In this document: in pieces, positions 1 to 64,000 of the stretch
Layout of the letters: each line of letters opens with the position of its first letter
Position numbering within the stretch: position 1 is the first letter of the stretch
Origin: a virus
Lineage: Duplodnaviria > Heunggongvirae > Uroviricota > Caudoviricetes
Direction: 5' to 3' (one strand)
Length of the DNA: 64,000 nt
Virus record (IMG/VR): IMGVR_UViG_2778261161_000002
Translations under genes and position numbers: made by a program
The notes under the pieces: generated by a model
What the model saw: only the letters and a program-made list of their open reading frames with translations
What the model was told of the DNA's origin: nothing
Database searches by the model: none

Positions 1-60
1 GCGCGCACTCCATGTGTTAGCCGTACTCAACAGGGGGATCTTTTCACCGCTGGTACCGAG

Positions 61-86
61 TTCTCTTAAACCAAGGTTTAGGATTG
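61..86. other. cix/hix-like crossover site for the invertase (imperfect palindrome around AAACC-AA-GGTTT)
   Basis: TTCTCTTAAACCAAGGTTTAGGATTG resembles Hin/Gin/Cin recombination sites; overlaps the 3-prime end of cin. Confidence 0.45.
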
Positions 87-638
87 AAATGATGACGCCG
101 GAAACTTCTTATAAAGCGTGGAAACAGCCACATCATAGATGATTGCAACCTGCTTACGGGGGATGCCCTTCTCGAGCAATCGCCGCATTTGCTGCCATGT
201 TTCTTCTTGGTATTTAGGCCGACGCCCACCTATACGACCTTCTGCGCGAGCTGCATCAAGTCCAGCGCGTGTACGTTCAACGATAAGCTCACGTTCCATT
301 TCTGCCAGCGCCCCCATTACGTGAAAGAAAAAGCGCCCCATTGGTGTACTGGTGTCGATGGAGTCAGTGAGACTCCGGAAGTTAATGCCTCTGTCACGCA
401 GCTCTTCCACCAGCACAACTAAGTGACGCATGCTGCGCCCAAGACGATCTAACTTCCATACGACTAGGGTGTCACCTCTGGAAAGCATACGGAGAACCTT
501 TTTTAACCCTGGGCGTTCAGCCTTTTTGCCGCTCGCCTTATCCTCAAAAATTAGCTCACATCCTGCGCTTTCAAGGGCGTTTCGTTGTAAAGCGGTGTTT
601 TGGTCATTAGTTGATACGCGAATGTATCCAATAAGCAT
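78..638 (-). CDS. cin: serine DNA invertase, Cin/Gin/Hin/Pin family
   Basis: 186 aa; N-terminal GYIRVSTNDQ catalytic-serine motif and C-terminal HTH; near full-length match to P1 Cin as recalled. Confidence 0.9.
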   Translation of the reverse strand: MLIGYIRVSTNDQNTALQRNALESAGCELIFEDKASGKKAERPGLKKVLRMLSRGDTLVVWKLDRLGRSMRHLVVLVEELRDRGINFRSLTDSIDTSTPMGRFFFHVMGALAEMERELIVERTRAGLDAARAEGRIGGRRPKYQEETWQQMRRLLEKGIPRKQVAIIYDVAVSTLYKKFPASSFQS

Positions 639-642
639 ATGT

Positions 643-665
643 CCCCCCTTGTATGTTAAGGGGGG
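643..665. promoter_or_regulatory. GC hairpin in the cin leader that contains the cin Shine-Dalgarno
   Basis: CCCCCCTT-GTATGTT-AAGGGGGG; on the minus strand the 3-prime arm AAGGGGGG lies 5 nt before the cin ATG. Confidence 0.25.
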
Positions 666-743
666 AGATTTTAGAAGATGTCCTGTAAGGAAATAACAAA
701 CTGACTAAGTTAGTGGCGCATTAGATGTTATTTCTGGAGGGGT

Positions 744-1070
744 ATGTTTGCAGATTATGAAAATCTGGCTGTAGTAGTCATAACATCCCTACTAAGTGGA
801 ACCGGCGTATTCCTTCTCGGAGTTAGAGACGGGCGCATTTCTGCGTCCCTGCTCAATCTTGCGAGTGAATTGTTTACTGCGGTAACAGCCGGGCTTGCGG
901 GGTATGGGGTGGCGGTTAGCCAAGAATGGCCTGAAGGTATCATTTTCTGCGTTGTTCTGATTGCCAGTAACAACGGTAGTGAAATTTTACAGGGCTTGAA
1001 GTCCAGAGCTAGTAACGTCTTGAATCTCTTAAGCGTAATAGCGAATGGGGGAAAAGGTGGAGAGAAATAA
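744..1070 (+). CDS. holin-like small membrane protein (LydA-like)
   Basis: 108 aa, three hydrophobic segments; position beside cin as for P1 lydA; stop overlaps next start. Confidence 0.5.
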   Translation: MFADYENLAVVVITSLLSGTGVFLLGVRDGRISASLLNLASELFTAVTAGLAGYGVAVSQEWPEGIIFCVVLIASNNGSEILQGLKSRASNVLNLLSVIANGGKGGEK

Positions 1071-1516
1071 TGGGTAACTTTGGAAATTATTTCATTTTTA
1101 TCATGGCATTTGTTGCCATCATTGACCGTTTCATTTTTCGTCGCAAGAGTGTTGAGATTTTGAGTATTGGTGACGCTGTAGTGAAAGAATCCGCTATAGC
1201 ATTTCCTGTTTCGCTACGTGTTAAGCGAAGCTGGGTCAGCAATGCTCAAATCGAATATTGGTTGCAAGACCTGAAAAATCCATCTGTGGTTATTTCAGGG
1301 AAAACGCGACCAGTTGACGCCTCAAAACGCGGTGAGAGAGAAGAGTATTTGCTCATCGATACGAAATATCTTGAGCCAACGAAGTGGGATCTGAAAGTCA
1401 CATTGACTAACGGTAACTGCCGACTGAATCCGCTTTATCGCATTTTCCCTATCAATGACTGCATAGAGCGCCAGTTTACGATCGAAAAGCGTGAAGGAGA
1501 CTGGGATGTCAAATAA
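1070..1516 (+). CDS. LydB-like protein (possible antiholin)
   Basis: 148 aa, translationally coupled to the holin-like gene; call is positional. Confidence 0.4.
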   Translation: MGNFGNYFIFIMAFVAIIDRFIFRRKSVEILSIGDAVVKESAIAFPVSLRVKRSWVSNAQIEYWLQDLKNPSVVISGKTRPVDASKRGEREEYLLIDTKYLEPTKWDLKVTLTNGNCRLNPLYRIFPINDCIERQFTIEKREGDWDVK

Positions 1517-2126
1517 GAATAATTATGTTCTTCTTAATTATGCTGAATTAAACGAAAAGGGGCTGGCAAAACTCGTCAAAGAAATCAGCAAAGGTGGTTA
1601 CAAGATAGCGAGGGTGATCCCTGCAAGTAATGGCAGGAAGAAAGATGGGATCATGACGCGCACGTTTACCCTTATTGGTATTGATGAACAGACAATGGAA
1701 GTTCAGGTTAACGATACCGGCGATATATCTGGGATCAAACTGAATGGTAAAACAGTACCGTTCAAGCCAGTAAAAACAATGTCGGCTTTGGGGCAATCTC
1801 TTGCGGCTTTATTTAATCGCGGAGCAACTTCTTTCCAGAAGTCATTAGCTCGAAAACTTGCTCGTGCAGCAAAAAATATTGATGACGGAAATAAGAAGCG
1901 GCAGGGAGTTAAATCTAACGCTCAGAAATTAGCTGAAGCGAAAGAATCACGTGATGCACTCCGTGAAGATATCGCTAATGCTAACGACAAACTGTCTAAA
2001 CTCCAGAGCAAGTCAGACAAAGTAATGCAAGATACGGGTAACGTTAAAGCTGCCTTGTCTCAGGAAGTAGCTAAGACACGTGCTCTTAAAGAAGAAATCG
2101 CGCGTCTGGAGGATGAGCATGATTAA
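1506..2126 (+). CDS. hypothetical coiled-coil protein, dar-like operon
   Basis: ORF with GGAG 5 nt upstream of ATG at 1506; charged helical C-terminus. Confidence 0.5.
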   Translation: MSNKNNYVLLNYAELNEKGLAKLVKEISKGGYKIARVIPASNGRKKDGIMTRTFTLIGIDEQTMEVQVNDTGDISGIKLNGKTVPFKPVKTMSALGQSLAALFNRGATSFQKSLARKLARAAKNIDDGNKKRQGVKSNAQKLAEAKESRDALREDIANANDKLSKLQSKSDKVMQDTGNVKAALSQEVAKTRALKEEIARLEDEHD

Positions 2127-4062
2127 CAATCCTTTACGAATTAATATTCAGTCTACTTTTGCTGATACGATCCCCGGCTATATGCCAAGTCGCTGGTCTT
2201 CAGAAGAATTAAGCGAAGATGACCTGATTTTTGAGGCGGCGACCTTAGAAGATATTGAGCTTGCCTATATGGGCAATGAAATTCTGGTTGTGTCTGACGA
2301 AGCTATGTTTGAGTCCATAACTACAACCAGAATTCGGTTAGCTCAAACAATGCGAGCTTTCGTCCGTGCGCTGAATCGTGGCCTGAATGGTACGAATATT
2401 ATGGCAGGGACTGATGAAGCTGGGACCGATGAAAATGGACGTAATTGTATTGGTGGTGCGATTATCGGTCGTGTACGTCGGGTAGCTAATATCCCTGTTT
2501 TGACCGCGCAGATACCGCTTACTGACGGGCAGAGTACAAGCATAATTTTCCACTCTCCAACAGCTGACGGGGCAAAAATAAAGAGTAACGACGAGCTTGT
2601 TGCATTTCAGTTTTTACTTAATAAGCGTAACGTAACTCACGTTGTCGCCCCGATTGGTGGGAGAGATGTTTCTTTAAGCCAGGTATGCCAGGCGCTATCT
2701 AATTTGATTGAGCGTAACAGCGAAAAATTTAAGAAAGCAAAAGAGCGCCAGGACAAAATGAAGGCAGATATTGAGAGTTATCTCAATGAAGCAGATAAAC
2801 TGGCAGAAGAACGGTCAATAATGATTGATCAGGTGGACGTTGCGCAACGTGGGCTGACTGAAAAGCGTGCTGCTCTTACGGAGATGCAAAAAAAACTTGA
2901 TGCCCAGAAAGCTATCAATGAGGAATTACAAGCAAAACGCGATAAATTGTTGTCTGCTAAAGGTGAAAAAACGAAAGAACGAGCGTTTAGTGACCAGCTG
3001 CGACATGTAAAACATAATCTTGCCATTGACGGAAAAACAGTGCTTGATAATGGCGCTGAAGTTAATTATGTCACGTCCGGCAGTGACAATTTCGTTACGA
3101 TAGTAGCACCTGAAGGTAAATTCAGTATTGATGCCAGTGCTGTCAAAGGAGGCAGTTTGGCAGATGCTGCAACCAAATTACTTAAAGCCTACCGAGAGCA
3201 TAACGCAGATAAATATAAAGTTGATGTGTTACCAGGCCAGTTGGAAGACTCCGAACCACCACAGACAGACCCCGAAACGAACCCAGTATTACAACCAGAG
3301 AGCCAAGATGTAGGTGAATACCACTATGCACTTCAATCTCGCCCGGCTGGTGTTGGTGCTGTTCCGGATGGAAATAAAGCCGTGCTTGATCGTCCTGACC
3401 AGGCTGATCAGTATTACGAATATGCTCGTCACGGTATCATTACGTATGACCGTAAACTGACAGATGAAGAAGTCAGCCAGTACGAGTTGCTTTATCTTCC
3501 TGATGAAGATGAGCTGAAAGATTTTGCAGGCCAATTGGTTGCGTCCAGCATGTCGAAACATATTGATGGCTATGTGGACCTGTTTGGCAGTGACCTGAAA
3601 ACATTCAAGGCGCAAGTGAAAATTCTTTTCCGCAAAGCGTTTCCAAACGTGGCGTATCCACTTAGTGATGGGGAGAACCTTTTCATTATGGACGTGTATA
3701 ACGCCCTTCAAAATCATTCAAGCGAAGTAAAAACAGAGCATGTGGTTGAGCCAGAATCACAACCACAACCACAACCACAACCACAACCAGCACCAGAACA
3801 GGAGTCGGAGCCAGAAGAAGCGGGTGAATCAGCAAGTGAAGCTGATCAGGAAGCAGATAAAGCGCTGGAGTACCTGAAATCCGTGCCGGAGCAGTTTACA
3901 TCCCGCGATCTGACGGTCATCAGTGCTGAACTTGATCATGTGCAGGAAGCAGCAAACGCTCTAATCAGTGCAGGTCGATACGACGAGAACGAAGCCACTG
4001 TGGGTGCAGCAGTTGACTACCTGATCAATATTCTGGCTGAAATTCAGCAGGGAGGTGTTTAA
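2119..4062 (+). CDS. large virion-associated protein (DarA-like by position), with PQ repeat linker
   Basis: about 647 aa ORF, GGAGGA before ATG 2119; coiled-coil centre, (PQ)5 linker, acidic tail; no motif proves DarA identity. Confidence 0.45.
   Translation: MINNPLRINIQSTFADTIPGYMPSRWSSEELSEDDLIFEAATLEDIELAYMGNEILVVSDEAMFESITTTRIRLAQTMRAFVRALNRGLNGTNIMAGTDEAGTDENGRNCIGGAIIGRVRRVANIPVLTAQIPLTDGQSTSIIFHSPTADGAKIKSNDELVAFQFLLNKRNVTHVVAPIGGRDVSLSQVCQALSNLIERNSEKFKKAKERQDKMKADIESYLNEADKLAEERSIMIDQVDVAQRGLTEKRAALTEMQKKLDAQKAINEELQAKRDKLLSAKGEKTKERAFSDQLRHVKHNLAIDGKTVLDNGAEVNYVTSGSDNFVTIVAPEGKFSIDASAVKGGSLADAATKLLKAYREHNADKYKVDVLPGQLEDSEPPQTDPETNPVLQPESQDVGEYHYALQSRPAGVGAVPDGNKAVLDRPDQADQYYEYARHGIITYDRKLTDEEVSQYELLYLPDEDELKDFAGQLVASSMSKHIDGYVDLFGSDLKTFKAQVKILFRKAFPNVAYPLSDGENLFIMDVYNALQNHSSEVKTEHVVEPESQPQPQPQPQPAPEQESEPEEAGESASEADQEADKALEYLKSVPEQFTSRDLTVISAELDHVQEAANALISAGRYDENEATVGAAVDYLINILAEIQQGGV
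3758..3788 (+). repeat. (CACAAC)x5 tandem hexanucleotide repeat encoding PQPQPQPQPQ
   Basis: perfect tandem repeat read directly in the sequence inside the 2119..4062 CDS. Confidence 0.85.
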
Positions 4063-4430
4063 TGACCATCTCTGTTTTAGACCGCCTGAAATTAGGTAAA
4101 GAGCTATCAGATCTAATGCAGGCGCAGAAAACTGCGCCAGTATTGCAACGCGTCACCATTGGTAAGCAGATTGTTGATGTGATGCTGAAATTGGGCCTGG
4201 GGACTGCCGCGCAACCGGCAGCGGAACCGCAACAACAGGCTGATCCTGTTGTAGATGAAGTCCCTAAGATAGTGACTGACTTCCTGGGCGGTGTGTTCAC
4301 AAAGTCCACACAAATGGAATTTATTGATGCGCTGCGTGGGATCTCAAACTATGTTGGCGAGTTCCTTACGTTGGAGCAGGCTAAAGAGCAGACCATAAGC
4401 TGGGTGAAAGCTAACGGTTATGCCGGGTAA
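4062..4430 (+). CDS. hypothetical protein
   Basis: 122 aa ORF, TAATG overlap with upstream gene. Confidence 0.5.
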   Translation: MTISVLDRLKLGKELSDLMQAQKTAPVLQRVTIGKQIVDVMLKLGLGTAAQPAAEPQQQADPVVDEVPKIVTDFLGGVFTKSTQMEFIDALRGISNYVGEFLTLEQAKEQTISWVKANGYAG

Positions 4431-4432
4431 TC

Positions 4433-4456
4433 AAAAGGGGCTGAAATGCCCCTTTC
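4433..4456 (+). terminator. intrinsic terminator-like hairpin
   Basis: AAAAGGGGC-TGAAAT-GCCCCTTT followed by T-rich tract. Confidence 0.55.
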
Positions 4457-4512
4457 ACTTATCTGTTCTCACATAAATCACACACTTTTTACACTCACAG
4501 CTTTCTCTATAG

Positions 4513-5910
4513 TTGGAGTGTATTTTGAACAAATCAGTTACTTCTGCGCTTTCCGAGGCCGCAGATATTAACAGCGTCATTGCTCTGGTTTCTTCATTAG
4601 AGAGGAAAGAAACACACCTGGGGCGAAGTAGCTACGTAGTCACCAGCAAAGGTGCAGAGGTAAAGACGGCTTTTAAGGTCGTTGATGCCAGCAGTCTGAT
4701 CATTTCGAACAACCTTGACGGTACGATTAACCCGGCCTTCCCGGAAGAACTCCAACCACGAGATCGTACCCGGCTATCCAGCAAACTCCAGGTTAACCGT
4801 ATTGCCTCCAATTTACGCCCGGCACAATTAACGGATTCCGGTATGAGCAGCCACGGAGCGCCTATAGTTGGTCCGGACAACGTTGTTGAATCCGGCAACG
4901 GAAGGAGTATGGGTATCTGGCGTGCCTATGAGCAAGGACAGGCGGATGAGTATCGCCAGTACCTGATCGACCATGCGAAAGAGTTTGGTCTGAATCCTGA
5001 CGAAATTTCGCAAATGTCTATGCCCGTACTGGTGCGAGAAAGACTCACAGATGTAGACCGCGCTCAATTTGCCCGCGATTCAAACATTAGCGATCTGCAA
5101 GAGATGGCAGCAAGTGAAAAAGCGTATGCGGATGCGCAATTTCTCACTGAGAGCGTCATGGCGCTATTTAATCCTTCAGATGATGGAAATCTGCTGGCGC
5201 GGTCCAATGATGCGTTTATTCGTGCGTTTTTGCGCGAAATTGGCGATACAGCGACGGCAGGCTTGCTTACTGCCGATGGGCGTCCCACGAAACAGCTTAT
5301 CGATCGCATCCAGAATGCAATTTTTGCCAAAGCGTACAAGGATGAAAGGCTTGTTCGGCTGGTGTCGGAAGAGCCAGATCCGGAAATGCGTAATATCCTG
5401 ACCGCATTAAATACGGCAGCCAGCGATTTTGCGCAAATGCAGTCGCTGTCTGGCGACGCTCACCATGACGCAGTAACAGGCTTAGTGGACGGTATAGAGC
5501 AGGTTAATGGCCTGGATACACAGGCGATAGCAGCACTCCAGGAAGCAATTAATCTTGTACGTGAAGCCAAAGACAACGGTCAGGCCGTTGAAGAAGTGAT
5601 CGCCCAAAGGGGGTTATTCGGCGACAGTACACCGGAAGCTGAGGCATTGGCGCTATTCATCGTAGCAAATAATCGCAGTGCGAAGCGTATGGGGGCAGCA
5701 TTCAAAAAAATGGCGCAAAAAATCAACGACGAGCTGACTCATAAACAACAGGCATTGGGCGATATGTTCGGCGGTGGCGATGTTGATCTGCGTCGTATTT
5801 TGTCTGCTGTATCTGATGAAATTGAGGGTGAATTTGGCGAAGGGAAAGGTCTGAACTTTGCTATGTTTGAAAATTCTACGGATCTAAATAATTGCCGTAC
5901 GGAAAACTAA
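4513..5910 (+). CDS. hypothetical protein (possible virion internal protein)
   Basis: 465 aa ORF with uncertain TTG start; no recognisable catalytic motif. Confidence 0.45.
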   Translation: MECILNKSVTSALSEAADINSVIALVSSLERKETHLGRSSYVVTSKGAEVKTAFKVVDASSLIISNNLDGTINPAFPEELQPRDRTRLSSKLQVNRIASNLRPAQLTDSGMSSHGAPIVGPDNVVESGNGRSMGIWRAYEQGQADEYRQYLIDHAKEFGLNPDEISQMSMPVLVRERLTDVDRAQFARDSNISDLQEMAASEKAYADAQFLTESVMALFNPSDDGNLLARSNDAFIRAFLREIGDTATAGLLTADGRPTKQLIDRIQNAIFAKAYKDERLVRLVSEEPDPEMRNILTALNTAASDFAQMQSLSGDAHHDAVTGLVDGIEQVNGLDTQAIAALQEAINLVREAKDNGQAVEEVIAQRGLFGDSTPEAEALALFIVANNRSAKRMGAAFKKMAQKINDELTHKQQALGDMFGGGDVDLRRILSAVSDEIEGEFGEGKGLNFAMFENSTDLNNCRTEN

Positions 5911-5974
5911 ACCAACCGCTGAAATCACATACTGATTATGCTGCCGCAAAACTGGAAACGATTTGCGGTGATTC

Positions 5975-7657
5975 ATGGCAACGAAAGACAAAAACAAAGG
6001 CTTTCTGTCAGCATTGAAGAAAGCCTTCAACGGTGGTGATGTTACGCCCGCCGATCCGGTCGTTTTTACGAGCGGACATAGTGTCGTTGCTCGTTCCGGC
6101 CTGTCTGCTTTACGTCCAGGCATCCTGGGGAGCAATAGCGATGGCATGACGAGTGAGGCAGATTCAATTTCTTTATCCGCTGAACTGCCCGGCGAGCGCC
6201 TGCAAAAGTACAACATCCTGGAAACGATGGCTAAAAGCCCGACTATCTCGACGGCTTTAAACATTCACATTGCACATGCGCTTGCGCCTTCAAAAAAAAC
6301 CGGACAGGCATTCATCCTTTCGCCAAAGGATGGTTCCGATGCCGAGGCAGTAAGTAGATGTGAAGAGTTAACCGCTGATTTGGGGGCGATGATTAATGAC
6401 GGACTTCCTTCATGGGCCATGATCATGGCGATCTTTGGGGTGTCTTATGTCCGACCTTATGCTGAACAGGGCAGGGGGATAACAGGCATTGAGTCCAGTT
6501 ATTACACTCTGCCACATTTCGTCCAGGAATTTTATCGCGGTAGCCAGCTGGTTGGATTCAGTGGTGATTACATCCTGGATACGCATAGTTTGCGCAGAGT
6601 AATAACCGAACCGTGGAATCTGGTTTCCATGAAAAATCCCTATTGGACGCCACAGCATAAAGTTATTCCGGTTAGCTACGGCACAAAAGGGTACTCACTG
6701 TTAAGTGAGCAGGCTGATAAGCCGTTAATGGAGACGCAGAATTACGGAACTTCATTCCTGGAATACAGCTATGAACCTTACCTTAATTTATGTGCTTCGC
6801 TCGCCGCGCTGAAATCAACGCGAAATAATGCAGCCAAAATTGACCGCCTGATTGCTCTTACGACGAACACACTGGACCCGGTTAATGCGGCGAACTATAC
6901 GCGTGGCGTCAGCCAGGCATTGAAGCGTCATAGTGACCTGGTGGCGCAAAGGTCGATTAATGCCAACGCTATTCCGACTGTGCTTAACCATCTGATACCT
7001 GTTATGGGAGACGGGAAGAACGGCATCACCATTGATACGCAATCCATACCCGCAGATATCAGTGGTATCGAAGACGTTATGTTTCACCTCCGGCAGCTTG
7101 CTGCAAGCCTCGGCATTGACGCAACAATGCTTGGCTGGGCTGATCAGATGAGCGGAGGGCTTGGAGAAGGCGGCTGGCAGCAAACTGCTATCCAGGCTGC
7201 ATTGCGTGCGAACTGGATCAGACAGGCCGCCCAGCGAACTATTTATCGGCTTCTGGACATTCACCTCGCTTATAAATACGGCAAGGTTTACACCGAAACA
7301 AACCGCCCTTATGACGTGCAATTCAACTCAATGAACACTGCTATCCAGGAAGAGGAAAACCGGGAACTGGATGCACGCGCCAACTTTGTTGCTGTCATCT
7401 CCCAAATTATGGACCAGATCCAGAACAACCCGAAACTGGCTGGTAGTGACGCGTTTATGCGTTATCTGTTCACTGAGCAGTTGCACATCGACGATGACAC
7501 TCTCAACACCATGATCAAAGAGTTTAAGGCGAATGAATCAGAGCAAAACAACGAGCATGGTATGTACGAATCCGCGCCGTTGTCGTCCGGTGACGATCCG
7601 GAAAACTGGACGCCAGAACAGTTAATAAACTTTGCAAAATTTGTGATGAGCAATTAA
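5975..7657 (+). CDS. putative portal protein (Prt-like)
   Basis: 560 aa; size and position directly upstream of a protease/scaffold-like gene; positional inference only. Confidence 0.35.
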   Translation: MATKDKNKGFLSALKKAFNGGDVTPADPVVFTSGHSVVARSGLSALRPGILGSNSDGMTSEADSISLSAELPGERLQKYNILETMAKSPTISTALNIHIAHALAPSKKTGQAFILSPKDGSDAEAVSRCEELTADLGAMINDGLPSWAMIMAIFGVSYVRPYAEQGRGITGIESSYYTLPHFVQEFYRGSQLVGFSGDYILDTHSLRRVITEPWNLVSMKNPYWTPQHKVIPVSYGTKGYSLLSEQADKPLMETQNYGTSFLEYSYEPYLNLCASLAALKSTRNNAAKIDRLIALTTNTLDPVNAANYTRGVSQALKRHSDLVAQRSINANAIPTVLNHLIPVMGDGKNGITIDTQSIPADISGIEDVMFHLRQLAASLGIDATMLGWADQMSGGLGEGGWQQTAIQAALRANWIRQAAQRTIYRLLDIHLAYKYGKVYTETNRPYDVQFNSMNTAIQEEENRELDARANFVAVISQIMDQIQNNPKLAGSDAFMRYLFTEQLHIDDDTLNTMIKEFKANESEQNNEHGMYESAPLSSGDDPENWTPEQLINFAKFVMSN

Positions 7658-7670
7658 CCGGAGGGAAATA

Positions 7671-8669
7671 ATGCAATCACTGAATACTGTTACGGATCGC
7701 TTCTCCCTGGTAGAGAAAATCCGCAAACACACACCGCAGAACAACCGAAATTATGTCATTCAGTCGGTACGAGACACATTCAACTCGCCAGAAACAAAAG
7801 AGCGTATCGCGCTGGGTGAGATGTATGGTTATTACGGTCATGGTCGCCGGGCGATGCACTATAACAAAACGAAAAGCCTGAACTTGCCGGAAGTCTCTGT
7901 TGTGATGGTAGATGGGAAGCCTGTTGTATTGGAGAACGTGCCGTCAAACAGGACTATCGACATTTCGATTGACGACAACGGCATTGTTACGCATACGCAG
8001 GAAATACTGGATACAGACACCGGGCGTATTGTTCAGGGCATGATTAATTCTGGTGCTGGTGGTTGGTCGTGGGCTACATCTGGTCCAGATTCATCGGTAT
8101 CCCTGGTAAAGTCTTTCCACGGCTTTGATTACGTAACTGTGCCTAACTATATCAGCCTCGACAAGAAAAGCCTGATGCTTGAATCAGCAGAAGAGCGCGA
8201 TGCGGCTATTCATGCAGCACTTATCGAACAAGGTTTTACCGATAACGCTGCTACGGATCTGGTTCACCACTTTTCAGCAATGAAAAATCAGCAAGCCATG
8301 CTCGAATCTGCACATCGTGAAGCCCTGGAATCAGAATTGATGCTCCTTGAAGTGGAAAACATACAGCTTCGAGATAAGCTGCGCGCTCAAACAGCGATGA
8401 TGGAAAGCCAGGGGGAAAATGCAAAGCAATGCCGCCGGATTTTGCGTGACGCTATCCAGGAAATGCCTGTTTTTATCAGCGCAGAACAGCGCCGGGCGCT
8501 CTGCCGTATGCAGTCTGAAGATGATGCCCGCATAGTGGCTGCGATGCTTGAATCTCTTGGGGCAAATGCTACTTATGGCTTACCGGTATCAGGCAAGAAA
8601 GAACCAGAGTTATCACCGAAGGAGAACAAAAACACCACCCCGTTACTCTTCGTTTCTAGAAGGGGGTAA
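7671..8669 (+). CDS. putative head maturation protease / scaffold (Pro-like)
   Basis: 332 aa with C-terminal coiled coil; follows the portal-like gene. Confidence 0.3.
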   Translation: MQSLNTVTDRFSLVEKIRKHTPQNNRNYVIQSVRDTFNSPETKERIALGEMYGYYGHGRRAMHYNKTKSLNLPEVSVVMVDGKPVVLENVPSNRTIDISIDDNGIVTHTQEILDTDTGRIVQGMINSGAGGWSWATSGPDSSVSLVKSFHGFDYVTVPNYISLDKKSLMLESAEERDAAIHAALIEQGFTDNAATDLVHHFSAMKNQQAMLESAHREALESELMLLEVENIQLRDKLRAQTAMMESQGENAKQCRRILRDAIQEMPVFISAEQRRALCRMQSEDDARIVAAMLESLGANATYGLPVSGKKEPELSPKENKNTTPLLFVSRRG

Positions 8670-8675
8670 TCGCCT

Positions 8676-8697
8676 TGTTAAGTTAAATTTCTAACAT
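8676..8697. promoter_or_regulatory. TGTTAAG...TTTCTAACA motif (operator-like site A)
   Basis: member of the dispersed TTTCTAACA/TGTTAGAAA family; upstream of the RepL-like gene. Confidence 0.4.
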
Positions 8698-8782
8698 AGT
8701 GTATTTATATACACTGTTGATCCTGGTGGATGGGATCGAGTAGGATCGCGGTCACTGCTCCGGTAGCGACTGCCAAAAAAGC

Positions 8783-8808
8783 AAAAGCCGCTGAGAAGCG
8801 GCTTTTTG
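8783..8808 (+). terminator. rho-independent terminator
   Basis: GCCGCT-GAGA-AGCGGC followed by TTTTT. Confidence 0.65.
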
Positions 8809-8869
8809 GGTGTATAAATCCACTGCCATAGATTTATACGGTAGATAGATTTTTTCACGGAACTATCTG

Positions 8870-9832
8870 GTGAGTATTTTAAATTCAGTTTCAGTAACTT
8901 TCAACACTTCTGAGTATAAAAACAACACTGAATACCACAAAAAAATCAAAGGTCATCAGTTGAGTTTTTTTGCTCGTCATAGCGGTCTTCTTTCCCCTTC
9001 ACATAGCGCCATTATTGCCGAGTTCGCCAACCTGGCAGGGTCTACCGATGAATACATGATCCGTCGCTCATATGCTGATATGTCCGAGATTACAGGACGC
9101 AGCATTTCTACTGTGCGCCGGGCATTTGCTGAAGCGACGAAGTGCGGAATGCTTGTTAAGCAACATCAGGTAGCGAATAACAATGCCCAGGTGTGTAACG
9201 TATATCGGTTTACGACACAATTTCTCCACTTCATTCATGTAGCAATGGAGATAGGGGGTAAGCAGGGCATCAAATTTGCCAACGCCACAAAGCTGGTTAA
9301 GCAATTGATTTCAAAGGTACGTTATTTTTTTGAAACTGGGAACCCCCTGTTCAAATTGAACAAGTCCCCCCATGTTCAAAATGAACAGCCAATAGAAAAT
9401 AAGAGTCACTCTATAGCCAAAAGAAGAGAAAGATCATGCGCGGTTCAGCCAAAGGCTTCACCAGCAGATAGTACTCAAGCGGATAATGGGGGACTGGATA
9501 AAAAAACAGTAATCAGGGAAGAACATACCAACCACTGCCTGGCGGCGGCAAAAGCGAGAGCTGCAAAGCGTCGTTCAGACGAGGGGCACGCAAAACGGCA
9601 GGCTCTGTATCGTACCGCTGAAAAGCTGGCAAAAAAATTTGCATGGATACGTAGTGCCGCTACCGCAGTGAATAAGCCTAAACAATCCAGTGCCCTGGAT
9701 TTCTCAATGGATTATTCTGGCTCCCAGGGGTGTGTAACCATTGGTGAAGCCTTTGACCTGATGAAACAACGTGGCTATCGGTCTGAATTTGACCGGGAGG
9801 ATTGGTCAATCCCTGCGGGATTTAGGGGATGA
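8870..9832 (+). CDS. putative replication / DNA-binding protein with winged-helix region (RepL-like)
   Basis: 320 aa; HTH-like segment ITGRSISTVRRAFAEATKCGMLVK; preceded by operator-like motif and a GATC cluster. Confidence 0.35.
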   Translation: MSILNSVSVTFNTSEYKNNTEYHKKIKGHQLSFFARHSGLLSPSHSAIIAEFANLAGSTDEYMIRRSYADMSEITGRSISTVRRAFAEATKCGMLVKQHQVANNNAQVCNVYRFTTQFLHFIHVAMEIGGKQGIKFANATKLVKQLISKVRYFFETGNPLFKLNKSPHVQNEQPIENKSHSIAKRRERSCAVQPKASPADSTQADNGGLDKKTVIREEHTNHCLAAAKARAAKRRSDEGHAKRQALYRTAEKLAKKFAWIRSAATAVNKPKQSSALDFSMDYSGSQGCVTIGEAFDLMKQRGYRSEFDREDWSIPAGFRG

Positions 9833-9886
9833 CCTGTGTGTCTACAAAGCATCCCAATGATCGGAAAATGCTCGCTCGATGATTTG

Positions 9887-9916
9887 TGTTAGAAAATTAA
9901 TTTGCTGTTTCTAAAT
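9887..9916. promoter_or_regulatory. paired TGTTAGAAAA / TTTCTAAAT motif (operator-like site B)
   Basis: motif family member ahead of the c4/icd/ant module. Confidence 0.4.
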
Positions 9917-10094
9917 CGGAATGTATGATCTGCATCATCGACTGAAGTCATCCATTGCTGAAATTTTTAGTTGATCTTCCATGTTTTCAGGCTTATATTC
10001 ATGCCGTCGTAGCAAATTCTGCGACCAGGTTTGACAGCCTGAATGTTAGTGCGGACAACCGCAGATTTCCGATATTGCGGTATTTTTGTGTCCG

Positions 10095-10215
10095 TAAACC
10101 GCGTTACGCCCGAATTATGGTGGGGCGTGATGGGGAGGCTTCGGCCTGCTGGTCTCACTAACGCCAGTCTGTCAACCCTGTCACGTCCTGCCACCTGTTT
10201 GACAGCGGGTAGCAG
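10095..10215 (+). ncRNA. c4-like antisense RNA region of an immI-type module
   Basis: GGTCTCACTAACGCC (10151-10165) is complementary to the direct repeats CCTGAATGTTAGTGCGG (10037-) and CCTGTTAGTGAGGCC (10224-); the latter overlaps the icd RBS; exact RNA ends unknown. Confidence 0.4.
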
Positions 10216-10245
10216 GTTGTTAAACCTGTTAGTGAGGCCGTAACT

Positions 10246-10470
10246 ATGGTTAATGCCAATCCTTGCTCACGTCCAGAATTCATCTGGCGTTTCCACTCCC
10301 TGCAAAAACACTGCGATCACTTCGCAATTGCCGCAACCGAAAAAGAAGCCCGTTCTCTGATCCCTGATCAGCATGGTGTTCTTACTGGTCGTTTCTCTAC
10401 TTCCCCACAACCAAACACTAATCCCTGGTATCGCAATATTACCAATCCCGGCATTGCGGAGGCACACTGA
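10246..10470 (+). CDS. icd: Icd-like small protein
   Basis: 74 aa ORF overlapping (ATGA) the antirepressor start; paralogue at 50240..50455. Confidence 0.45.
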   Translation: MVNANPCSRPEFIWRFHSLQKHCDHFAIAATEKEARSLIPDQHGVLTGRFSTSPQPNTNPWYRNITNPGIAEAH

Positions 10471-11177
10471 TGGATATCTGCATTCTTGAAAAGCCATCAA
10501 TGACCAGCATTGAGATCGCGGAGCTGGTGGGAAAACGTCATGACAATGTGAAGCGTACCATTGAAACATTAGCCGAATCCGGCGTTATTGTTCGTCCTCA
10601 AATTGAGGATGAACCAAAAATAGATGTAATGGGGCGTTCTCGATTAATTCAGGTGTTCCGATTTAGCGACGAGCAAGGCAAACGAGACAGTATCATTGTA
10701 GTCGCACAGCTTTGTCCTGAGTTTACTGCCCGGCTGGTGGACCGCTGGCGCGAACTGGAAGAACAAGTACGCCAGCCGTTGACCGAAATAGAGATGATCG
10801 CCGCAATGGCTGCAAATGCAGTTCAGCAGCAAAAGCGGCTTCATGCTGTTGAGTCAAAGGTTAGCCAGGTCGCTGAAACCGTCGAGCAAATCAAGAAGGG
10901 CAATATGCCAGATGGTTACATTGGCTACCGCCAGCTGGCGGCGAAATGCGGCCTGACTGAAGCCAAATGTCGCAACCTTGTCAACGCTTACCGGATTCCC
11001 ACCGATACACATGAGTTTTTAACTCCAGAGGGGGTATTGTCGCGTCGTTCCATCGTGGCCTTATCTCCCTTCATGAATGCTTTTAACCGGATGATGTCGG
11101 AGGCTGAACACCGAGGAAAACGCTGGTATCACCCCAAAATGGGGCAATTCCAGGTGATCGGTTGGGGAGGTGAGTGA
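10470..11177 (+). CDS. ant: Rha-family antirepressor-like regulator
   Basis: 235 aa; N-terminal SIEIAELVGKRHDNVKRTIETL matches the Rha domain signature as recalled; paralogue at 50455..51396. Confidence 0.55.
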   Translation: MDICILEKPSMTSIEIAELVGKRHDNVKRTIETLAESGVIVRPQIEDEPKIDVMGRSRLIQVFRFSDEQGKRDSIIVVAQLCPEFTARLVDRWRELEEQVRQPLTEIEMIAAMAANAVQQQKRLHAVESKVSQVAETVEQIKKGNMPDGYIGYRQLAAKCGLTEAKCRNLVNAYRIPTDTHEFLTPEGVLSRRSIVALSPFMNAFNRMMSEAEHRGKRWYHPKMGQFQVIGWGGE

Positions 11178-11382
11178 TGGACATCATGCAGGCGGTAAAA
11201 AAAATCAGGGAAGGACAGGCTGAAGTGTGCCGCCGTAAAGCATGGAGTGTTGGTGTATGGGCCTGGCCTGATAATTACTCTACTACCGGATGGTTTTGTA
11301 TTAATGGACTCCAGATCCGGGAAGTTGATTTATCGACGGCTGATATAGTCGGTAATGATTGGATCGTGACTTGAAGCGTGAT

Positions 11383-11407
11383 GCCCCGGCCTGGCCGGGG
11401 CTTTTTT
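11383..11407. terminator. bidirectional intrinsic terminator
   Basis: GCCCCGGCC-T-GGCCGGGGC followed by TTTTTT. Confidence 0.7.
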
Positions 11408-11892
11408 CATGCCTCATTAGTTGAGGTTGCTGCGTCTCCGACTGGTAACAGAGCGGTATTGTGTGGTTCGCCAGCAGGCCAGCGATAGCCAGACACTCTT
11501 GATGTTGGGAATGCGCGAATATTAACCGCATCCCCCTGGTTCCCACCCAAGACAAGCAGATCGCCATTGGCGCGGCGTCCGACAACGAAGCCTACGTGCC
11601 CACCGCCTACGCGGGTAAATACAACGATACATCCGTATGCCGGTGTATCTAATTTCTCGCCCCAATCCAGATAGGATTTTGCCGACTCAAATCTTGTTGA
11701 GCGGATGCCTACACGTTCCAGCATTGCACCGACAAATGCTGCGCACCACGGCGTTTCATCGTCTTTAATTCCGCCGCGCTTGATGTCGCGCCAGAACTGA
11801 ACGATTTCAGGGTTGTGTTTAGCGCCTTTTATTTCAGTCAGGCCAATGTGCTTACGGGCTTCAATTAGCCAGCGAGGTTCAATGTTTGCCAT
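11407..11892 (-). CDS. NlpC/P60-CHAP-like cysteine peptidase (phage-associated)
   Basis: 161 aa; Cys in PWCAAFVG and His in GGHVGFVVG spaced as in CHAP-type peptidases. Confidence 0.45.
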   Translation of the reverse strand: MANIEPRWLIEARKHIGLTEIKGAKHNPEIVQFWRDIKRGGIKDDETPWCAAFVGAMLERVGIRSTRFESAKSYLDWGEKLDTPAYGCIVVFTRVGGGHVGFVVGRRANGDLLVLGGNQGDAVNIRAFPTSRVSGYRWPAGEPHNTALLPVGDAATSTNEA

Positions 11893-12043
11893 ATTTTTCT
11901 CCCGGTCATGGGTTAATAAGTAGGCAAACTATGGGGAGTATGTGATTTTGACGGTAGTATCGTCCCCCTGAAAATAACATTCTCCATACCCTCTCAACCG
12001 TACCGCATAGCGGAATTTTTTACGGTTTAGAGGGGGAAATCCT

Positions 12044-15000
12044 TTGGACAAACTACTTCATTCAATCAGTGAAGCCTCCAGCTTAGGCGAACTGATTGAA
12101 ATTGTTAGTCGGTTGCATAAATTACGTGCTGTTGCGACCTTTGGCGTCAGGAAAGCCGATGGCGTCAGTATTCAGAAAACACGCCGGGCAGCAAACAATG
12201 CCGCAGTAAATCTTCTTAATTCCCTTCCGCCCGGCTTCGATGGGGCGAAATTAACTGACGAACAACGTCAGATTCTTGCTGGGTATACCGGTGAAGGCGG
12301 CCTGACAGATGGTGAGGGCAGCCAATACGAATACTACACGCCACAGTTTATGGCTGAAGGTATATGGGATCTGTTTGCTGACTACGGTATTGATGGCGGG
12401 CACGTACTGGAACCATCAGCGGGCACAGGTATTTTCCAGGAGACAAAACGGCAGGGCATGATAATGACCAGCGCCGAACTGTCTCCGATTTCTGGTCGAA
12501 TAAACCAGCTTTTGCACCCGGAAGACGATGTGAATATCGGGGCGTTTGAGGCGCTGGCGGCGAAAGATGCAATGTATGACCACGCTGTTGGTAACGTACC
12601 GTTTGGTGAAGGGCGTTCCGGCGTTGCCGGGCTTGATCCGGCATATGCAAACGAGAAGAACGTTGGCAATTACTTTGTGCTGCGCACGATCGACAAGGTT
12701 AAGCCTGGTGGGCTTATCGTATTGGTGGTGCCAAATGGCATGACCGATGGTACGAAATATAAAAAATTGCGCGATAAAGTCAGCCGTAAAGCGGAATTTT
12801 TGGGCGCGCATCGTATGCCTTCCGGTACGTTCAGTGAATCAGGTACAGATACCGTGGTGGACGTATGGGTATTGCGTAAACACCCGGAAGCCTTCCTGGA
12901 GATGATCCCCGATACGGATGATTCGACGCTCAAATCGGCAAACGTCCTTTGGGATACCTTCCTCAAAGGAAAATGGTTTACAACCGAAGGGAAGCGATTT
13001 GTTTACGGCGACATGGAACGTACCAGCTTCCGCAATACCCTGGTGGTGAAAAAAGACGGTCGTGTATCCAATGAGTCGATGAAAACCGCGCTATCTCGTC
13101 GCTTTGATAGTCGCATCAATTGGGATTTGCTCGGCGTAACTACTCAGGCATGGCAGGGCGCGAAAGTGGGCGATAAACGCCTTGTAGGCGGTATCTGGCA
13201 TGAGTTTGATGGTCTGAAATGGGTTAAGGACACGACAACCAAATCCTCCGCGCTTGATGTAAGTCGATATGGTGTTTCGACGTTTGGCGATCTGCAGATC
13301 GCGTTCCAGTCAACAAACGGGATTCTGGCTTTGTCATGGGACCAGATATCGGCGATCGCGTCCGACTATCCATCGGTTGTCAGTGATGAAGTGGCAGCAA
13401 TGATTCGCTTTGCTGGCAAGCAGCGAGAAAAAGACAGGGAGCGCGTTATGCGCGGTGCACTGATAGGTCAGTTGATCAACAAGGCACTTGATTTGCGTAA
13501 CCTGGGGGTGAACGTTGATGACAAACTGGCAGATGCATCCCGCCTGGCGGCAGCAGAAGTTGCGAAGTATGGACCACCGCACGCGATTAAGCTGAATGGG
13601 CTTGCTGAAGCTGGCGCTAAAAACTGGATGACGTTCACTGGCAATGTGAAACAGGATGGTTCCACTTCTGACCTTCTGGCAGGGCGACTTGATGTAACGG
13701 ATGGTGCTGCCGGTATTGACTTTACGCGTCCTGAACAAGTGATAGCACATCTTTTTAGTGATGTAGCCCTTAATCCTATAACGCTGGGCGACTTTCGTGA
13801 GGCGTTTGCTGGTGAACTGCCAGAGGACGACGACGCGGCCCTTGAATACCTGGCGAAATTTGATGATATCGCTATTGATGGGTATGGCTGTCTGCTGCCG
13901 ATGGACCGCGCCACCAGCGGCGATGTTGCAACCAAAACAGCACTGCTGGTGGGTTGGCGTGATGCGTCAACAGGTGAGCAGAAAGCGAACTTTGAGCGTC
14001 AGTTGGCGAAAATCGAAGAGAAACGCATTTTCACGCCACTAAATAAAGTCACCGTTAATCTGAACGCCCGCTGGCTGGATCGCCGCTTGATAAAAGAGTT
14101 CCTGGCAGAGCAGGGCTATGACGAGTTTAAGTACACTGAACCTGATCTGAAGGTCGTCGATGGCATTCTGGTATCTCCGGACGATTACGAAGGTAAGGAC
14201 GGGGTATTTACCGGCTATCAGCTACGAACCGTAAACGGCAAAAACGGGAATGAGTTCAAGAAGGCCAACAATAAAGACGGCTTCCTGAACCAGTTAGAAA
14301 ACTACCTGAACGGTGTTAAACCGCGTGGGCAGAACGCTAACGAGTACCTGGATAAAATTGCTCAACTGGAAGTTAGCTTTAACGACTGGTTACGCACTCA
14401 CCCGCAGGCTGATCAGATAGCCCGCGAGTATAACGACGCATTCAATGGTTTCATTCCGTTCACGCATTCTGACGCACCGCTTGGCCTGGAAGGGATTAGT
14501 GGAAAGCGCATTCCTCTGACTTATCAGAATGAAGAAGTTCGGCGCTTGTCAGAAGATGGGCGCGGCATCATGGGATTTGGTACCGGGCTGGGTAAAACCA
14601 CGACCGCGCTTGCGCTTGAGGCGTATAACTTCGAAACAGGTCGCACTAAACGCACGTGTATTGTTGTTCCGAAGGCGGTTTATCAGAACTGGTATCACGA
14701 GGCACAGAGTTTCTACAGTGCTGATGCCTTCGCCAATATGATGTTTATCGGTTTGGATGAAGTTCGTGATGACAGCGGAAATATTCTGACCGCGCCGGTG
14801 CTTGATGAAAATGGCGAACCACGCCTCGACAGTAACGGGCAGCCTCTTACCAGAAATGTTGTGAAAGAGTCCGCCAGCGCCGTTATCGTTCAGCGCATGA
14901 ACATGATCCCGTCGTCAAATTGGCGAACGGTCATCATGACAAAAGAACAATTCGCGTCTATCCCGCTACGAGAAAAAACCATCGAGGAGAACTCACAGCA

Positions 15001-18000
15001 AGCTGTCTTTAATGCTGTGGAAATGGGGCGTCTTGACCTGGCGTCTGGCAAACACCGTGATGCACAGAAGAAGAACAAGATTAAGGATCAGGCCGCGAAT
15101 ACCGGTACAACGAAGAAGCAGAATATCCCGTACTTTGAGGATATGAACTTCGATAGCGTGATTGCCGACGAGGGGCATAACTACCGCAACTCCTTTAATG
15201 CCGGGCGTGAAGCGGGACAACTGGCATATTTGCCTAACCCGGCAGTATCCAAGATGGCCCGCGACATGGCTGTAAAAGCTGCGTACATGATGAAACGCAA
15301 CAACGGACGTGGTGTAGTCATGCTGACGGCAACTCCGCTGGTGAACAGTCCGATTGATGCCTTCAACATGCTGTCTACTGTCATTCCGCAGGAAGAGTGG
15401 ATGCGCATGGGCATCATTACGCCTGATGATTTCGTTCGTGTGTTTGGCAAAACAGCCACAGTTCAGGTCCAGAAAATTTCCGGGGAAGTGGAAGAGAAGC
15501 AGGGGCTGGTGGGCTTCCAGAACCTTGATGGCCTGCGTGGTATTTTCCATCGTTGGACCACTCTGAAGACTGCCGCAGATGTCGGAGCGACGGTTAAAAT
15601 TCCCGACATCATCGAGAACACCTTGCAGATCCCGATGACAGGGGAGCAGGAGTCTGCTTATGAAGAACTTCGTAAGCGTGCTCAGGAGTTAAGTCGCAAT
15701 GATGAGCTGACAGTCGATGAAAACGGGCATATCACTAACGACAAACCGGATGATTTCATCTTCTCCATCATCCGTGACATGGACAAGGTTGCTATAGACC
15801 CGGATCTGTATGCCAGTGCGATTACATTCCAGTTCCCCGTTGAGCTTGCAGACCAGGTAAAAGCTATTGCTGATGCCTTGCCAAAAGTAGCTGGTGGTAA
15901 AGTGGCAGATGATGTTGATGAGGCCGAGGAAGACGGCGCTGGCGGGCTGGTCAGTACGCGTACCAGCAAGGTAGTGAAGACCGCTTTTAGTGAACATCCG
16001 ACGCATGTTGAAATACGTGCCAGCATTGAACTGGAAGCTGAAATACTGAAGGCCATTGCGGCTGCCGGTATTGATATGCAGCAGGTATCGCACCCCATCC
16101 CGCCGAAGTATGCCGCGCTGATCGAAAATCTTCGTGAAGGTCTGAAGAACGGTAAGCAGATCGTCTTTATTGATGAAAAAGCCCAGCACCAGAAGCTGCG
16201 CCGTATTATCGCCAGTGCACTGCAAATGCCGGAGCAGGAGATTGGCATTATCAATGCGACGACAGTTAGCCAGGCTGGCGGCATCAAGCTGAAGAAGGTG
16301 AATAAGCCGACCGAACCTACTCCAAACAAAAACGGTGAATACAAAGAAGGGGCATGGGAAACCTACTACAGCAAACTTGCCCAATATGAGGATTATCTCT
16401 CAGCTAAAAATGATGCTGGCCTTGAGGGCATGGAAGGTATTGCCGCCGACTATAACGAAGGTCGCACGCGCATCATAATCTGTAACAAGAAGGCTGAAGT
16501 AGGTATTAACCTGCACATCGGGACAACCGATATCCACCACCTGACACTACCCTGGACACCAGCCAGTATCGACCAACGAAATGGGCGCGGTGCGCGCATA
16601 GGTTCACCGCAAGAGAAGGTCAATGTTCACTACTATTGTGGCAAAGGCACATTCGACGACTTCCGTCTGGATACGCTGAAACGTAAGAAAGACTGGATCA
16701 AGATGGTGATGACCTCCGACATGTCAGAGATCGCCAATGGTGATGTGGATGATGCTGATGAACGCGCCATTATGCTGGCGGCAAACCCGGAAGAACGCCG
16801 CGCAATCATGGCTCGCCAGGCGCAAGAGCGTGAAGAACGTCTGAAACTGAAAGCACAGCGCGAGGCCAACAATGCTCTCGATATCTACCTGAAAGCGGCA
16901 AACGCCGCCGGAAAAGATATCGGCATGATGGAGACAGAACTGAAAAGCGCGATGGAACAGATAGAGTATTACCAGCGCAATCTTGACGACCTGATAAAAG
17001 CGGGTACGAACAGGAATGGGCAAAAATACGCGCTTGAGCAGTTGAGTAGCTACAGAAAACGTGCGCGGGTGCTGCGGTTTGCGATCACCAGGGCAAAAGA
17101 CGCGGATACCATAATGAAACGCTCTCGTGGTGATGTGGAGCGCGCTATTAAGTCTGGTGTGCTGGATATCAGTATCGATGTTATTCAGAACCCACAGGAA
17201 TATATGCGCACTGACAAGAATATCCTGTTGCATAAAGGTAGTTATTACCGTGCAGTCATTGATGATCGCGAAACAACAGCGATTGTCCGGGTGGAAAAAA
17301 TTGACGGTGAAAAAGCACAATACATCTGTCGTATCGCCTGGCTGGATAGAGCAAGTCGTTACGCTCGATCACCGGGGTCAATCGTTACATTGCCGTTTGA
17401 CTCTGTGATTGAAGCGGTAACTTTTGAAGAGGGGGTTGCTGAATCGCGCGCAACGGCTGCGCGTGGTGTTCAGTGCCACCAGCTATCAACAATACTTACT
17501 CGCGATCAGTTCTATGATGCTATTCGCAATGGGGTAATGAATGTTATTGCTGGTAAACCTGGTAATGCATGGGGCGGTGGATCAGCTATTAAATACTGGG
17601 CATATCGCACAGAAGATGGTCAGATCGCGCTGTCATCGGCCTATGATGGCGTGATAGGCCAAAAAATCGGGCGAGCATCGGATATAGCACCTGAACGATG
17701 GATATATCCTGATGGCAACGACGAGGCGCTGAAGCGTGAAGTGGCAAAAATACAAGCCAGTGATAACCCGCTGAATATCGTGGACGGAGAGGGATTCCTC
17801 CAGGCATTGTATGGGTATGATTACATCCAGGGAATGCAGGCATGGGGCGCACAGGCAACGATGGATGATGTTGCCAAGGAGTTCGAAAACTGGATGGCTG
17901 GGCGTGGTCTGTCAGGTCGTTCGCTTAATAAAGTCACTTCTGAAGATATTCTTAGCTTGTTCCGTAAACCGTCCGGAGAAGGTCTGGAATCATTCTGGAG

Positions 18001-18880
18001 GACCGTGCTGGCATACCGTTTATTCCAGGGCAGGATGAAAGCCTTTAGCAATATCGATGATATTGAACGGATGTTTAATCAGGTCAAGATCGCGAAAATT
18101 AAGGCGAAGATCGAAAAAACACGTTCTGCGCTGGTGGCCTGGCGCGATGCATTGTTTGAGCAATATAAATCACTCAGTGATGCAGATGGATGGGCGGCGC
18201 TGGAACAGTTGGCGAATAATGGGGTAGATGGGGCGAAACTCGCCATTGTCCAGGCTGATAACCCCCTGGAATCACCGGCAGCACAGTGGATTAAGGTGGG
18301 GGCTGTCATCAATGCATTTGATGAAAAACACATTAGTAAGGACGATTTTGCTGATGCTGTTTCTGTTAATCGCCTGGTAGAAATGGCTACCCGCCGCGCC
18401 CGTGAGTTGAAAGATGGCGACTATGTGAATGAGTTGCCGGATACGCTCAAATCGGCAACGTGGCAGGACTATGTATCGCTGAAAAACGGCGGGGCCACTG
18501 AATCAGAGATCGCGGAAAGGCTTGAGCAGGCTGAAAGCAAAAGAGAAGAGCAGGCGGCAGTGGCTGAAGCCAGAGCTGATGAAGCGGCAAATGATGACTA
18601 TATCATTGTGGTTAATGATAAGCCTATTCGCGCTAAGGCGCGTGTTCGCGGGCGCTGGTGGAGCGTCAGCGAGGACGTTGGCGCGGTTTATCTCATTGCC
18701 GACCAACCAGGTTCCTCGACAATACGGAACGCCAAAGACGCGATTAAGAAGATTGGCGGGCGTTTCTGGAATTTTGAAGTGAATCCGGTCGCGGATGTGG
18801 ACTTTGACCGTCCGGCGTGGATGGTATCTACGCGTTACTCGGTAGATGAACTGCGTAAAATAATCGCCGATGCGGCTTAA
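12044..18880 (+). CDS. darB: DarB-like methyltransferase-helicase giant protein
   Basis: 2278 aa; N6-adenine MTase motifs (LEPSAGTGIF, NVPFGEG) then SF2 helicase motifs (GTGLGKTTTALA, DEGHNYRN, TATPLVNSP, QRNGRGARIG). Confidence 0.8.
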   Translation: MDKLLHSISEASSLGELIEIVSRLHKLRAVATFGVRKADGVSIQKTRRAANNAAVNLLNSLPPGFDGAKLTDEQRQILAGYTGEGGLTDGEGSQYEYYTPQFMAEGIWDLFADYGIDGGHVLEPSAGTGIFQETKRQGMIMTSAELSPISGRINQLLHPEDDVNIGAFEALAAKDAMYDHAVGNVPFGEGRSGVAGLDPAYANEKNVGNYFVLRTIDKVKPGGLIVLVVPNGMTDGTKYKKLRDKVSRKAEFLGAHRMPSGTFSESGTDTVVDVWVLRKHPEAFLEMIPDTDDSTLKSANVLWDTFLKGKWFTTEGKRFVYGDMERTSFRNTLVVKKDGRVSNESMKTALSRRFDSRINWDLLGVTTQAWQGAKVGDKRLVGGIWHEFDGLKWVKDTTTKSSALDVSRYGVSTFGDLQIAFQSTNGILALSWDQISAIASDYPSVVSDEVAAMIRFAGKQREKDRERVMRGALIGQLINKALDLRNLGVNVDDKLADASRLAAAEVAKYGPPHAIKLNGLAEAGAKNWMTFTGNVKQDGSTSDLLAGRLDVTDGAAGIDFTRPEQVIAHLFSDVALNPITLGDFREAFAGELPEDDDAALEYLAKFDDIAIDGYGCLLPMDRATSGDVATKTALLVGWRDASTGEQKANFERQLAKIEEKRIFTPLNKVTVNLNARWLDRRLIKEFLAEQGYDEFKYTEPDLKVVDGILVSPDDYEGKDGVFTGYQLRTVNGKNGNEFKKANNKDGFLNQLENYLNGVKPRGQNANEYLDKIAQLEVSFNDWLRTHPQADQIAREYNDAFNGFIPFTHSDAPLGLEGISGKRIPLTYQNEEVRRLSEDGRGIMGFGTGLGKTTTALALEAYNFETGRTKRTCIVVPKAVYQNWYHEAQSFYSADAFANMMFIGLDEVRDDSGNILTAPVLDENGEPRLDSNGQPLTRNVVKESASAVIVQRMNMIPSSNWRTVIMTKEQFASIPLREKTIEENSQQAVFNAVEMGRLDLASGKHRDAQKKNKIKDQAANTGTTKKQNIPYFEDMNFDSVIADEGHNYRNSFNAGREAGQLAYLPNPAVSKMARDMAVKAAYMMKRNNGRGVVMLTATPLVNSPIDAFNMLSTVIPQEEWMRMGIITPDDFVRVFGKTATVQVQKISGEVEEKQGLVGFQNLDGLRGIFHRWTTLKTAADVGATVKIPDIIENTLQIPMTGEQESAYEELRKRAQELSRNDELTVDENGHITNDKPDDFIFSIIRDMDKVAIDPDLYASAITFQFPVELADQVKAIADALPKVAGGKVADDVDEAEEDGAGGLVSTRTSKVVKTAFSEHPTHVEIRASIELEAEILKAIAAAGIDMQQVSHPIPPKYAALIENLREGLKNGKQIVFIDEKAQHQKLRRIIASALQMPEQEIGIINATTVSQAGGIKLKKVNKPTEPTPNKNGEYKEGAWETYYSKLAQYEDYLSAKNDAGLEGMEGIAADYNEGRTRIIICNKKAEVGINLHIGTTDIHHLTLPWTPASIDQRNGRGARIGSPQEKVNVHYYCGKGTFDDFRLDTLKRKKDWIKMVMTSDMSEIANGDVDDADERAIMLAANPEERRAIMARQAQEREERLKLKAQREANNALDIYLKAANAAGKDIGMMETELKSAMEQIEYYQRNLDDLIKAGTNRNGQKYALEQLSSYRKRARVLRFAITRAKDADTIMKRSRGDVERAIKSGVLDISIDVIQNPQEYMRTDKNILLHKGSYYRAVIDDRETTAIVRVEKIDGEKAQYICRIAWLDRASRYARSPGSIVTLPFDSVIEAVTFEEGVAESRATAARGVQCHQLSTILTRDQFYDAIRNGVMNVIAGKPGNAWGGGSAIKYWAYRTEDGQIALSSAYDGVIGQKIGRASDIAPERWIYPDGNDEALKREVAKIQASDNPLNIVDGEGFLQALYGYDYIQGMQAWGAQATMDDVAKEFENWMAGRGLSGRSLNKVTSEDILSLFRKPSGEGLESFWRTVLAYRLFQGRMKAFSNIDDIERMFNQVKIAKIKAKIEKTRSALVAWRDALFEQYKSLSDADGWAALEQLANNGVDGAKLAIVQADNPLESPAAQWIKVGAVINAFDEKHISKDDFADAVSVNRLVEMATRRARELKDGDYVNELPDTLKSATWQDYVSLKNGGATESEIAERLEQAESKREEQAAVAEARADEAANDDYIIVVNDKPIRAKARVRGRWWSVSEDVGAVYLIADQPGSSTIRNAKDAIKKIGGRFWNFEVNPVADVDFDRPAWMVSTRYSVDELRKIIADAA

Positions 18881-18916
18881 CAGATAAGGAGCGGCCCCAA
18901 CCGGGGCCGAATTTGA

Positions 18917-19351
18917 ATGACGACACTAATTGACACTGTAAAACCGACGGAATCCTACCTTGAGGACATTTTGCCGCAGGCGCTCAATGGCAGGAGTGAA
19001 GAGGCGTTTCTGGATGCATATCTGAATGGCATGGTGGAAAGGCTGAAACGAGATCCACAGCTTTATCACCTTTATGGGCCGTGGTGGCCTGCGCTTAAAA
19101 CGTTATTGCTGGAGCGCGGCGACATATCATTTGGACAAGTTGTAGATAGTGATGTGGCAGAGATCTACAAAATGAGTCGCCCGGCGCTTACGGTTTTGGC
19201 TGGGCATCTGTATTCGAGCGATCGCCTGGAAAATGACGCGGTATACAATCCTGTTCATGCTCTGGAAGTCGCACCTTATGCCGATGATACAGAGCCATAC
19301 GTGTACACAAGTTACGACGAGTCTATAGAGAAATATCGAATCATGGGGTAG
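18917..19351 (+). CDS. hypothetical protein
   Basis: 144 aa ORF directly after darB. Confidence 0.45.
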   Translation: MTTLIDTVKPTESYLEDILPQALNGRSEEAFLDAYLNGMVERLKRDPQLYHLYGPWWPALKTLLLERGDISFGQVVDSDVAEIYKMSRPALTVLAGHLYSSDRLENDAVYNPVHALEVAPYADDTEPYVYTSYDESIEKYRIMG

Positions 19352-19353
19352 CC

Positions 19354-19614
19354 ATGCGAAAGAATCGTAGGTTTACGGTCGAAGACCTAAAGGAATATTC
19401 CATATCGAAGGGGTATGTCCTTGAGTTCCACCGATACAAGAAGGTTTTTACGCTGCGAAAAGCAGAAAACCCCGCGAACTGGAGCTGGGTATACTTTCCT
19501 CACACCGATGATAAGTTGGTAGAACTTGTTGATGATTTAACCTATGAAGGTTGGTTGATCGCAATCGACAAGACAATCAAAGAATTATCCGAACAGGATA
19601 AAATAACCCTTTAA
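19354..19614 (+). CDS. hypothetical protein
   Basis: 86 aa ORF, tightly spaced. Confidence 0.4.
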   Translation: MRKNRRFTVEDLKEYSISKGYVLEFHRYKKVFTLRKAENPANWSWVYFPHTDDKLVELVDDLTYEGWLIAIDKTIKELSEQDKITL

Positions 19615-19750
19615 AAATAACAGGTTGGGTAAATGCCATGCGATTTACCCTCCTTGTTGATTAAGGTCACTCTTTACTCTAAAAGCAAATCCGACCTGTT
19701 GCATATAGACCATCCTTGAGTAGTATCTCTCTTGTTTTATAAATCTAACG

Positions 19751-20245
19751 TTGTTGTTATTATTTCGCATATTTACTATCAATAGGTGTGTTAGAAAAAT
19801 AGCGCGAAAGAGAAGGCGTCGCAGTGAATATTCTGAAACATCCCCACATGCCGCAGCTCTTAGAGAACTGGAGAAAAACCCAGATCTAATCAAAAGGAAC
19901 CATGAGCATTACGAGCAGGTTCGCGTCCTGGACTGGTTGTATCGCAATATGCGTTATGTGTATGAGCATACTCACGCCACTCCAAACGGTGGCCTGCGAG
20001 GCATAAGGACGGCAATAAAAATGGTGGCAGAGGGCCAAAAGAAGGGATATCCCGATCTTTCTATAGACCTTGCTTGTGGGGGATACCACGGAATGCGCAT
20101 TGAGATGAAACATGGGAGAAATCGCCTGACTCCCGAACAACTCGTCTGGATGACCCGCCTCACTGAAGCCGGTTACTACTGCTTTGAGGCGCGCAGTGCC
20201 GCTGAAGCCATAAAAGCTATCACGGAGTATGTTTGTCTTGATTAA
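19751..20245 (+). CDS. VRR-NUC domain nuclease (start uncertain, probably near 19937-19949)
   Basis: C-terminal 100 aa carry the VRR-NUC pattern TPNGG...GYPDLSIDL...RIEMKHG...LTPEQLVWM; track start is TTG and an operator-like motif lies inside the 5-prime part. Confidence 0.5.
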   Translation: MLLLFRIFTINRCVRKIARKRRRRSEYSETSPHAAALRELEKNPDLIKRNHEHYEQVRVLDWLYRNMRYVYEHTHATPNGGLRGIRTAIKMVAEGQKKGYPDLSIDLACGGYHGMRIEMKHGRNRLTPEQLVWMTRLTEAGYYCFEARSAAEAIKAITEYVCLD

Positions 20246-20259
20246 ACGGAGAAATCGTT

Positions 20260-20460
20260 TTGCGTTTACTTAACGTGGCAGAACTTATCCCTGCAGGAAC
20301 TAATGCTATCGCTCGTCGTCGCTCATGGCAGCAGGCTCTATGTATTGAGATCTCGAAACGTATCAATGGAAGTTTTGAAGCTCGCAATATTGTTACTGGC
20401 GATAAGGTTCACATAACCCCGGAAAGTGCAAGCGCTGATGATTGGGAGTTTGTGCATTGA
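20260..20460 (+). CDS. small DUF2829-like protein (Tad2-like fold candidate)
   Basis: 66 aa; ARRRSW ... ADDWEFV fits the DUF2829 signature as recalled. Confidence 0.4.
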   Translation: MRLLNVAELIPAGTNAIARRRSWQQALCIEISKRINGSFEARNIVTGDKVHITPESASADDWEFVH

Positions 20461-20756
20461 GCAAAAAATATCATGTGAGTCTGGCGTTCGCTGACGATGC
20501 GGGGAGGACGCGGAGTATCACGTTGAGCACGCCGGTTAAGGCTGTGACAGCGCCGTTAATCCGTGAAGCTCTCAGAGAGCTGGAATTGGGGGAAAACTCG
20601 GCACTGTTGTCGGTTAGTTGGTTAGGGAAAATGTCAGAGAAACAATACGTGGATGGAGTTACCCCAATAACAGTAATGAGGCTACTTTCATTGCTGCAAT
20701 GGGCCATCGTACCTGTATTTATCGCGTATCTTATTTATCAGGCTGCAACACAGTAA
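20442..20756 (+). CDS. small C-terminally membrane-anchored protein
   Basis: about 100 aa, C-terminal hydrophobic helix LSLLQWAIVPVFIAYLIY; overlaps upstream gene; start uncertain. Confidence 0.35.
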   Translation: MGVCALSKKYHVSLAFADDAGRTRSITLSTPVKAVTAPLIREALRELELGENSALLSVSWLGKMSEKQYVDGVTPITVMRLLSLLQWAIVPVFIAYLIYQAATQ

Positions 20757-20763
20757 TTGCATA

Positions 20764-20790
20764 AAAACCCGCCAATTAGCGGGTTTTTTG
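20764..20790 (+). terminator. rho-independent terminator
   Basis: AAAACCCGC-CAATTA-GCGGGTTTTTTG. Confidence 0.75.
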
Positions 20791-20831
20791 TTTATTGCAT
20801 CTTCCGATACCGTCATCAAACTAATAAAATA

Positions 20832-20852
20832 TGTTAGAAAACTAATTTAACA
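20832..20852. promoter_or_regulatory. TGTTAGAAAACTAATTTAACA palindromic motif (operator-like site D)
   Basis: motif family member 18 nt before the ATG at 20870. Confidence 0.4.
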
Positions 20853-20869
20853 AAGTGACGGGAACAGCA

Positions 20870-21982
20870 ATGAGTCAACACACTGATACTTCTAATCTGG
20901 AAATTATCTCGACAGCAATTGAAACGCTGCGCACACAAATCGCTCTTATACAGAAACGGAATCCGGGTGATGACCTGTCAAAGCGACTGCACGAGAGTGT
21001 CATTGCCACTACAGATAACCTGGTGGCGGAAATCAACAAGCTGCTTGATGATGGGGCAGTTGATTACAATAAGCTGGTGGATCAGTTTGAGGAATACCAA
21101 CAAGCTGTTAATGATGGCTTGATCCGTTTTTCACAAGTCACAGGCGTATCAGCGACAGTTGAAAGCCTGGGTGATGCAGTTAATCAATTTGCCGCGAATA
21201 TGCGTAATGAGATCGGCAATCTGGAAGCGCGTCTTGAACAGGCAAATACACTGCGTAAATCTGCCGAAGCCGATTTGAACCGTTACAAAAAAGACTATCC
21301 GCCCAGCCTGACAAAGCGGCTGGATGTTGCGGAGAAGGATAACCGCGCGCTGAAAAGAGAGCGCCGGGAACTAAAAGAGCGTTTAACCAAGCTCAATCAG
21401 CAATGCATTGATTATCAAGGCGAAGGCGTCACACTGCGTAAAAAGTTAGCTACAGCGCAGAGCATTATCGAAACATTAAAGCGAGAGTGCTCACAGCTTG
21501 GTCACGATCTGAACCGTGCTTGTGGCATGGGACAAAGACCAGAGACATTTCCACTCATGTATGATGGGCGGGATGCCATTGCCTACATCCATGAGTATCC
21601 GCACGGCCTGGTTGCGGAAACTGGGCAGCGTGGCGAAGCACTGCTGACGGCTAATTACCATCAACAAATCAGAACCAATCGCCTGTTAACGATGGATGTG
21701 ATCCCATCGGTATGGGGAACGCCGCTTTACTATCGCCTGCCGGGCTTCGAAAAGGACTGGAATACCGACATAGACGAATGTCTCGCAGATAAAATTATGG
21801 CGTACCTGGAGACGGATTTTCCGCGCTTATATCGCCGGATTATGGACTCTAAGGATGCGCCAATCGATGAATTAAAAATGCGTCCGGAGACGCTGGAGGC
21901 AATCAAGCAGACGGAGTTTGATACTGTATTCAGTGTGGCCTGCATTCCAAGCTGTTTCCATGAAAGCATCCCGTTCATGTAA
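20870..21982 (+). CDS. hypothetical coiled-coil protein
   Basis: 370 aa; long N-terminal coiled coil, Cys/His-containing C-terminus. Confidence 0.5.
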   Translation: MSQHTDTSNLEIISTAIETLRTQIALIQKRNPGDDLSKRLHESVIATTDNLVAEINKLLDDGAVDYNKLVDQFEEYQQAVNDGLIRFSQVTGVSATVESLGDAVNQFAANMRNEIGNLEARLEQANTLRKSAEADLNRYKKDYPPSLTKRLDVAEKDNRALKRERRELKERLTKLNQQCIDYQGEGVTLRKKLATAQSIIETLKRECSQLGHDLNRACGMGQRPETFPLMYDGRDAIAYIHEYPHGLVAETGQRGEALLTANYHQQIRTNRLLTMDVIPSVWGTPLYYRLPGFEKDWNTDIDECLADKIMAYLETDFPRLYRRIMDSKDAPIDELKMRPETLEAIKQTEFDTVFSVACIPSCFHESIPFM

Positions 21983-22078
21983 GGAGATCGTCGTCAGGAA
22001 ATCATTGACGCTTGCCGGGTATGGGCGAACGAATGGGATAAGAAGAATGGGGGGGTAGAAGATCTTTATGGGAAATAA

Positions 22079-22250
22079 TGTGTTAGAAATCTAAAATCAC
22101 AATTCGAATGTATTGATTGTGAAGATAACTTAACATAGAATTTTCCTTGCTGGTGGGCGGTACCCACGTTTCGCTTGCTGGGCTTGATAGTCACTTATTG
22201 GTTATTGTTCTCCCACCAGCATTTAACAAATTAAAGTGTTAGAAAAATAT
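22079..22250. promoter_or_regulatory. cluster of TGTTAGAAA-type motifs (sites E/F)
   Basis: TGTTAGAAATCTAAAATCACA at 22081 and TGTTAGAAAAA at 22238, plus TTAACATAGAA half-site. Confidence 0.35.
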
Positions 22251-23312
22251 GGTAATACAAGAGCACGCTTTGGCACCGTGCAGGCCAAAGTTCAGCAGGT
22301 TTAGTGCGGAAAGTGGTTTCAGAGAGAGCACTTTGCGGAGTAAACGACAATACATGTTGAGCCACGGAAGGTCTTTTTAAGGTGTTCATTGATGATGGTC
22401 CGGCAGAGAGTAACGGTACATGCTGTATCTAATCATCAATGCACATCTTCAACATTAAGGAGGCATAGGGATTTTTGTGGCGGTTACCTTTTGCCCTGAG
22501 TCTCCTTAATGTTGCGGTAATGCACCTATGCGGATGTGGCCTTGCATTGTGTCTTGAAAGAATGGGGTAAGGCCGGGGATATCCCCAGGGGGAGGCACCC
22601 CCGCTGCAACGAACAGCCACAGACGGCAGTCGAGTGATGGAAACGTGTAAAGACTTTAAACCTCGTTACGGCTGGCGTGGCAAACGCGACAACCGAGACA
22701 GAGCGGTGACGGGCGGAGAGAGTGCCGCATCAAGAAAGAAGCCGACTTGTGATCCCTTTCTGCGGGCATTTGAAAGTGAATCCAGCTCAGGCAGTCGGCT
22801 TCTTTCTTGTGTGAGATGTAGCGTATTTGCCCATCTTCGGGTGGGCTTTTTTAGGGTTTTCGTCATGGTTAGCGACTTTGCGGCGGTTTAGAAACCGACC
22901 ATTAAAGTAAATGCAAACGATGATCTGATGATGGTAGCGGCCTAAGAAGCCTGACGCCACGGGGTATGAGTCGTCCCCCGTCAAAAAATCGACCGCAGAG
23001 TGTCCCCGTCTGTGTATTAGGGAACGGGGAGGCATAACAGGCAAGGGCGCTGGTGTGATTAACCAGATGAATGAGAAGGGTCAGGTCTTTCTGGTCAGCG
23101 CCCTTACCTGTTACGTCCCTCCAGCGTAACAGCCATTGCTTGATGGCACCCTGGGAGAATTTCTTGTAACGGGTAAATCCCGTCATGCTGAAGGCGCTAA
23201 TCACGCTGGAAGCCAGGGTTATGCATCCCCTGTTACCGAATTGCAGCCAGGGCGCGATGCGCCGAAAAGCATACGGAGGTGGAAGCCCTCGCCGGAGACG
23301 TACCCGGCAAGT

Positions 23313-23389
23313 GATGGTGTAGCTCAGTAGGATAGAGCAGCAGCCTTCTAAGCTGTCGGTCGGTGGTTCGAATCCATCCACCATCGCCA
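23313..23389 (+). tRNA. tRNA-Arg (anticodon UCU)
   Basis: hand-folded cloverleaf: 7-bp acceptor GATGGTG/CACCATC, anticodon loop CTTCTAA, T-loop TTCGAAT, encoded CCA; resembles E. coli argU. Confidence 0.85.
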
Positions 23390-23391
23390 AT

Positions 23392-23464
23392 GCCGGTTTA
23401 GCTCAGTTGGTAGAGCGCCTGCCTTGTAAGCAGGATGTCAGCGGTTCGAGTCCGTTAACCGGCA
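23392..23464 (+). tRNA. tRNA-Thr (anticodon UGU)
   Basis: acceptor GCCGGTT/AACCGGC, anticodon loop CTTGTAA, T-loop TTCGAGT. Confidence 0.85.
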
Positions 23465-23476
23465 CCGACACAACAG

Positions 23477-23550
23477 GTAAGGGTATTTTGCGACGTCGGA
23501 GATCGCCGTGCTTGGCAGAGGGTTCGAATCCCTACGAAGTACCCTTACCG
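23477..23550 (+). other. tRNA-like remnant (non-canonical)
   Basis: GGTTCGAATCC T-loop motif inside a 10-bp stem GGTAAGGGTA/TACCCTTACC; no canonical cloverleaf. Confidence 0.3.
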
Positions 23551-23921
23551 TTGTGATGAAGTGCAGCTCTTTGAAGCAACCAGAAGATAAGCATCTGGCT
23601 TCACAACATAAACCGCATGAACGACCAATAAACGGTAGTCCGTATGGAGAACACCCCGTTGAGGAAGAGGCCTGGCCGGAACCGTAACCGGCACTACAAC
23701 GTTGAGAACACTGGCGTAACGGGGTCATATCCCAATCTATGAATAAATGTTGCGTTGCAGCGTGACAACCAGTGTTCTCAACATTGTGGTGAATGCGCAG
23801 GCTGATGCGCGAAAGACATTGCAGCTATTGCGGAAAAGAGCTGTTCGGCGGGGCAATTAAACGCCCGTGAGAGTCTGAAATAACCGCAAGCCGGAGATCA
23901 GCACCGGTCGCCACAATCAGC

Positions 23922-24008
23922 GGAGAGTAGGGGGCATGGTGCTCAAGCGGTCTTGAAAACCGTCCCATTGCGCAAGCGATGATGGTTCGATTCCATTACT
24001 CTCCGCCA
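23922..24008 (+). tRNA. tRNA-Ser (anticodon UGA), type II with long variable arm
   Basis: acceptor GGAGAGT/ACTCTCC, anticodon arm GGTCTTGAAAACC as in E. coli serT, T-loop TTCGATT, CCA encoded; D-arm atypical. Confidence 0.55.
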
Positions 24009-24168
24009 TCGCAACGTTAAGAGTATTTGGCTAATTAAGCGAATGCCGGAAGCAGAACCGGATCATCAAATGCGTACAGGCGTCATCGCCGCCCAGCCAG
24101 CCAAGTGCTCTTACCATTGCGGTGAATGCGGCTAAGCGCACGCGGAACAGTTAAAACAATCCTCCTTA

Positions 24169-24492
24169 GTGGTTAAGTCAAACATCCCGGCGTTAATTGT
24201 TAACTGGTTAACGTCACCTGGAGGCACCAGGCACCGCAATCTAATAAAGTTTCAAGCAATGGGGTTTTTGTTGTCAGACTTCAGATATAGATGGTTGTGG
24301 AAGGAGAGCCTGTACATAGTGCAGTTATTTCTTCCGCTATTTGTCTGCTTTGTCATGCTTCCTGAGCTGAAATACGCAATTTCAGACACTTTAAGCACTA
24401 TCGTTACTTTTGTGTTTTATCTTTACTTTGATTACTTATTGAGCACTAAAATCAATGAATTATCCGAGGAAATGCAAGGTGGCTGTAAGTGA
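24169..24492 (+). CDS. small hydrophobic protein in tRNA island (start uncertain, possibly 24259)
   Basis: AT-rich ORF with two hydrophobic helices. Confidence 0.3.
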   Translation: MVKSNIPALIVNWLTSPGGTRHRNLIKFQAMGFLLSDFRYRWLWKESLYIVQLFLPLFVCFVMLPELKYAISDTLSTIVTFVFYLYFDYLLSTKINELSEEMQGGCK

Positions 24493-24620
24493 TGGATTTT
24501 TGGGCGTTTGCCGATAAGAACCCTGGTTGGACATTTTTATTTTTGCTGGTGGTTGCATATGGGGTCGAGCAAGCGGCTAAAGCCTTACGCGGTTCTGGCA
24601 AAAAGCGTAAGCGGAATTAA
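24492..24620 (+). CDS. 42-aa membrane peptide with basic tail
   Basis: MDFWAFADKNPGWTFLFLLVVAYGVEQAAKALRGSGKKRKRN; TGATG overlap with upstream ORF; ends 10 nt before tRNA-Ile. Confidence 0.3.
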   Translation: MDFWAFADKNPGWTFLFLLVVAYGVEQAAKALRGSGKKRKRN

Positions 24621-24629
24621 CAGTAATCT

Positions 24630-24705
24630 GGCCCTTTAGCTCAGTGGTTAGAGCAGGCGACTCATAATCGCACGGTCACCGGTTCAAATCCGGTAGGGGC
24701 CACCA
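24630..24705 (+). tRNA. tRNA-Ile2 (anticodon CAU, ileX-like)
   Basis: near-identical to E. coli ileX over the D and anticodon arms; encoded CCA. Confidence 0.8.
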
Positions 24706-24759
24706 TATTTGGTTGTAACACGGCGTATGGCACATGCGTCGTTAGCGGTCTGGTGTAGC

Positions 24760-24779
24760 TGTTAGGTACCTTACTAACA
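24760..24779. promoter_or_regulatory. TGTTAGG...CTAACA palindromic motif (operator-like site G)
   Basis: TGTTAGGTACCTTACTAACA upstream of 25160 gene. Confidence 0.35.
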
Positions 24780-25159
24780 CTGCATGGGCACATCAGGTAG
24801 CCGGAATGTGCAAGTCACCGCTGGAGGGATAGCGGACTCAGGGACTCACCATCCTGGCGATTCGGTGTGACAGCCGGAATAGCACGGCGCACAACAGGAA
24901 AAGGCGTTTAATTAACGCGAGCGCCGTTTCCGTTGTGGTAATTGCGGCTATGCGCTCGTGACGAAGCCATTTTCATTCACTACGTTCTGATAAGTGACGT
25001 CGCCGGGAGTGGCTAACCTGGCAGGTGGAGGCACCACCGCCACAACTCCTCTCAATTCATCATATAGCCGCTCAGGCTGTACCTCTTAATTAATACGAAG
25101 TTACGACATCACTACCGGTACTTCCGGGGGATAGTCGCGCGTGTAAAAAAGGAGACGTT

Positions 25160-25735
25160 ATGTTAATGGCGAACGATAACGCATATGCAGAAGAAGATCT
25201 CATTTTGAGTGACTTCATAGGGAAGCGGGAACGCTGGACCCAAAAGCGAGAGGAACTTTACGCCTCATTAGTTCGCAAAGGCGTCAATATCGAAACCGCA
25301 CAGAGCGGCGATATGACAGTGGTAAGCGTTGGATTGCACGGTGTAAGCGTGTCAGCAATCAATCATGAGCCATACGTTGCGTTATCCGAGTCAATGGTAA
25401 GGTTAGTTAAGTTCCTGAAGTACACAGAAGCGAATAATGTAATCATTGGCAAAAAGAATATCCCTTTTTCCTCGGCTTTTTACTGGATGATGAAAGGGCT
25501 TGATGCCCGGCGGACATCATGGCCTAAAGGGAGCTATATATCGATGTTCCGTGGCAGCATTGGCAGCAAAGAAAAGCTCTTCGAATTCTTGCCGGAAGAG
25601 GCATTCGATATTGTGGAAGGGTGCGATGTGATGGTGATGCCTCGCCTGGTAATGATGAATGGGGATTTACAGGCGCAGACAGACTGGTTTGCAACTGGTG
25701 TGGATATTATCGCGACTGACTGGGAGGCTTTCTGA
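25160..25735 (+). CDS. protein with C-terminal DUF2829 (Tad2-like) domain
   Basis: 191 aa; C-terminus FSSAFYWMMKGLDARRTSWPKGSYISMF ... DIIATDWEAF parallels the 33382..34083 C-terminus. Confidence 0.5.
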   Translation: MLMANDNAYAEEDLILSDFIGKRERWTQKREELYASLVRKGVNIETAQSGDMTVVSVGLHGVSVSAINHEPYVALSESMVRLVKFLKYTEANNVIIGKKNIPFSSAFYWMMKGLDARRTSWPKGSYISMFRGSIGSKEKLFEFLPEEAFDIVEGCDVMVMPRLVMMNGDLQAQTDWFATGVDIIATDWEAF

Positions 25736-26127
25736 TGTACGGGACTACCAAATTAAGCACTCAACAGGCCACCAATATGGAGTGGTCTATCGCTAACTGT
25801 AAGATCGTGTCATGCAATGTCACGCGTACTGATGTGGGCCATAAAAGCACTATAACAGGCTATCTAGTAATGACCACCAGGGGGATGAGGGTTAGATTTC
25901 GCTGGAAAGCAGAGCAAGTAACGCCATTCAGAGAGCCATCAATGCCGCTGCAGGTTGAGCAGGATTATCTATGTTTACCAGAAATAGATGGAGGAATGCT
26001 GGTGGAGTCTGATGGTAGTAAGGCTGATTTTGAAGCCAATTTGAAGCTGGCACAGGCCGTAATCAATAGTTATCGCGGAAAGTGGATCGCAAAAGTGAAA
26101 CATGTTGTTCGTTTGTCTCGCTGGTAG
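25735..26127 (+). CDS. hypothetical protein
   Basis: 130 aa, ATGA overlap with upstream gene. Confidence 0.45.
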   Translation: MYGTTKLSTQQATNMEWSIANCKIVSCNVTRTDVGHKSTITGYLVMTTRGMRVRFRWKAEQVTPFREPSMPLQVEQDYLCLPEIDGGMLVESDGSKADFEANLKLAQAVINSYRGKWIAKVKHVVRLSRW

Positions 26128-26128
26128 C

Positions 26129-26162
26129 GTTAGATATTTAATATTAATTTTCTAATATAATC
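26129..26162. promoter_or_regulatory. GTTAGATA ... TTTTCTAATATAAT motif (operator-like site H)
   Basis: motif family member about 75 nt upstream of the lpa-like gene. Confidence 0.4.
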
Positions 26163-26235
26163 ATCTTTTTACCAGTCTATACAGTTTTAACATTCTCATT
26201 ATCATCCCCTCGGTCATTTCCTGCCCGGGGGATTA

Positions 26236-26628
26236 ATGGAACAAATCAGCAGCGCAGAAATTGCGGATATCATGATCAGGGCTGACTGCTATCTGACAGT
26301 CACTGAAATTACCACTCTCGCCAAAGAAAAATACCCTCATCTCCATGTTTCACGAGTAAGTGTAACTAACATCATTCGTCATTTTGTTCGTTCAAGCAGG
26401 GCAATCTGTGAGCTGGATGATCGTGTGTATCCACGAAAATACTGGCTACATGGTCTGAACGGATATCAGTTCAAGGTGCGCGGGCGCACGCCTGAATACG
26501 GTAGCTTACTGGTTAAAAACTGTAGCAGGAAATCAGTCGAACAGGCGCGAAAAGAGCAACGAGAGCTGGTGGACATGGCGAATAAGCTGTGGAATGCCGC
26601 CGTTAAAAAGCGTGGTGTTGCTTTATGA
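26236..26628 (+). CDS. lpa: Lpa-like late promoter activator (positional)
   Basis: 130 aa basic protein overlapping the start of pacA, as gene 10/lpa does in P1. Confidence 0.45.
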   Translation: MEQISSAEIADIMIRADCYLTVTEITTLAKEKYPHLHVSRVSVTNIIRHFVRSSRAICELDDRVYPRKYWLHGLNGYQFKVRGRTPEYGSLLVKNCSRKSVEQARKEQRELVDMANKLWNAAVKKRGVAL

Positions 26629-27989
26629 GTCTGGTTAATTGGGAGGAGCACCGCGCCCGCTTTATAGCGTTGCGTGAAGAAAAAGGGATCACTGTAAAGG
26701 AATACTGTGAGGAGCATGGCCTTAGCTTCAATACAGCCAGAAAGCATCTCAATATGAAAAAAAATGAGGTGCGGTCGCAGGTAAAGACAACAAAAAAAAG
26801 CACCAAATCACCTGAAAAAAAACGGGCGGGAAGAGCAACAAAAAAGCTGGAAGAGGGCGCAGAAAAAACAAAATTTACAGAAATTGACAATTCGCAGGGT
26901 GCAGGTTCTTTCCGAAGTATGCCAAGAAAGAAAACTCCGGATCATGAAAGTAATACCAATAATAACAATGAGATAAAAGAATCTGTCAGGAGATCATTGC
27001 GCGAAAAAATGGCGAAAATGATCCCCGAAGAAGATAAAAGCGCCCCAAAAATTGAGGGATCTTCAGCAATGATCCCTGGCGGTGCTGTGCAACGTGCCAC
27101 ATTGCCCACTACGAATGTGGCTCGCGACATGATGAAGAACGGCGCAGAAGAACACCTGCGGTTAGCAATTCAAATGGCGCAAGAGCGCGCACTTCAGTAT
27201 CAAAGCATTGTTGATCAGGAGGCCGAACGTCTACAGGCGGAAATAGACGCCTTGGGCGATAAAGAGCCAGAAGGAATGCACCCTGGGCAGCGCCTTCTCG
27301 GTCTAATCAGTGACGCGGCCTACTACATGAATGATTTTATCAGTAGGTTGGCAGCTATATATCAGTCCGAACAAAAGCTGCGACAGGGGGATGAAAAGCT
27401 TCGTCAGAGCGCTCGCCAGCAAGCATTCAAAGAGGCTGAGGCCAGAGAAAAACTCGAATTAGCACGCCTACAGGCCGAACAGCGTGGCAAAGAGATTGAA
27501 TATCGCATTGGCGCTGACGCACGCGCAGCCAGAGTTATCGCCGCCGCTATACGTATGCGTGAGCGCGAGGAACTGGATGATATCGGTGTTGCTGAATACA
27601 TCGAGCGCCAGGGGGTCAGCGTCCCGGCTATCCTCGCGGCGCGCGCGGCGAAAGCTATCACTCTTCTCGAACCACCTGTTTCTGACGTCAATGATGTTGA
27701 TGATGAACAGCTGGACAAAGAGGCAAGGGAGTTTGCGACGCTTCAGGCTAACCATCCGCAATGGCTGGCAGAGCGCCGGGCGGATGTGGCAACCATTGTT
27801 GAAGAATTGGGGTGCGGAGATTACGACCGCAATGGCGAGCGTAAAGCTGGAGAATTCGAGGCCAACGACGAAGAGCTGGATATTGACCCTTCGGCAACGG
27901 CTGAAATTTACGGTGATTATGATGCATCTGATGCAGGGTATGACGCCGGAGATGATGATATCGCGATAGAACCGCCGGAGGATGATTAA
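26625..27989 (+). CDS. pacA: terminase small subunit-like (PacA-like)
   Basis: 454 aa, N-terminal HTH-like region, charged centre, acidic tail; immediately precedes the large terminase. Confidence 0.55.
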   Translation: MSLVNWEEHRARFIALREEKGITVKEYCEEHGLSFNTARKHLNMKKNEVRSQVKTTKKSTKSPEKKRAGRATKKLEEGAEKTKFTEIDNSQGAGSFRSMPRKKTPDHESNTNNNNEIKESVRRSLREKMAKMIPEEDKSAPKIEGSSAMIPGGAVQRATLPTTNVARDMMKNGAEEHLRLAIQMAQERALQYQSIVDQEAERLQAEIDALGDKEPEGMHPGQRLLGLISDAAYYMNDFISRLAAIYQSEQKLRQGDEKLRQSARQQAFKEAEAREKLELARLQAEQRGKEIEYRIGADARAARVIAAAIRMREREELDDIGVAEYIERQGVSVPAILAARAAKAITLLEPPVSDVNDVDDEQLDKEAREFATLQANHPQWLAERRADVATIVEELGCGDYDRNGERKAGEFEANDEELDIDPSATAEIYGDYDASDAGYDAGDDDIAIEPPEDD

Positions 27990-29497
27990 TGGCTGGAGGG
28001 CGCAAGATTAAATGCGTCACCAGCGATCCACGCTGGCGCGATATGGTAATCAAATACCGCTACAACTTTACCCAGGCTGTTGTCGATATTTTTGGGATGT
28101 TCCCCTCCCACCAGCAGCAGCAGATCATTCAGTCCGTGCAGGAAACGGGGAGTAGGACGACCGTCACGTCCGGACACGGAACGGGGAAGTCGTCCCTTAC
28201 CGCGATGTTGCTGTTGATTTTCATGATCCTGTTCCCCGATGCCCGTGTCATCATTGTTGCTAACAAGATAGGCCAGGTAAAAACAGGCGTATTCAAATAC
28301 GTTAAACAGTATTGGGCGAATGCAGTTAAGCGTCATGGGTGGTTGCAGACCTATTTTGTCCTCTCTGACACCATGTTTTATGAGCGCTCCCGTAAGGGGA
28401 TTTGGGAAGTTCTCTGCAAAGGTTATCGACTCGGCAACGAAGAAGCGCTGGCGGGGGAACACGCGGCACATTTGCTTCTAATTCTGGATGAAGCATCTGG
28501 TATATCTGATAAGGCGATCGGCGTAATGACCGGTGCTCTTACTGAAGAAGATAACCGGATGTTGATGCTATCCCAGCCAACAAGGCCAAGTGGTTATTTT
28601 TACGATTCGCACCATTCTCAAGCAAAAACCCCAGACAACCCGAAAGGGATCTGGACAGCAATTGTTCTTAACTCGGAAGAATCACCGTTCGTCACACCAC
28701 AATTCATCAAGCAGAAGCTTCTGGAATATGGGGGGCGCGATTCTATTGAGTACATGGTCAAGGTGCTTGGTCAGTTCCCACGAGAAATTAACGGCTATTT
28801 GCTTGGTCGTGATGAATGCGATCGCGCTGCTCGCCGCAAGGTGCTGTTGGAGAAAAACTGGGGATGGGTGGCAACGGCTGACGTTGGTAATGGGCGAGAT
28901 AAGTCGGTCCTCAACATCTGCAAGGTATCTGGTCACAGGGATAAGCGGCGCGTTGTTAACTTTAAGGTAATGGAGATGCCTGGCACTATGGACCCATTGG
29001 CCTTTGCTGACTTCATATATAACGAATGTACGCCGGAAAAATACCCGAATATAACAATCGCGGTTGATGCTGATGGTTTTGGTTCTGATACGTGTGCGCA
29101 GTTGGTGCGTCGTGGTGCGAACCCGGTACGTATTCGGTGGGGAAAACCCATGTTTGCGAACAAAGACAGGGAGCGATTTGTTAATCAGCGTGCCTACGCA
29201 AATATTATGGCGCGAGATGCCATAAAGTCAGGGCGTATGCGGATAGACAGTGACCCTAAAACGGCAGAGCAAGCGTCAAAAATCCCCTTTTTACTGAATG
29301 AAGAAGGGAAAATGGCGATGATGCGCAAAGAGCACATGCGGCAAAAGCTAAACATCAAATCGCCTGACCGATGGGATACCTACTGCTTCACTATGCTGGT
29401 GGACTATGTGCCTGCTAATGAAGATATTGGTGCCGAAATGGCAACTTTCCGAGATCAGGTTCTGGCGGATATCGAAATGCCGGATCTGGATATATAA
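27989..29497 (+). CDS. pacB: terminase large subunit (PacB-like)
   Basis: 502 aa; Walker A SGHGTGKS, Walker B LLLILDEASG, C-terminal nuclease-like region with VDADGFG. Confidence 0.8.
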   Translation: MAGGRKIKCVTSDPRWRDMVIKYRYNFTQAVVDIFGMFPSHQQQQIIQSVQETGSRTTVTSGHGTGKSSLTAMLLLIFMILFPDARVIIVANKIGQVKTGVFKYVKQYWANAVKRHGWLQTYFVLSDTMFYERSRKGIWEVLCKGYRLGNEEALAGEHAAHLLLILDEASGISDKAIGVMTGALTEEDNRMLMLSQPTRPSGYFYDSHHSQAKTPDNPKGIWTAIVLNSEESPFVTPQFIKQKLLEYGGRDSIEYMVKVLGQFPREINGYLLGRDECDRAARRKVLLEKNWGWVATADVGNGRDKSVLNICKVSGHRDKRRVVNFKVMEMPGTMDPLAFADFIYNECTPEKYPNITIAVDADGFGSDTCAQLVRRGANPVRIRWGKPMFANKDRERFVNQRAYANIMARDAIKSGRMRIDSDPKTAEQASKIPFLLNEEGKMAMMRKEHMRQKLNIKSPDRWDTYCFTMLVDYVPANEDIGAEMATFRDQVLADIEMPDLDI

Positions 29498-29524
29498 AGC
29501 CCCGCGATGCGGGGCCGGTTGTGA

Positions 29525-30562
29525 TTACCAGAGCTTCGCGGCGTACTGCGTTTGGGGGAATGTGTATCCGTAACGTTCTTCGATTGCTTTGCCGTATTTT
29601 TTACGAGCTTCATTCAGTTTAATGCCGGTCAGGTCGTCTCCAGAGGCCATCATTACGTCTAACAATTCCAGATCCATTTTATCCAGCCTTGCCATTGCTT
29701 CACGTGATGTACGTATCTTACGTTCAATGATATGGCGAATAGCCGGATCGGCATCCTCCAGCATCTTAGCGGATTTCTGCTTAAGGCTTTCATTGCGAAT
29801 ATCGATGTTCCTTAAGATGTACGACTTCGCAACGTAGCTTGGCTGGTGTTTTTCCAGGTCACGAACACGATATAAGTTAAAATCGCCGAGAAGGCTGCAA
29901 GGTACCGATTCGACGCCAGAATAAATTGTAATGCTCCGGCGTTCACCAACATTATTGACAACGGGGATCGTTGTCTTCGGTAGTCTTGCGAAAACCAATG
30001 CGCCATGTGCGCCAACTCTAAAGCGAGAAAGGGCATTGCTGCCTTCGATGTTTGTTGTCAGCACAACATCTGTATATGCCTCTTTACGCGCCCGGTAGAT
30101 CTCGCCTTCAGGCTCAGCTTCAAAGAAGCGCTGTTCTTCTTCAAGAGCACCTACGATTTGAGAAAAAACCCTATTTTTCAGGCTTTTCTTTATGATTTTG
30201 TCGTATTTTTTTAGCAATTGTTCACGTGTAAATGTACGTGTTGTTGTAGCGCTTTGCACAACGACATGCGTGCTTTGATTGGTGTCCTCAATGATGAATG
30301 GGATCGGAGAATATACAGACTCAACAATGTTCGACGCTTTGCCGTCGGCATCGCGGCACATGTCAACGAAGGCTTTCCATTCAGCAAGACATTTTTCAGC
30401 TTCTTCTAATATGTTTTGGTCATGCGTTAATGCAACATGGCGGAATTCCTCGCCAGCATAACTGGTATCATGGAAAACAGAGTTTGCGACCACCAGCTCT
30501 TTCCACCGTTCAGCGGTTTGCAGGAACCGTTTGTACTCTTTCTCGATCGACTTCTTACTCAT
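29525..30562 (-). CDS. hypothetical protein at immunity-region position
   Basis: 345 aa, transcribed from the rox side toward pacB; operator-like motif at its 5-prime end; no recognisable domain. Confidence 0.45.
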   Translation of the reverse strand: MSKKSIEKEYKRFLQTAERWKELVVANSVFHDTSYAGEEFRHVALTHDQNILEEAEKCLAEWKAFVDMCRDADGKASNIVESVYSPIPFIIEDTNQSTHVVVQSATTTRTFTREQLLKKYDKIIKKSLKNRVFSQIVGALEEEQRFFEAEPEGEIYRARKEAYTDVVLTTNIEGSNALSRFRVGAHGALVFARLPKTTIPVVNNVGERRSITIYSGVESVPCSLLGDFNLYRVRDLEKHQPSYVAKSYILRNIDIRNESLKQKSAKMLEDADPAIRHIIERKIRTSREAMARLDKMDLELLDVMMASGDDLTGIKLNEARKKYGKAIEERYGYTFPQTQYAAKLW

Positions 30563-30577
30563 TATTCCTACTCGATT

Positions 30578-30598
30578 TAGTTTTCTAACATAAAATTA
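30578..30598. promoter_or_regulatory. TTTTCTAACATAAAAT motif (operator-like site I)
   Basis: reads TGTTAGAAAACTAA on the minus strand about 20 nt before the 29525..30562 start; TTTTAGAAAA at 30664. Confidence 0.4.
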
Positions 30599-30771
30599 CT
30601 ATGACAAATTTATGTCGAATAACAGAGTGAGTAAAGGATCGAACTGTGATTTTTTGTCATCAATTTTAGAAAACCAACCGTAGAAACCACACTTCGCAAA
30701 TTAAAGACCATGAAGGCAACGTGTTACTGGTCATCATCAATCTATGATGGATTTAAAAAAATCGGCATTTT

Positions 30772-30805
30772 ATAACTTTAAATAATTGGCATTATTTAAA
30801 GTTAG
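30772..30805. other. rox-type recombination target site
   Basis: TAACTTTAAATAAT-TGGC-ATTATTTAAAGTTA; arms and (reverse-complemented) spacer match the rox site of phage D6 as recalled. Confidence 0.8.
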
Positions 30806-30956
30806 GCTATAATCATGTGTAGATGAACAGTGTTGACATCACTGAAAATACGTGCCTCGAATCAAAGGCTTGTATTTTGAAAATTAACTTATAGCTACCC
30901 TGTCATTTTTATATTTTTCGCGTAGCGTCATCTGTATATAGAGGTGTAATAGTTTC

Positions 30957-31985
30957 ATGAGTGAATTAATTATCTCTGGCAGTTCCGGTGGTTTTCTGCG
31001 CAACATTGGCAAAGAGTACCAGGAAGCCGCAGAAAACTTTATGCGGTTCATGAATGACCAGGGGGCTTATGCGCCGAATACTCTGCGCGACCTCCGGTTG
31101 GTGTTTCATTCCTGGGCGCGCTGGTGTCACGCTCGCCAGCTTGCCTGGTTTCCGATCTCACCAGAAATGGCCCGCGAGTATTTTCTTCAGCTGCATGATG
31201 CCGATCTGGCTTCGACCACCATTGATAAGCACTACGCCATGCTGAACATGCTGCTTTCGCATTGTGGCCTTCCGCCACTTTCGGATGATAAAAGTGTTTC
31301 TCTGGCTATGCGGCGCATCCGGCGCGAAGCGGCAACTGAAAAAGGCGAACGAACAGGCCAGGCTATACCGCTTCGGTGGGACGATCTGAAACTGCTCGAC
31401 GTCCTGTTGTCCAGGTCAGAACGGCTGGTGGACCTGCGCAACCTGGCTTTTCTCTTTGTTGCATACAATACGCTGATGCGTATGTCGGAAATATCGCGTA
31501 TTCGTGTAGGTGATCTGGACCAAACAGGTGACACTGTCACGCTACATATTTCACACACGAAGACAATAACGACCGCCGCCGGGCTTGATAAGGTGCTTTC
31601 CCGTCGCACTACCGCTGTGCTGAATGACTGGCTGGATGTTTCCGGGCTTCGCGAGCATCCTGACGCTGTGCTGTTCCCGCCGATACACCGTAGCAATAAG
31701 GCCAGGATCACGATAACGCCCCTTACTGCACCTGCAATGGAGAAAATATTCAGCGACGCCTGGGTGTTGCTGAATAAAAGAGATGCTACGCCAAACAAAG
31801 GAAGATACCGGACGTGGACCGGGCATAGTGCACGCGTCGGGGCCGCTATTGATATGGCTGAAAAGCAGGTGTCTATGGTGGAGATCATGCAGGAAGGAAC
31901 CTGGAAGAAACCGGAAACACTTATGCGGTATCTTCGCCGTGGCGGCGTGTCTGTGGGGGCTAATAGCCGCCTGATGGATTTGTAA
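30957..31985 (+). CDS. dre: Cre-family tyrosine recombinase (Dre-like)
   Basis: 342 aa; colinear with P1 Cre (WFP..PE, NLAFL..AYNTL.R..EI.RIRV.D, HSARVGAA.DMA); rox site 150 bp upstream. Confidence 0.9.
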   Translation: MSELIISGSSGGFLRNIGKEYQEAAENFMRFMNDQGAYAPNTLRDLRLVFHSWARWCHARQLAWFPISPEMAREYFLQLHDADLASTTIDKHYAMLNMLLSHCGLPPLSDDKSVSLAMRRIRREAATEKGERTGQAIPLRWDDLKLLDVLLSRSERLVDLRNLAFLFVAYNTLMRMSEISRIRVGDLDQTGDTVTLHISHTKTITTAAGLDKVLSRRTTAVLNDWLDVSGLREHPDAVLFPPIHRSNKARITITPLTAPAMEKIFSDAWVLLNKRDATPNKGRYRTWTGHSARVGAAIDMAEKQVSMVEIMQEGTWKKPETLMRYLRRGGVSVGANSRLMDL

Positions 31986-31989
31986 ATTA

Positions 31990-32020
31990 AATTTCTAACA
32001 CATCTTTTTAGATTAACATC
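31990..32020. promoter_or_regulatory. TTTCTAACA ... TTAACAT motif (operator-like site J)
   Basis: motif family member before the 32059..35983 operon. Confidence 0.4.
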
Positions 32021-32058
32021 TTTGCTGTAAAGTACCCTCGCCTATTTAGGAGGGTGCT

Positions 32059-32403
32059 TTGCAGAGTCAAATCACGGAATCAAGACGCTTCAAGGTGGAT
32101 GGTTACACCGTAACCTTCGCCGCTGGTGTTAAGAACAGTCATGCTGTCGTTGTGTTCGGCATCATGACCGGGCTTGAGGCCGTCCCTGTGTTTACCCTCG
32201 AAAAAAACTGGCGAAATCTGGAGGAAGCAGAAAGCTACGTCCGGAAAGTAACCATCATTGCCGCCGAAAAACTCCTGGCCCACTATCAGGAAAATTATCG
32301 CACTATGGTCGAGAAGATTAATCTCGCTTTCACTCGCCCCACTACCGGCTTTATTGCACCGGATACTAATGCAGGTCGATATCCTGCAAGGGGGCGTCGG
32401 TGA
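32059..32403 (+). CDS. hypothetical protein
   Basis: 114 aa ORF, first gene of operon. Confidence 0.45.
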   Translation: MQSQITESRRFKVDGYTVTFAAGVKNSHAVVVFGIMTGLEAVPVFTLEKNWRNLEEAESYVRKVTIIAAEKLLAHYQENYRTMVEKINLAFTRPTTGFIAPDTNAGRYPARGRR

Positions 32404-32876
32404 AAACTTATTACCCATCTCTGAATTGTTACCCGTCTTCCTATCCAGAATTATCCGGGAAGCTGTTAGCTCTATTAGCTAAAGCACCTACGGAATGGTT
32501 TAAGCCAGTCGTTATCAATCCACACTTCCTGGATTACGGAACTGTTCGCACTCGTAACGAACTCAAAAACCTACTGGCGCATGGATTCATTCGACACCGT
32601 GCCGGGAAAGGCTATCAGTTAGCGATTGCGCCAGAAGAGGCCGTGCGGCTATTCGCATATCGTGACAGCCAGACAAAAGCTCGGGTAATAGCTCAAATAC
32701 TTCATAACGGCAGCACCTATGCCCGCCAGTTTGGCGGCGACACGTCGCAGTTCTTGCGGGCGGTGCGATCGCTGGAGGAGCAAGGAGTTATTGAAAGTTC
32801 CTGTCTTCCTGTTCCTACCGTTCCACATATCAAACGTCGGGTTTACACCTTCACGCAGAGAGCTAAAAAACAATGA
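32400..32876 (+). CDS. hypothetical protein, possible winged-helix
   Basis: 158 aa; overlapping start/stop. Confidence 0.4.
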   Translation: MKTYYPSLNCYPSSYPELSGKLLALLAKAPTEWFKPVVINPHFLDYGTVRTRNELKNLLAHGFIRHRAGKGYQLAIAPEEAVRLFAYRDSQTKARVIAQILHNGSTYARQFGGDTSQFLRAVRSLEEQGVIESSCLPVPTVPHIKRRVYTFTQRAKKQ

Positions 32877-33367
32877 TTTACGTAAAAGTGAAACGCCTAC
32901 ATCCGGCAGCAAAACTTCCAGCTTATGCCACCTCCGGATCGGCGGCGATGGATTTTGAGGCTGTTGAAATAAAACCATGCGTCGATAGCAATGGTGCAAT
33001 TTCCTCAAGCTGGTGGGTGTACACCGGACTGGCTATGGAGATCCCGCCCGGCTGGTGTCTGAAACTCTATCCGCGCTCCGGATTGGGCTGCAAAAAACAT
33101 ACTCGCCTGGCTAACTGCGTAGGAATTATCGACTCCGATTATCGCGGTGAAATCATGGCAAAACTGATTACTGATCCCGGCGGGGAAGGCGTTTGTCTCA
33201 AGCCTGGAATGGCTGTCATGCAAGGCATTTTTGAGCGTGTTGAACAAGTCTCACTAGTCGAGGTTGAGGAACTCAACGAAACGGAACGTGGTGCTGGTGG
33301 CTTTGGTAGCACATCGGAAGACCACTTTGAAATCAAGCGCACACCGCTTCAGTACGCAAAGTTTTAA
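32873..33367 (+). CDS. dut: dUTPase
   Basis: 164 aa; GIIDSDYRGE and other dUTPase motifs. Confidence 0.8.
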   Translation: MIYVKVKRLHPAAKLPAYATSGSAAMDFEAVEIKPCVDSNGAISSSWWVYTGLAMEIPPGWCLKLYPRSGLGCKKHTRLANCVGIIDSDYRGEIMAKLITDPGGEGVCLKPGMAVMQGIFERVEQVSLVEVEELNETERGAGGFGSTSEDHFEIKRTPLQYAKF

Positions 33368-33381
33368 GCAGAGGAAAGGCT

Positions 33382-34083
33382 ATGAATTACATGACAACGA
33401 AAGAGCTTTTTAAGTTCCTTCCCAAATACAAAGCTCACAAAAACGTTAGTGCATCGAAAATCAAAAATGTTGTTATTTTCGGAGTAACTGCTTCCCCACT
33501 TTGGGGCTGCATCGAACTCGTTGAACCAAAAGGGGCAACAGTTTGTGTTGACGCAATTTTTTTACAAAAACACCGACCAAAAACTGGCGGGTATCTGATC
33601 GTTTATGAAAACGGTTATCTGTTCTATGCCCCGGAGAAACCATTTGAGCAATGCTATGGCCTGGTTAACGACGCCTCCGAAAATGGGGTATCGCTCAGCA
33701 TTGAAGGTCACAATGGGGTGACATTCATTACAGCCAGGGACGTAACTATTTCTGCTGGCGGTATCGCTACTCTACAAGAAGAAATCGACCTTGAAGCAGC
33801 CGACTTTTCTGACGCGCTGATGTGGCTGAAGGATGGCAAGAAAGTTGCTCGACGCGGGTGGAACGGCGAAAACCAATTCTGCTGGCTGGTTCCTGACAAA
33901 CAGGGTGCTTCAAGACTAACCCCTATAAAACATGCCGCAAACGGAGAGCTTGAAATCAATTTCGACTCTCCTCTTGCTCCTTATGGTGCGCATTTCGTTT
34001 TGAAAAATGCACAAGGTGTAGTTGTTCCATGGATGCCTTCTGTAGGTGACCTGCTGGCATGTGACTGGTTTGTAGTGGAGTGA
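33382..34083 (+). CDS. protein with C-terminal DUF2829 (Tad2-like) domain
   Basis: 233 aa; FSDALMWLKDGKKVARRGWNG ... VVPWMPSVGDLLACDWFVVE fits DUF2829 as recalled. Confidence 0.55.
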   Translation: MNYMTTKELFKFLPKYKAHKNVSASKIKNVVIFGVTASPLWGCIELVEPKGATVCVDAIFLQKHRPKTGGYLIVYENGYLFYAPEKPFEQCYGLVNDASENGVSLSIEGHNGVTFITARDVTISAGGIATLQEEIDLEAADFSDALMWLKDGKKVARRGWNGENQFCWLVPDKQGASRLTPIKHAANGELEINFDSPLAPYGAHFVLKNAQGVVVPWMPSVGDLLACDWFVVE

Positions 34084-34089
34084 TTTAAC

Positions 34090-34896
34090 GTGGAAAATAC
34101 TAAAGCAATTCAATACCGCTTGCGTAATGGCCTGCTGGTGGCTGTTAACGCCGACATGTCACTGCCGTTTGACACGATTGAACGCACCATAATGACGTAT
34201 CTCGGCTTTAATGAAGAACTGAATGAAGAGCATGGCGTAGCTATATGGAGTGATGCAGACAGCGGCGTTCGTCGTTACATCACCGCCAGGGGCAAAGACT
34301 ACTCTCTGGAAGAACTGTTTGCCCTTGCGCAGTCTTTCGAATGTGTAGCATTAGACCTGTTTAATGATCCTGCTATAGCGCAACGACTTATACGCGAGCT
34401 TGGGCTATCCGTTACACCAATTATCTTTAAAAATGGCAGCCTGACTGGCACATGGCGCGTAGAACGCATATCAAACTACCTTCCATATAACCGACAGTTA
34501 AATGGAGTAATCTCCGGCGTTAATCAGCCCGTAGCATGTGAAAATGTAAACCTGGTTGTCGCTGTTTTGGCAACCGCATGTCGTGTTATCGGTTTGGCTA
34601 AACAGGCATTTATTCATTTCCCAAATGGTGCAGAAGGTAGCGCAGAGATTATCGCGTGTGATTTCGAATTTACCTGGATGCTACGCGAATATCTGGACCA
34701 AACAGTATTCCGTGCCGAAGAACTGGATATGTATATCACGTCAACGATTCCAGACGATGTGCGAGCTGAAGCAATCGCTACAGCCAGGGCGAAATGCCGT
34801 GCGGCGATTGCAGAACAGGCCAAAGAAGAACAGTCCGATGAAGTCGCGGCAGATGTGGAGGCAGAGGTAGCGGAGGATGCTGATGCTGACGCCTAA
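34090..34896 (+). CDS. hypothetical protein with acidic C-terminal tail
   Basis: 268 aa; C-terminus EEQSDEVAADVEAEVAEDADADA; overlaps downstream terminase-like gene. Confidence 0.45.
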   Translation: MENTKAIQYRLRNGLLVAVNADMSLPFDTIERTIMTYLGFNEELNEEHGVAIWSDADSGVRRYITARGKDYSLEELFALAQSFECVALDLFNDPAIAQRLIRELGLSVTPIIFKNGSLTGTWRVERISNYLPYNRQLNGVISGVNQPVACENVNLVVAVLATACRVIGLAKQAFIHFPNGAEGSAEIIACDFEFTWMLREYLDQTVFRAEELDMYITSTIPDDVRAEAIATARAKCRAAIAEQAKEEQSDEVAADVEAEVAEDADADA

Positions 34897-35983
34897 AAAC
34901 ATCACCGAATTACCAGAGTGGAGAGAGCTGGTAAGCAAATATAGCCATGACTGGGCATTAGCAGCAGAAGAGTTGATGGGTGTTAAGTTAACCCACCAGC
35001 AAAAGCTAATTGTTGAGGCGATTCAACAAAAAGGTTCAGCAGTCAGCGTCACCACTCCTGAAGGGATAGGCCAAAAGACGGTTATCGCTATAATTAGTAT
35101 TCTTTATACAATCCTGATGCCTGAGTCTAAAACGGTTATTGTTTCCCCAAAGTTCTATAATTGTCGCAGGCAAGTTATCCAATACATAAGTACGTATTGG
35201 GATAGAGTCAGTAACAGAATCCCATTGCTGGGAGAATATTTTAAAGTCGATGGAAACGGCATCAATCATCGTTACCGGGAATATTGGGGCTGCGAAATTA
35301 AGCCATATCACCGAAATTATGAGGAAGGTTTCGGTGGATATTATGCTGAACATCTTTTAATCATTGTTACGGAGGCGGCTCTTGCTGGCGATCGGCTATT
35401 CAGCATGTTAAGAGCATCGTTAGTAAGTGACGATTCACGTATACTTTTAATGTCCGCTCCTTCAGAGGAGGAGCATGGACACTTTTACGATTCCCATCAT
35501 GGTCGTGCTAAATCAGAAGAAAATCCATGTGGTATTTATACAGCCATCAAGCTGAACGCAGAAGATACCCCCATTATTTCTCAAGGTTATCTTGATAACA
35601 TTGCAGAAATATATGGTGGTAAAAACAGCGATTACTACCGTCGTATGATTCTTGGTGAGTTTCCTGGTATTAGGGAGGCTGTTCTTGAATCAGATATGCC
35701 GAAGACAATGCGCTTTTCGATGCCTGATGGTAGTGAATGGATAATGCCATTACGAGTGATAGCCCGGCATCATGCACAGCACCACGCCAAAAAACATGGC
35801 GTTACAACATTGGAGTGGTTGAAATCGCACACCATTCCACTCTTCACTGCAGATCACAATGCTATCGTTGAGTGGGCAAAAACAATTCCGTGGGAGAATG
35901 TTGCTGAATACGCCCACATGCTAAAACCGCCGAAAGACAGGCAAGAAATTAGCTGGCTGACAGCAGAAAAAATCATTGAGTGA
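34877..35983 (+). CDS. terminase large-subunit ATPase-domain paralogue lacking the nuclease domain
   Basis: 368 aa; aligns with PacB ATPase region (GIGQKT vs GTGKSS; shared FYDSHH); Walker B reads LLIIVTEA (D to T); C-terminal 100 aa unrelated to PacB nuclease. Confidence 0.6.
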   Translation: MLMLTPKNITELPEWRELVSKYSHDWALAAEELMGVKLTHQQKLIVEAIQQKGSAVSVTTPEGIGQKTVIAIISILYTILMPESKTVIVSPKFYNCRRQVIQYISTYWDRVSNRIPLLGEYFKVDGNGINHRYREYWGCEIKPYHRNYEEGFGGYYAEHLLIIVTEAALAGDRLFSMLRASLVSDDSRILLMSAPSEEEHGHFYDSHHGRAKSEENPCGIYTAIKLNAEDTPIISQGYLDNIAEIYGGKNSDYYRRMILGEFPGIREAVLESDMPKTMRFSMPDGSEWIMPLRVIARHHAQHHAKKHGVTTLEWLKSHTIPLFTADHNAIVEWAKTIPWENVAEYAHMLKPPKDRQEISWLTAEKIIE

Positions 35984-36018
35984 TAGTAGGAAGCCCGCCT
36001 GGTTGAGCGGGCTTCTTT

Positions 36019-36399
36019 TCAAATATTGGAACCATATAGTTCACGTAGTTTTTCCGCTACTGAAGATACGGGGATTTCACCAGTTGCAGCCCCCACCGCA
36101 AGTTCCACCAGCACGGGAGAATCATATACCTGTATACCGTTACGGCGTAGAAATAGCAGCGCACTGTTTAGCGCGGTACGCTTATTGGCATCATTGAATA
36201 TATGCCCTCTCGCAGTAGCCACCAGGTAGGTTGCGGAGACTTCGAAAAGGTCGGTGATCTCTTCGTAGGCAACTCTGGCCTGAACTCTCCCGATAATGGC
36301 CTCTGCCCTACCCGGATCTGACATTCCCGGCAGGCCGCCGTAGCGGCTTATATTCGCATCATGAAGCGCAATAAGTTCTTCCGGTGATATATGCCTCAT
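36019..36399 (-). CDS. doc: Doc toxin (Fic-fold kinase)
   Basis: 126 aa nearly identical to P1 Doc as recalled. Confidence 0.9.
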
Positions 36400-36620
36400 T
36401 ATCGGTTAACCAGTTCCTTGTTGGTGGAGTCCAGGGTGTCAAACAGGGATGCAAATTCAGCATCCAGCGCCGCCTTTTTGTAGGCTTCGAAAGTAGCCTT
36501 GCTGACAATTACTGCTGGTTCACGGCCTCTGCGGGTGATTTCAACCTCTTCCCCGGCTTCAACATTGTTGAGCAATTCAGAAAGGTTGCCGCGCGCGGTA
36601 CGGAAGTTAATGGACTGCAT
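36399..36620 (-). CDS. phd: Phd antitoxin
   Basis: [15 protein letters not shown]... matches P1 Phd; overlaps doc. Confidence 0.9.
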
Positions 36621-36628
36621 AAACACCT

Positions 36629-36650
36629 CGTGTACTCGTTATGTGTACAC
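36629..36650. promoter_or_regulatory. phd-doc operator-like palindromes
   Basis: GTGTAC-N7-GTGTACAC directly upstream of phd. Confidence 0.45.
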
Positions 36651-36692
36651 AATCATAAACTTCACAGGCATAAAGCACCAGCACTTTGCAGC

Positions 36693-37082
36693 TTAAATGA
36701 CCGGACAATCATCAAACTCCCCACTTCGGGCATCATTGATGACATGAGTGATCACACCAAAAACAGCATTACTACCCGTGTAACCATCGTCATCTACTGG
36801 TAACGCCTCTTTCTTCCCGGTGCTTAAATCCTCCAGGTGCTGGCGCGGATACTTTCGGTATCTCTTTATGCGATATTCACCCTCCATAGCGCACACAAGC
36901 AGCGAACCATCAACTGGAGTAAGCGAAGAATCAACCACCAGCAAAGCACCCTGCAATATTCCCTCACGGTGATGGCTGTCTGCCGCCCGCATGAAGTATG
37001 TCGCTGATGGATGCCTGATTAGTTGCTGATCAAGAGAAATTCTGCTTTCAACATAGTCCGCCGCAGGAGAAGGGAAGCCCAT
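36693..37082 (-). CDS. humD: UmuD-like S24 peptidase (HumD)
   Basis: 129 aa LexA/UmuD-type fold; LexA box upstream. Confidence 0.75.
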   Translation of the reverse strand: MGFPSPAADYVESRISLDQQLIRHPSATYFMRAADSHHREGILQGALLVVDSSLTPVDGSLLVCAMEGEYRIKRYRKYPRQHLEDLSTGKKEALPVDDDGYTGSNAVFGVITHVINDARSGEFDDCPVI

Positions 37083-37102
37083 AGCGTTTTCACCTCAATA
37101 AT

Positions 37103-37122
37103 ACTGTTCATTTATACAGTAT
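37103..37122. promoter_or_regulatory. LexA (SOS) box
   Basis: TACTGTTCATTTATACAGTA = CTGT-N8-ACAG consensus. Confidence 0.75.
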
Positions 37123-37169
37123 ACATTAAAGAGACACCTTTGGTGCAAACGCGTTATCGCCGGTCATCA

Positions 37170-37454
37170 TTAACTCCTACATTCAGGGCAAGAGTTCCCT
37201 TCCGCAAAATAGGGGAAACTGCTATCAAGCTCATCACACCATCTGCGATGGTCGTAGCACCAAAACGCCTCCCACGGTGCACGGAAATACTTCATCCACC
37301 AGGACACTCGATCAGGTATATCTGCTGGTGGCAGCTCTTCTGGCAATAATTTGCCTGATAATTCCCTTTCCGCCCGCGCCAGCATTCCTTTTAGACTCGC
37401 ATTCTCTTTTTCAAGAATCTCTATGCGCGCCTGTAACTCAGCTTTCGTTGGCAT
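37170..37454 (-). CDS. hypothetical protein with coiled coil and Cys-rich C-terminus
   Basis: start set to internal Met to avoid long overlap with upstream gene. Confidence 0.35.
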   Translation of the reverse strand: MPTKAELQARIEILEKENASLKGMLARAERELSGKLLPEELPPADIPDRVSWWMKYFRAPWEAFWCYDHRRWCDELDSSFPYFAEGNSCPECRS

Positions 37455-38205
37455 GGTCCGCCTCATGTTTATCAGCCACCAGCGGCAATAAAGCCTTCGC
37501 CATTTCATGAACCAACATGGCATCAATGACGCCTAGCGTATGGCCCGGCTTAATCTTTAATGCGGCCTCAAGATAGCCTCTTTCCAGAGTGGTTTTTACG
37601 CTTTTCCTGGGCGCTTGTTGGGAACTATCCGGAAAATCCGGATGGTTCCCAGCCTCATAAGCTACCCGCAACCAGTGCATGAATGTTTCCGCAGACACAC
37701 AACCGCAGTCCACATCGATTTTCCCGCGTTGCTGTTCCAGCCATTGCTCAAAATCTAACTTGTAAGCCTTACTTTCAGACTTAACTTTCTGAGACGCTAT
37801 GCGAGCTGCTTCATACTGTTCACGAGTGACAACCGATGTAAACGCACTGCGATCAAGGTCACTGATATCGCAAATAATGCCATCAATGGAATAATTCTTT
37901 GATGATTGGTAATTTTTATGGCGCGTACCAAAAAGAACCGTAGCGCGACTACTACCTGGCATCGTAATGGATAGATGGCAAAAATCTTTTCCATCAGGCC
38001 ATCCACGCCCCTTAGATAATTCCTTCACTAACAAGTCAATCAGTGTCATAGCTTTACCATCCTTGCAAGGCGCTAAAGCTATTTTGGCAAGCTCCAATAC
38101 TTCATCTGCTGTGTATCCAGCACCGTGACCATACATTTCGATACGGGAAATAATATCTGAAATACGCTCTTTAGTGATTCTTGTCATAGTTTTATTTCCT
38201 TGCAT
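37438..38205 (-). CDS. hypothetical protein
   Basis: 255 aa; N-terminal about 40 aa paralogous to the N-terminus of 39254..40174. Confidence 0.45.
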   Translation of the reverse strand: MQGNKTMTRITKERISDIISRIEMYGHGAGYTADEVLELAKIALAPCKDGKAMTLIDLLVKELSKGRGWPDGKDFCHLSITMPGSSRATVLFGTRHKNYQSSKNYSIDGIICDISDLDRSAFTSVVTREQYEAARIASQKVKSESKAYKLDFEQWLEQQRGKIDVDCGCVSAETFMHWLRVAYEAGNHPDFPDSSQQAPRKSVKTTLERGYLEAALKIKPGHTLGVIDAMLVHEMAKALLPLVADKHEADHANES

Positions 38206-38393
38206 GGTTCGCCTTTACGGCAAACAGCTACACGGTCATTTCTTACATTAACCACAGTCACCGTTCCGTCATCGCATTGAATAACGATGAAAGGGTGTTC
38301 ATTCTCTTTTGTGCAATGTTGCTGTTCCCCTGCTGTAACAGTGAGGGGAATTAATAAAATAATAATTACTGCGAATTTACTAAATGTTGCCAT
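38184..38393 (-). CDS. small secreted protein
   Basis: 69 aa; signal-peptide-like N-terminus, four Cys. Confidence 0.35.
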   Translation of the reverse strand: MATFSKFAVIIILLIPLTVTAGEQQHCTKENEHPFIVIQCDDGTVTVVNVRNDRVAVCRKGEPCKEIKL

Positions 38394-38417
38394 AGCAATC
38401 TTTCTTTCTGTTTTTCA

Positions 38418-38711
38418 TTATGGTTGAATCCAGTTATCTTCAATAGCAATGCTCAATCTTTGTAACCATTCTGCTAATTTCAGCATTGCTTCTCTTTCGC
38501 TTAAACCACGAGGAAAATCATCAAGCGATATTGTTGGCTTGAAGTTTCCCAAATTATCCATTTCAACGGTCAGATTTTGCTCCAGCACGGTATTCCTTAC
38601 GCGGCTATTGTGCCGAAGCAAATATACTGAACGTGATTTATTGGTTTTGTGGTCGAACGTATATTCGGTAAGTATCATCTGGCTTCCGCCATGATTATTA
38701 CCGCGCCACAT
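38418..38711 (-). CDS. hypothetical protein
   Basis: 97 aa ORF. Confidence 0.35.
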   Translation of the reverse strand: MWRGNNHGGSQMILTEYTFDHKTNKSRSVYLLRHNSRVRNTVLEQNLTVEMDNLGNFKPTISLDDFPRGLSEREAMLKLAEWLQRLSIAIEDNWIQP

Positions 38712-38997
38712 AATTACTCCGTGTTAATTTTACCTTTATCGCGAACACCTTTACCGGTTTATCGCCGAAGTGCGGGTGTGTGATTATCTTGATTTCATAG
38801 CCGTCATACGGAACATCAATTCTGCGGCTGGAATCGTCGCGCTTCGGATATCCCTTTGTGATAATCAGGCGGTCATACTTACGGTTAACGAGGCGCTTAT
38901 TCCAGTAGTCATTACACAGGCGATACTCTTCCGTTTTCTCCCCGCGAATCATGGCATCGAAGTATTCACCTTTAACGGCAAGTTGCAGGTTAGCCAT
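38698..38997 (-). CDS. ASCH-like (DUF3850-type) small protein
   Basis: LQLAVKGEYFDAMIRGEKTEEYR resembles ASCH-domain N-terminus. Confidence 0.4.
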   Translation of the reverse strand: MANLQLAVKGEYFDAMIRGEKTEEYRLCNDYWNKRLVNRKYDRLIITKGYPKRDDSSRRIDVPYDGYEIKIITHPHFGDKPVKVFAIKVKLTRSNYVAR

Positions 38998-39257
38998 TAC
39001 CTCACCTCCAGTCTCCATACCGCCTGACCAATCCGGCTGGCATGGGTATCTTTGGATACTGTTCCGTCTTTAGCCAGCTCCATAAGAATTTTGCGCAAAT
39101 CTGCCGAACGCCATTCTTCATCAGGAAATTCCTTCTCCATTGCCAACCGCAGATTCCAGGTTGCCATCCTGAATGGATATTCCCCGCCGAGAGCTTTATC
39201 TTGCAGGGCAGCCCGGGAACGCATCACCTGCAAAACCTTCTCTTTTACATCCATCAT
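38997..39257 (-). CDS. hypothetical protein
   Basis: 86 aa ORF in operon. Confidence 0.35.
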   Translation of the reverse strand: MMDVKEKVLQVMRSRAALQDKALGGEYPFRMATWNLRLAMEKEFPDEEWRSADLRKILMELAKDGTVSKDTHASRIGQAVWRLEVR

Positions 39258-40174
39258 TCCGCCTCCTGCGGCGGTTCTGGTAGCGGCATCCAGTGAGTTA
39301 CTTTCGATGCCGGTTCTTCCCCATCGTCAGTAACTGCCCACCATTTGTTTCTCGACCAATCGTAATACCCTTCGAAGGTATTGCACTCAGTCCAGCCGTA
39401 AGACTTACCCCAACACCAAACATACTGTTTATCGTTCGGCATTCGCTCACTACAGCTTATCCAACTATCCGGAGTTCCCGGAGAGTTGCCATTTACATCG
39501 AAGTTTGGCTCTGCGTCCTGAACCAGGAGGATGTAACCATTCTTGGCCGTATCAAGTTCTAACGCCTCGGTGACGGTGCCGAAATAGCGATTACCTAAAT
39601 CAGCATCACAAGTGCTTACATCAATGGAAACTTCCATGCCTTCGATTAATTCTGGCAAGTTGTAAGTTTGGCTTACAGGTTGGCTACCCTGAAGCATGGC
39701 AGCGTGGCAGGCTTCATCAACCATAGCTTCTACGTTTTCGAGAAGTACGTAACTGTACTGCTGCCCACTAACCCATTCTTTTCTGCGAGGTAATGCGCGT
39801 GGGTCCGCTACAATGGTTCGCAAACGTTCCAGAACAGCAGGCACTACCGGCTCTACTGCCAACTGACTGGCATATTTGTTAATGGTAACGATAAGCTCTT
39901 GCTCGGCCTCATCCAGACAATCACCGATACCTCGCCTGTCACCGTCAAAATCATCGAAATCGGCACGAATCCTGGCAACCTCCCGGATTGCGGACAACAC
40001 TTCACCAGGAATAAGCGGAGAGTTGCCCGATAGTACATTCTGCTCCAGTGATGCCAGAGCAATTCGTGCCAGTTCTTCCGCTTCTTCTGCTGGCAGTACA
40101 ACGTTGCTACCAGGTCCGTATGTTTCGCGCCACTGCTTGATTGTCAGCAGTCGCTCTTTGGTAATAGTGGTCAT
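39254..40174 (-). CDS. DUF551-like C-terminal domain protein
   Basis: 306 aa; C-terminal WISC...W.W...HWMPLPEPP pattern. Confidence 0.45.
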   Translation of the reverse strand: MTTITKERLLTIKQWRETYGPGSNVVLPAEEAEELARIALASLEQNVLSGNSPLIPGEVLSAIREVARIRADFDDFDGDRRGIGDCLDEAEQELIVTINKYASQLAVEPVVPAVLERLRTIVADPRALPRRKEWVSGQQYSYVLLENVEAMVDEACHAAMLQGSQPVSQTYNLPELIEGMEVSIDVSTCDADLGNRYFGTVTEALELDTAKNGYILLVQDAEPNFDVNGNSPGTPDSWISCSERMPNDKQYVWCWGKSYGWTECNTFEGYYDWSRNKWWAVTDDGEEPASKVTHWMPLPEPPQEAE

Positions 40175-40180
40175 AGTTAG

Positions 40181-40561
40181 TTACTCTCCATAGTCTAATT
40201 TAACAAGTCGGCATTTGAGATATCCAAAATTCTCTGGCTTGGCATCTCTTAAATAAAATTCTTCAGGGAGTTTCCCCCTTATTTTTAATCTGCATAATTC
40301 TGTAAAAAACAACCCCCTATGATTTACAGGCTCACAACGCGGCATTATCACAAACAACCCAATCCTGCTACCTGATATCACAGGACATAACGCGGCATCG
40401 TTAATTGTCGACATTTGGCGCTCCTGCAAGTTAGCCAGCAAACCATGTAAAAATAGTTTCCATGATTTAAATGTTGGAATTTTTATCACGTAATGTCGCA
40501 AAACTATTACTACACGCGTTGCACCACGCCGGTTAATATAAGCTCGCCTGAAGTTTGTCAC
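40181..40561 (-). CDS. hypothetical protein
   Basis: 126 aa ORF; start uncertain. Confidence 0.3.
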   Translation of the reverse strand: MTNFRRAYINRRGATRVVIVLRHYVIKIPTFKSWKLFLHGLLANLQERQMSTINDAALCPVISGSRIGLFVIMPRCEPVNHRGLFFTELCRLKIRGKLPEEFYLRDAKPENFGYLKCRLVKLDYGE

Positions 40562-40615
40562 GGTCTAATCTCCACCCTCTGAATCTGACAGAGTTCGCGG
40601 TGTGTTAACGCCATA

Positions 40616-41113
40616 TCACTCTCCTTTGATGCGAATGCCAGTGGTACTCATTCTCCTGATTTCCCAGAGCACACGAGGAACACCACCGTTTCCGACCGGA
40701 TCGCGTTTACTCCGCAGGGCGACGCTTGATTCCGCCCAGCTTTTTCTTGGAGGAAGCTCTTTCACACGAACAAAACCAGCTGCGCGAAGAGATGCTCCTG
40801 ATTCATCTGCCTGGGTGTACGTAATACAACGTTGATAACCCATAGCTTTTGCTGCCCGCCAGATAGCACCATAAAGCGCGCTGTTAGCGTTGCGTTCTCC
40901 TGTGGTACATGTGCGATTTACTTCAAGCGTTAATCCATCGTCCAAATGTCGTGCAACAGGTCTACCGGCTGTCGCCACACCTATCAATTCTCCGGCATCA
41001 TTTCTCAGACCAATGCTGAATTTATGCCCCACCGGGGGTTTATTGTGTCGGTGATGTCTGGATATAAACGCCTTCGCAACACGAAGAGTAACCGGTGAAA
41101 TCTGCACTCTCAC
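40616..41113 (-). CDS. GNAT-fold-like phage protein
   Basis: 165 aa, GTG start overlapping upstream stop; C-terminus GIRIKGE shared with upstream gene. Confidence 0.35.
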   Translation of the reverse strand: MRVQISPVTLRVAKAFISRHHRHNKPPVGHKFSIGLRNDAGELIGVATAGRPVARHLDDGLTLEVNRTCTTGERNANSALYGAIWRAAKAMGYQRCITYTQADESGASLRAAGFVRVKELPPRKSWAESSVALRSKRDPVGNGGVPRVLWEIRRMSTTGIRIKGE

Positions 41114-41586
41114 TCTCCTTTGATGCGAATGCCAGCGGCGCGTGGCACATTAACTTCCACGATGCGCACTGTTGGTTTGTACATCTCAATTGCTGTCAGC
41201 CAGTCAGTTCCTGTCATGCGCTTTTCTGCATCGCCATTAGTCCACTGAACTGGTACACCAATAGCCTTCATCGCGATTTCTATTTCCCCGGCAATGGCGC
41301 TTTTTCCGCAACCAGTAAAACCAGATACAACGACAAGAACTTCGCCTTTTGCTGGTTTTATTTCCCGCGCCTCCACCTCTGCAATTCGGCACATAGCATC
41401 GATATTTGTGTCTTCCTGGCGTTTAACTTCATCCAATAATGCCAACGCGATATCTGGCGAAAAGTGCTTCATAAAATCGTTAAGCGCATTAATTCGCTGA
41501 TCGAAAGGCATTACAGGCGCTTCACCAGCAATTTTTGTTTTTTCAGCAATTTCACGAAGCTTTTGATAGTCAATTTTGTTTGTCAT
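41110..41586 (-). CDS. P-loop containing small phage protein
   Basis: 158 aa; Walker-A-like SGFTGCGKS; C-terminus GIRIKGE. Confidence 0.35.
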   Translation of the reverse strand: MTNKIDYQKLREIAEKTKIAGEAPVMPFDQRINALNDFMKHFSPDIALALLDEVKRQEDTNIDAMCRIAEVEAREIKPAKGEVLVVVSGFTGCGKSAIAGEIEIAMKAIGVPVQWTNGDAEKRMTGTDWLTAIEMYKPTVRIVEVNVPRAAGIRIKGE

Positions 41587-42461
41587 GCCACTACCTCTTC
41601 GAATTTCAACTCCAATTGGTCACCCCAGATTTCACATGATTCGGAACACGAACCAGTATCAAACCGCTTGGCCTGCACCATCGCCTGATACAAATTTCTG
41701 TAGTCGCTGTCGGCATACATTCTGGCAATCCCGTCAAGCGTCAGGTGACCACGGTACATAACGTCTTTACCTGTTCTGCGATGACCATCCCTGACGTGTT
41801 TGCCTGTAACCAGTTCATTAAAAACCCGCATCAGACCTGGTTCGTCTTTACATGCAAGCCCCAGCTTTTGCGTTGACTTTTTGATGCAAAAAACACAGTT
41901 CCCGAGGTGCTCCGGGATTTGCAAATCAAAAGGTTGTTTTCGCCACCACCGGATAACATCCGACTTATCAAAATCTGACAGCTCGGCAAGATACCGGACG
42001 CCCGGTTTCGGTTTCAGCCTACGGGGTTCGTCCGCACGAATACCCAGCCATGTGATGTAATTCCCTCGCCCAAAATGGTCATCGCAATATTTCGTGAAAG
42101 GGGTGAGTTTTAGCCTGTCAGTACAGAACGCGCCGCCGATGTATGGCGTACCGTACTTTTTAACCATGTCCATAAACGGTTTAAGCACCGGCATTCGCGT
42201 CTGAATATCCTTTGGTTCCCATTCCGTATAACCATTTGGCTGCCCAAGTTCTGGATTTATATCGACCTGCAACACCGTTAGCGGTACATTCCAGAACTTC
42301 ACAACCTCACGAATAAAGCGATACGTCAGAGGATGTTCACAGCCGGTATCCATAAAAATGAAATGGACGCTAGCGCCAGCTTTTCGCTGTGCTTCCATCA
42401 GATGAACGAGATAAGCCGATGTTCGTCCACCTGAAAAGCTGACGACTTGATGCATACTCAC
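41583..42461 (-). CDS. PAPS reductase-family ATP pyrophosphatase-like protein
   Basis: 292 aa; SFSGGRTS PP-loop motif. Confidence 0.65.
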   Translation of the reverse strand: MSMHQVVSFSGGRTSAYLVHLMEAQRKAGASVHFIFMDTGCEHPLTYRFIREVVKFWNVPLTVLQVDINPELGQPNGYTEWEPKDIQTRMPVLKPFMDMVKKYGTPYIGGAFCTDRLKLTPFTKYCDDHFGRGNYITWLGIRADEPRRLKPKPGVRYLAELSDFDKSDVIRWWRKQPFDLQIPEHLGNCVFCIKKSTQKLGLACKDEPGLMRVFNELVTGKHVRDGHRRTGKDVMYRGHLTLDGIARMYADSDYRNLYQAMVQAKRFDTGSCSESCEIWGDQLELKFEEVVA

Positions 42462-42464
42462 GGT

Positions 42465-43157
42465 TTATTCCTGAACGCGCTTAAACTCGATTACCCATAC
42501 CCACGGGTTAGATAGCCAGTTATCCTGCCCGTAAATACTGCGCCAGATATCACCAAAACCAACGCGATAAACAGCTTCCGGCGGCGTAATTTTGTACATC
42601 GCCGGAGATGCGCCTTCTGCTTTAGCATCTGCCTCGCTCATATCACGCAGCCGTTCCACACGCACGTCGGTAATTTCCAGCAAAATGCGCGATGCCCAGC
42701 GCGGCATGTGAATTGATGGACGCCACCCGCCATCAAATTTTTCATTCACAGTGTGAGGTTTCCAGTCGGCATCATCGGGTATCGACCACAAGCCGTAATC
42801 ACCCGGCTTTTGCTCACAACTGGCCCGATAAATCCTTGCTGCGTTCTTCTCATCGCCACGACAAAGGTTGTCGTTCCAGTCCACACTGCAACCATCCTCA
42901 TTGCCTAATATCGCCCACGCCTCACGGACCCATATGCGATCACCAACGTTACCGAACGGGCATAAACCATGTTCAGGTGCATCCATAACGTGGGTATAGA
43001 CACCATTGCGTTTCTTGGTCGGTTTACGGATAACCAGGCAGTTATCGGCCCTGACATTTTTTACAGGTCGGCGAGTCTGCGTCTTCCTTCCTTCGAGGAT
43101 GGCCCTGACCATCTCATCGTTAAAAATCATCCCGCGTTCTTTCATTTTTTGATCCAC
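42465..43157 (-). CDS. ASCH/PUA-like domain protein
   Basis: 230 aa; FNDEMVRAILEGRKTQTRRP N-terminus. Confidence 0.4.
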   Translation of the reverse strand: MDQKMKERGMIFNDEMVRAILEGRKTQTRRPVKNVRADNCLVIRKPTKKRNGVYTHVMDAPEHGLCPFGNVGDRIWVREAWAILGNEDGCSVDWNDNLCRGDEKNAARIYRASCEQKPGDYGLWSIPDDADWKPHTVNEKFDGGWRPSIHMPRWASRILLEITDVRVERLRDMSEADAKAEGASPAMYKITPPEAVYRVGFGDIWRSIYGQDNWLSNPWVWVIEFKRVQE

Positions 43158-43161
43158 CTCA

Positions 43162-44157
43162 TCAGTTATTGAACGTGATCACTCCGCGCTCGATGGCGAA
43201 GTCGAAAAGCTGGTTAGCTGCTACGTAAAGGCGTATGCCATGTGCTTTTTCCCATGCCCGGACATCGTTTTCTGCGCTTCTGGCGCAGTCATCGCAAAGA
43301 GGAACAGCCCAGCGGTCGTGTTCGTTTAACGAGCGGGCGCGGTACATGAATGGGTGATTAACCTTGCCGCCGCAGCCTACACACGGGCGAGACACCACAA
43401 ACCGGAGATAAGCCGGGCTTTTTCCGAGTAAGGTTTTTGGACGGCGCATATATAGGAGGCCAGAATCTTCATCGACGGACAGATTGACGATCTGCTCTGC
43501 GGAAATATCCACCAGCTCGCGGGTACTATGCTCCCAGGTAATATCCGACTCTTTCAGAGTGCCGGTAGGGATTTCAGTTTTTGGCTGACAAAATGCAATG
43601 CGACCAGCTTCATCAGGCAGTTCGTCTTTAAGATTCCGGCGAATGGCCCAAAAGGTGAGTTCAACCATGCTCAGATCGCGATCTGGCGGAAGTTTTAACT
43701 CGCTGGCAGCCCAGTTCATAATCCAGTTGGCGCGATTCAGTGACAGTTGGTCTTCCAGCTTGCCGTATCCCTTCATCATGTATTCCGCATCATGCTTCCA
43801 GCACAGGCGAACGGCAGAACCGTTATAGAAATGGGTGGTTAACTGGTGGCTGCAATCGCGCTTATCATGCGCCTGGCAATCGTGAATGTTGGTGCTAACC
43901 CAGTGAACGAGAGAATCCTCACCACCTAACGCGTTAAATACGCGCTCACTTTGAAAAAAGGGTGCCAGTGACTGGTTGGTAACCAGTGAATAATTCAGGT
44001 CAACGACACCATCAGGGGTGTTTTCAGCCTGTTCACGCGGCAATGGGGATATAAGAAAACGACGTCCTGCGCCGATGTAATTGCTGGTGGGCTTATCTAC
44101 AGGAAAGACAGCCACACCAGTTTCATTTACGACATATGGGGTGATTATTGCACTCAT
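43162..44157 (-). CDS. DUF968-like protein with C-terminal Cys-rich motif
   Basis: 331 aa; CVGCGG...H...CDDC cluster. Confidence 0.35.
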   Translation of the reverse strand: MSAIITPYVVNETGVAVFPVDKPTSNYIGAGRRFLISPLPREQAENTPDGVVDLNYSLVTNQSLAPFFQSERVFNALGGEDSLVHWVSTNIHDCQAHDKRDCSHQLTTHFYNGSAVRLCWKHDAEYMMKGYGKLEDQLSLNRANWIMNWAASELKLPPDRDLSMVELTFWAIRRNLKDELPDEAGRIAFCQPKTEIPTGTLKESDITWEHSTRELVDISAEQIVNLSVDEDSGLLYMRRPKTLLGKSPAYLRFVVSRPCVGCGGKVNHPFMYRARSLNEHDRWAVPLCDDCARSAENDVRAWEKAHGIRLYVAANQLFDFAIERGVITFNN

Positions 44158-44199
44158 AATGCATACCGACTCTGTTTTGTTCCGAGCGGTAAAATAATA

Positions 44200-44229
44200 T
44201 GTTAGAAAACTAAAATCAATGTTCTAACG
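44200..44229. promoter_or_regulatory. TGTTAGAAAAC ... TGTTCTAACG motif pair (operator-like site K)
   Basis: motif family member inside the leftward operon. Confidence 0.4.
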
Positions 44230-44255
44230 CATTTTTGAGTGCGTAAGTGATTTGA

Positions 44256-44948
44256 TCAGACTTTAAGCTGCCCTCCCTTCACCTGCATTAGCGTCAGATT
44301 TCCGCAAAAAACCGCGCCCGTGTCTATGTAGTGCTGATTCCAGTATGCTTTTGGTCTTCGTACCGGTGTGTGCCCAAAGATAAAGCGATCTGCGCCTGTA
44401 ATTTCTCCACCAATGCCATCTATCGAATCACCGACGCGACTGCGCGACCAGACAACATCAAAAAGCGACACATCCTTACCGAACTGGTACTCTCCACCTG
44501 GATAGTCGGCATGGGCTATAACGATAGTTTCATGCCCGGTGTTCAACTCAATGATATATGGCAGACGCTTTACCAGCTCCACCAGCGCCCTGGCTAATAT
44601 TTCCTGATCAGCGTCCAGCATGAAGAACCATTGTCCGCCATTCATTAGCCAGTTATTCACGTTGCCATCAGGACTTAACGCATCGATCATTAATCGCTCG
44701 TGGTTTCCCATAACCGACCGAAACCAGGGCATCTGCAATAGCTCCAGGCATTCAACATTTTCGGTGCCGCGATCGATAAGGTCGCCAACCGATATCAGTA
44801 AATCCTGCGCCGGGTCAAAATCCACACGATGGAGTTCGGACATCAGTCTGGTGTAGCAACCATGCAGATCACCAACAACCCATATGTTTCTGTAGCCAGA
44901 ACCATCAATACGGCTATATAAATTCACTTCATGCATAGCCTGTGTCAT
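44256..44948 (-). CDS. Ser/Thr protein phosphatase (lambda PPase-like)
   Basis: 230 aa; GDLHG, GDLIDRG, GNHE metallophosphatase motifs. Confidence 0.8.
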
Positions 44949-45256
44949 GCGGCAACCTTCTCACGCAGCCAGATACAAACCGGACCATCTTCAGTGTCAT
45001 GAATAGAGCCAACAAACCAGCCTTCACCCTCTGGTCGCTCCGGTTCCCAGGCGGCAATATCGGGACCAGCTGCGTCCAGATCAAAATCATCTTCATCCAT
45101 ACTGCGAATAGTCCACTGAAGATTATTTCCCTTCATCCAGGCGTCAAATTCCTCAGTGGAAATATATTCACGGCCTGCGCAAAACTTTTCATACTCCGGA
45201 TGTGTCCAGCAGCCATATTCATCACGTTCTACCGGCATTTCTTTAATTGTGCTCAC
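44945..45256 (-). CDS. hypothetical acidic protein
   Basis: 103 aa ORF. Confidence 0.35.
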
Positions 45257-45477
45257 TCTTCATCCTCCAAATCGGCAACGGCCTCCATCACATCAGAACC
45301 GCGAATAAACTCAAAAGCACGGCAAGCCATTTCAAACACCTGTTGTTCTTGCGGATGCGGTGACTCCCAATACTTAAAACCAGGTCGATGCTCGTAACCC
45401 ATCATGGAATAAAAATCGCCAGCAAGTTCAATCGCGGCATCAACAAGTTCGCGATTTGTCATCGTCTGTTCTGTCAT
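45253..45477 (-). CDS. hypothetical protein
   Basis: 74 aa ORF. Confidence 0.35.
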   Translation of the reverse strand: MTEQTMTNRELVDAAIELAGDFYSMMGYEHRPGFKYWESPHPQEQQVFEMACRAFEFIRGSDVMEAVADLEDEE

Positions 45478-45749
45478 TTTGTTTTCTCCTGTCTGAACAT
45501 CACTATCATCAGGTCGCCTTTTGTCGCTATCCTGGCTGTTGTGCCTGGTTCTATGCGGCTAAGTTCAAATGCGTCATAGAACGCTTCTAATGCCTTCTGG
45601 CGTAGTTCCTGTTTGCGCCGTTTTTTCCACTGTTTTAGGAAAATGGAACCCAGCCATCGCCATGTACTGGACATGATGTAAAGCCAACCGAGAAGTGCCA
45701 GTCCGGTATTTAGGGCCGTATCGATCGTTATCGTGGTGTCGATATTCAC
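45474..45749 (-). CDS. small membrane protein
   Basis: 91 aa, one TM helix, basic C-terminus. Confidence 0.35.
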   Translation of the reverse strand: MNIDTTITIDTALNTGLALLGWLYIMSSTWRWLGSIFLKQWKKRRKQELRQKALEAFYDAFELSRIEPGTTARIATKGDLMIVMFRQEKTK

Positions 45750-45994
45750 TGTGGAGGCTCCTGCTTTTCTGCCTTCAATACCATGCGAGAACCATCATCC
45801 AGCTCCCAATTAATTTCACCGCCTTCAGCCATGACTAGATGCCAAACGAGTTGTGCGGCCTCGTTGGTTACATCGCGACCGCGATCATTGCCGACACGAC
45901 GTTTTGTTCCATCCCCTAAGTCACGCATTTTTGCCAACACGATTGTTTTTGATAGCGGTGAAAAACCAAGCTGTAGTCGTGCTGAATTGCTCAC
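45746..45994 (-). CDS. hypothetical protein
   Basis: 82 aa ORF. Confidence 0.35.
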   Translation of the reverse strand: MSNSARLQLGFSPLSKTIVLAKMRDLGDGTKRRVGNDRGRDVTNEAAQLVWHLVMAEGGEINWELDDGSRMVLKAEKQEPPQ

Positions 45995-46755
45995 TGTTTG
46001 CCTCCTTTTCCAAGCTGGGCGGCGATATCTTCGAGAACGCCATCAGAGAATGAGCGGTCAAAATCACCTTCCGGCGCATTAGCCATAAACTCAGTAGAGG
46101 TAAGAATCATCCGGGCAATATCCGCGGCGTTCTTCGCAGTATCATCAATAAAACCAGCTTCCCAGGCAGCCAGCATTCTGTTCGCCACAAAGTAAGCGCC
46201 CTCCTTGCGTGCTTCAGTCTTCACTTCAGCCAGAAAAGCATCGGTGGCTGGTGTTTGCGGCATCCCTCCATCTGTTGCGCAGATATACGCATCAGATATT
46301 TCATCCTGCTCGCCATCAAACACGTAGCAACTCTGTGCGATAAATTTATTCAGCCCTGCATTCTCCGCCGCCAGCGCCGCGCGATTACCCTCCAGCTCTG
46401 CAATGCGCTGTTTTGCGGCATCAAGTTCAATCGATAATTTTTCCAACTGCTCTTTATGCTTCTTGTATTCCTGATATGCGTGCCAGGACTGACCTTTGCG
46501 CACACTATCAGTAATATCAGTAATCTGTTCTGGTGTTAGCGTGGTCAGTGGCTGTGCTGGGAAAATCAGCACTTTCCCGGAATCCCAATCAAAACCAGCG
46601 TGAATTGACTGAACCTCAACTGAGGGTGTTGAACCAATGCTGCCAGGCGAATGAACAACGATCGTTACATCCATATCGCGACGATGGCTGTGGTTATTGG
46701 ACAAAATACGATTCACCAACTCAGAAAATTTGGAGAATTTCATGCGGAGCCTCAA
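45991..46755 (-). CDS. early-operon coiled-coil protein (paralogue of 47159..47662)
   Basis: 254 aa; shares C-terminal domain TDAFLAE...A.R.LAA...GFI. Confidence 0.4.
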   Translation of the reverse strand: MRLRMKFSKFSELVNRILSNNHSHRRDMDVTIVVHSPGSIGSTPSVEVQSIHAGFDWDSGKVLIFPAQPLTTLTPEQITDITDSVRKGQSWHAYQEYKKHKEQLEKLSIELDAAKQRIAELEGNRAALAAENAGLNKFIAQSCYVFDGEQDEISDAYICATDGGMPQTPATDAFLAEVKTEARKEGAYFVANRMLAAWEAGFIDDTAKNAADIARMILTSTEFMANAPEGDFDRSFSDGVLEDIAAQLGKGGKQ

Positions 46756-47162
46756 TATGCAAAATAGACAGTTGCCACACCGTTATAGTGATCAAACGAT
46801 ACGGCGTTTACTTCATAGCTGGCAGGAAGCTTCGAGCCGAGAACGTATCCGGGCCACGTTTTCCATGGAATTTCTCTACTCTCACTATCCCCATATACCG
46901 TACATCCAAGTGAACCTACAGCCTCGTCATAACGTTTGCCGCATGTTATGAAACCTATATTTTTCTTGCCGGTCTTAATGGCGATTGGGTGAACACTAGC
47001 TGATGCATTGGCAGCACGCTGTGACTGTTGGTTTGCGATATTCGCAGAGTTCGCAGCAGCTACAGCAGCCGTGGTCGCGGCGGTAGATGCCACAATAACT
47101 GCTGAAGCCTGCGCCTGTTGGGTAATGGTCAGCAATGCCGCCACAAAAATCATCCTCTTCAC
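46752..47162 (-). CDS. secreted protein with Ala/Thr-rich N-terminal region
   Basis: 136 aa; signal-peptide-like N-terminus. Confidence 0.4.
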   Translation of the reverse strand: MKRMIFVAALLTITQQAQASAVIVASTAATTAAVAAANSANIANQQSQRAANASASVHPIAIKTGKKNIGFITCGKRYDEAVGSLGCTVYGDSESREIPWKTWPGYVLGSKLPASYEVNAVSFDHYNGVATVYFAY

Positions 47163-47662
47163 TTGTCAGCTCCTTTGCGAATCTGTTCCGCCCATTCTTC
47201 AAGGGATTTCTCCGCATATTCACCGGACAGGCCATCAATCGGGTGCGGTTCATTAGCCAACTCTTCTTTCGCTGACAGAATCATGCGCGTAACGTCGAAA
47301 ACTTCACGTAAAGACTTATTGATAAATCCGTGGTTGAAAGCAGCAGCAAGACGGCTTGCGGTATAGTTAATCCCCTCGTTGCGAGCCTCCGCACGAATTT
47401 CAGCCAGGAAAGCATCGGTGACTGGCATATTTCCTGTTGCCTTCATGGCCTCCAAAATAACCAGAACGCCATCTCTCCCTGCCACCTCGCAGATAACCTC
47501 GGTGTTGTCGCCAACAACATCGCAGAATGCCTGAACTGCTTTACGAGCAAGTGCATTCTCCGCCGCCAGCGCAGCACACGCTTTCTCAAGTCGGGAAATT
47601 TCCGTTACATACTCAGCGTTACGCTCTGCCAGTTGTGCGGGCGTTAAACCTTCAGACTTCAT
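47159..47662 (-). CDS. early-operon coiled-coil protein (paralogue of 45991..46755)
   Basis: 167 aa; shared C-terminal domain. Confidence 0.4.
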   Translation of the reverse strand: MKSEGLTPAQLAERNAEYVTEISRLEKACAALAAENALARKAVQAFCDVVGDNTEVICEVAGRDGVLVILEAMKATGNMPVTDAFLAEIRAEARNEGINYTASRLAAAFNHGFINKSLREVFDVTRMILSAKEELANEPHPIDGLSGEYAEKSLEEWAEQIRKGADK

Positions 47663-47969
47663 ACACTCTCCTTTCGAAATAAACGTACTGATTAATCATG
47701 CCCAGGGGCATTTCGAGTTTTTCCGCGATCTCACGGCGGGGAACACCACACTGATGAAGCTGCCGTGCCAGTTCTATATCGCTCTGCCGGTATTTGGCTG
47801 ACGGATGAAAGTCTCCTTTCAGAATCATGCTGATCCCCAACTCCCGCGCTTTAGTCCTGACGGCATCACCGGTACGACCGATCAGCTTCCCAATACTCTC
47901 GACCGTCATAGTTCCGGCGCACTGGCGGAGTATCATGATTTCTGCCCTTCCCCATCCCCGCCAGCTCAC
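47652..47969 (-). CDS. hypothetical protein, possible HTH
   Basis: 105 aa ORF. Confidence 0.35.
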   Translation of the reverse strand: MSWRGWGRAEIMILRQCAGTMTVESIGKLIGRTGDAVRTKARELGISMILKGDFHPSAKYRQSDIELARQLHQCGVPRREIAEKLEMPLGMINQYVYFERRVYEV

Positions 47970-48577
47970 GCAGAACTCCTTCTAACCAAAAGAACGCCAT
48001 CTTCAGAAACAACGTTGCAGGACTTCAGGTAATTCATTGCCTCTTTCGGTAATGGATTCTTTGGATCGGCGTTTGCCAGGGATTTCGATAACCTCATGAT
48101 AAATTTGATCATTACCTTCTGGCGGAGCTTGTGCTCATGAGATAAAGAAAGGTAATAGGAAATGGTATGGGCTAAACGCTCACGAAGCTGTTCTGTGCCG
48201 TGATATACAGCAGCGATATCACGCAGTGCATTGACCAGTTCCCGGTAAATATGCGGAGCAACCTGGCATTCAATGTTGGTTGGTGACTCATAAATTACAG
48301 TCAGCCCCAGCTTTTCAGCCAGCGCGTGCTCTGCACGAGCACCAACCGATTCTTCCCATCGATTGAGCAAATAAATCGCATCAGCAGAACGCACCATTGC
48401 CAGGCAAATATCCATGTATTCACTCTGGCAAAGGCCACCAGGTAACACCGCTGGATTCAGAACGATATGCCCTTCAGCCATCAGCTCGCTCGCTTTCGCA
48501 TTAAACGCCGCACGGTTGTAATCTGGATAACCAGTCATCGGCCCCGCGATGTAAATTTTCAAAACACGTTTCACCAT
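47966..48577 (-). CDS. DUF4406-like (nucleoside 2-deoxyribosyltransferase-like) protein
   Basis: IYIAGPMTG...NRAAF motif near N-terminus; start set to Met after the coupled small ORF. Confidence 0.5.
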   Translation of the reverse strand: MVKRVLKIYIAGPMTGYPDYNRAAFNAKASELMAEGHIVLNPAVLPGGLCQSEYMDICLAMVRSADAIYLLNRWEESVGARAEHALAEKLGLTVIYESPTNIECQVAPHIYRELVNALRDIAAVYHGTEQLRERLAHTISYYLSLSHEHKLRQKVMIKFIMRLSKSLANADPKNPLPKEAMNYLKSCNVVSEDGVLLVRRSSA

Positions 48578-48731
48578 CAAAATTTCCCCAAAATCGTGAC
48601 GCAAAACATAAGCACTGCGAAAAGCTCAATACCAAGTTCAAGTAGCGCCAACGCCCCGAAAAACAACACATAGAACAGGCCAATCTCATTCACAGATGGC
48701 TGGTGGATCGCACTTAAAGCTATAAGCATCA
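48576..48731 (-). CDS. 51-aa hydrophobic peptide, first gene of the leftward operon
   Basis: GGAGGA 4 nt before ATGATG; two hydrophobic helices; stop overlaps next start; below ORF-track size cut-off. Confidence 0.35.
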
Positions 48732-48770
48732 TGTCCTCCAAACAGTTATCAGGAATGATATTAATGTTTT

Positions 48771-48800
48771 GTGTTAGAAAATCAATTTTGAATATCTAAC
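48771..48800. promoter_or_regulatory. TGTTAGAAAA ... ATATCTAACT motif pair (operator-like site L)
   Basis: in divergent region between ref and the leftward operon. Confidence 0.45.
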
Positions 48801-48849
48801 TGTTTTGATCAATCATAGAAAAATAGCTGAAAAGTAAGAGGCAGCCATC

Positions 48850-49428
48850 ATGCAGAAACAGAGCTATTGGGAGAAACAGAGACAAAAAGCCATGCAAAAA
48901 TTGGCTGACCCAGCCTGGCGAGAGGAACAAAGGGCAAAGCGCCTTCAACAAGCTCAACGCCAGCAGCAGCGAGCGAGAGAAAAAGCCGCATCGCCTGAAT
49001 ATCGGCAAAAGAAAATTGAAAAAGCAAAGCAATATGAACAGCGGAGAAAAGATAAAGCTGTATCCGCTCCGCCCAAAAAAACACGCACGTCACGCGGCCT
49101 GAAGGGCAGATCACTCACAGCCGATGAACGCCGGATACAGACCGCTATCGGTACTCTCCCCTGCATTGCCTGCCATATTCACGGGCAACATAGCCCAGTG
49201 GTATCCCTGCACCATATCTTCGGGAGAACGGCAGAGAACGCACATAAATATGTCCTCCCTTTGTGTAAATGGCACCACCAGTACGCAGCGCCAGCCGAGG
49301 TCCGAGAACAATATCCCTGGCTGGTCCCTGTTCATGCTGATGGAAAAATAGGCGGAAAAGCAGATTTCATACGGCACAATGCCGATGAAATGGCGTTGTA
49401 TCAGATGGCGATTGAATTAATAAATTAG
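48850..49428 (+). CDS. ref: Ref-like HNH endonuclease (recombination enhancement function)
   Basis: 192 aa; basic N-terminus and C-terminal GLKGR...LPCIACHIHG...SLHHI...WHHQ.AAPAEVRE.YPWLVPVHADG matching P1 Ref as recalled. Confidence 0.8.
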   Translation: MQKQSYWEKQRQKAMQKLADPAWREEQRAKRLQQAQRQQQRAREKAASPEYRQKKIEKAKQYEQRRKDKAVSAPPKKTRTSRGLKGRSLTADERRIQTAIGTLPCIACHIHGQHSPVVSLHHIFGRTAENAHKYVLPLCKWHHQYAAPAEVREQYPWLVPVHADGKIGGKADFIRHNADEMALYQMAIELIN

Positions 49429-49446
49429 TTTTCTAACATTTTAAGT
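49427..49446. promoter_or_regulatory. TTTTCTAACATTTTAAG motif (operator-like site M)
   Basis: motif family member just after ref. Confidence 0.35.
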
Positions 49447-49759
49447 TGAATTGTAAATTTCTCCGATGTACATTCACTACCGATTGGCACACCGGTCAAC
49501 TTTTTGAGACAAACTGTTTAGTTTTTCGTATTATTGCCCCCGCCATACCTATGGCGGTGCAATATAGGTGGCTGAAAAGCCCCCGTTGACTCACGGTGTT
49601 CCAGCCTTTATTGCGCCGCCACCAGACCGTGGAACAGTCGATGGCGGCTCCGAAAGCAAGGAGTCACTACACTATGAACAACTACAGTCTTTTCCCATCA
49701 CTCGTCGTCCACCACTCACGCGATAATCTGCATTCTTTATTCGCGCTGGGGGAGTCAAA

Positions 49760-49927
49760 ATGACTGTTCGCTACCTCAACTTTCAAATCAAGAACATTAC
49801 TGGCGGTTGCTATGACTGGTTTGTCACTCTCGGAAAAGAAGTGATTACCGGGAAGCTGGATGAAGTGAAAGCTAAAGCAATGGCCTACGCCTGCAAGCAA
49901 GCCCGGAAGAAATCCGCCAAAGCATAA
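49760..49927 (+). CDS. 55-aa basic small protein
   Basis: GGGGGAG RBS then ATG; below ORF-track size cut-off. Confidence 0.3.
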   Translation: MTVRYLNFQIKNITGGCYDWFVTLGKEVITGKLDEVKAKAMAYACKQARKKSAKA

Positions 49928-50094
49928 AATACTGACTGTTGCGCCCTGGCATTATCGTGGGGTATATTTCTACGGCACCTTAGAAAAACGGGTGCCGGGA
50001 TTGGAACCCCGGATAATGCAAAAGGCGACACAGACGCCGAAAGCGTCTTTTCTTGTGTCATGCCATCGCACAGCCATACGTAGCGTTTAGCTCA

Positions 50095-50215
50095 GAGATC
50101 AATGGTAGTGCTGGCTGGGCTGCCGAAAGGCAGGCCGGTTCCCTTTTGCGCCGGTAGTTCCAACCCAGTCAGTGCTACCGCCATTGAGATTGGAACCTCA
50201 CGCGGTAGCTCCTTA
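50095..50215 (+). ncRNA. second c4-like antisense RNA region (distinct specificity)
   Basis: GGTAGTTCCAACC (50152-) complementary to repeated GATTGGAACC elements at 50000 and 50189; same layout as 10030-10240 with different sequence. Confidence 0.35.
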
Positions 50216-50239
50216 AATTAGCAAAAGGAGGCTGCCAAT

Positions 50240-50455
50240 ATGGCTACTATCCCTACCCCAACTCATTCTGAATTTATCTGGCGTTTCTATTCCTGCCAAA
50301 AACACCTGTATATCTGCGTCATGGCTGCAACCGAAGCAGAAGCTCGTTCATACCTTCCTGAAGAACCCTGCATTTTTGCCGCACGCTTCACTCTTGATGC
50401 GATGGAGATCCTCAATTACTGGAATCTGCCAATGAACTGCGTGGAGGTGCACTGA
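50240..50455 (+). CDS. icd: Icd-like small protein (copy 2)
   Basis: 71 aa; paralogue of 10246..10470. Confidence 0.45.
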   Translation: MATIPTPTHSEFIWRFYSCQKHLYICVMAATEAEARSYLPEEPCIFAARFTLDAMEILNYWNLPMNCVEVH

Positions 50456-51396
50456 TGAATCTGTCCATCTCTCAAAAAGCGACAATGACCAGCATTGAGA
50501 TCGCGGAACTGGTAGGAAGTCGCCAAGATAGTGTGAAGAGAACTATCGAAACACTGGCTAAAAAGAGTGTGATCCAATTTCCACAATCTGTGGAAATTGA
50601 AAATAAACAATCAGTTGGCCCTCGTCGATTTTCCAAGGCTTACATCTTTGAAGGCGAACAAGGCAAGCGCGATAGTATCATTGTCGTCGCACAGCTCTCT
50701 CCGGAATTCACCGCCCGGCTGGTGGACCGCTGGCGCGAACTGGAGAATGCCAGGGGACCGTTAAAATCAAAAGCCGAAATCCTGGCTGAAATGGCGCAAA
50801 TGCATCTTGAGCATGAACGCCGGATCAACGCCGTAAATGCCCAGGTAGCCGAGGTATCAGCACAAGTATCGATGGTCGCTGAAACACTCGAGCAAATAAA
50901 GAAAGGCAATATGCCGGAAGGCTACATTGGCTACCGCCAGCTGGCGGCGAAATGCGGCCTGACTGAAGCCAAATGTCGCAACCTGGTTAACGCTTACCGG
51001 ATACCCACTGATACGCATGAGTTTTTGACTCCCGACGGTTTGCTTGCGCGACGCTCAATTGTGGCCCTGGCCCCCTTCCGGAAAGCCTTTAAGCAGGTTA
51101 TGTCGGAGGCAGAACCACGCAACAAACGCTGGTATCATCCAAAGATGGGGATGTTTCAGGCAATCCACCATCCTGTGCCTGAAAGTCCAAAGGCAAACCT
51201 GTCGTTGCATACCGCCAGAGAGAGGATTAAAACAGGGTATGCAATCGTATGCCGTCGAGCATCTTGGCCTGAAGGTGTATGGGTATGGCCCGAAGGTGGA
51301 TCACGAAAGCACTGGCGCACTATCCGGGATGGGAAAATCCATGCGATTGATTTAGCTCCAGAGGATGTTGTTGCTACGGACTGGATTGTTAGTTAA
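50455..51396 (+). CDS. ant: Rha-family antirepressor-like regulator (copy 2)
   Basis: 313 aa; N-terminal and central regions nearly identical to 10470..11177, different C-terminus. Confidence 0.55.
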   Translation: MNLSISQKATMTSIEIAELVGSRQDSVKRTIETLAKKSVIQFPQSVEIENKQSVGPRRFSKAYIFEGEQGKRDSIIVVAQLSPEFTARLVDRWRELENARGPLKSKAEILAEMAQMHLEHERRINAVNAQVAEVSAQVSMVAETLEQIKKGNMPEGYIGYRQLAAKCGLTEAKCRNLVNAYRIPTDTHEFLTPDGLLARRSIVALAPFRKAFKQVMSEAEPRNKRWYHPKMGMFQAIHHPVPESPKANLSLHTARERIKTGYAIVCRRASWPEGVWVWPEGGSRKHWRTIRDGKIHAIDLAPEDVVATDWIVS

Positions 51397-51404
51397 TTAC
51401 TGTT

Positions 51405-51426
51405 GCCCCGGCCTGTCCGGGGCTTT
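51405..51426 (+). terminator. intrinsic terminator-like hairpin
   Basis: GCCCCGG-CCTGT-CCGGGGC then TTT; same design as 11383-11407. Confidence 0.5.
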
Positions 51427-51455
51427 AACTACTAAATAACCGGATTCTCCGCACG

Positions 51456-51740
51456 ATGAAGAAAATAGATTTCACTTACTCTGCTGCCACAATCCAGCGA
51501 CGTTTCAGTCTCATAAGGGAAGTGGAACTATCAAAAAACTGGTATCAAATTCTACTGGATGAAGAGTTTTCACTGATGGTTATAGCAGAAAAATTGGCTA
51601 TGCCGAATGACCGGCACAAGGTCATAGCCAGCCTGGATCTGGTGACAAACAGATACTGGGAATCCGAGGAACTACTTGAAGTTGGCTTGATACGCGAGAT
51701 GATAGAACAGGCTGTTCCCCTCCACTTACAGCAACCATAA
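51456..51740 (+). CDS. hypothetical protein
   Basis: 94 aa ORF. Confidence 0.4.
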   Translation: MKKIDFTYSAATIQRRFSLIREVELSKNWYQILLDEEFSLMVIAEKLAMPNDRHKVIASLDLVTNRYWESEELLEVGLIREMIEQAVPLHLQQP

Positions 51741-51876
51741 TTGAAAGGTCTTAACGATAGTCTGCCACGAATAGTTACTTTCACTGCCTAAAGTTATTTA
51801 ATTGCATTACAAAGTGTAAATTAGTAACATTAGAATCTCACACAGCACTATAACTATATGTTTTTTATGTAAAAGG

Positions 51877-52236
51877 ATGATAATCGTGGCTACTAAAATT
51901 AAACTTGAAAACCCTCAAACTGGCGAATCAATCACCGGTTTTTATGGTTTTTCCTGGACTACATTCTTGTTTGGTGCTTTTCCAGCTTTGTTCAGGAAAG
52001 ACTTTATAACTTTTATTGGGGTATTCGTAGTGATGCTGATACTGGCATTCCTCACAGCCGGAATTGGCCCGTGGATTGCCTCATTTATCTGGGCGTTCAT
52101 GTATAATAAATATTTCACCGTAAATAAGATAAAACAAGGCTTCATTTTTGCTGGTTCTCACACAGAAAATGAGTTGGCTGCTAGCAAGCTAGGATTGTCA
52201 TTAAATCAAAACAACTGCAAAACTATTACCGAGTAA
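51877..52236 (+). CDS. two-TM inner membrane protein (DUF2628-like)
   Basis: GFYGFSWTTFLFGAFPALFRKDF motif and two hydrophobic helices; AT-rich; start may be GTG 51886. Confidence 0.45.
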   Translation: MIIVATKIKLENPQTGESITGFYGFSWTTFLFGAFPALFRKDFITFIGVFVVMLILAFLTAGIGPWIASFIWAFMYNKYFTVNKIKQGFIFAGSHTENELAASKLGLSLNQNNCKTITE

Positions 52237-52276
52237 TAGCCAAAAAGCAGGCTTAATAGTAAGCCTGCTATGTCAA

Positions 52277-53098
52277 TCACGAATCTCTCTGACAATTCAG
52301 AAACATAAACGCCCGCTTGTCTGTTAAATCCGTAACATAATACTCTCTCATGCCTGTAGGTTTTATTCTACGAGCATATACAAACTTATGAACTGGTTGT
52401 TTTTCCCCATAACTTACATCAGTCCTAAATTCATCAACCACGCTACCATCTTTTTCGACTTCCTTCCTCACCAGCTTATTTTCTAATGCTGGCTTTAATT
52501 CGTCCATGCCACTAAAAGCATCCTGGCCTGTACTATTGCCTCGATTTCCGCGCGGCAAATCCCAGGAGAAATAAGTGCCATAGTCAGTAATCACACGATC
52601 CCAGACTCCGGTATCCCCCATATAGTTAGAGCGCTTTCCATTGTAGGTTACAGCCACTTTACAGGAGTACGTTTCTTCATTCCCTCCAGCCTTACTCGCT
52701 GTGGTTGCAGGGATATTTTGGATAGATGCGCTTACGTCATCTTGCGTTAATTCCTCAACTGGAGCAAATTCATATATGGGTGTGCCGAGGCTATTTAAAT
52801 ATAACTTATATCTAACCCTAAGCGCACTTCCATCTGAGAATTCATACGTTCCCAGGCATTGGAGCTTATTTTTTTCTCTTATCTCATTGATCTGATTATA
52901 AGCATCAATTACAGAGATTGCTTCCTGATCGTCCTTCAGCAGTTCATTATAATCATCAATTAACATCTGTCTGGTTTTAGGGGCATTGCAGTCAATTTTG
53001 CTAAAATCATAAGCAAAGGCAAATGTGGGAACAGAGAGAGCAACAACAGTAGCAAGTATTGTTGAGGAACATCTTTTTCCATTTTTTATAAAAAACAT
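52277..53098 (-). CDS. secreted protein of unknown function
   Basis: 273 aa from Met with GGAG RBS; signal peptide ending AFA; AT-rich. Confidence 0.45.
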   Translation of the reverse strand: MFFIKNGKRCSSTILATVVALSVPTFAFAYDFSKIDCNAPKTRQMLIDDYNELLKDDQEAISVIDAYNQINEIREKNKLQCLGTYEFSDGSALRVRYKLYLNSLGTPIYEFAPVEELTQDDVSASIQNIPATTASKAGGNEETYSCKVAVTYNGKRSNYMGDTGVWDRVITDYGTYFSWDLPRGNRGNSTGQDAFSGMDELKPALENKLVRKEVEKDGSVVDEFRTDVSYGEKQPVHKFVYARRIKPTGMREYYVTDLTDKRAFMFLNCQRDS

Positions 53099-53393
53099 TT
53101 CATTAACTCCATACTTTACCATCTTAGCCGCGAGCGCGGTCCCTAAAACCATTAACTTCACTGCACCGTTCCTTCATGCAATCAAAATGACTTTTATGTT
53201 ATAAAAATAATCAGCCAAATCAACATGATTTAGGCCAAATTTCTGTCAAAAAATAAAATCCACAAAAAGTGGTTGACACTATTTTGGAAATCACAAACTG
53301 CACATAATCCATCGCGCTAACGGCTCCCGTTGAAGGTTCTTTTGACGATTAACTTTCAGCCGAAGCGCGGTAGGGAGTCATAACGCCAAAGCA

Positions 53394-53417
53394 GGCCGCC
53401 ATGTGCGGCCTTTTTTT
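53394..53417 (+). terminator. plus-strand intrinsic terminator
   Basis: GGCCGC-CATGT-GCGGCC followed by TTTTTTT, 28 nt before the 53445 start. Confidence 0.65.
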
Positions 53418-53444
53418 GTATCCGTCATCCGTGGAGGAAGGACA

Positions 53445-54098
53445 ATGGAAAAGATCGCAATATTCAGCCTGACCACCAGCAAGCCTCAAATGCTCACTGC
53501 AATACTGAAAGACGGTGCTCTCATTATTAACGAAGTAAAACCCCTTCCCGCGTCAGCATTGGAGCAAAAGCAAAAAATTCCTCCAGCTATAGCAGCCCTG
53601 CGGAAAAGCAAATTTAAGGTACTGGTAGACGAAATTACGCCAACGATCTCCGCTGGCACCGGAGCAAGCCAGGTGACTCTCAAGACCCGTCATGCCGATG
53701 GCAGAGCAGCAATCATCGTCGGGATGGAGAGATACAGAGAGTTAAAACTCCAGAAGCTATTATCCCTGCCGCAAAATAACAAAGGTGCTTTCGAAATCCC
53801 CGACTCCATCGTTGACACCGAATACAACGGTAACGGAGAAGAAGTCTACCGGGTGAACTGGCAGGATATCAGGCCGGAACATATTCTGATGATCCTGTGT
53901 TGCTACGCGACCGTATACCACAACGTTGCCAGTGCAGATTACGTAGAGCAGATGACCGGTACAGTCGAGAAAGAGCAAAAAACAGGCATACTCGCTTCGT
54001 TCCTTTCCATTATTGGGCATGAAAAAGTTAAAGCAGGCACCTCCCAGCCAAAGTCACTGGCCGGGAAAGAAGTTGATGAAGATACCGTGATACTTTGA
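53445..54098 (+). CDS. hypothetical protein (tail-cluster position)
   Basis: 217 aa from Met with GGAGGAAGG RBS. Confidence 0.45.
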   Translation: MEKIAIFSLTTSKPQMLTAILKDGALIINEVKPLPASALEQKQKIPPAIAALRKSKFKVLVDEITPTISAGTGASQVTLKTRHADGRAAIIVGMERYRELKLQKLLSLPQNNKGAFEIPDSIVDTEYNGNGEEVYRVNWQDIRPEHILMILCCYATVYHNVASADYVEQMTGTVEKEQKTGILASFLSIIGHEKVKAGTSQPKSLAGKEVDEDTVIL

Positions 54099-54233
54099 TC
54101 ACATTAGTAGCTTTGTTAACTCCCTCAATACCAGGTAGAAGAGTAACAAAAATATTGACGCAAGTATTTGCGTGGTCAATGAGGCGTTCATAAACAGATC
54201 AATAAGCTTTAACAATTCTAGAATAACATCCAT
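54099..54233 (-). CDS. 44-aa hydrophobic peptide
   Basis: MDVILELLKLIDLFMNASLTTQILASIFLLLFYLVLRELTKLLM; GGAG 8 nt upstream; below ORF-track size cut-off. Confidence 0.3.
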   Translation of the reverse strand: MDVILELLKLIDLFMNASLTTQILASIFLLLFYLVLRELTKLLM

Positions 54234-54411
54234 GTCATTCACTCCGTTTAATTTTTAATCTAATGCCAGCAAATGAAGCTGGCCCCCGCATAAAGATTAA
54301 TGAAAGTCACTTGTCACCAGTGAGGGGATCCCTGAACTGGTGGCCTGTCTGTTTCTCGCATTTCACACCCTGCATACAGTTTCCCCCAGGTTATGACTGA
54401 GAGGCTTTGTT

Positions 54412-54741
54412 ATGGGCTATAGCAGACTCGACGATAGGTACATTGAAGACGATATTTTTCGTGCGCTGTTTCACCAGGAAATGATTAAGCGGGTATCGGA
54501 GTATCACTCTGATAATTTCCAGTACACGATAAAGATTGATGAAGTATATCGTTCAGACCTTGCAGCCTACAGGGCGTATGGCAATGCAGATTTGCGCTGG
54601 GTATTCCGGGTGCTGGTGGGCCATGAGTCAGAAATGGAAGAAATGCCCGCAGGGACCACGTTAACTCTTCCTGATGTGGCATGGCTGAGGAACAAGATCC
54701 GTGATTACGCAAGCGCGGAACCGGAGATAGAAAATGCCTGA
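54412..54741 (+). CDS. tail protein X-like (LysM-like) protein
   Basis: 109 aa; YRAYGNADLRWVFRVLVGHESEMEEMPAGTTLTLPDV resembles P2 gpX. Confidence 0.35.
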   Translation: MGYSRLDDRYIEDDIFRALFHQEMIKRVSEYHSDNFQYTIKIDEVYRSDLAAYRAYGNADLRWVFRVLVGHESEMEEMPAGTTLTLPDVAWLRNKIRDYASAEPEIENA

Positions 54742-55927
54742 TTTCCTGAAAAACCAGGACGGGCGCTATATCACTGACGGCCTGTCCTCTAAGGACTTCA
54801 CGCGTTTATTCGACCTTATCAGGAAAGAACAAACCCGTAAGCGCCGACAAGCTCACCGGACGCTGACGCCAGGTAGACTGAGGAACAAATCCGCCGAAGA
54901 TATTCTCAAGTTAGGGAAGAAAAAAGGCGGCACGTTCTTCACGCGAGACGACCTGAAAGGTTTCGAAAAGCTACGGAGTAAAACGCGCGAAAAATATGAC
55001 AGCAAGACGGCTGGCATCACATACGCCCAGCTGGTGGCATCCAGCCAGGCAATCGATATTAAGCGTGCAAATAACGCCGTGGATGACGGATCTGGTATCA
55101 AAAGAGCTACACCCGTATCTCTTCGCCACAATGTGATTAATATCCGCGTAGAAGCATCGGATATATCCGTCCACCAGCACCATATCGTCCGGATACGCTT
55201 TGAAGAATGGGAGCAGATGGTTGATGACATCGCAGAAGACGATAAATCAGCTCTCAAAATCACTAAATCACTGTGCGCCGGGCGAGTGTCTTTCGATTGT
55301 GACTGTGGTCGTCATCAATACTGGTATCGTTACATCGCCACTGCGGGTAACTTTGCCCTGGCACCGCCAAAAGAATACGCCTATCCAAAAGTTCGCAACC
55401 CGAAGCTGCAAGGCGTCGCCTGTAAACACGTGATCCACTCAATGACGCGGTTACAGTCCGCCAGTTGGCAAATGAGTATTGCTCGTGCGCTACAAAAGGC
55501 TGCAACGCAAATTGCATTTGGTGACGATCGCCGCCGTACAACCAAACACTTCTCAAAAGAAGACGAGAAGGAGTTTAATCGCAATCGTAGCAGTAAAACG
55601 AACGTTGAAGCCGCCAAACGCGAATGGAGGCTCTATCAGAAGCGCCAGGCAGCTTTAAGTACAAAACTGGCAAAGGACAACGGCAAGATCGACAAACTAC
55701 GTGACCAATTGACCAAGGCCAGAAAGTTGTCAGATGCACAGAAAAAACGGGCGGCAGCAAAAGAAGCGGCCTTGCAACGTGAGAAACAGAAAAACAAGGA
55801 GCTTCAGCAACGCCTTGCCGATCAGTTCGCACTGAAGAAGCAGGCGTTCATTGATGCGCTTGTCATGGCTGGAACACCACCAGCACAAGCTGAAAAAATG
55901 TTCATGGAGTATGTAAAAAAAGCATAA
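54734..55927 (+). CDS. SWIM zinc-finger protein with C-terminal coiled coil
   Basis: 397 aa; CxC...CxH arrangement (FDCDCGRHQ ... GVACKHVIH). Confidence 0.45.
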   Translation: MPDFLKNQDGRYITDGLSSKDFTRLFDLIRKEQTRKRRQAHRTLTPGRLRNKSAEDILKLGKKKGGTFFTRDDLKGFEKLRSKTREKYDSKTAGITYAQLVASSQAIDIKRANNAVDDGSGIKRATPVSLRHNVINIRVEASDISVHQHHIVRIRFEEWEQMVDDIAEDDKSALKITKSLCAGRVSFDCDCGRHQYWYRYIATAGNFALAPPKEYAYPKVRNPKLQGVACKHVIHSMTRLQSASWQMSIARALQKAATQIAFGDDRRRTTKHFSKEDEKEFNRNRSSKTNVEAAKREWRLYQKRQAALSTKLAKDNGKIDKLRDQLTKARKLSDAQKKRAAAKEAALQREKQKNKELQQRLADQFALKKQAFIDALVMAGTPPAQAEKMFMEYVKKA

Positions 55928-55960
55928 ACCACACATAGCCTAGCTGCCTAGGCTAGGCTT

Positions 55961-56689
55961 TCATCTTTTTGAAAAATCAATTTCCGTTTTATCAAATAAA
56001 TTTGAAATATCAGCAACCAATTTATTAAAATCATGATCGCCATTATAAAGCGAAGTCTTCTTTATTGCCATTACAAAATCATATAACTTTTCTGGGGAGT
56101 CAATACCAACCCCTCTACTTTTAAAAAGCTCAATGATAACTCCAACATCATCATATAATAACTTTATTGCCGCCATAATCTCTTTTTGCTGCCTAAGCAA
56201 TCTCTCAAGTTCATTTTTATTTTCATCCATAATTCTTTTGTTGAATTGTGTATCATTAATACTTTTTATTATTTCAGTCTCTTTTATTTGCAACGCCTTT
56301 CTTTTATTTTGATCCATGTCGGCATCCAAATACCTTATCTCTGTATATATTTTACTTGTTAGCTTTGATACGCAAAGAGTGACAATCGGAGCTGCAATTG
56401 ATGCAATAATTCCAAAAATAAATGGCAAGCAAAAATGATAAAGCCAAGGAGACAAAACGCCTTCATAAACTAGAGGAATCTTACCTCCAACAAATGTTAC
56501 AGATAAAGTATATAGGATATCATCCTTTGACTTCATCAATATTAGTATATCTTTCCAATTAATAATTAGAAAAGAAATTAATATATATGCAAACACTTTA
56601 TTAAAAAGCTTGTCTTTTATGGCATCTCCAAAAGATACTTTTATTAGATCATTTTCAGTCAATTTTTCTGTTGATGAATCTGTATTCAT
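55961..56689 (-). CDS. AT-rich two-TM membrane protein with long helical C-terminal domain
   Basis: 242 aa; TM helices about residues 33-53 and 80-105; very low GC; no family recognised. Confidence 0.6.
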   Translation of the reverse strand: MNTDSSTEKLTENDLIKVSFGDAIKDKLFNKVFAYILISFLIINWKDILILMKSKDDILYTLSVTFVGGKIPLVYEGVLSPWLYHFCLPFIFGIIASIAAPIVTLCVSKLTSKIYTEIRYLDADMDQNKRKALQIKETEIIKSINDTQFNKRIMDENKNELERLLRQQKEIMAAIKLLYDDVGVIIELFKSRGVGIDSPEKLYDFVMAIKKTSLYNGDHDFNKLVADISNLFDKTEIDFSKR

Positions 56690-56751
56690 ATAAACTACCG
56701 TGATTTCTAATATCTATTTTATGAAAATAGCGGTCATCCAGACCGCCAAAC

Positions 56752-57111
56752 TCAAATACCAACCAAGCTTTCAAGAGGAATGCCAAACTGGGAATGTAAA
56801 CGGCGAATCATAGGTAACGTCAAATTTCGTGTCCCATTTAGCACTTCGTAAACACGATTTGACTTACCAATCGCCGGTTCCAGATCCTTCACGGTCAGCC
56901 CTTGCTGTTCCATACGGAATTTAATGGCCTCAATAGGTGATGGTGGCTCAATTGGGTAATGTTTTTTCTCGTACTCCTCAATGAGAAGACTCATAACCTC
57001 AAAGAAATCACCTTCCGGAGTATTCATTTCCGGTTCGTTATCGAACATCGGTTCGACCGCACGCAGTGCGGCCTCATAATCTTGTTCTGTACGGATAGGT
57101 TTAATGTTCAT
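56752..57111 (-). CDS. HigA-family (COG5499-type) HTH antitoxin-like regulator
   Basis: 119 aa; C-terminal GLTVKDLEPAIGKSNRVYEVLNGTRNLTLPMIRRLHSQFGIPLESL parallels E. coli HigA. Confidence 0.6.
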   Translation of the reverse strand: MNIKPIRTEQDYEAALRAVEPMFDNEPEMNTPEGDFFEVMSLLIEEYEKKHYPIEPPSPIEAIKFRMEQQGLTVKDLEPAIGKSNRVYEVLNGTRNLTLPMIRRLHSQFGIPLESLVGI

Positions 57112-57123
57112 TAATTACAAAGG

Positions 57124-57150
57124 AAAGCCCACTTGCTAAGTGGGCTTTTT
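57124..57150. terminator. intrinsic terminator hairpin (bidirectional)
   Basis: AAGCCCACTT-GCTA-AAGTGGGCTT with flanking T/A runs. Confidence 0.6.
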
Positions 57151-57167
57151 GTATGTGTTTTACTATA

Positions 57168-57506
57168 TCAGGCTGCTTTTTTATTCAGGTTCCGCTGAGA
57201 AATAAATTTTTCAGCAGTATTGATACGACTTAACTCTTCCTGAACGCGCATATCATTTTCGACTTCCCACAGATCTACTGCGGTCTGAAGATTAATCCAA
57301 AAATCTACAGAAGTATCGAATGCTTTTGCCAGGCGATATGCCATATCCATCGTTAGCTTACGATTATTATTAACAAGAGCACTTACGGTGTTACGATGAA
57401 CATGAAGTATTTCTGCTAACTCGTTGATCTTCAGCTCTAACGGCTCCAGGTATTCGTACAGCAGGATATCACCTACGGTCGTCGGTTTTCTGGTTGCCTG
57501 TTTCAT
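57168..57506 (-). CDS. higA: HigA antitoxin (XRE-family HTH)
   Basis: 112 aa; canonical HigA HTH pattern. Confidence 0.8.
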   Translation of the reverse strand: MKQATRKPTTVGDILLYEYLEPLELKINELAEILHVHRNTVSALVNNNRKLTMDMAYRLAKAFDTSVDFWINLQTAVDLWEVENDMRVQEELSRINTAEKFISQRNLNKKAA

Positions 57507-57576
57507 TTTTTGCCCTTACTAGCGTGCGTATTAAGTGGACTCTGGTCAGAACCCGGTCCGTAACCGGGTATCTGTT

Positions 57577-57879
57577 TTAGTATTTGTGAGGGTCGAGATA
57601 CAAGTCCTCGGCCTTTCCGTTAACCCACTTAAAAATTAACCTATATTGCTTATTCACCCTTACTGATGAATAGCCATTTAGCTTCCCTGACAGTTCCTCA
57701 TACCGATTACCTGGTGGTGATCTTAAATCCTTACAGGTAGTTGCGGCATTGATAATGTCCAACTTCCGTGACAATGTCATATGAATATCAGGAGGTATCT
57801 TTCTATGTGGTGTTGAAAATTCAAAAAAATCATCAAGCCACGCATCCCTGAAATCCTTTATGTTAATTTTTTTGGTCAT
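57577..57879 (-). CDS. higB: HigB toxin (RelE/ParE superfamily killer protein)
   Basis: 100 aa; F.D.WL..FFE ... GNRYEELSGKL ... QYRLIF killer-protein signature. Confidence 0.8.
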   Translation of the reverse strand: MTKKINIKDFRDAWLDDFFEFSTPHRKIPPDIHMTLSRKLDIINAATTCKDLRSPPGNRYEELSGKLNGYSSVRVNKQYRLIFKWVNGKAEDLYLDPHKY

Positions 57880-58041
57880 TAGTCATTTGATCCTCCGTGA
57901 TGATTACCGAATGCCATAACTATAGCGCACCGTTGCACTGTGCGCAAGTGCATTTTATGAATTCCCCCTCCTTCATCCAAAATCACAATCTCCCGAAAAT
58001 CTTCCTTTCGATACCTGACAGATCGACCTTTGAGGATGCTT

Positions 58042-58833
58042 ATGGGCCGTTTTGACGAATGGTTTGCTGACGATGTAAACCTGGCAAGTAAGGAGTCAGA
58101 ACATGACTGCACGCAGAGAGAAACGCCAGCGCCGATTGAAGCGAATGCAGGAGGCGCGCCGGAACATGGCAATACCAGTTCGGATTCATTCAGCATTCTG
58201 GAAGAGCAACCCGCCGCCAAAGCTGATAGCCATGATAATTTTGCTGATAGCAACGGTGGCCTTACTCCGGACGCTGGCGAATCAAATATAGCCACACTTC
58301 CACCTTCCCTGGCTGGCAGAGAACCGACTCCACAGCTAAAAGCACGCTATAACGGGCATAAAGCCTTTAACGACCAAATCCGCGCAGACTGGATGCTGAT
58401 TATTGAATCCAGCCCAGACGCGTTTCAGGCTCTCTTATATCGACCAGATGTTGGCACATATGGGGTAGTCAGCGACGAAACAGGAGAAGAGTCATTCACT
58501 GAACTGGATAACAACCAGCGCGAACTGACTTACCAGGAACCTGAAATCGTTTATGTGCTGGATAACCCGGACGGGCGTGACTCTCTCCATGCGATTGACG
58601 CAGACGGTGAGCAGGATGGCTTAACCGATGATGTTCTGATTCTGCGTATTGCAGCAAATAACGTCCCCGTCGGATCAATTCTTGAATGGAATGAAGAGAT
58701 GGTAAACGGCGTAGCCCGCCGCTGGTGGTACGTGCACCGTATTTTTAGCTACGGCACACAGCATGTTGGTTCGCTTTACTACTGCATACCGGCCAGGAAT
58801 TTTGATACGACTCAAAACGGAGTGATCGAATGA
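58042..58833 (+). CDS. putative tail/baseplate protein
   Basis: 263 aa from Met with GAGGA RBS; in cluster ending with spike gene. Confidence 0.4.
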   Translation: MGRFDEWFADDVNLASKESEHDCTQRETPAPIEANAGGAPEHGNTSSDSFSILEEQPAAKADSHDNFADSNGGLTPDAGESNIATLPPSLAGREPTPQLKARYNGHKAFNDQIRADWMLIIESSPDAFQALLYRPDVGTYGVVSDETGEESFTELDNNQRELTYQEPEIVYVLDNPDGRDSLHAIDADGEQDGLTDDVLILRIAANNVPVGSILEWNEEMVNGVARRWWYVHRIFSYGTQHVGSLYYCIPARNFDTTQNGVIE

Positions 58834-59597
58834 CTTCAAATAAAACCCTCCTGGCGCGAACAGGTGAATGGCAAACCTCACGCACAGGAAAATTCCAGAC
58901 CACGGGCTTTGAAAGCGTGGATAACGCGTTTGCTACGCTAATCAGCAATATCTTTTCTGATATCTTACTGGTGGCCCCCGCGCCGGAAGAAAAACGCTTT
59001 GCGTCATTCCTGAATCGTCCACCAGCAGAGCGTGTCTATGTGGCCCGTTTCGACAATGCGATCGAGTTTCTTAAAGCAGTTCGTCGCGCAAATGCCGGGC
59101 AAGGGAGAAAACCTGAAAACCAGAACATTAACCGGGATGCTCTCCCCCTGGTCAATATCTCACGCACTATGGATATCAATTATATCAACGATGATCAGCA
59201 GATTGACCGCAAAAAAGTAGCCAGTTTTTGCGAACCGGATACCGGAATGCCTTTAGCAGAACTGGAATACACCCAGGCCATTCTGACGTATGACGTTACG
59301 TTAATGGCAACTGATAAAGCGACCATGAGTCTGATGTGTAATTCGCTGGGCGCACGGCTTCGCCTGATGACAGGTACACAATTTGAAGCAACCACTCACC
59401 TTGTTCGTGTCCCGGTCCCGCTGATTTGCTCGATACAGGATGCCAAAGAAGTCGGATTTACGGATGTTTCGGCACCAATTGGAGAAGAGCGTATTTATGC
59501 CACACAAGCGCCGATAAGTGTGATTGCAGACGTGATCACAGCATGGGAGTTGGACGCAAAACGTATTATTACCGAAACCTCGATATCTATGGGGTGA
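58830..59597 (+). CDS. putative tail/baseplate protein
   Basis: 255 aa; overlapping start/stop. Confidence 0.4.
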   Translation: MTSNKTLLARTGEWQTSRTGKFQTTGFESVDNAFATLISNIFSDILLVAPAPEEKRFASFLNRPPAERVYVARFDNAIEFLKAVRRANAGQGRKPENQNINRDALPLVNISRTMDINYINDDQQIDRKKVASFCEPDTGMPLAELEYTQAILTYDVTLMATDKATMSLMCNSLGARLRLMTGTQFEATTHLVRVPVPLICSIQDAKEVGFTDVSAPIGEERIYATQAPISVIADVITAWELDAKRIITETSISMG

Positions 59598-59600
59598 TAA

Positions 59601-60581
59601 GTGGCCCAGGAGTTACAACAATATTTTCTACAGTCAGTGCTCATTAACGATAACAAAGTGCCACGAGACTGGATTTTTACCGCAGTATATGTAGAAAAAA
59701 CCAGCCTCAAAGCCCCTTTGCTAAAACTGGAAATTCATGACGCTACCGGCACCGTAATTGATGACTGGAAAGCCAAATACGGTGCATCGCTGGTGGCTGA
59801 AATGGGCGATCCAAACGGTAATGTAGGCACTTTTAAAACAGATTTCTTTGTTACGTCTGCAATGCTGGCTGGTGATGTTGTTACCGTTATTGCTGTCAGT
59901 GAAGACGTGCGCAGGTTTAAGATCCCCTCCCCGCGCACAAATTTACATACCAACAAAACACCAGACGCTATATTCAAGGCATATTCCGGCAAGCTTAAAA
60001 TTACCAGCAGCGTGCTAAAACGCGCAGTTACATATCATCTGAATGCTGGTGACAAACCGTCAAAAATGCTTTCGGAGATAGCGCGAGACAAAGGTGCATT
60101 GTGTTGGGTATGTCGGGGGGAATTTAACTTTTACACCCTGGCTGATCTGATGAAGCAAACGCCATCATTTACCTACGAGGGGAATAACCCTAAAGCAGAA
60201 TACACTTTGTCAAAAATGCGCCTACTCCAACAGGAACATGCGTCAACAGCAAAGAATCAATATCGTTTTGTTGGGTATTCCATGACCGATGGCTACGTCG
60301 AATATGGCGATAGCTCACTCCCAGTGCGTTATATATCCGACTCTGATATGGAAACTCTTCGCAATATGCAGCTGTCTCTCGTCCCCAAAATGGATATAGA
60401 AGTCGCAGGCAATCCTGATATAAAACCGGGGATGGTAATAGAGATTATCGTATACCGCTATGACCAGGAAAACCGCATTGATGAATCAATGCCCCGTAAG
60501 CTGATAGTAAAAAATGTTGCGCACTTTGAGGACCGCGTAGGCTACACAACACGAATGATATTGGGAGTGCCGAACAAATGA
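59601..60581 (+). CDS. putative baseplate hub protein
   Basis: 326 aa directly upstream of, and overlapping, the spike gene. Confidence 0.35.
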   Translation: MAQELQQYFLQSVLINDNKVPRDWIFTAVYVEKTSLKAPLLKLEIHDATGTVIDDWKAKYGASLVAEMGDPNGNVGTFKTDFFVTSAMLAGDVVTVIAVSEDVRRFKIPSPRTNLHTNKTPDAIFKAYSGKLKITSSVLKRAVTYHLNAGDKPSKMLSEIARDKGALCWVCRGEFNFYTLADLMKQTPSFTYEGNNPKAEYTLSKMRLLQQEHASTAKNQYRFVGYSMTDGYVEYGDSSLPVRYISDSDMETLRNMQLSLVPKMDIEVAGNPDIKPGMVIEIIVYRYDQENRIDESMPRKLIVKNVAHFEDRVGYTTRMILGVPNK

Positions 60582-61231
60582 AGCGTAGAGCGCAAATTGT
60601 TGGAACTGTGCACCCGGCAGGGCTTATGCGTGCTCAAGTCCGTGTTTTACCTGACTGGAATGGCGTTCCTGATGACGATCTACCCTGGGCGGAATACCAG
60701 TTACCCATCGGGAACGCTTTTGTACCTACAGTCAAAGGTGACCTGGTCTGGGTAGAGTTTCCTTATTTAGATGTTAACGGTCGAATAGACACCAGACGCC
60801 CAATGATAGTTGGTGCCGCTCAGGATGCACCGGGAGGAATTCCAAACGTTGCACCAGAAGCATCTGGCAAAGGCAACGGCTGGACGCCGCCGGAAGTAGA
60901 TGGAGCACCTCCCCGCCCCCAAATCTCAGCAACGAAAGACTTCGTTATTCACCGCAACAATATTCTTGAAGTACGAACTGCTGGTGGCGGCTATGAAATT
61001 GCCAATACGGCAGCTGGCTCAAGGATTGGCATGAATGAGTCCGGGCAGATATATATCATTGGTCCGGCTGATGTAATCGTGAATGCAGGAGGGAGTGTTA
61101 ACGTCAAATCAGCCAACAACATCAATGTTAATGGGGAAAATATAGCTGTCACCGCTAACGGGGACATAGCTTTCAAGGCAGGAGGAACCTTTCAGGCCAC
61201 TGCTGGCAACTTCGATTTCAAGAAAGGATAG
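60578..61231 (+). CDS. baseplate spike protein (gpV-like)
   Basis: 217 aa; N-terminal OB-fold pattern (GDLVWVEF) and Gly-rich beta-helical C-terminus. Confidence 0.55.
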   Translation: MKRRAQIVGTVHPAGLMRAQVRVLPDWNGVPDDDLPWAEYQLPIGNAFVPTVKGDLVWVEFPYLDVNGRIDTRRPMIVGAAQDAPGGIPNVAPEASGKGNGWTPPEVDGAPPRPQISATKDFVIHRNNILEVRTAGGGYEIANTAAGSRIGMNESGQIYIIGPADVIVNAGGSVNVKSANNINVNGENIAVTANGDIAFKAGGTFQATAGNFDFKKG

Positions 61232-61247
61232 AAAATGCACCCATTTA

Positions 61248-61282
61248 TGTTAGATAATTAACATGCATTTTCTAACATAAAT
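61248..61282. promoter_or_regulatory. TGTTAGATAATTAACA palindrome plus TTTTCTAACATAAAT (operator-like site N)
   Basis: motif family member immediately upstream of the rdgC homologue. Confidence 0.45.
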
Positions 61283-61290
61283 GGTGAGAC

Positions 61291-62196
61291 ATGAGATCAG
61301 TCGCTTTCAAAAATATCTTCATCTATCGTCTTTCACGCGAAGTTAACTGGGATACCGCAGAAGTAAATGCTGCCCTTAGCAAGTTTGTGTTTACCCCATG
61401 CGGTTCTCAGGATATTGCTAAAGCTGGTTGGACCCCCGTCCTTGGCGACAACCTCACCCATGAATACAAGGGTTTTCTTCTGATACAGCATAAACGAGAG
61501 GAAAAAATCCTACCTTCTCAAGTGCTCAAAGAAGAGCTACAGAAAAAAATCCTGAAACTTGAAGAAGAACAAGACAGAAAGCTGAAGAAGACCGAAAAAG
61601 ATTCGCTGAAGGATGAAGTGCTTCACTCTCTTCTTCCTCGTGCTTTCACGAGAAAATCAGTCGCTAAAATCCTGATAGACCGAAGCAATCATCTGGTTTT
61701 TGTCGAGGCGAGCAGTGCTAAAAAAGCAGAGGATCAGCTGGCTTTGTTACGGAAATCTCTTGGCAGCTTGCCCGTTGTCCCCTTCTCTCCGAAAGACCCA
61801 TTAGAACTGACCATCACTGGCTGGATTAAAAATGGCTTCCCGAACGGTTTCCGTGCCGGTGAGGAAGCGACCTTAAAAGCATTGCTTGATGATGGCGGCG
61901 CGGTCCGCTGCAAAAAAGTGGACCTGCTATCCGACGAGATCATGAGTCATATAGAAGCTGGTAAGGTTGCAACCACAGTTGCGGTTAACTGGCAAGACCG
62001 TGCATTTTTCAGACTGAATGACGATATGAGTATCAAGGCTTTGTCGTTCAGCGACGAATTGTACGACCAGAACGACGATATTGATCGAGGGGATGTTGCT
62101 CAACGATTTGACGCTGACTTTATCCTGTTTACTGCTGAATTATCAGCGATGTTCACTTCGCTGGTGGAGGCCGTTGGTGGTGAAGCAGAACGTTAA
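61291..62196 (+). CDS. hrdC: RdgC homologue (recombination-associated protein)
   Basis: 301 aa colinear with E. coli RdgC ([50 protein letters not shown]). Confidence 0.85.
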
Positions 62197-62209
62197 CAAT
62201 AGACCTCTT

Positions 62210-62860
62210 ATGGTGAGTCTTTGTGATTTCACGGGGAAAATGGTCGCCCCCTGGCTGGAGCATGGTATAGATGCTGTTATCGTCGATCCACAACACGCAA
62301 AGACCACAGATGAGCTGATGCAATCAGGCGCAGTTCTGACACGTATCAGTGCGATTATCGATAGTGATGAAGTTTATGCTTTTCTCCGAAATAATTTACA
62401 ACGTATTGTGTTTTTAGCTGGTTTTCCGCCGTGCACGGACCTTGCTGTTTCCGGTGCGCGCTGGTTTGCACATAAGGCTGACAAAGATCCGGTTTTCCAG
62501 TTCAAAGCGATGCAAGTCGTCTGGCAGTGTTACGACATTGCAAAGATGATTGGTTTCCCGTACATGATTGAAAACCCGGTCAGCCAAATATCGACATTCT
62601 GGCGTAAACCTGATCACATCTTCCATCCTTACCACTTCACTGCATATTGCAAGGAAGACAATTACACCAAAAAAACATGCCTCTGGAGCGGGCAGGGCTT
62701 TGTCATGCCTGATGCCCTAATGGACGAATCATTAGGCAAGCCAGATAACAGAATCCATACCGCGCCACCTGGGCCTGAAAGGGCTAATTTTCGAAGTGCT
62801 ACTCCGAATGGATTCGCAAAAGCAGTTTTCGAAGCAAATAAGGGGGTGCTCTATGAGTAA
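62210..62860 (+). CDS. compact C5-cytosine methyltransferase-like protein
   Basis: 216 aa; FPPC (motif IV-like) and IENP (motif VI-like); no separate target-recognition domain. Confidence 0.5.
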   Translation: MVSLCDFTGKMVAPWLEHGIDAVIVDPQHAKTTDELMQSGAVLTRISAIIDSDEVYAFLRNNLQRIVFLAGFPPCTDLAVSGARWFAHKADKDPVFQFKAMQVVWQCYDIAKMIGFPYMIENPVSQISTFWRKPDHIFHPYHFTAYCKEDNYTKKTCLWSGQGFVMPDALMDESLGKPDNRIHTAPPGPERANFRSATPNGFAKAVFEANKGVLYE

Positions 62861-63758
62861 ATCTCTAGTAAGCACAGCCATAGAAAGACATGATTCGATG
62901 GCGGAAATTAGCTATATGCGCACCATTCGGACTCCGGATGAATACGAGCGTCCGATCTTCAAATGGGTAGGCGGTAAATTTTCAGAGTTGCCTATAGTGC
63001 TTGAGCATCTACCACACGGTAAGCGGTTAATAGAACCATTCGTTGGTGGCGGTTCCGTATTTACGAATGCAGGATTTCGCCACAACCTGCTTAATGATAT
63101 TAACGGTGACTTGATTAACTTCTATCAGACATTGCAGCGAGAAAGACATTCTCTAGTCACGCTGTCATATAGTTTTTTCCAAAATTACAACAACGCTGAC
63201 GCTTACCTCGAAGTGCGTGAGGCATTTAACAGAGGAAAGTATGACCAACTACATCATGCTGCTGCCTTTTTGTACCTTAATCGGCACTGTTTTAATGGCG
63301 TAACACGGTACAACCAAAATGGCGAGTTCAACGTAGGGTATGGTAAATACAAAGCGCCCTACTTCCCACATGCAGAGATGGAGGCATTTTTGGCTGATGA
63401 CGTACTCAAAAACACTTCCTTTGTATCAGGTGACTTTGCTGGCGTCATCGAGGCGGCTGGTGAAGGCGATGTGATTTTTTGCGATCCGCCGTATGAACCG
63501 CTGCCGGATACAGAAGGGTTTACCAGTTATTCAGGAAATAGCTTCCGTTTCGACGAACAGAAACGGCTGGTATCTCTATTGGTGGAAGCCCACCAGCGCG
63601 GCGCTAAGGTAGTGATTACAAATAGTGGTGCGCCAAACATCCGTGAACTATATGAAGGAAACGGGTTTAAAGTACATCATATGGCAGCCAGACGGTCGGT
63701 TTCCTGCAAGGCGTCAACACGTGTAGTTGCTAACGATATAATTGCAATAATGAAGTAA
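62853..63758 (+). CDS. Dam-like N6-adenine DNA methyltransferase
   Basis: 301 aa; FKWVGGK, EPFVGGGS, DPPY motifs; start overlaps upstream stop (ATGAGTAA). Confidence 0.8.
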   Translation: MSKSLVSTAIERHDSMAEISYMRTIRTPDEYERPIFKWVGGKFSELPIVLEHLPHGKRLIEPFVGGGSVFTNAGFRHNLLNDINGDLINFYQTLQRERHSLVTLSYSFFQNYNNADAYLEVREAFNRGKYDQLHHAAAFLYLNRHCFNGVTRYNQNGEFNVGYGKYKAPYFPHAEMEAFLADDVLKNTSFVSGDFAGVIEAAGEGDVIFCDPPYEPLPDTEGFTSYSGNSFRFDEQKRLVSLLVEAHQRGAKVVITNSGAPNIRELYEGNGFKVHHMAARRSVSCKASTRVVANDIIAIMK

Positions 63759-63761
63759 AAA

Positions 63762-63787
63762 ACGCCGCAGTAGCGGCGTTTACTTTT
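63762..63787. terminator. bidirectional intrinsic terminator between convergent genes
   Basis: ACGCCGC-AGTA-GCGGCGT with A-run before and T-run after. Confidence 0.7.
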
Positions 63788-63806
63788 TCATGTGGCGAAA
63801 TACCTA

Positions 63807-64000
63807 TTAACCTAACTTCGCCCAGGTATCACGCAGCCCAACGGTGCGGTTAAATACCGGTTTTTCCGCCGTAGAATGGCGGCTGTCGAGGCAGAAATAA
63901 CCTTCACGCTCAAACTGGAATGCTTTACCCGCTACCGCTTCTTTCAGCGACGGTTCAGCAAAGCCTTGTTTGATCACCAGCGATTCCGGGTTAATCACCG
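63807..64000 (-). CDS. glnS: glutaminyl-tRNA synthetase, 3-prime end (partial, continues beyond window)
   Basis: minus-strand translation [18 protein letters not shown]...[35 protein letters not shown] matches E. coli GlnRS C-terminus as recalled. Confidence 0.8.

What the first reader, a model, noticed from the sequence alone, without database searches (positions are those of the whole stretch)
22000..23312. About 1.3 kb of hairpin-dense non-coding DNA upstream of the tRNA genes
No convincing ORF, but many strong inverted repeats: AACATTAAGGAG/CTCCTTAATGTT (12 bp), CAGGCAAGGGCGCTGG/TCAGCGCCCTTACCTG (long-range), ACGGG-TAAAT-CCCGT, GGCGC-GAT-GCGCC, CTGTTACG/CGTAACAG, and a terminator at about 22832-22860. 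Large structured RNAs are known to sit beside tRNA clusters in phages; this could be an uncharacterised RNA or a processed tRNA-operon leader.
Basis: seen in the sequence. Interest (0 to 1): 0.5.

Follow-up and report, generated by a model that had tools for sequence, protein, structure and literature searches.

The report
Operon leader hiding tRNA-less tmRNA-like RNA
The hairpin-rich 1.3 kb is the non-coding, repressor-controlled leader of a P1-family phage-plasmid's tRNA operon, and one of its RNA modules looks like a tmRNA that keeps the degradation-tag coding part but has no tRNA half, a type I also found unannotated in hundreds of other enterobacterial phage records.

Summary
Window 21983-23312 has no conserved ORF, and the hairpins are real. 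Several show compensatory changes, with G-U wobbles only on the + strand.

It is not one large RNA. The window is a D6-type P1-family phage-plasmid, and the interval is the leader of its equivalent of the P1 'ban operon'. In order it contains:
- two repressor-operator-like boxes around a conserved sigma-70 promoter (22073-22251);
- a 5' stem-loop;
- a D6-lineage-specific chain of folded modules;
- an intrinsic terminator (22829-22852);
- a 186-nt tmRNA-like module (22856-23041);
- a long hairpin and a folded 190-nt segment that abuts tRNA-Arg.

The tmRNA-like module has a GCA resume codon in tmRNA context, a 10-codon tag (ANDDLMMVAA, then stop), a helix around the stop codon and two pseudoknots. 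Covariation supports all of these: 95% of cells paired across 83 distinct sequences, 17 of 22 pairs compensatory. Tag variation follows a coding pattern.

The module has no acceptor stem, T-arm or CCA. ARAGORN at default settings and Rfam do not call it.

The same module occurs in P1 itself and in SSU5-like, T1-like, Felix O1-like, ViI-like and N4-like phages. A 441-nt query spanning it matched 783 phage records, annotated 'none' or 'hypothetical' where listed. How it works without a tRNA domain is unresolved.

The parts
22073..22095 (+). Operator-like box O1 (AAATAATGTGTTAGAAATCTAAAAT), upstream of and overlapping the -35 region. Probable binding site of the D6-type C1 repressor.
   Evidence: The motif AAWGTGTTAGAAA has 6 sites in the window against 0.22 expected; 0 of 100 shuffles reach 6. 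The box is conserved in all D6-type relatives, some of which have an inverted partner next to the -35. Its core resembles the reverse complement of the P1 operator, AAATTTATTAGAGCAAT (P1 annotation). Repressor binding was not tested.
22113..22141 (+). Sigma-70-type promoter TTGATT-17-TAGAAT. The predicted start is near 22148.
   Evidence: It is the only promoter-like site found in 21800-24800. Both hexamers are conserved in seven D6-type relatives while the spacer varies. It occupies the position that Pban/Op72 has in P1.
22148..22221 (+). Stem-loop at the 5' end of the transcript (TGCTGGTGGG ... CCCACCAGCA).
   Evidence: repeat I5. The arms are invariant and the interior is variable in 10 relatives. 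A role as a 5' stabiliser is inferred.
22229..22251 (+). Operator-like box O2 (AATTAAAGTGTTAGAAAAATATG), downstream of the predicted start. Either a roadblock or the operator of a weak second promoter.
   Evidence: (direct repeat D4). In the S. dysenteriae relative it sits in the spacer of CTAACA-17-TATAAT.
22252..22449 (+). D6-lineage-specific leader segment. It includes the imperfect hairpin I2 (22376-22396 / 22432-22452).
   Evidence: The segment is absent from P1 and present in 119 plasmid records at 83-99% identity. + strand folding z is -2 to -3.4. For I2, the 3' arm is invariant and the 5' arm varies without consistent compensation, so support is weak.
22450..22514 (+). Long hairpin I3 (CAACATTAAGGAGGC ... 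GTCTCCTTAATGTTG).
   Evidence: There are two compensatory changes in relatives L004 and L005: CAACATT/AATGTTG becomes CAACGTT/AACGTTG, and CAGGG/CCCTG becomes CAGAG/CTCTG.
22513..22620 (+). 'AGGCA-loop' cassette (GTTGCGGTAATGCACC ... GGGGG-AGGCA-CCCCC ... GCTGCAAC). This is the nearly invariant core of the leader.
   Evidence: Window 22432-22610 is kept at 90-97% identity even in plasmids whose flanks have diverged. The same cassette type recurs at 23786-23915 and 24100-24240, and downstream of the tmRNA-like module in T1-like phages, with stem variants CTGG/CCAG and GGGGG/CCCCC.
22731..22809 (+). Perfect 17-bp hairpin I4 (CAAGAAAGAAGCCGACT / AGTCGGCTTCTTTCTTG). Probable processing site or body of a terminated small RNA.
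   Evidence: Read by eye from the alignment, relatives L004 and L006 show several compensatory pairs (A-T to T-A, G-C to A-T, C-G restoring a mismatch) and a U-G wobble that is possible only on the + strand.
22829..22852 (+). Intrinsic terminator: GCCCATC-UUCG-GGUGGGC plus U6.
   Evidence: It is conserved in all D6-type relatives and in P1, with a compensated variant GCCCACC/GGTGGGT. In P1 and four relatives a ~100-nt block, which P1 annotates as 'dicF-like', lies just upstream of it. That block is deleted in the window.
22856..23041 (+). tmRNA-like module without a tRNA-like domain. Its features are:
- 5' GUUUUCGUC...UUUGCGG;
- resume codon GCA at 22913-22915, preceded by UAAAU;
- tag ORF 22913-22945 (ANDDLMMVAA, then TAA);
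- helix around the stop codon, 22932-22935 / 22956-22959;
- pseudoknot a, stem 1 22960-22964 / 22976-22980 and stem 2 22970-22973 / 22990-22993;
- pseudoknot b, stem 1 22994-22998 / 23010-23014 and stem 2 23004-23009 / 23024-23029.
   Evidence: Covariance model R1 gives one hit in the window at 172 bits. Rfam gives only weak tmRNA_permuted and beta_tmRNA hits. ARAGORN recognises the resume consensus and the tag only at a relaxed threshold. R1 also gives weak hits on bona fide tmRNAs that extend into the first pseudoknot.
23026..23122 (+). Long hairpin I1, a member of the 'ACAACAGG-N-AAGRGC ... GCYCTT-N-CCGTTGTG' hairpin family.
   Evidence: z = -4.1. Pairs are kept through G-C to G-U changes on the + strand in P1 and L006. 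176 distinct copies of this hairpin type occur in the fetched loci, about 80% of them with the same internal mismatch.
23123..23312 (+). P1-family-conserved 3' leader that abuts tRNA-Arg.
   Evidence: About 90% identical across the P1 family, 618 plasmid records. The RNAalifold consensus has 73 pairs: 7 with compensatory changes and many G-C/G-U alternations on the + strand. Divergence is limited, so support is moderate.
23313..23466 (+). tRNA-Arg(UCU) and tRNA-Thr(UGU), the first genes downstream of the leader.
   Evidence: The first slot holds Asn(GUU) in D6, P1 and others.

Best explanation
**What it is.** The interval is the transcribed but untranslated leader of the repressor-controlled accessory operon of a D6-type P1-family phage-plasmid. 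This operon is the equivalent of the P1 'ban operon': leader, tRNAs, tci genes, further genes.

**How transcription most likely proceeds.**
- In the lysogen, the phage C1-type repressor most likely sits on two operator boxes (22073-22095 and 22229-22251) and keeps the sigma-70 promoter at 22113-22141 shut.
- After induction or infection, transcription runs rightwards into a chain of independently folding RNA modules.
- Part of the transcription stops at the intrinsic terminator (22829-22852), giving leader-derived RNAs.
- Read-through continues into a tmRNA-like module, a long hairpin, a folded 190-nt segment and the tRNAs.
- The long hairpins and the tRNAs most likely serve as processing sites (RNase III, RNase P, RNase E) that cut the modules apart.

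**The tmRNA-like module (22856-23041).** It descends from tmRNA. It keeps the resume codon, a 10-codon proteolysis-type tag, the stop-codon helix and two pseudoknots, but has lost the whole tRNA-like domain.

**Mechanism I commit to.** The module is decoded on ribosomes as a tag template, like the coding piece of a two-piece tmRNA. It appends ANDDLMMVAA to stalled nascent chains, with the alanyl-tRNA-like entry function supplied in trans by host tmRNA-SmpB or by a phage tRNA-like hairpin.

**What is shown.** The anatomy, the conservation, the covariation, the coding-type selection on the tag, and the absence of a tRNA domain.

**What is inferred.** Repressor binding, read-through and processing, and the whole trans-translation step.

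**My estimates.** Composite regulated leader, 0.85. tmRNA-derived functional RNA, 0.85. Actually used as a tag template, about 0.35. The overall confidence of 0.55 is for the statement as a whole.
For: **Identity of the locus.**
- 98.4% identity to phage D6 over the whole interval; the 3' 487 nt are about 91% identical to P1, P7 and SJ46.
- In P1 that stretch lies between Pban/Op72 and trnA. D6 annotates nothing in it.

**Operators and promoter.**
- The operator motif occurs 6 times against 0.22 expected.
- The promoter hexamers and both boxes are conserved in divergent relatives.
- One further site lies upstream of the C4 immunity RNA, where P1 has Op51 (the Op51 position is from memory).

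**Terminator.** Conserved, with a compensated variant.

**Modularity.** The dicF-like block is present in some relatives and absent in others. The core 22432-22610 is conserved on its own. The tRNA cargo is swapped among relatives.

**tmRNA-like module.**
- The tag is exactly 10 codons plus a stop in 81 of 83 distinct sequences found by the model. There are about 20 peptide variants, nearly all of the form AN[DE]x...[LMVA][AV]A.
- Third-codon-position entropy is 0.97, against 0.58 and 0.44 for positions 1 and 2. Ala codon 10 is GCC, GCG or GCU.
- A is kept at -4 before the resume codon.
- Five helices, including two pseudoknot stems: 95.1% of cells paired against 83.2% in shuffles (0 of 500 reach it) and at most 49% when slid; 17 of 22 pairs have compensatory changes (15-sequence version).
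- The resume 17-mer is shared with 47 bona fide tmRNA genes. Model R1 hits those at up to 30 bits, with the alignment extending through the tag and first pseudoknot hairpin.

**Signs that the module is an expressed unit.** These signals were read by eye. It has its own TTGACA-17-TAnnnT promoter in T1-like phage C1, Felix O1-like wV8, phiEa21-4 and a Pantoea locus, a weaker match (TTTACT-17-TAAGAT) in the Klebsiella plasmids, and its own terminator in the N4-like SP-058.

**Spread.** One hit per locus in 100 loci. A 441-nt query that spans the module and its flanks matched 783 phage records; most matches cover only part of the module.
Against: **No expression data.** No RNA-seq or similar data were available, so transcription, read-through of the terminator and processing are all inferred.

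**Operators.** Repressor binding to the boxes is inferred from recurrence and from resemblance to the P1 operator.

**The tag-template mechanism has no known precedent without a tethered tRNA-like domain.**
- ARAGORN at default settings calls nothing in any module-bearing locus.
- In most lineages no T-arm, acceptor stem and CCA lie within 700 nt downstream.
- The whole genome of T1-like phage C1 has no T-arm-like hairpin at all.
- In promoter-driven copies, the position I infer for the start leaves no room for an acceptor strand.
- No significant complementarity to E. coli ssrA was found that could tether the module to host tmRNA.

**Other cautions.**
- Part of the tag overlaps the stop-codon helix, so some third-position variation may be structural.
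- A natural TnpB insertion splits the module in some P1-type plasmids, so it is dispensable for plasmid maintenance.
- Divergence in the P1-family-specific parts (22252-22449 and 23123-23312) is low, so their structures are only moderately supported.
Confidence: 0.55

Rival explanations
1. The tmRNA-like module is a decoy rather than a template. By mimicking the mRNA-like and pseudoknot part of tmRNA, it would titrate a factor that binds that part (ribosomal protein S1, SmpB's second site, RNase R) and so dampen or redirect host trans-translation during phage growth. It would never be translated.
For: - It has no tRNA-like domain at all, even in phages with no other T-arm in the genome.
- A complementary precedent exists: mycobacteriophage DS6A carries a tRNA-domain-only tmRNA, and such a molecule inhibits tmRNA in E. 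coli (PMC4131195, read; PMC11915505, read).
- The pseudoknots and the stop-codon helix are the best-conserved structural features.
Against: - A pure binding mimic does not need an intact reading frame. Yet 81 of 83 distinct sequences keep exactly 10 sense codons and a stop, vary mostly at third positions, and keep degron-like ends through many nucleotide changes.
- The tags do not track the host's own tag sequence.
Confidence: 0.25
2. The hairpins and cassettes act mainly at the DNA level. The long imperfect inverted repeats with conserved outer sequences (ACAAC.../...GTTGTG) would be recombination or cassette-boundary sites that let phages shuffle tRNA and small-RNA cargo. The tmRNA-like piece would be one such cargo, and RNA structure would be secondary.
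For: - The cargo between the repeats differs among close relatives: Arg or Asn tRNA, a Tyr insertion, Ser present or absent, the dicF-like block, and the order of cassettes.
- 176 distinct copies of the hairpin have conserved ends and variable interiors.
- The repeat form is nearly symmetric on both strands.
Against: - G-U wobbles and compensatory changes that keep pairing only on the + strand.
- The conserved asymmetric features (one mismatch, one bulged A) point to recognition as RNA.
- No integrase or recombinase is associated with the arrays in the loci inspected.
- Homologous recombination at repeated RNA-processing hairpins would give the same shuffling.
Confidence: 0.12
3. The interval is decaying debris: pseudogenised tRNA and tmRNA pieces and recombination scars between the morphogenesis gene and the tRNAs, carried along without function.
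For: - tRNA-like fragments and T-arm-bearing hairpins without CCA ends occur in these arrays.
- Blocks are deleted in some lineages.
- A TnpB insertion in the module is tolerated.
Against: - The 3' 487 nt stay about 90% identical across 618 plasmid records, while neighbouring genes are rearranged.
- The module is kept with compensatory changes, an intact tag frame and often its own promoter in unrelated phage families.
Confidence: 0.06
4. It is a single large structured non-coding RNA of the GOLLD/ROOL kind sitting beside tRNAs.
For: Location next to phage tRNAs and dense predicted structure.
Against: - No Rfam family reaches its threshold.
- The first part is promoter and operator DNA, and an intrinsic terminator splits the interval.
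- The 5' 840 nt are absent from P1, while the 3' part is shared with it.
- Modules occur separately in other phages.
- No long-range helices tie the parts together.
Confidence: 0.03
5. Small proteins are encoded here: either the minus-strand ORFs matching phrog_27020 or lying antisense to the module, or a 31-codon hydrophobic peptide behind the AAGGAGG in hairpin I3 (a type I toxin-like arrangement).
For: - A PHROG hit at E = 6.6e-48.
- The antisense frame of the module is open over 54 or more codons in about 40% of family members.
- A perfect Shine-Dalgarno sequence is sequestered in a hairpin 11 nt upstream of a TTG codon.
Against: - No Pfam hits.
- The 162-aa ORF is absent from P1.
- 1-, 2- and 4-nt indels fall inside all these frames among relatives.
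- The antisense open stretch drops to 29-39 codons in many members.
- The hydrophobic ORF is frame-shifted in four relatives, and its conserved part shows no synonymous variation.
Confidence: 0.04

Closest known systems
tmRNA / SsrA (Rfam RF00023, one-piece)
   Same: - Alanine resume codon GCA preceded by an A-rich stretch with A at -4.
- A 10-codon tag that begins AND and ends in hydrophobic-Ala-Ala.
- The stop codon lies in a helix.
- H-type pseudoknots follow the tag.
- The 5' motifs UUCGNC ... UUUGCG ... AAACC come in the same order as E. coli tmRNA nucleotides ~16-37 (sequence, compared by eye).
- The resume 17-mer is identical to that of 47 ARAGORN-validated tmRNAs.
   Different: - No acceptor stem, no G3-U70, no T-arm and no CCA, so it cannot be charged with alanine.
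- Only two pseudoknots follow the tag, and the upstream pseudoknot is unclear.
- About 185 nt long instead of ~360.
- Rfam and ARAGORN at default settings do not call it.
Two-piece (permuted) tmRNA coding piece (Rfam RF04321, RF01849, RF01850; Caulobacter type)
   Same: - It is an RNA that carries the tag template separately from the 3' tRNA-like half.
- The best, though sub-threshold, Rfam hits are to these families: 24-34 bits against a gathering score of 47.
   Different: - In known two-piece tmRNAs the coding piece still starts with the acceptor 5' strand, and an acceptor piece is encoded just upstream.
- Here neither is present, and some host phage genomes have no T-arm anywhere.
Mycobacteriophage DS6A 'TLD-only' tmRNA
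   Same: A phage-borne partial tmRNA (PMC4131195; PMC11915505).
   Different: It is the opposite half. DS6A keeps the tRNA-like domain and lacks the tag; this family keeps the tag and pseudoknots and lacks the tRNA-like domain.
Phage P1 ban-operon leader with its 'dicF-like region' (GenBank NC_005856 annotation)
   Same: - The homologous position.
- The shared terminator and the shared 460-nt stretch up to the first tRNA.
- A C1-controlled promoter upstream.
   Different: - In the window the promoter/operator region and the first 700 nt are unrelated to P1.
- The upstream gene is pmgS-like instead of dmt.
- The dicF-like block is deleted.
- Neither the window nor P1 matches Rfam DicF.
Stable small RNAs and processing hairpins in phage tRNA clusters (T4 species 1 and 2 RNAs; RNase III sites of T7 early RNA). 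Recalled from memory.
   Same: Non-tRNA structured RNAs and long hairpins are interleaved with phage tRNA genes in one transcript.
   Different: No sequence or structural homology was tested or seen. The comparison is functional only.

Membership tests
tmRNA (SsrA) | tRNA-like domain: a 7-bp acceptor stem with G3-U70, a T-arm and a 3' CCA | tested here: not met
   - ARAGORN at default settings calls nothing in the window or in any module-bearing locus, yet it does true tmRNAs among the other fetched loci.
- The tRNA halves it proposes at a relaxed threshold are unconvincing.
- In most lineages no T-arm, acceptor stem and CCA lie within 700 nt downstream.
- No T-arm-like hairpin exists anywhere in the phage C1 genome.
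tmRNA (SsrA) | Resume codon (usually GCA) in a conserved A-rich context, with no start codon or Shine-Dalgarno sequence | tested here: met
   - UAAAU|GCA in the window; CAAAU, CAACU or CAAGU in other lineages, with A at -4 kept.
- ARAGORN reports a 'Resume consensus sequence'.
- No in-frame start codon is conserved upstream (read).
tmRNA (SsrA) | Short tag ORF that ends in a hydrophobic/Ala-Ala degron and a stop codon, under coding selection | tested here: met
   - 81 of 83 distinct sequences have 10 codons plus TAA or TGA.
- About 20 peptide variants keep the ends.
- Entropy by codon position is 0.58 / 0.44 / 0.97.
tmRNA (SsrA) | Stop codon inside a helix (helix 5), followed by pseudoknots | tested here: met
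   The helix around the stop codon and two H-type pseudoknots are supported by covariation: 17 of 22 pairs compensatory, 95.1% of cells paired against at most 49% when slid. Canonical tmRNA has three pseudoknots after the tag; only two were found here.
tmRNA (SsrA) | Pseudoknot PK1 and helix 2 upstream of the resume codon | tested here: inconclusive
   The motif order resembles tmRNA nucleotides 16-37, but no covarying helix was found in the 5' 57 nt. RNAalifold proposes only an invariant GCG/CGC pairing.
tmRNA (SsrA) | Scores above the curated threshold of an Rfam tmRNA model | tested here: not met
   Best scores are RF04321 at 24.1 bits in the window and 34.1 bits in relative L009 (gathering score 47), and RF01850 at 8-19 bits (gathering score 84). 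RF00023 matches only an isolated T-arm in L009.
tmRNA (SsrA) | Works with SmpB and is alanylated | not testable with these tools
   This needs biochemistry. I did not look for an smpB gene in the window.
Intrinsic (Rho-independent) terminator | G+C-rich hairpin followed directly by a U tract | tested here: met
   22829-22846: 7 pairs (5 G-C), a UUCG loop, then T6. It is conserved, with a compensated variant, in P1 and all relatives.
P1-type C1 repressor operator | An asymmetric ~17-bp site that recurs at several controlled promoters of the prophage | tested here: inconclusive
   The motif recurs far more than chance allows (6 sites against 0.22 expected). It flanks a conserved promoter and resembles the P1 operator core TTAGAG. 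Binding by the repressor was not tested.
DicF sRNA | Match to Rfam DicF, or to the P1 'dicF-like' block | tested here: not met
   There is no DicF hit in the window or in P1, even at E up to 10. The P1 'dicF-like' block is absent from the window.
GOLLD / ROOL and other large phage-associated RNAs | Match to the Rfam models; one large conserved fold | tested here: not met
   No hit at gathering or at E up to 10. The interval is modular and is split by a terminator.

The most novel reading that the evidence does not exclude
Enterobacterial phages of at least six unrelated types (P1-like, SSU5-like, T1-like, Felix O1-like, ViI-like, N4-like) would carry a stand-alone 'tag cassette' RNA: the mRNA half of tmRNA without any tRNA half. 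It would be loaded onto rescued ribosomes in trans and make the host's trans-translation machinery append a phage-specified degron instead of the host's. That would be a split or hijacked form of trans-translation with no known precedent.
Probability: 0.3. Interest if true: 0.92.

Novelty: new variant of a known kind. Interest (0 to 1): 0.72.

Why it matters
tmRNA is defined by having a tRNA part and an mRNA part in one particle. No system is known that uses the mRNA part alone.

This family keeps a translatable degron tag under coding-type selection and has dropped the tRNA part. It sits in textbook phages (P1, T1-like, Felix O1-like, ViI-like) and is unannotated. That leaves two possibilities: an unknown way of delivering a tag template to rescued ribosomes, or a new class of phage inhibitor or modulator of ribosome rescue.

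The question is directly testable, because the module is small, lies in genetically tractable phages and plasmids, and has obvious point mutants (resume codon, stop codon, pseudoknot stems).

On the practical side:
- It explains 'gene-less' gaps next to phage tRNA clusters.
- It shows that tmRNA finders which depend on the tRNA part miss this class.
- It gives an anatomy (operators, promoter, terminator, processing hairpins) for the leader of the D6/P1 accessory operon.

Tried and rejected
**1. Known RNA families.** Rfam at gathering and at E up to 10, on the window and on 18 relatives, gave only tRNAs, the C4 and isrK RNAs elsewhere in the window, and sub-threshold tmRNA-type and STnc100 hits.

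**2. A hidden tRNA-like domain.** All of these were negative or unconvincing:
- a search for T-loop, acceptor stem and CCA within 700 nt downstream of every module;
- ARAGORN at relaxed thresholds;
- a scan of the whole phage C1 genome;
- reading the 'terminator' hairpin as the closed acceptor stem of a permuted gene. No T-arm lies upstream of it, and promoter-driven copies lack the hairpin altogether.

The tRNA-like element with G3-U70/A73/CCA that follows the module in wV8 is replaced by an ordinary tRNA-Leu in phiEa21-4, so it is not a conserved partner.

**3. Antisense pairing to host tmRNA.** The invariant 5' UAGUUUUCGUC is the reverse complement of the host tag codons GACGAAAACUA. However, the duplex energies are no better than shuffled controls.

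**4. Protein-coding readings.** Pfam and PHROGs, frame conservation, the antisense open frame, and a type I toxin-like 31-codon ORF were all examined and rejected.

**5. An upstream in-frame mini-ORF that would reach the tag by UAG read-through.** It is present in the window (ATG...TAG) but not conserved in T1-like copies (read).

**6. A promoter between the terminator and the module in the window.** None was convincing.

**7. Literature.** Six full-text searches and several papers read, including two tmRNA database papers and P1 and ViI-like phage papers. I found no description of this element. The P1 genome paper (Lobocka 2004) is not held.


Full report
**Locus.** The window is a D6-type member of the P1 family of phage-plasmids.
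- The interval 21983-23312 is 98.4% identical to Escherichia phage D6. Its last 487 nt (22826-23312) are about 91% identical to P1, P7, SJ46 and many others.
- In P1 this shared stretch lies between the C1-controlled ban promoter/operator (Op72) and trnA. P1 annotates only a 'dicF-like region' that ends in the shared terminator.
- D6 annotates nothing between its pmgS-like gene and the tRNAs.
- In the window the pmgS-like gene ends at 21982. tRNA-Arg(UCU), tRNA-Thr, tRNA-Ser(UGA) and a CAU-anticodon tRNA follow from 23313.

**Checking the observation.**
- Predicted + strand folding is better than dinucleotide shuffles for most of 22000-22600 (z of -2 to -3.4) and at 23000-23149 (z = -4.1). The neighbouring coding sequence is mostly unremarkable.
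- None of the six longest ORFs hits Pfam.
- The single PHROG hit is to a family of unknown function. The 162-aa ORF is missing in P1, and its frame is broken by 1-, 2- and 4-nt indels among relatives.
- A tempting 31-codon hydrophobic ORF sits behind a hairpin-sequestered AAGGAGG. It is frame-shifted in four relatives, and its conserved part shows no synonymous variation.
- I conclude that the interval is non-coding and structured.

**5' end: control DNA.** The first part of the interval is regulatory DNA, not RNA structure.
- The motif AAWGTGTTAGAAA occurs six times in the window against 0.22 expected. Two copies (22077 and 22233) flank the only sigma-70-like promoter in the region, TTGATT-17-TAGAAT at 22113-22141.
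- The hexamers and both boxes are conserved in D6-type plasmids of E. coli, E. marmotae, E. fergusonii, Shigella and Salmonella, while the spacers vary. Some relatives carry an inverted partner box next to the -35.
- The core of the box resembles the P1 C1 operator.
- I read these as D6-type C1 operators. Binding was not tested.
- The transcript would begin at a conserved stem-loop (22148-22221).

**Lineage-specific leader (22252-22826).** This part is absent from P1 but present in 119 plasmid records.
- Hairpin I3 (22450-22514) and the perfect 17-bp hairpin I4 (22731-22809) show several compensatory changes, and U-G pairs possible only on the + strand.
- The stretch 22432-22610 stays at 90-97% identity even where the flanks have diverged. 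It consists of I3 plus an 'AGGCA-loop' cassette. That cassette type recurs at 23786-23915 and 24100-24240, and also downstream of the tmRNA-like module in other phages.
- The conserved UUCG-loop terminator follows at 22829-22852.
- P1 and four relatives have a ~100-nt block, the 'dicF-like' one, just upstream of the terminator. The window has lost it. No Rfam DicF match exists in either the window or P1.

**The tmRNA-like module (22856-23041).** The sequence directly after the terminator is the interesting part. Distant homologues were found in three ways:
- a distant BLAST search of plasmids (Klebsiella SSU5-like plasmids);
- a 17-mer scan of IMG/VR;
- a tag-pattern scan of species-representative genomes, which gave Rosenbergiella, Rouxiella, Erwinia and Pantoea.

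Aligned, they show ...AAAGUAAAU GCA AAC GAU GAU CUG AUG AUG GUA GCG GCC UAA, that is ANDDLMMVAA followed by a stop. The E. coli tmRNA tag is ANDENYALAA.

A motif scan that does not depend on the tag found more than 120 further IMG/VR contigs. In 122 of those 126 modules the frame starting at GCA is again exactly ten codons long.

I built covariance model R1 from 15 sequences.
- It finds exactly one copy in the window (172 bits) and one per locus in 100 loci.
- In the resulting 83 distinct sequences, 81 have ten codons plus TAA or TGA.
- There are about 20 peptide variants, nearly all of the form AN[D/E]x...[L/M/V/A][A/V]A.
- Codon-position entropies are 0.58, 0.44 and 0.97.

The structure is: a helix enclosing the stop codon, then two H-type pseudoknots.
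- On the 83 sequences, 95.1% of cells pair. Column shuffles give 83.2% (0 of 500 reach the observed value), and slid partners give at most 49%.
- 17 of 22 pairs carry compensatory changes. One pseudoknot stem is 99.7% paired, with all four of its pairs compensated (15-sequence version).

The resume 17-mer is shared with 47 bona fide one-piece tmRNA genes that ARAGORN calls at default settings. R1 hits those at up to 30 bits, with the alignment running through the tag into the first pseudoknot hairpin. The homology to tmRNA is therefore well supported.

**What is missing.** The module has no tRNA-like domain.
- ARAGORN at default settings calls nothing in any module-bearing locus.
- At 85% threshold it reports a 'permuted tmRNA' with the correct resume consensus and tag, but the tRNA halves it proposes are unconvincing.
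- Rfam gives only sub-threshold tmRNA_permuted and beta_tmRNA hits.
- Most lineages have no T-arm, acceptor stem and CCA within 700 nt downstream.
- Where the module has its own promoter (T1-like phage C1, Felix O1-like wV8, phiEa21-4, a Pantoea locus, Klebsiella plasmids), the predicted start falls 4-12 nt before GUUUUCG. That is where the acceptor strand of a tmRNA would have been.
- The whole 46.7-kb genome of phage C1 contains no T-arm-like hairpin.
- The tRNA-like element with G3-U70 that follows the module in wV8 is replaced by an ordinary tRNA-Leu in phiEa21-4.
- I also tested whether the invariant 5' end pairs with the host tag codons. The complementarity exists, but it is no better than shuffled controls.

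**Spread and annotation.**
- A 441-nt query spanning the module and its flanks, taken from a T1-like Klebsiella phage, matches 783 phage records. They include Drexlerviridae and related T1-like phages, Felixounavirus, Kolesnikvirus, Ackermannviridae, Schitoviridae, P1-like and SSU5-like elements. Many matches cover only the module's core. In the rows listed, the features under the match are 'none' or 'hypothetical protein' (loci read).
- An exhaustive tmRNA survey of RefSeq phages and plasmids reported ssrA only in mycobacteriophages, plus Bacillus phage G and the tRNA-domain-only gene of DS6A (PMC4131195). The 2025 database update adds nothing on this (PMC11915505).
[quoted passage not shown] ViI-like phages carry the module in such a region.
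- I found no description in the searchable literature. I cannot exclude one in papers that are not held.

**Rest of the interval.**
- Hairpin I1 (23026-23122) belongs to a family of long hairpins with conserved ends (ACAACAGG-N-AAGRGC ... GCYCTT-N-CCGTTGTG) and variable interiors. 176 distinct copies occur in the fetched loci, about 80% of them keeping the same internal mismatch. These hairpins flank tRNAs, cassettes and the module. I1 keeps its pairing through G-C to G-U changes on the + strand.
- The last 190 nt fold into a multi-helix domain with a few compensatory pairs. Divergence is low, so support is moderate.

**How it most likely works.**
- Shown: the anatomy, conservation, covariation, coding-type constraint on the tag, and absence of a tRNA domain.
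- Inferred: C1 binding; transcription from 22113-22141 upon derepression; partial termination at 22852; and read-through, which is required in P1 because ban lies downstream of the same terminator and is expressed from Pban (established P1 knowledge, from memory). Processing at the hairpins and tRNAs is also inferred.
- For the module I commit to the reading that it is decoded as a tag template, like the coding piece of a two-piece tmRNA, with the entry function supplied in trans. The reason is that only translation explains the preserved frame, length, stop codon and degron-like ends. I give this about 0.35.
- A non-translated decoy of the tmRNA body is the main rival (0.25).
- DNA-level cassette boundaries, debris, one large RNA, and small proteins are less likely.

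**Verdict.** The interval is a regulated, modular operon leader. Its most notable component is a member of a widespread, unannotated, tRNA-less tmRNA-like RNA family whose mode of action is open.

Noticed in passing
window 23476-23549 (also L248 and L253 next to the module; L260 ~2296-2372): A long-stem hairpin encloses a T-arm (AGGGTTCGAATCCCT) and a UUUUGCGACG motif. It is a tRNA-like element closed by a ~15-bp stem, without a free CCA end, and no tRNA finder calls it. The same element occurs in other phages, sometimes directly upstream of the tmRNA-like module.
   Followed up: partly
window 24118-24238: A sub-threshold Rfam hit to STnc100 (39.4 bits, gathering score 47, E = 2e-6). It coincides with an 'AGGCA-loop' cassette (GTTGCGGTGAATGCGG ... 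CTGGAGGCACCAG ... CCGCAAT). That cassette type also follows the tmRNA-like module in T1-like phages and occurs at 22513-22620 and 23786-23915.
   Followed up: partly
window 23313-24705 versus L001-L007: The tRNA cargo of this operon differs among close relatives. The first slot is Arg(UCU) or Asn(GUU); Tyr is inserted in two plasmids; Ser(UGA) is present or absent. This suggests cassette-like exchange at the repeated hairpins.
   Followed up: partly
L008 1180-2500 (E. coli plasmid NZ_CP037905.1) and L033: An IS200/IS605-type TnpB element is inserted inside the tmRNA-like module, right after GGTTTAG, in a P1-type plasmid. This is a natural knockout that is evidently tolerated.
   Followed up: no
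window 10113-10198 and 50098-50185, with 9993-10045 and 49975-50053: There are two separate C4 antisense-RNA loci. One has the a1/b1 target family upstream; the other has an isrK-like RNA upstream. The window therefore carries two immI-type immunity regions.
   Followed up: no
window 23921-24005: The tRNA-Ser(UGA) scores 45.2 bits on the Rfam tRNA-Sec model (gathering score 47). The D6 record notes that tRNAscan-SE could not call its amino acid. It appears to be an atypical long-arm tRNA.
   Followed up: no
window 23650-23849: A further strongly folding stretch (+ strand z = -4.95 and -3.8) lies between tRNA-Thr and tRNA-Ser. It is the hairpin ACAACGTTGAGAACACTGG ... CCAGTGTTCTCAACATTGTGG plus a cassette.
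   Followed up: no
L009 3252-3400 versus L010: Klebsiella SSU5-like plasmids differ by a discrete ~150-nt insert (GGGTGATGG ... GCGGGTTCGATTCCCGC GTCACTC TCCCA). It looks like a miniature tRNA-like domain, and its T-arm matches Rfam tmRNA positions 347-363 (E = 0.0035).
   Followed up: partly
L011-L128 (47 IMG/VR loci): The 17-mer AAAGTAAATGCAAACGA, used as a probe, also retrieved 47 viral contigs with complete one-piece tmRNA genes (tags such as ANDNVAFALAA and ANDNFAYEGYALAA). I did not determine whether these are phage-borne genes or host genes at prophage ends.
   Followed up: no

Follow-up and report, generated by a model that had tools for sequence, protein, structure and literature searches.

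What occupies the space between the tRNA genes of a P1/D6-like phage-plasmid? In the window studied here (the whole 64-kb stretch of DNA that was analysed), a preliminary description had pointed out a tRNA-like remnant, a perfect inverted repeat and repeated spacer blocks lying among four tRNA genes, and had offered tRNA decay or duplication, processing signals or embedded small RNAs as possible reasons. These features are far from chance, and a repeat search finds stems of 14–23 bp across the region. We conclude that they are not dying tRNAs but conserved modules of non-coding RNA, each closed by a stem and strung one after another, and that, as judged by sequence, these modules have relatives in the prophage small RNA STnc100/PasD and in the spacer before the lysis genes of phage lambda. 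Our overall reading, to which we assign a probability of about 60%, is that of an RNA-dense stretch of ~2.6 kb (~22450–25050) on one strand, situated in the repressor-controlled early-operon leader of a P1/D6-like phage-plasmid, where real tRNAs are interleaved with two kinds of stem-closed module, long hairpins (LH) and D-domains (D), all of which would be co-transcribed and excised by nucleases to give stable RNAs.

The tRNA genes themselves are as originally described: ARAGORN calls four (Table 1). Neither ARAGORN nor the Rfam tRNA model, for which matches up to E<=10 were admitted, yields a further tRNA, and the intervals 23467–23921 and 24009–24629 hold no call by either method; the additional canonical tRNAs that scanners might have recognised there were thus not found. 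The atypical type-II tRNA-Ser(UGA) is missed by the Rfam tRNA model, while the tRNA-Sec model gives it 45.2 bits, short of the gathering score of 47; the gene is kept in D6, P7, Cyrano and rV5-like phages. tRNA-Ile2 is homologous to P1 trnI, an ileX-like tRNA according to the P1 annotation. Both of the small ORFs reported to precede tRNA-Ile are present, with the last stop codon 9 nt before the tRNA, not 10. The 77-aa product shows no Pfam match and no similarity to TciB; a Pfam search with the small ORFs together with Plp and Upl likewise gave no match.

Table 1. Positions in the window of the tRNA genes, RNA modules, small ORFs and neighbouring elements.
Feature	Position	Strand	Evidence
LH-1	22450..22514	+	Repeat search: 21-nt arms, 86% complementary
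D-1	22511..22610	+	R1 (built without D-1) 29.4 bits, E=5.5e-5; R2 54.5 bits
Intrinsic-terminator-like hairpin with T-run, between D-1 and the tag element	22829..22852	+	Terminator scan
tmRNA-tag-like element	22856..23020	+	Rfam tmRNA_permuted 24.1 bits, below threshold; homologues in many phage families
LHa	23026..23122	+	ATAAC-A-GGCAAGGGCGCTG / CAGCGCCCTTACC-TGTTA; repeat search: 27-nt arms, 81% complementary
tRNA-Arg(UCU)	23313..23389	+	ARAGORN; Rfam tRNA 70.6 bits
tRNA-Thr(UGU)	23392..23466	+	ARAGORN; Rfam tRNA 74.9 bits
LH0 (the 'tRNA-like remnant')	23469..23555	+	Sequence, fold, homologue alignment
D0-like segment, two sub-modules	23550..23700	+	Homologues of halves; no R1/R2 match
LH1	23692..23791	+	Repeat search; fold z=-3.44; rarity test
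D1	23783..23917	+	R1 21.8 bits, E=0.0033; R2 33.9 bits; minimum-energy fold of the same architecture
tRNA-Ser(UGA), atypical type-II	23922..24008	+	ARAGORN
LH2	24010..24121	+	Fold
D2, best-preserved copy	24116..24240	+	Rfam STnc100 39.4 bits, model positions 31-147 of 206, E=1.4e-6
Small hydrophobic ORF, 77 aa	24259..24492	+	ORF list
TciC-like small membrane ORF	24492..24620	+	39% identity to P1 TciC over 33 aa
tRNA-Ile2 (anticodon CAU)	24630..24705	+	ARAGORN (as Met)
LH3	24890..24937	+	CACAAC-A-GGAAAAGGCG / CGCCGTTTCC-GTTGTG; fold
D3	24932..25046	+	R1 34.9 bits, E=2.9e-6; R2 57.7 bits

The long hairpin module is a stem of 14–21 bp closing a small two-hairpin junction, and both the tRNA-like element (LH0) and the 14-bp inverted repeat (LH1) are modules of this kind, conserved and with covarying stems. 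In LH0, GGTAAGGGTATTTTG (23476–23490) pairs with CGAAGTACCCTTACC (23535–23549) over 15 bp, and the pairing of CACAAC (23469–74) with GTTGTG (23550–55) extends the stem by 6 bp; enclosed in the junction are the conserved hairpin CGACGUCGGAGAUCGCC and a perfect T-arm, AGGG-TTCGAAT-CCCT (23519–23533). Across 11 distinct homologues, 91.6% of LH0 cells are paired as compared to 37–53% when the partners are slid, 11/21 stem pairs have changed on both sides, and the T-arm (AGGG-UUCGAAU-CCCU) is invariant. Because the interior is invariant and the stem changes are compensatory across phage families, LH0 is, judging by these alignments, under purifying selection and not decaying. Apart from the T-arm, it has no tRNA architecture: there are a 15–21 bp stem and two inner hairpins, no stack of a 7-bp acceptor on a 5-bp T stem, no D or anticodon arm, no ARAGORN call and no tRNA-model match at E<=10. 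The supposed tRNA-like remnant is thus a real element, originally located to within a few bases, but it is a conserved long hairpin with a covarying stem of 15–21 bp rather than a remnant. We also considered, and rejected, a YrlA (Y-RNA-like) identity for LH0: the Rfam YrlA model matches only a true tRNA. A scan of a genome collection for LH0 returned only 1 match; downstream of LH0 in Enterobacter phage BUCT554 come a D-domain, a linker and a terminator.

The perfect 14-bp inverted repeat lies exactly where it had been reported (23701–23714 and 23769–23782) and forms the stem of the second long hairpin, LH1, which extends to 23 nt with 91% complementarity; the extension involves D1, whose 5' strand pairs with the 3' strand of the D0-like segment. 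Counting perfect inverted repeats with arms of 14 nt or more and a loop no longer than 120 nt, the window has just 4, of which 2 are in the RNA region, and dinucleotide shuffles yield a mean of 0.03, i.e. ~100-fold fewer than observed. In LH2, 14 of the 15 stem positions are paired (24016–30 / 24101–15; 2 G-U included) and the interior, 24033–24097, holds two hairpins. In the repeat search, LH3 and the LH0 5' strand share a direct repeat. The arms of LH-1 reach into the first 4 nt of D-1; since LH stems and the 5' closing strands of D-domains overlap, not all of the helices can form together.

The repeated spacer blocks, each followed by a GC hairpin, are also present (23771–23797 and 24104–24130; 27 nt, 85% identical), and the repeats are found in relatives as well. 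Each block is the junction of an LH 3' strand with the 5' end of a D-domain of the STnc100/PasD type (~100–135 nt). This domain consists of a closing helix RTTGYGG...CCRCAAY, a GAAU-type linker, a first hairpin, a variable middle and a 4–5-bp terminal hairpin abutting the closing strand, and every copy folds into this same architecture when taken singly. A covariance model detects four copies in the window, D-1, D1, D2 and D3, all on the tRNA strand. Model R1 was built only from D2-type and Stx-phage STnc100 cores, with D3, D-1 and D1 left out, and its best background match is 11.7 bits; the copies left out were matched (Table 1), D1 moderately only. The closing helix and the terminal hairpin are, respectively, GTTGCGG/CTGCAAC and GGGGG-AGGCA-CCCCC in D-1, ATTGTGG/CCACAAT and CCGG-AGAUCAGCA-CCGG in D1 (which also has the hairpin GCGCA-GGCUGA-UGCGC and ends 4 nt before tRNA-Ser), ATTGCGGTG/CACCGCAAT and CCUGG-AGGCA-CCAGG in D2, and GTTGTGG/CCACAAC and GGUGG-AGGCA-CCACC in D3. 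Among 69 distinct viral-contig sequences, 96.1% of cells are paired as opposed to 33–48% with the partners slid, and 11/19 pairs have changed on both sides, although the viral-contig sets were picked by sequence patterns and aligned to the model, which inflates both conservation and pairing. The junction and loop nucleotides GGUGAAU and AGGCA are conserved. The partial Rfam match, the covariance-model matches on copies left out of the model and the covariation together bear out the early suggestion of embedded small RNAs, understood as structured RNAs.

A terminator scan predicted none after D1 or D2; after D3 it gave no more than a weak candidate, at 25063. The segment between LH0 and LH1 resembles a D-domain by eye in its 5' strand and terminal hairpin; we nevertheless rejected it as a fifth copy, as neither R1 nor R2 matches it and it is made up of two sub-modules, each conserved separately. 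One is a mini-hairpin (23550–23607, GTTGTGA/TCACAAC); the other (23610–23700) ends in the hairpin CCGG-AACCGUAA-CCGG followed by CACTACAAC. Homologues of the two halves occur apart from each other, among P22-like, Sashavirus and Klebsiella phages and in Citrobacter phage phiNP. A hammerhead-like CUGAUG...GAAA motif noticed by eye in D1 was dismissed, being wrongly spaced and, again by eye, not conserved in D2 or D3.

How do these modules relate to known RNAs? STnc100 and PasD are described in the literature as expressed, Hfq-associated prophage sRNAs, and the literature on these two is also the source for base-pairing with target mRNAs; the D-domain is the core of these sRNAs. Partial matches to Rfam STnc100 (RF02076) comprise D2 and its equivalents in P1, D6, RCS47 and Ro157; D2, at 39.4 bits, does not reach the gathering score of 47, while a Stx-phage copy scores 207.7 bits, and D1, D3 and D-1 give no Rfam match at E<=10 or E<=1. 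Common to STnc100/PasD and the copies in the window are the closing helix, the GGUGAAU linker, the first hairpin and a terminal hairpin of 5 bp, with the loop AGGCA, set directly against the closing strand, as well as a place downstream of tRNA genes in accessory leader regions of phages. In lambdoid contigs, the D-domains lie downstream of tRNA clusters, with a same-strand tRNA within 1 kb upstream in 30/132 and downstream in 2. The differences are equally clear. The window copies span only model positions 31–147, without the 5' leader, the seed linker and the Rho-independent terminator, and lambdoid copies do carry a linker and terminator after the core; they are preceded by long hairpins, not by promoters; four of them share one operon with tRNAs interleaved; and their leader is of the P1 type and C1-controlled, whereas that of STnc100/PasD is a Q-dependent late leader. 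STnc100/PasD owes its status as a stand-alone Hfq sRNA to its linker and terminator; since both are missing here, the copies in the window may not bind Hfq at all.

The second relative is found in lambda, in the spacer from tR' (the end of 6S RNA) to gene S, where 65 nt (44866–44930) are 96.9% identical to the interior of LH2; in rV5-like phages, the identity to this interior is ~89%. Lambda also has a long hairpin, CACAAC-A-GGTAAGAGCA...TGCTCTTTCC-GTTGTG, and a 9-bp closing helix of the D type, followed by a terminator. While in the window the element is enclosed by a long hairpin (LH2), in lambda it is enclosed by the D-type 9-bp closing helix, and there is a single unit without tRNAs. The 65-nt element belongs to no Rfam family. 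Structured RNAs beside phage tRNA genes have precedents. The tRNA cluster of phage T4 encodes the stable species 1 and 2 RNAs, structured non-tRNA molecules that are co-transcribed with the tRNAs and excised by tRNA-processing enzymes; these are partly tRNA-like themselves and are likened to our modules by description, with no relation in sequence or structure expected. GOLLD and ROOL are conserved structured non-coding RNAs that typically adjoin tRNA genes in phages and prophages, but they are single RNAs of 500–800 nt from other bacterial phyla, unlike the short, modular elements of the window, and neither gave an Rfam match in this analysis.

What, then, might the array do? The analysis shows sequence and structure homology, covariation, copy number, strand and distribution; every module lies on the plus strand, as do the tRNAs. 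Modules are also found in P1, P7, D6 and lambdoid, P22-like and rV5-like phages (many of the homologues being near-identical P1-like sequences), and the late-operon leaders of lambdoid phages hold homologous ones. In P1 and P7, the annotation places a C1-controlled Pban promoter/operator upstream of the homologous tRNAs. We infer transcription as one unit, the processing enzymes and function: once the repressor is lifted, the entire array and the tRNAs would be transcribed as a single precursor, RNase P and RNase E or Z would cut at the tRNA borders and RNase III would probably cut the long perfect stems, releasing the modules. Of the explanations first offered, embedded RNAs, as structured RNAs, are supported, processing signals may plausibly be present, and tRNA decay or duplication is not supported. 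The D-domain RNAs would remain as stable structured RNAs and, by analogy with STnc100/PasD, could be trans-acting regulators or protein ligands; alternatively, they could serve as protective 5' structures on downstream messages.

Taken to its end, the latter option makes the modules purely cis-acting: they would punctuate a long untranslated leader, offering RNase III and RNase P sites and stable 5' structures for the downstream small-ORF and Tad2-like messages and leaving no unstructured RNA for Rho loading, with no role in trans. We regard this as the less probable account, albeit one to be taken seriously. It is consistent with the lack of a terminator and seed linker in the window copies, with the position of D2 and D3 directly upstream of ORFs and of D1 just before tRNA-Ser, and with a ~2.6-kb leader that is highly structured yet almost free of ORFs. 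However, lambdoid phages have stand-alone sRNA genes, ended by terminators, whose body is this very core, and the conservation of GGUGAAU and AGGCA goes beyond the needs of a mere stable hairpin.

It is unlikely that the CACAAC / GTTGTG stems and their relatives are mainly linkers at the DNA level, or ends of small mobile cassettes, which serve module swaps by recombination and fold as RNA only as a by-product. The modules are indeed shuffled among P1, P7, D6 and RCS47 exactly at CACAAC/GTTGTG-type junctions, a lambda-like contig differs from lambda by extra modules inserted between the CACAAC and GTTGTG motifs, RTTGYG is enriched 4.8-fold in the region, and unrelated phage families have module pieces in common at 73–97% identity. 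Yet all copies are in the orientation of transcription, and the stems covary so as to keep pairing, with frequent G-U and few A-C mismatches, which indicates selection on the RNA of one strand. The DNA-linker and RNA-module readings are not exclusive.

Some 550 nt upstream of LH0, we observed an element that resembles the tag portion of tmRNA: a conserved 5' block, a conserved 10-codon SsrA-like frame running from GCA to GCC TAA (22913–22945, ANDDLMMVAA*), a stop-codon hairpin and an H-type pseudoknot. The tag peptides come in 13 variants, all of 10 codons plus stop, with a GCA start, an end made up of a hydrophobic residue, Ala-Ala and the stop, and substitutions that are synonymous or conservative; the downstream pseudoknot, with covarying stems, was seen in 6/6 sequences examined. 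Like tmRNA (SsrA), the element combines a resume-type GCA codon, a 10-codon ANDxxxxxAA-type tag, a stop in a small hairpin and an H-type pseudoknot directly after it; unlike tmRNA, it has no tRNA-like domain, no G3-U70 pair and no CCA end, and ARAGORN calls no tmRNA. At homologous places in four phages, tmRNA models score 24.1–33.5 bits, against a gathering score of 47. Two candidates for the missing parts were rejected: AGCTCCAC, downstream of the tag, is present in 7/122 and is a covarying hairpin rather than an acceptor strand, and the 'tRNA-Ala(cgc)' and 'tRNA-Cys(aca)' of Bp4, taken as tmRNA halves, have G3-U70 in neither. Could temperate and virulent enterobacterial phages, P1-like, lambdoid, N4-like, Vi1-like and T1-like ones among them, carry a new tmRNA-like RNA without a recognisable tRNA-like domain, which in P1-like and lambdoid phages has LH0 for its tRNA-like partner? 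Such a split or degenerate device might tag proteins, or interfere with, subvert or replace host trans-translation. The constancy of the frame, the stop-codon hairpin and pseudoknot, the sub-threshold model matches and the perfect T-arm of LH0 would fit, and in lambdoid contigs LH0 and the tag element lie 100–150 nt or less apart, in either order. Against it stand the absence of a G3-U70 acceptor stem and of a CCA end, a T-arm in LH0 that is not stacked on a 7-bp acceptor stem, a conserved wobble in LH0 that is U-G and not the G-U of tmRNA, scores that do not reach the ARAGORN and Rfam thresholds, a candidate 3' end that is just a covarying hairpin, and the many phages in which the tag element occurs without LH0. 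On these sequence comparisons, we consider the proposal a long shot.

The earlier suggestion that tRNA genes, decaying or duplicated, account for the elements is very improbable, and the evidence in hand largely refutes it. The T-arm of LH0 matches the consensus, the topology of the D-domain is cloverleaf-like and multi-armed, and rV5-like phages have an odd tRNA, with a 4-base anticodon, in the position that follows tRNA-Ser and the LH2 homologue. But no tRNA model matches LH0 or the D-domains at E<=10, the domain models match neither tRNAs nor the odd tRNA of rV5 (R1 gives only an 8.8-bit background match on tRNA-Arg, R2 none, so a tRNA origin of the D-domain was rejected), the interior of LH0 is invariant above a stem that changes in a compensatory manner, and the D-domains are a large family with a conserved structure of their own and no T-arm. 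Least credible of all is that the region encodes the minus-strand proteins Plp and Upl: while these are annotated in P1 and RCS47 across the equivalents of LH0, the D0-like segment and LH1, and the window has a minus-strand 96-aa ORF at 23438–23728, the reading frames belong to no Pfam family, the C-terminus of Plp is the antisense of tRNA-Thr and LH0, the Plp ORF of the window lacks the first 29 residues, a module swap has left the 'Plp' of RCS47 with an unrelated C-terminus, D6 and P7 have no plp or upl annotated, and conservation tracks the plus-strand RNA helices.

A literature search for P1 sRNAs, phage tmRNA-like elements and tag peptides, which covered subscription journals thinly and is thus weak evidence of novelty, found no earlier description. 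Where the annotation of P1, a textbook phage, has minus-strand plp/upl and empty spacer, our analysis indicates a plus-strand array of conserved RNA modules. The tag frame, which is under selection at the peptide level and has no tRNA-like domain, would, if functional, represent a new phage route to ribosome rescue. The array also connects three things that have been treated separately, namely the STnc100/PasD sRNAs, the lambda spacer between tR' and the lysis genes, and the tRNA islands of P1-like and rV5-like phages, which look like one modular RNA toolkit exchanged by phages. Why phages set structured RNAs beside their tRNA genes can now be tested in a genetically tractable system.

Inspection of the sequence and a repeat search confirmed the features of the preliminary description at the positions reported: a tRNA-like element, a perfect inverted repeat of 14 bp and two repeated blocks. 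The interval carries exactly four tRNAs called by ARAGORN (Arg-UCU, Thr-UGU, Ser-UGA and one CAU tRNA, the latter a homologue of the P1 lysidine-type tRNA-Ile), and, having screened it for additional canonical tRNAs with ARAGORN and the Rfam tRNA model, we obtained no further calls between the four at E≤10. The whole window has four sites with perfect inverted repeats of at least 14 nt, two of which fall in the RNA region, against a mean of 0.03 in dinucleotide shuffles; the longest found in the window is a 17-bp repeat (22731-22747/22793-22809) between domain D-1 and a terminator. Both small ORFs described before tRNA-Ile exist and the second encodes a TciC homologue, its stop codon ending 9 nt rather than 10 nt before the tRNA. 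The tRNA-Ser(UGA) (23922-24008) is atypical: it has a 9-bp acceptor alternative and an odd D-arm, gives no match to the Rfam tRNA model but reaches 45.2 bits with that for tRNA-Sec, and is nevertheless conserved in D6, P7, Cyrano and rV5-like phages. In the rV5-like phage phita32, tRNA-Ser and a homologue of the long hairpin LH2 are followed by an unannotated odd tRNA (L007 2690-2788; 35.5 bits with the Rfam tRNA model, 4-base anticodon according to ARAGORN).

The suggestion that small RNAs are embedded between the tRNAs is upheld and can be sharpened: each repeated block opens a structured domain of the STnc100 type, the stems of which covary. STnc100 is a prophage sRNA located immediately downstream of stx2 in Stx phages, and the Hfq-associated sRNA PasD is related to it. 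With permissive settings, Rfam matched STnc100 in part at 24118-24238: positions 31-147 of the 206 in the model align, and the 39.4 bits stay below the gathering score of 47. A full STnc100-type RNA in an Stx phage runs from a short leader through core and linker to a terminator, and the D-domains of the window match the core. In the two copies first described, the closing helix of the core is ATTGTGG/CCACAAT in one and ATTGCGGTG/CACCGCAAT in the other, its two strands differing in a compensatory manner. We folded 12 core copies from the window, P1, P7, D6, RCS47 and three Stx phages one by one, and nearly all follow the same plan: closing helix, GAAU linker, first hairpin, variable middle and a terminal hairpin of 4-5 bp that abuts the closing strand and varies between copies (CCUGG/CCAGG, GGUGG/CCACC, GGGGG/CCCCC, CCGGG/CCCGG and CCGG/CCGG). 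Covariance model R1, trained only on D2-type copies and Stx-phage cores and run with filters off, recovered the three scored domains listed in the table, the top background match in the window search being 11.7 bits. The segment 23550-23700 resembles a fifth copy by eye; it is detected neither by R1 nor by R2, a second covariance model of the domain, and divides into two pieces, each with separate homologues in other phages.

RNA modules in and around the tRNA island, with scores from covariance model R1
Feature	Position	Strand	R1 score (bits)	E-value
D-1, core domain	22511-22610	tRNA strand	29.4	5.5e-5
LH0, long hairpin	23469-23555			
LH1, long hairpin	23692-23791			
D1, core domain	23783-23917	tRNA strand	21.8	0.0033
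LH2, long hairpin	24010-24121			
D2, core domain	24116-24240			
LH3, long hairpin	24890-24937			
D3, core domain	24932-25046	tRNA strand	34.9	2.9e-6

Viral contigs searched by a pattern scan and then by covariance model yielded 89 domains, 69 of them distinct. In this set, which was selected on a pair of sequence motifs and aligned with the covariance model, 96.1% of the cells are paired as compared to 33-48% with the 3' partners slid, and both sides have changed in 11 of the 19 pairs; G-U pairs are common and mismatches rare. A tRNA on the same strand lies within 1 kb upstream of about a quarter of the D-domains, and downstream of almost none. Lambdoid contigs carry arrays of up to four D-domains that look like independent sRNA genes, since every copy there comes with an AT-rich spacer upstream and with a linker and a terminator of its own. 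In the window no terminator is predicted after D1 or D2, and D3 is followed by one weak candidate (25063-25081). Several lambdoid contigs share the module order late terminator, long hairpin, tag element, pseudoknot, long hairpin, D-domain, linker, terminator and lysis genes.

A long hairpin precedes each D-domain, and its 3' strand continues directly into the 5' closing strand of the domain. In every unit the hairpin stem can be extended into the first 4-9 nt of that closing strand (CACAAC/GTTGTG, CACTACAAC/ATTGTGGTG, CGCAA/TTGCG and CAAC/GTTG), so that full hairpin extension and domain closure compete. The RTTGYG motif is enriched 4.8-fold in the region, on the tRNA strand. LH0, initially described as a tRNA-like remnant, has a stem of 15 bp with a 6-bp extension, which closes a junction bearing hairpin CGACGUCGGAGAUCGCC and a consensus T-arm. 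Homologues were gathered from viral contigs by the conserved LH0 interior. In 11 distinct sequences, 90% of the long stem is paired and both sides have changed in 11 of its 21 pairs, and long stem and T stem together (25 pairs) have 91.6% of cells paired as compared to 37-53% when slid; the T-arm is invariant. The LH0 stem of Enterobacter phage BUCT554, a P22-like podophage, is different yet complementary, and is followed by a D-domain, linker and terminator. The proposed decay of a tRNA gene is therefore rejected: stem complementarity kept across phages together with an invariant T-arm is the pattern of purifying selection on RNA structure. Another conserved non-coding module lies between tRNA-Ile2 and LH3 (24720-24901), with 73-88% identity in BUCT554 (L135 1341-1512), where it also stands before a long hairpin and a D-domain.

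LH2, which follows tRNA-Ser, links the island to phage lambda. Over 65 nt its interior (24033-24097) is 96.9% identical to lambda 44866-44930, part of the unannotated spacer that separates gene S from tR', the terminator of 6S RNA; the interior is ~89% identical in rV5-like phages, likewise after tRNA-Ser. After tR', lambda has a long hairpin with ends of the LH0/LH3 type (CACAAC-A-GGTAAG...CTTTCC-GTTGTG); the 65-nt element comes next, enclosed by a D-type closing helix of 9 bp, with a terminator behind it.

Upstream of the tRNAs and outside the interval under study lies a tmRNA-tag-like element (22856-23020). A permissive Rfam search of the leader yielded a weak match to permuted tmRNA (24.1 bits, gathering score 47), the aligned part being a tag-coding region; homologous places in three carrier phages give tmRNA matches of 27-34 bits. 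Positions 22913-22945 read GCA AAC GAT GAT CTG ATG ATG GTA GCG GCC TAA, that is ANDDLMMVAA and a stop, as compared to ANDENYALAA in Escherichia coli SsrA. The element is common to P1, D6, Vi1-like, N4-like and T1-like phages, 46-kb siphophages and one Aeromonas phage, and also occurs in lambdoid phages. Scanning viral contigs with the upstream block, excluding the tag itself, we found 13 peptide variants, all of 10 codons plus a stop, with synonymous or conservative changes and TAA/TAG exchange. The tag frame has no in-frame start codon; its stop codon lies within a small hairpin, followed by an H-type pseudoknot with covarying stems (six sequences). ARAGORN, Rfam and inspection by eye found no accompanying tRNA-like domain. 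LH0 lies 100-150 nt from the element in lambdoid contigs, in either order, and ~600 nt downstream of it in P1-like genomes. We found no mention of the tag peptides in the literature; elements of this type would be missed by the current tmRNA database pipeline, as it starts from ARAGORN-type hits. Phage Bp4 has a non-canonical tRNA-like gene on either side of the tag element (L134 1310-1381, Ala-CGC according to ARAGORN, and 1673-1751, Cys-ACA), and a TATAAT box immediately precedes the first. The tag element may work as a device, serve as a decoy or be a relic.

In P1 and P7, the homologous tRNAs are annotated downstream of the C1-controlled Pban promoter and operator. The window holds a single promoter-like site (22113-22141), upstream of the island, and a single strong terminator-like site (22829-22852). 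Either side of the former lie two copies of AA(A/T)TAA(T/A)GTGTTAGAAA (22073-22089 and 22229-22245), which may be repressor operators of D6-type immunity. On the minus strand, opposite tRNA-Thr and the RNA modules, P1 annotation places plp and upl (L003 1638-2207; window counterpart 23438-23728). No Pfam family was found for their products, tRNA-Thr and LH0 read in antisense give the C-terminus of Plp, and the RCS47 version of Plp is entirely changed after a module swap; that plp and upl are real genes is doubtful. Directly downstream of the island, in the position of ban in P1, an ORF (25160-25735) encodes a Tad2-like domain of Thoeris anti-defence (PF11195, E=1.1e-9).

The window is an E. 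coli P1/D6-like phage-plasmid. Sequence comparison gave 99.9% identity between the interval under study and ~93-kb E. coli plasmids, and patchy 92-95% identity to D6, P7 and P1. Besides an isrK-like RNA, the window carries two C4 antisense RNAs; the separate C4 loci (9993-10198 and 49975-50185), one with an a1/b1 target and the other with the isrK-like RNA, suggest two immunity-type regions within one element. Relatives of the island differ by whole modules: in RCS47 LH0 is joined to a D1-type core, in P7 and Ro157 another hairpin occupies the LH0 position, in P1 D1 is truncated, and in Cyrano the Thr and Ser tRNAs are 8 nt apart with no modules between.

Upon derepression, the modules would be co-transcribed with the tRNAs, excised at these by RNase P, E or Z, and probably cleaved by RNase III within the stems of 14-23 bp. 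Once released, the RNAs could act in trans, in the manner of STnc100 and PasD, or in cis, protecting or insulating downstream messages. That the modules act in cis only, or that their stems serve as recombination linkers, are both live alternatives, each compatible with the main reading. This reading, that the tRNA strand of the island carries conserved RNA modules closed by stems, with the D-domains being terminator-less relatives of the STnc100/PasD core, is well supported; what is new here is the arrangement of these STnc100/PasD-type RNAs and their newly recognised partner modules.

Follow-up and report, generated by a model that had tools for sequence, protein, structure and literature searches.

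We analysed a 64,000-nucleotide stretch of DNA (IMG/VR record IMGVR_UViG_2778261161_000002; hereafter the window), which is a D6-like phage-plasmid of the P1 family, and concentrated on two coupled genes, ORF191 and ORF130, that lie between a tRNA island and lpa. The features of this locus are listed here by position in the window.

24630..24705, + strand: tRNA-Met (CAT), last gene of the tRNA island and 5' boundary of the ORF191 leader (ARAGORN and Rfam)
24710..24894, + strand: structured RNA-like element of ~185 nt, immediately 3' of tRNA-Met, with four helices and a pseudoknot (covariance model R1)
24895..25159, + strand: D6-lineage-specific rest of the leader, with a hairpin at 25111-25135 just before the ribosome-binding site
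25160..25735, + strand: ORF191 (D6 orf6/gp006; phrog_7362), 191 aa, two-domain, acidic (from the ORF list)
25160..25459, + strand: N-terminal domain of ORF191, residues ~1-100, predicted helix-helix-strand-strand-strand-helix
25466..25732, + strand: C-terminal Tad2-like (PF11195/DUF2829) domain of ORF191, residues 103-191
25735..26127, + strand: ORF130 (D6 orf5/gp005; phrog_7004), 130 aa, basic, translationally coupled to ORF191
26128-26157, no strand assigned: inverted pair of the motif TGTTAGAAAAWTAAT (palindrome I4) between ORF130 and lpa, 3' boundary of the gene pair
26236-26628: lpa, match to PF25716 (E = 5e-57)

Gene neighbourhood

The 3-kb stretch around the gene pair was 97.7% identical to Escherichia phage D6, itself a P1-related phage-plasmid, and 99.9% identical to non-mobilizable E. 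coli plasmids of ~92 kb. In the D6 annotation orf6 (ORF191) and orf5 (ORF130) are each called 'hypothetical protein' and are followed directly by lpa, pacA, pacB and c1, a gene order (orf6-orf5-lpa-pacA-pacB-c1) that the window has as well. The pair was present in 119 plasmid records, all of them ~90-kb D6-like elements of Escherichia, Salmonella and Shigella, and among 50,697 phage records D6 alone carried it. The slot upstream of lpa is filled in P1 by phd-doc-pdcA-pdcB instead. Pathogenic E. coli, Shigella and Salmonella commonly carry phage-plasmids of the D6 and P1 types, which have to gain a foothold in cells with many defence systems.

Upstream of tRNA-Met, ARAGORN called a tRNA-Ser(TGA) at 23922-24008 (+), which scored 45.2 bits with the Rfam tRNA-Sec model (gathering score, 47); the amino acid of the equivalent tRNA in the D6 record was not called by tRNAscan-SE. 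Further along, 24118-24238 (+) gave a sub-threshold Rfam match to the sRNA STnc100 (39.4 bits, gathering score 47; E = 3e-6), and ~24119-24252 was 82-86% identical to sequences of lambdoid (Stx, Rac-type) and other phages.

ORF191 and ORF130 are coupled genes under purifying selection

ORF191 starts with ATG behind a ribosome-binding site (AAGGAG, 25149-25154) and is 100% identical to D6 gp006. Its stop codon and the start of ORF130 have one base in common (TGATG), and ORF130 has a Shine-Dalgarno sequence (GGAGG) at 25723-25727. The overlap with a 130-aa gene of unknown function had been pointed out in the first-pass annotation, and ORF130 indeed matched no known family. The two products are oppositely charged: ORF191 is a soluble protein of 21.6 kDa with a pI of 5.0 and a gravy of -0.07, and ORF130 has a pI of 9.4.

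Both are real genes under purifying selection, with dN/dS values against the relative L006 of 0.09 for ORF191 (92% identity) and 0.13 for ORF130 (69% identity). They are also diverging faster than a neighbour, their dN of 0.40-0.44 being about three times that of lpa in the same comparison (0.14). Since faster divergence than the neighbouring genes is a pattern of arms-race genes, this counts for an anti-defence role.

The order of the two genes is conserved over a wide range of divergence. A homologue of ORF130 directly follows the homologue of ORF191 where the latter is 56% (L003), 36% (L007), 33% (L008) or 22% (L010) identical to that in the window. The one-base overlap is kept in L003, L008 and L010, L007 has a 3-nt gap between the genes, and in L006 both the pair and the overlap are kept. 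Three more distant lineages (L009, L012 and L014) have unrelated genes in place of ORF130, so the pairing is conserved but not obligatory; nor are the two genes strictly co-inherited, given their unequal identities to L006.

Homology and profile searches found ORF130 homologues in D6-like elements only. ORF130 itself had no match in Pfam, NCBIfam, PADLOC or PDB sequences (phmmer against the last gave chance matches or none), Pfam scans of its diverged homologues returned sub-threshold noise only, and its AF2 model was unusable (pLDDT 48.5). It represents an orphan family with a clear genetic handle. On the near-identical plasmid pE2863-2 (NZ_AP018804.1; L002 3034-3276), RefSeq annotates only the C-terminal 80 aa of ORF130. 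The first 50 residues are conserved at the protein level across homologues, so that the 80-aa version is probably a truncated annotation and the 130-aa form given for D6 is supported.

In distant relatives a small gene stands ahead of the ORF191 homologue and usually overlaps it (L009 73-333, L010 4696-5001, L012 3096-3371, L014 4615-4995). In L009, L011, L012/L013 and L014 at least, its product ends in a very basic tail (KRKSK...RKKR-like). The window has no counterpart of this gene.

Two small overlapping genes of opposite charge, lying where P1 has phd-doc-pdcA-pdcB, could form a plasmid-addiction or toxin-antitoxin-like module in the slot of phd-doc, and NCBI calls some homologues 'MW1434 family type I TA system toxin'. 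We consider this very unlikely. A type I toxin is a small hydrophobic peptide, quite unlike a soluble protein of the size of ORF191, and the characterised Tad2 proteins are non-toxic sponges. Neither protein matched a toxin-antitoxin family in Pfam, NCBIfam or PADLOC; the last two returned nothing for ORF191 or ORF130, and PF11195 was the only family found. The MW1434 name, moreover, goes back to a Staphylococcus aureus prophage gene list that was compiled by bioinformatics alone and gives no toxicity data for the gene in question (PMC6266405).

A structured RNA element at the start of the leader

The leader of ORF191 measures 455 nt from tRNA-Met, and the RNA element (24710-24894) stands at its start. 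Between the window and the diverged L003 the leader was 83% identical, compared with 59-74% for the flanking genes. The first ~185 nt were conserved at 70-83% identity in P1 and P7, and the element was also found in lambdoid phages (Stx2, cdtI, mEp460) and in the epsilon15-like phages phiV10 and SPN1S. Altogether, 75 phage records and at least 120 IMG/VR contigs contained it.

Compensatory change in these copies was extensive. When a hand-drawn structure was applied to a 16-sequence alignment, 94% of cells were paired, compared with 28-45% in slid-partner controls, and 11 pairs changed on both sides. The covariation score was 0.308 as against ~0.05 in controls, and none of 500 shuffles reached the observed value. 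The inverted repeat TGTTAG...CTAACA at 24759-24779 is a variable hairpin of the element, and a GGGG...CCCC hairpin replaces it in D6 and P1. For the D6-lineage-specific rest of the leader (24895-25159), which has the hairpin at 25111-25135, alignment A5 was analysed with RNAalifold; the pair at its columns 595/607 was CG in seven sequences, UA in two and GU in one.

A search of Rfam 15 (4227 families) on both strands gave no match to 24710-24894 at E<=10. Covariance model R1 found one copy in the window (24710-24894, 167 bits), recovered phiV10, which was outside its training set, at 188 bits, and picked up diverged copies in distant P1/D6-like elements, where they occupy the corresponding position. 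Different phages have unrelated genes behind the element; in mEp460 and a Stx2a phage it lies ~20 nt after a PL-like promoter (identified by eye), just beyond cI. These results suggest a general cis-acting leader or an sRNA. Three or more unrelated groups of temperate phages of enterobacteria have the element, and it could be a cis-regulatory RNA of early phage operons that has gone unrecognised.

Operator-like motif and upstream transcription signals

The motif TGTTAGAAAAWTAAT recurs in the window, with 20 occurrences where ~5 would be expected, often as inverted pairs 18 nt apart and ahead of operons. Sites include 9887, 20832, 22081, 22237, 26128-26157, 30576, 31986, 44200, 48772, 49424 and 61248. 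The motif is probably the C1 operator of D6-type elements. It differs from the operator consensus of P1 C1, ATTGCTCTAATAAATTT, which had no match in the window at up to three mismatches. By analogy with Olpa of P1, the inverted pair at 26128-26157 probably controls lpa, and the P1 Olpa/Plpa lies at the equivalent place.

It had been proposed that ORF191 lies behind such a motif next to the tRNA island. The motif does recur before the island, where the nearest copies upstream of ORF191 lie (22081 and 22237, ~2.9 kb away), but no copy is found between tRNA-Met and ORF191, and so ORF191 has no operator directly before it. Nor did that interval show a promoter-like site. The two upstream sites flank a sigma-70-like promoter (22113-22141) and are separated from the tRNA island by a terminator-like hairpin at 22829-22846.

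After this promoter there are ~700 nt without a convincing ORF, ending in the strong intrinsic terminator at 22829-22846, and 22113-22846 (+) is a candidate repressor-controlled non-coding transcript. A weak permuted-tmRNA match was seen at 22772-22945 (E = 0.046).

Other candidate signals in the leader did not hold. A box resembling that of P1 late promoters, AAGTTACGA at 25096-25104, agrees with the LPhot -22 box at 7 of 9 positions, and inspection showed no -10 box at the right spacing. A loxP-like half site, AATACGAAGTTAC at 25092-25104 (+), matches the loxP arm TATACGAAGTTAT at 11 of 13 positions and has no partner arm; by our own estimate about one match of this grade would be expected in the window by chance. 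The 19-mer around AATACGAAGTTAC is conserved among D6-like leaders.

The C-terminal domain has a Tad2 fold and an altered pocket

The first-pass annotation had ORF191 ending in a DUF2829-like segment (ARRTSW...DIIATDWEAF). Domain, profile and fold searches all agreed with this assignment. Residues 103-190 matched PF11195, the family named Tad2-like ('Thoeris anti-defense 2-like'), with E = 1.1e-9 and 39.1 bits at a cut-off of 25. An exhaustive HMM search of 1.84 billion representative proteins returned only 29 matches, about ten of which were full-length two-domain relatives with 20-42% identity. The profile of the resulting 12-member family matched the chains of SptTad2, HgmTad2/AcrIIA7, ModTad2 and SPO1 Tad2 at E values of 6e-7 to 5e-6, whereas phmmer of ORF191 alone against PDB sequences gave chance matches at most and found no solved Tad2. 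An AF2 model of ORF191 built on the family alignment had a pLDDT of 88.3, and Foldseek matched it to SPO1 Tad2 at E = 6e-5, with AcrIIA7 (HgmTad2) also among the best structural matches. As modelled, the C-terminal domain takes the Tad2 fold, an N-terminal helix packed on an antiparallel sheet.

PF11195 includes AcrIIA7, and ORF191 might on that ground be read as an AcrIIA7-type anti-CRISPR protein, a reading that we find hardly credible. The CRISPR systems of the Escherichia and Salmonella hosts are of type I, and type II-A is not known from them, which counts against it. The activity of AcrIIA7 against SpyCas9 was, in addition, not reproduced in vitro or in vivo (10.1101/2023.11.15.567273).

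We mapped the pocket residues by HMM alignment to 8wje/8sme, using published ligand residues (10.1101/2023.05.01.538930, 10.1101/2023.11.15.567273). Tad2 pockets lie between the protomers of a homotetramer; ORF191 was modelled as a monomer. SPO1 Tad2 holds its ligand by W25, N26, W73 and D79 (10.1101/2023.05.01.538930). The equivalents in HgmTad2 are W21/N22/G23, W87 and S90/T92/D93; of these, N22 and G23 are the diphosphate-binding residues, and a W21A/N22A mutant no longer binds the ligand (10.1101/2023.11.15.567273). In the alignment, W25, W73 and D79 of SPO1 correspond to W121, W176 and D182 of ORF191, so the ligand-sandwiching Trp pair and the Asp are kept. All 12 family members have both Trp residues; at the position of D182, 8 of the 12, the closer ones, have Asp and the rest Ser or Cys.

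The diphosphate-binding Asn-Gly is missing. Where Tad2 has W-N-G, ORF191 has W121-P122-K123 (SPO1 N26 corresponding to P122), and the Asn-Gly is absent in every family member, the residue after the first Trp being P, R, M, N, D, G or H. Further changes in the pocket are SPO1 T78 to V181, H71 to T174 and D67 to L170. By sequence comparison, then, the aromatic walls and the scaffold are kept and the classic diphosphate clamp is gone, which makes classic gcADPR sponging doubtful. Only about 1% of Tad2 proteins have been predicted to be without a functional gcADPR site (10.1101/2023.11.15.567273). The ligands of the family are gcADPR, His-ADPR, N7-cADPR, cyclic dinucleotides and cUMP/cCMP, held in two different pockets (10.1101/2023.11.15.567273; 10.1101/2025.08.24.671296). 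Because Tad2 specificities are known to evolve, partly by way of the second pocket, a changed ligand is credible for ORF191, and so is loss of the sponge function.

The N-terminal domain and a possible regulatory role

The N-terminal half of ORF191 is a separate domain with a dsRBD-like predicted fold, as judged from the ORF191 model and its structural matches. Six representative N-terminal domains gave no Pfam match at E<=10, the dsrm-type families included. On inspection the motifs by which dsRBDs contact RNA, the GPxH loop and KKxAK at the start of helix 2, were absent, with NHEPYVALSES in their place. It is at least as likely that the domain serves oligomerisation or the binding of a partner as that it binds RNA.

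These observations bear on the suggestion that ORF191 and ORF130 are not a sponge, and that they are a repurposed regulator or nucleic-acid-binding factor of the phage-plasmid life cycle, for example in the lpa/late-gene switch. On this view, RNA or DNA would be the target of the dsRBD-like domain and of the basic ORF130. The resemblance of the fold to dsRBDs and the basic character of ORF130 would suit such a role. So would the loss of the diphosphate-binding Asn-Gly across the family and the fixed place of the pair, which in every relative lies immediately upstream of lpa-pacA-pacB-c1 and downstream of the structured RNA. Yet no family of dsRBDs or of other nucleic-acid-binding proteins is matched by sequence, and the motifs for RNA contact are missing; the alpha-beta-beta-beta-alpha fold is a common one that often serves protein contacts; and the conserved Trp/Trp/Asp pocket points to retained small-molecule binding. 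On balance we regard a repurposed, non-sponge role as unlikely, but the missing Asn-Gly keeps it well in play.

A second Tad2-like protein in the same element

The window encodes another protein with this domain.

33382-34083: canonical Tad2-like protein, 233 aa, phrog_872, match to PF11195 (E = 2.7e-21)

In phmmer it matched solved Tad2 chains directly (E = 1.6e-12), and it keeps GWNG and W-x-P-S-x-x-D, whereas ORF191 is without an intact WNG. The two proteins had been described as paralogous. That they share a domain family is borne out by hhalign, which aligned the C-terminal domains only (94% probability, E = 1.5e-7, 21% identity); the wording was nevertheless too strong, as BLASTP found no similarity between ORF191 and the 233-aa protein and their kinship is visible to profiles only. 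In the light of these comparisons, both are ancient members of a single domain family and not the product of a recent duplication. Both consist of a C-terminal PF11195 domain and an N-terminal extension, and the N-terminal halves are unrelated, as the first-pass annotation had anticipated in describing a distinct N-terminal half for ORF191. A second, differently tuned Tad2-like copy would be a sensible addition to one element.

Downstream of the canonical gene lies a 368-aa ORF (34877-35983, +), the N-terminal part of which is by eye similar to that of PacB (27989-29497), so a second terminase-like paralogue, in truncated form, may be encoded here.

A remodelled Tad2-type sponge as the preferred reading

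The reading that we prefer, and hold tentatively although it may well be right, sees ORF191 as a Tad2-type sponge that has been remodelled and that acts together with, or next to, a partner specific to its lineage. ORF191 belongs to the Tad2 (DUF2829) family as a diverged member with two domains, specific to D6-type phage-plasmids of the P1 family. Between subunits, its C-terminal domain has most likely kept a pocket with two Trp and an Asp in its walls, and this pocket would sequester a small nucleotide-derived signal of the host, so that a signalling defence of the Thoeris, CBASS or Pycsar type would not be triggered when the element enters or is induced. As the whole subfamily has lost the Asn-Gly, the ligand is probably something other than classic gcADPR in its usual binding mode. 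The dsRBD-like N-terminal domain probably alters the oligomer or recruits a partner, for which ORF130, coupled and oppositely charged, would be the obvious candidate. The analysis itself shows the two genes and their coupling, the domain and its fold, the pattern of pocket residues, the conserved gene order and the purifying selection; ligand binding, oligomerisation, the interaction of ORF191 with ORF130 and the anti-defence phenotype are the parts of this mechanism that we infer.

Going by sequence relationships, an anti-defence function of the pair is plausible. It is reasonable because members of PF11195 have been proven to sponge up the signals of Thoeris, CBASS and Pycsar, and because Tad2/AcrIIA7 was reported, bioinformatically, in 93% of D6-like phage-plasmids (10.1101/2025.09.12.675607). 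It is weakened by the missing Asn-Gly and the other changes in the pocket, by the lack of an operator or promoter directly in front of ORF191 (with a terminator-like hairpin between the gene and the nearest upstream operator-like sites), by the replacement of ORF130 in the most distant relatives and by the distant kinship, visible to profiles only, with the protein at 33382-34083.

A bolder version of the sponge reading would make ORF191 and ORF130 a new two-component anti-defence device, built from the WNG-less pocket, the dsRBD-like domain and the basic partner, and placed under a put-like cis-acting leader RNA (24710-24894). Such a device would act on a signal or macromolecule that no known sponge handles, for example an RNA-linked or some other unconventional immune messenger. 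We judge it clearly unlikely in this form.

The Tad2-like label of ORF191 in precomputed Pfam annotation and the presence of Tad2/AcrIIA7 in D6-like elements (10.1101/2025.09.12.675607) were already known. What is new is limited to the two-domain architecture, the altered pocket, the coupled partner and the leader RNA element. A second, remodelled Tad2 copy suggests that sponge scaffolds diversify by domain addition and pocket rebuilding. ORF191 could extend the list of signals that phages neutralise, or it could be a case of a Tad2 domain recruited for another job.

Comparison with known systems

The leader RNA invites comparison with the put RNA of phage HK022, a processive antiterminator that acts in cis, where putL lies just after cI, matching the place of the element in its lambdoid relatives (PMC9378689). 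The element differs in being ~185 nt long with four helices and a pseudoknot, as against ~70 nt and two stem-loops in HK022 put. Identity with put RNA is not supported, as model R1 did not detect the element in the immunity region of HK022, and a put-like antitermination role would be speculation by analogy.

For the N-terminal domain, the likeness to dsRBDs may be one of fold only. The C-terminal domain of ORF191 is by HMM and predicted fold the same domain as that of the Tad2 proteins SPO1 Gp34.65, ModTad2, HgmTad2/AcrIIA7 and SptTad2. ORF191 has in common with them the helix-1 motif (A..W..G...RR..W), the C-terminal motif W-x5-D-x4-DW and residence in a temperate phage element. It differs in its length of 191 aa, with an extra N-terminal domain of ~100 aa where single-domain Tad2 proteins have ~90-105 aa altogether, in its 13-24% identity to the solved Tad2 proteins and in having W-P-K instead of W-N-G. 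Unlike Tad2, it is translationally coupled to a lineage-specific partner gene.
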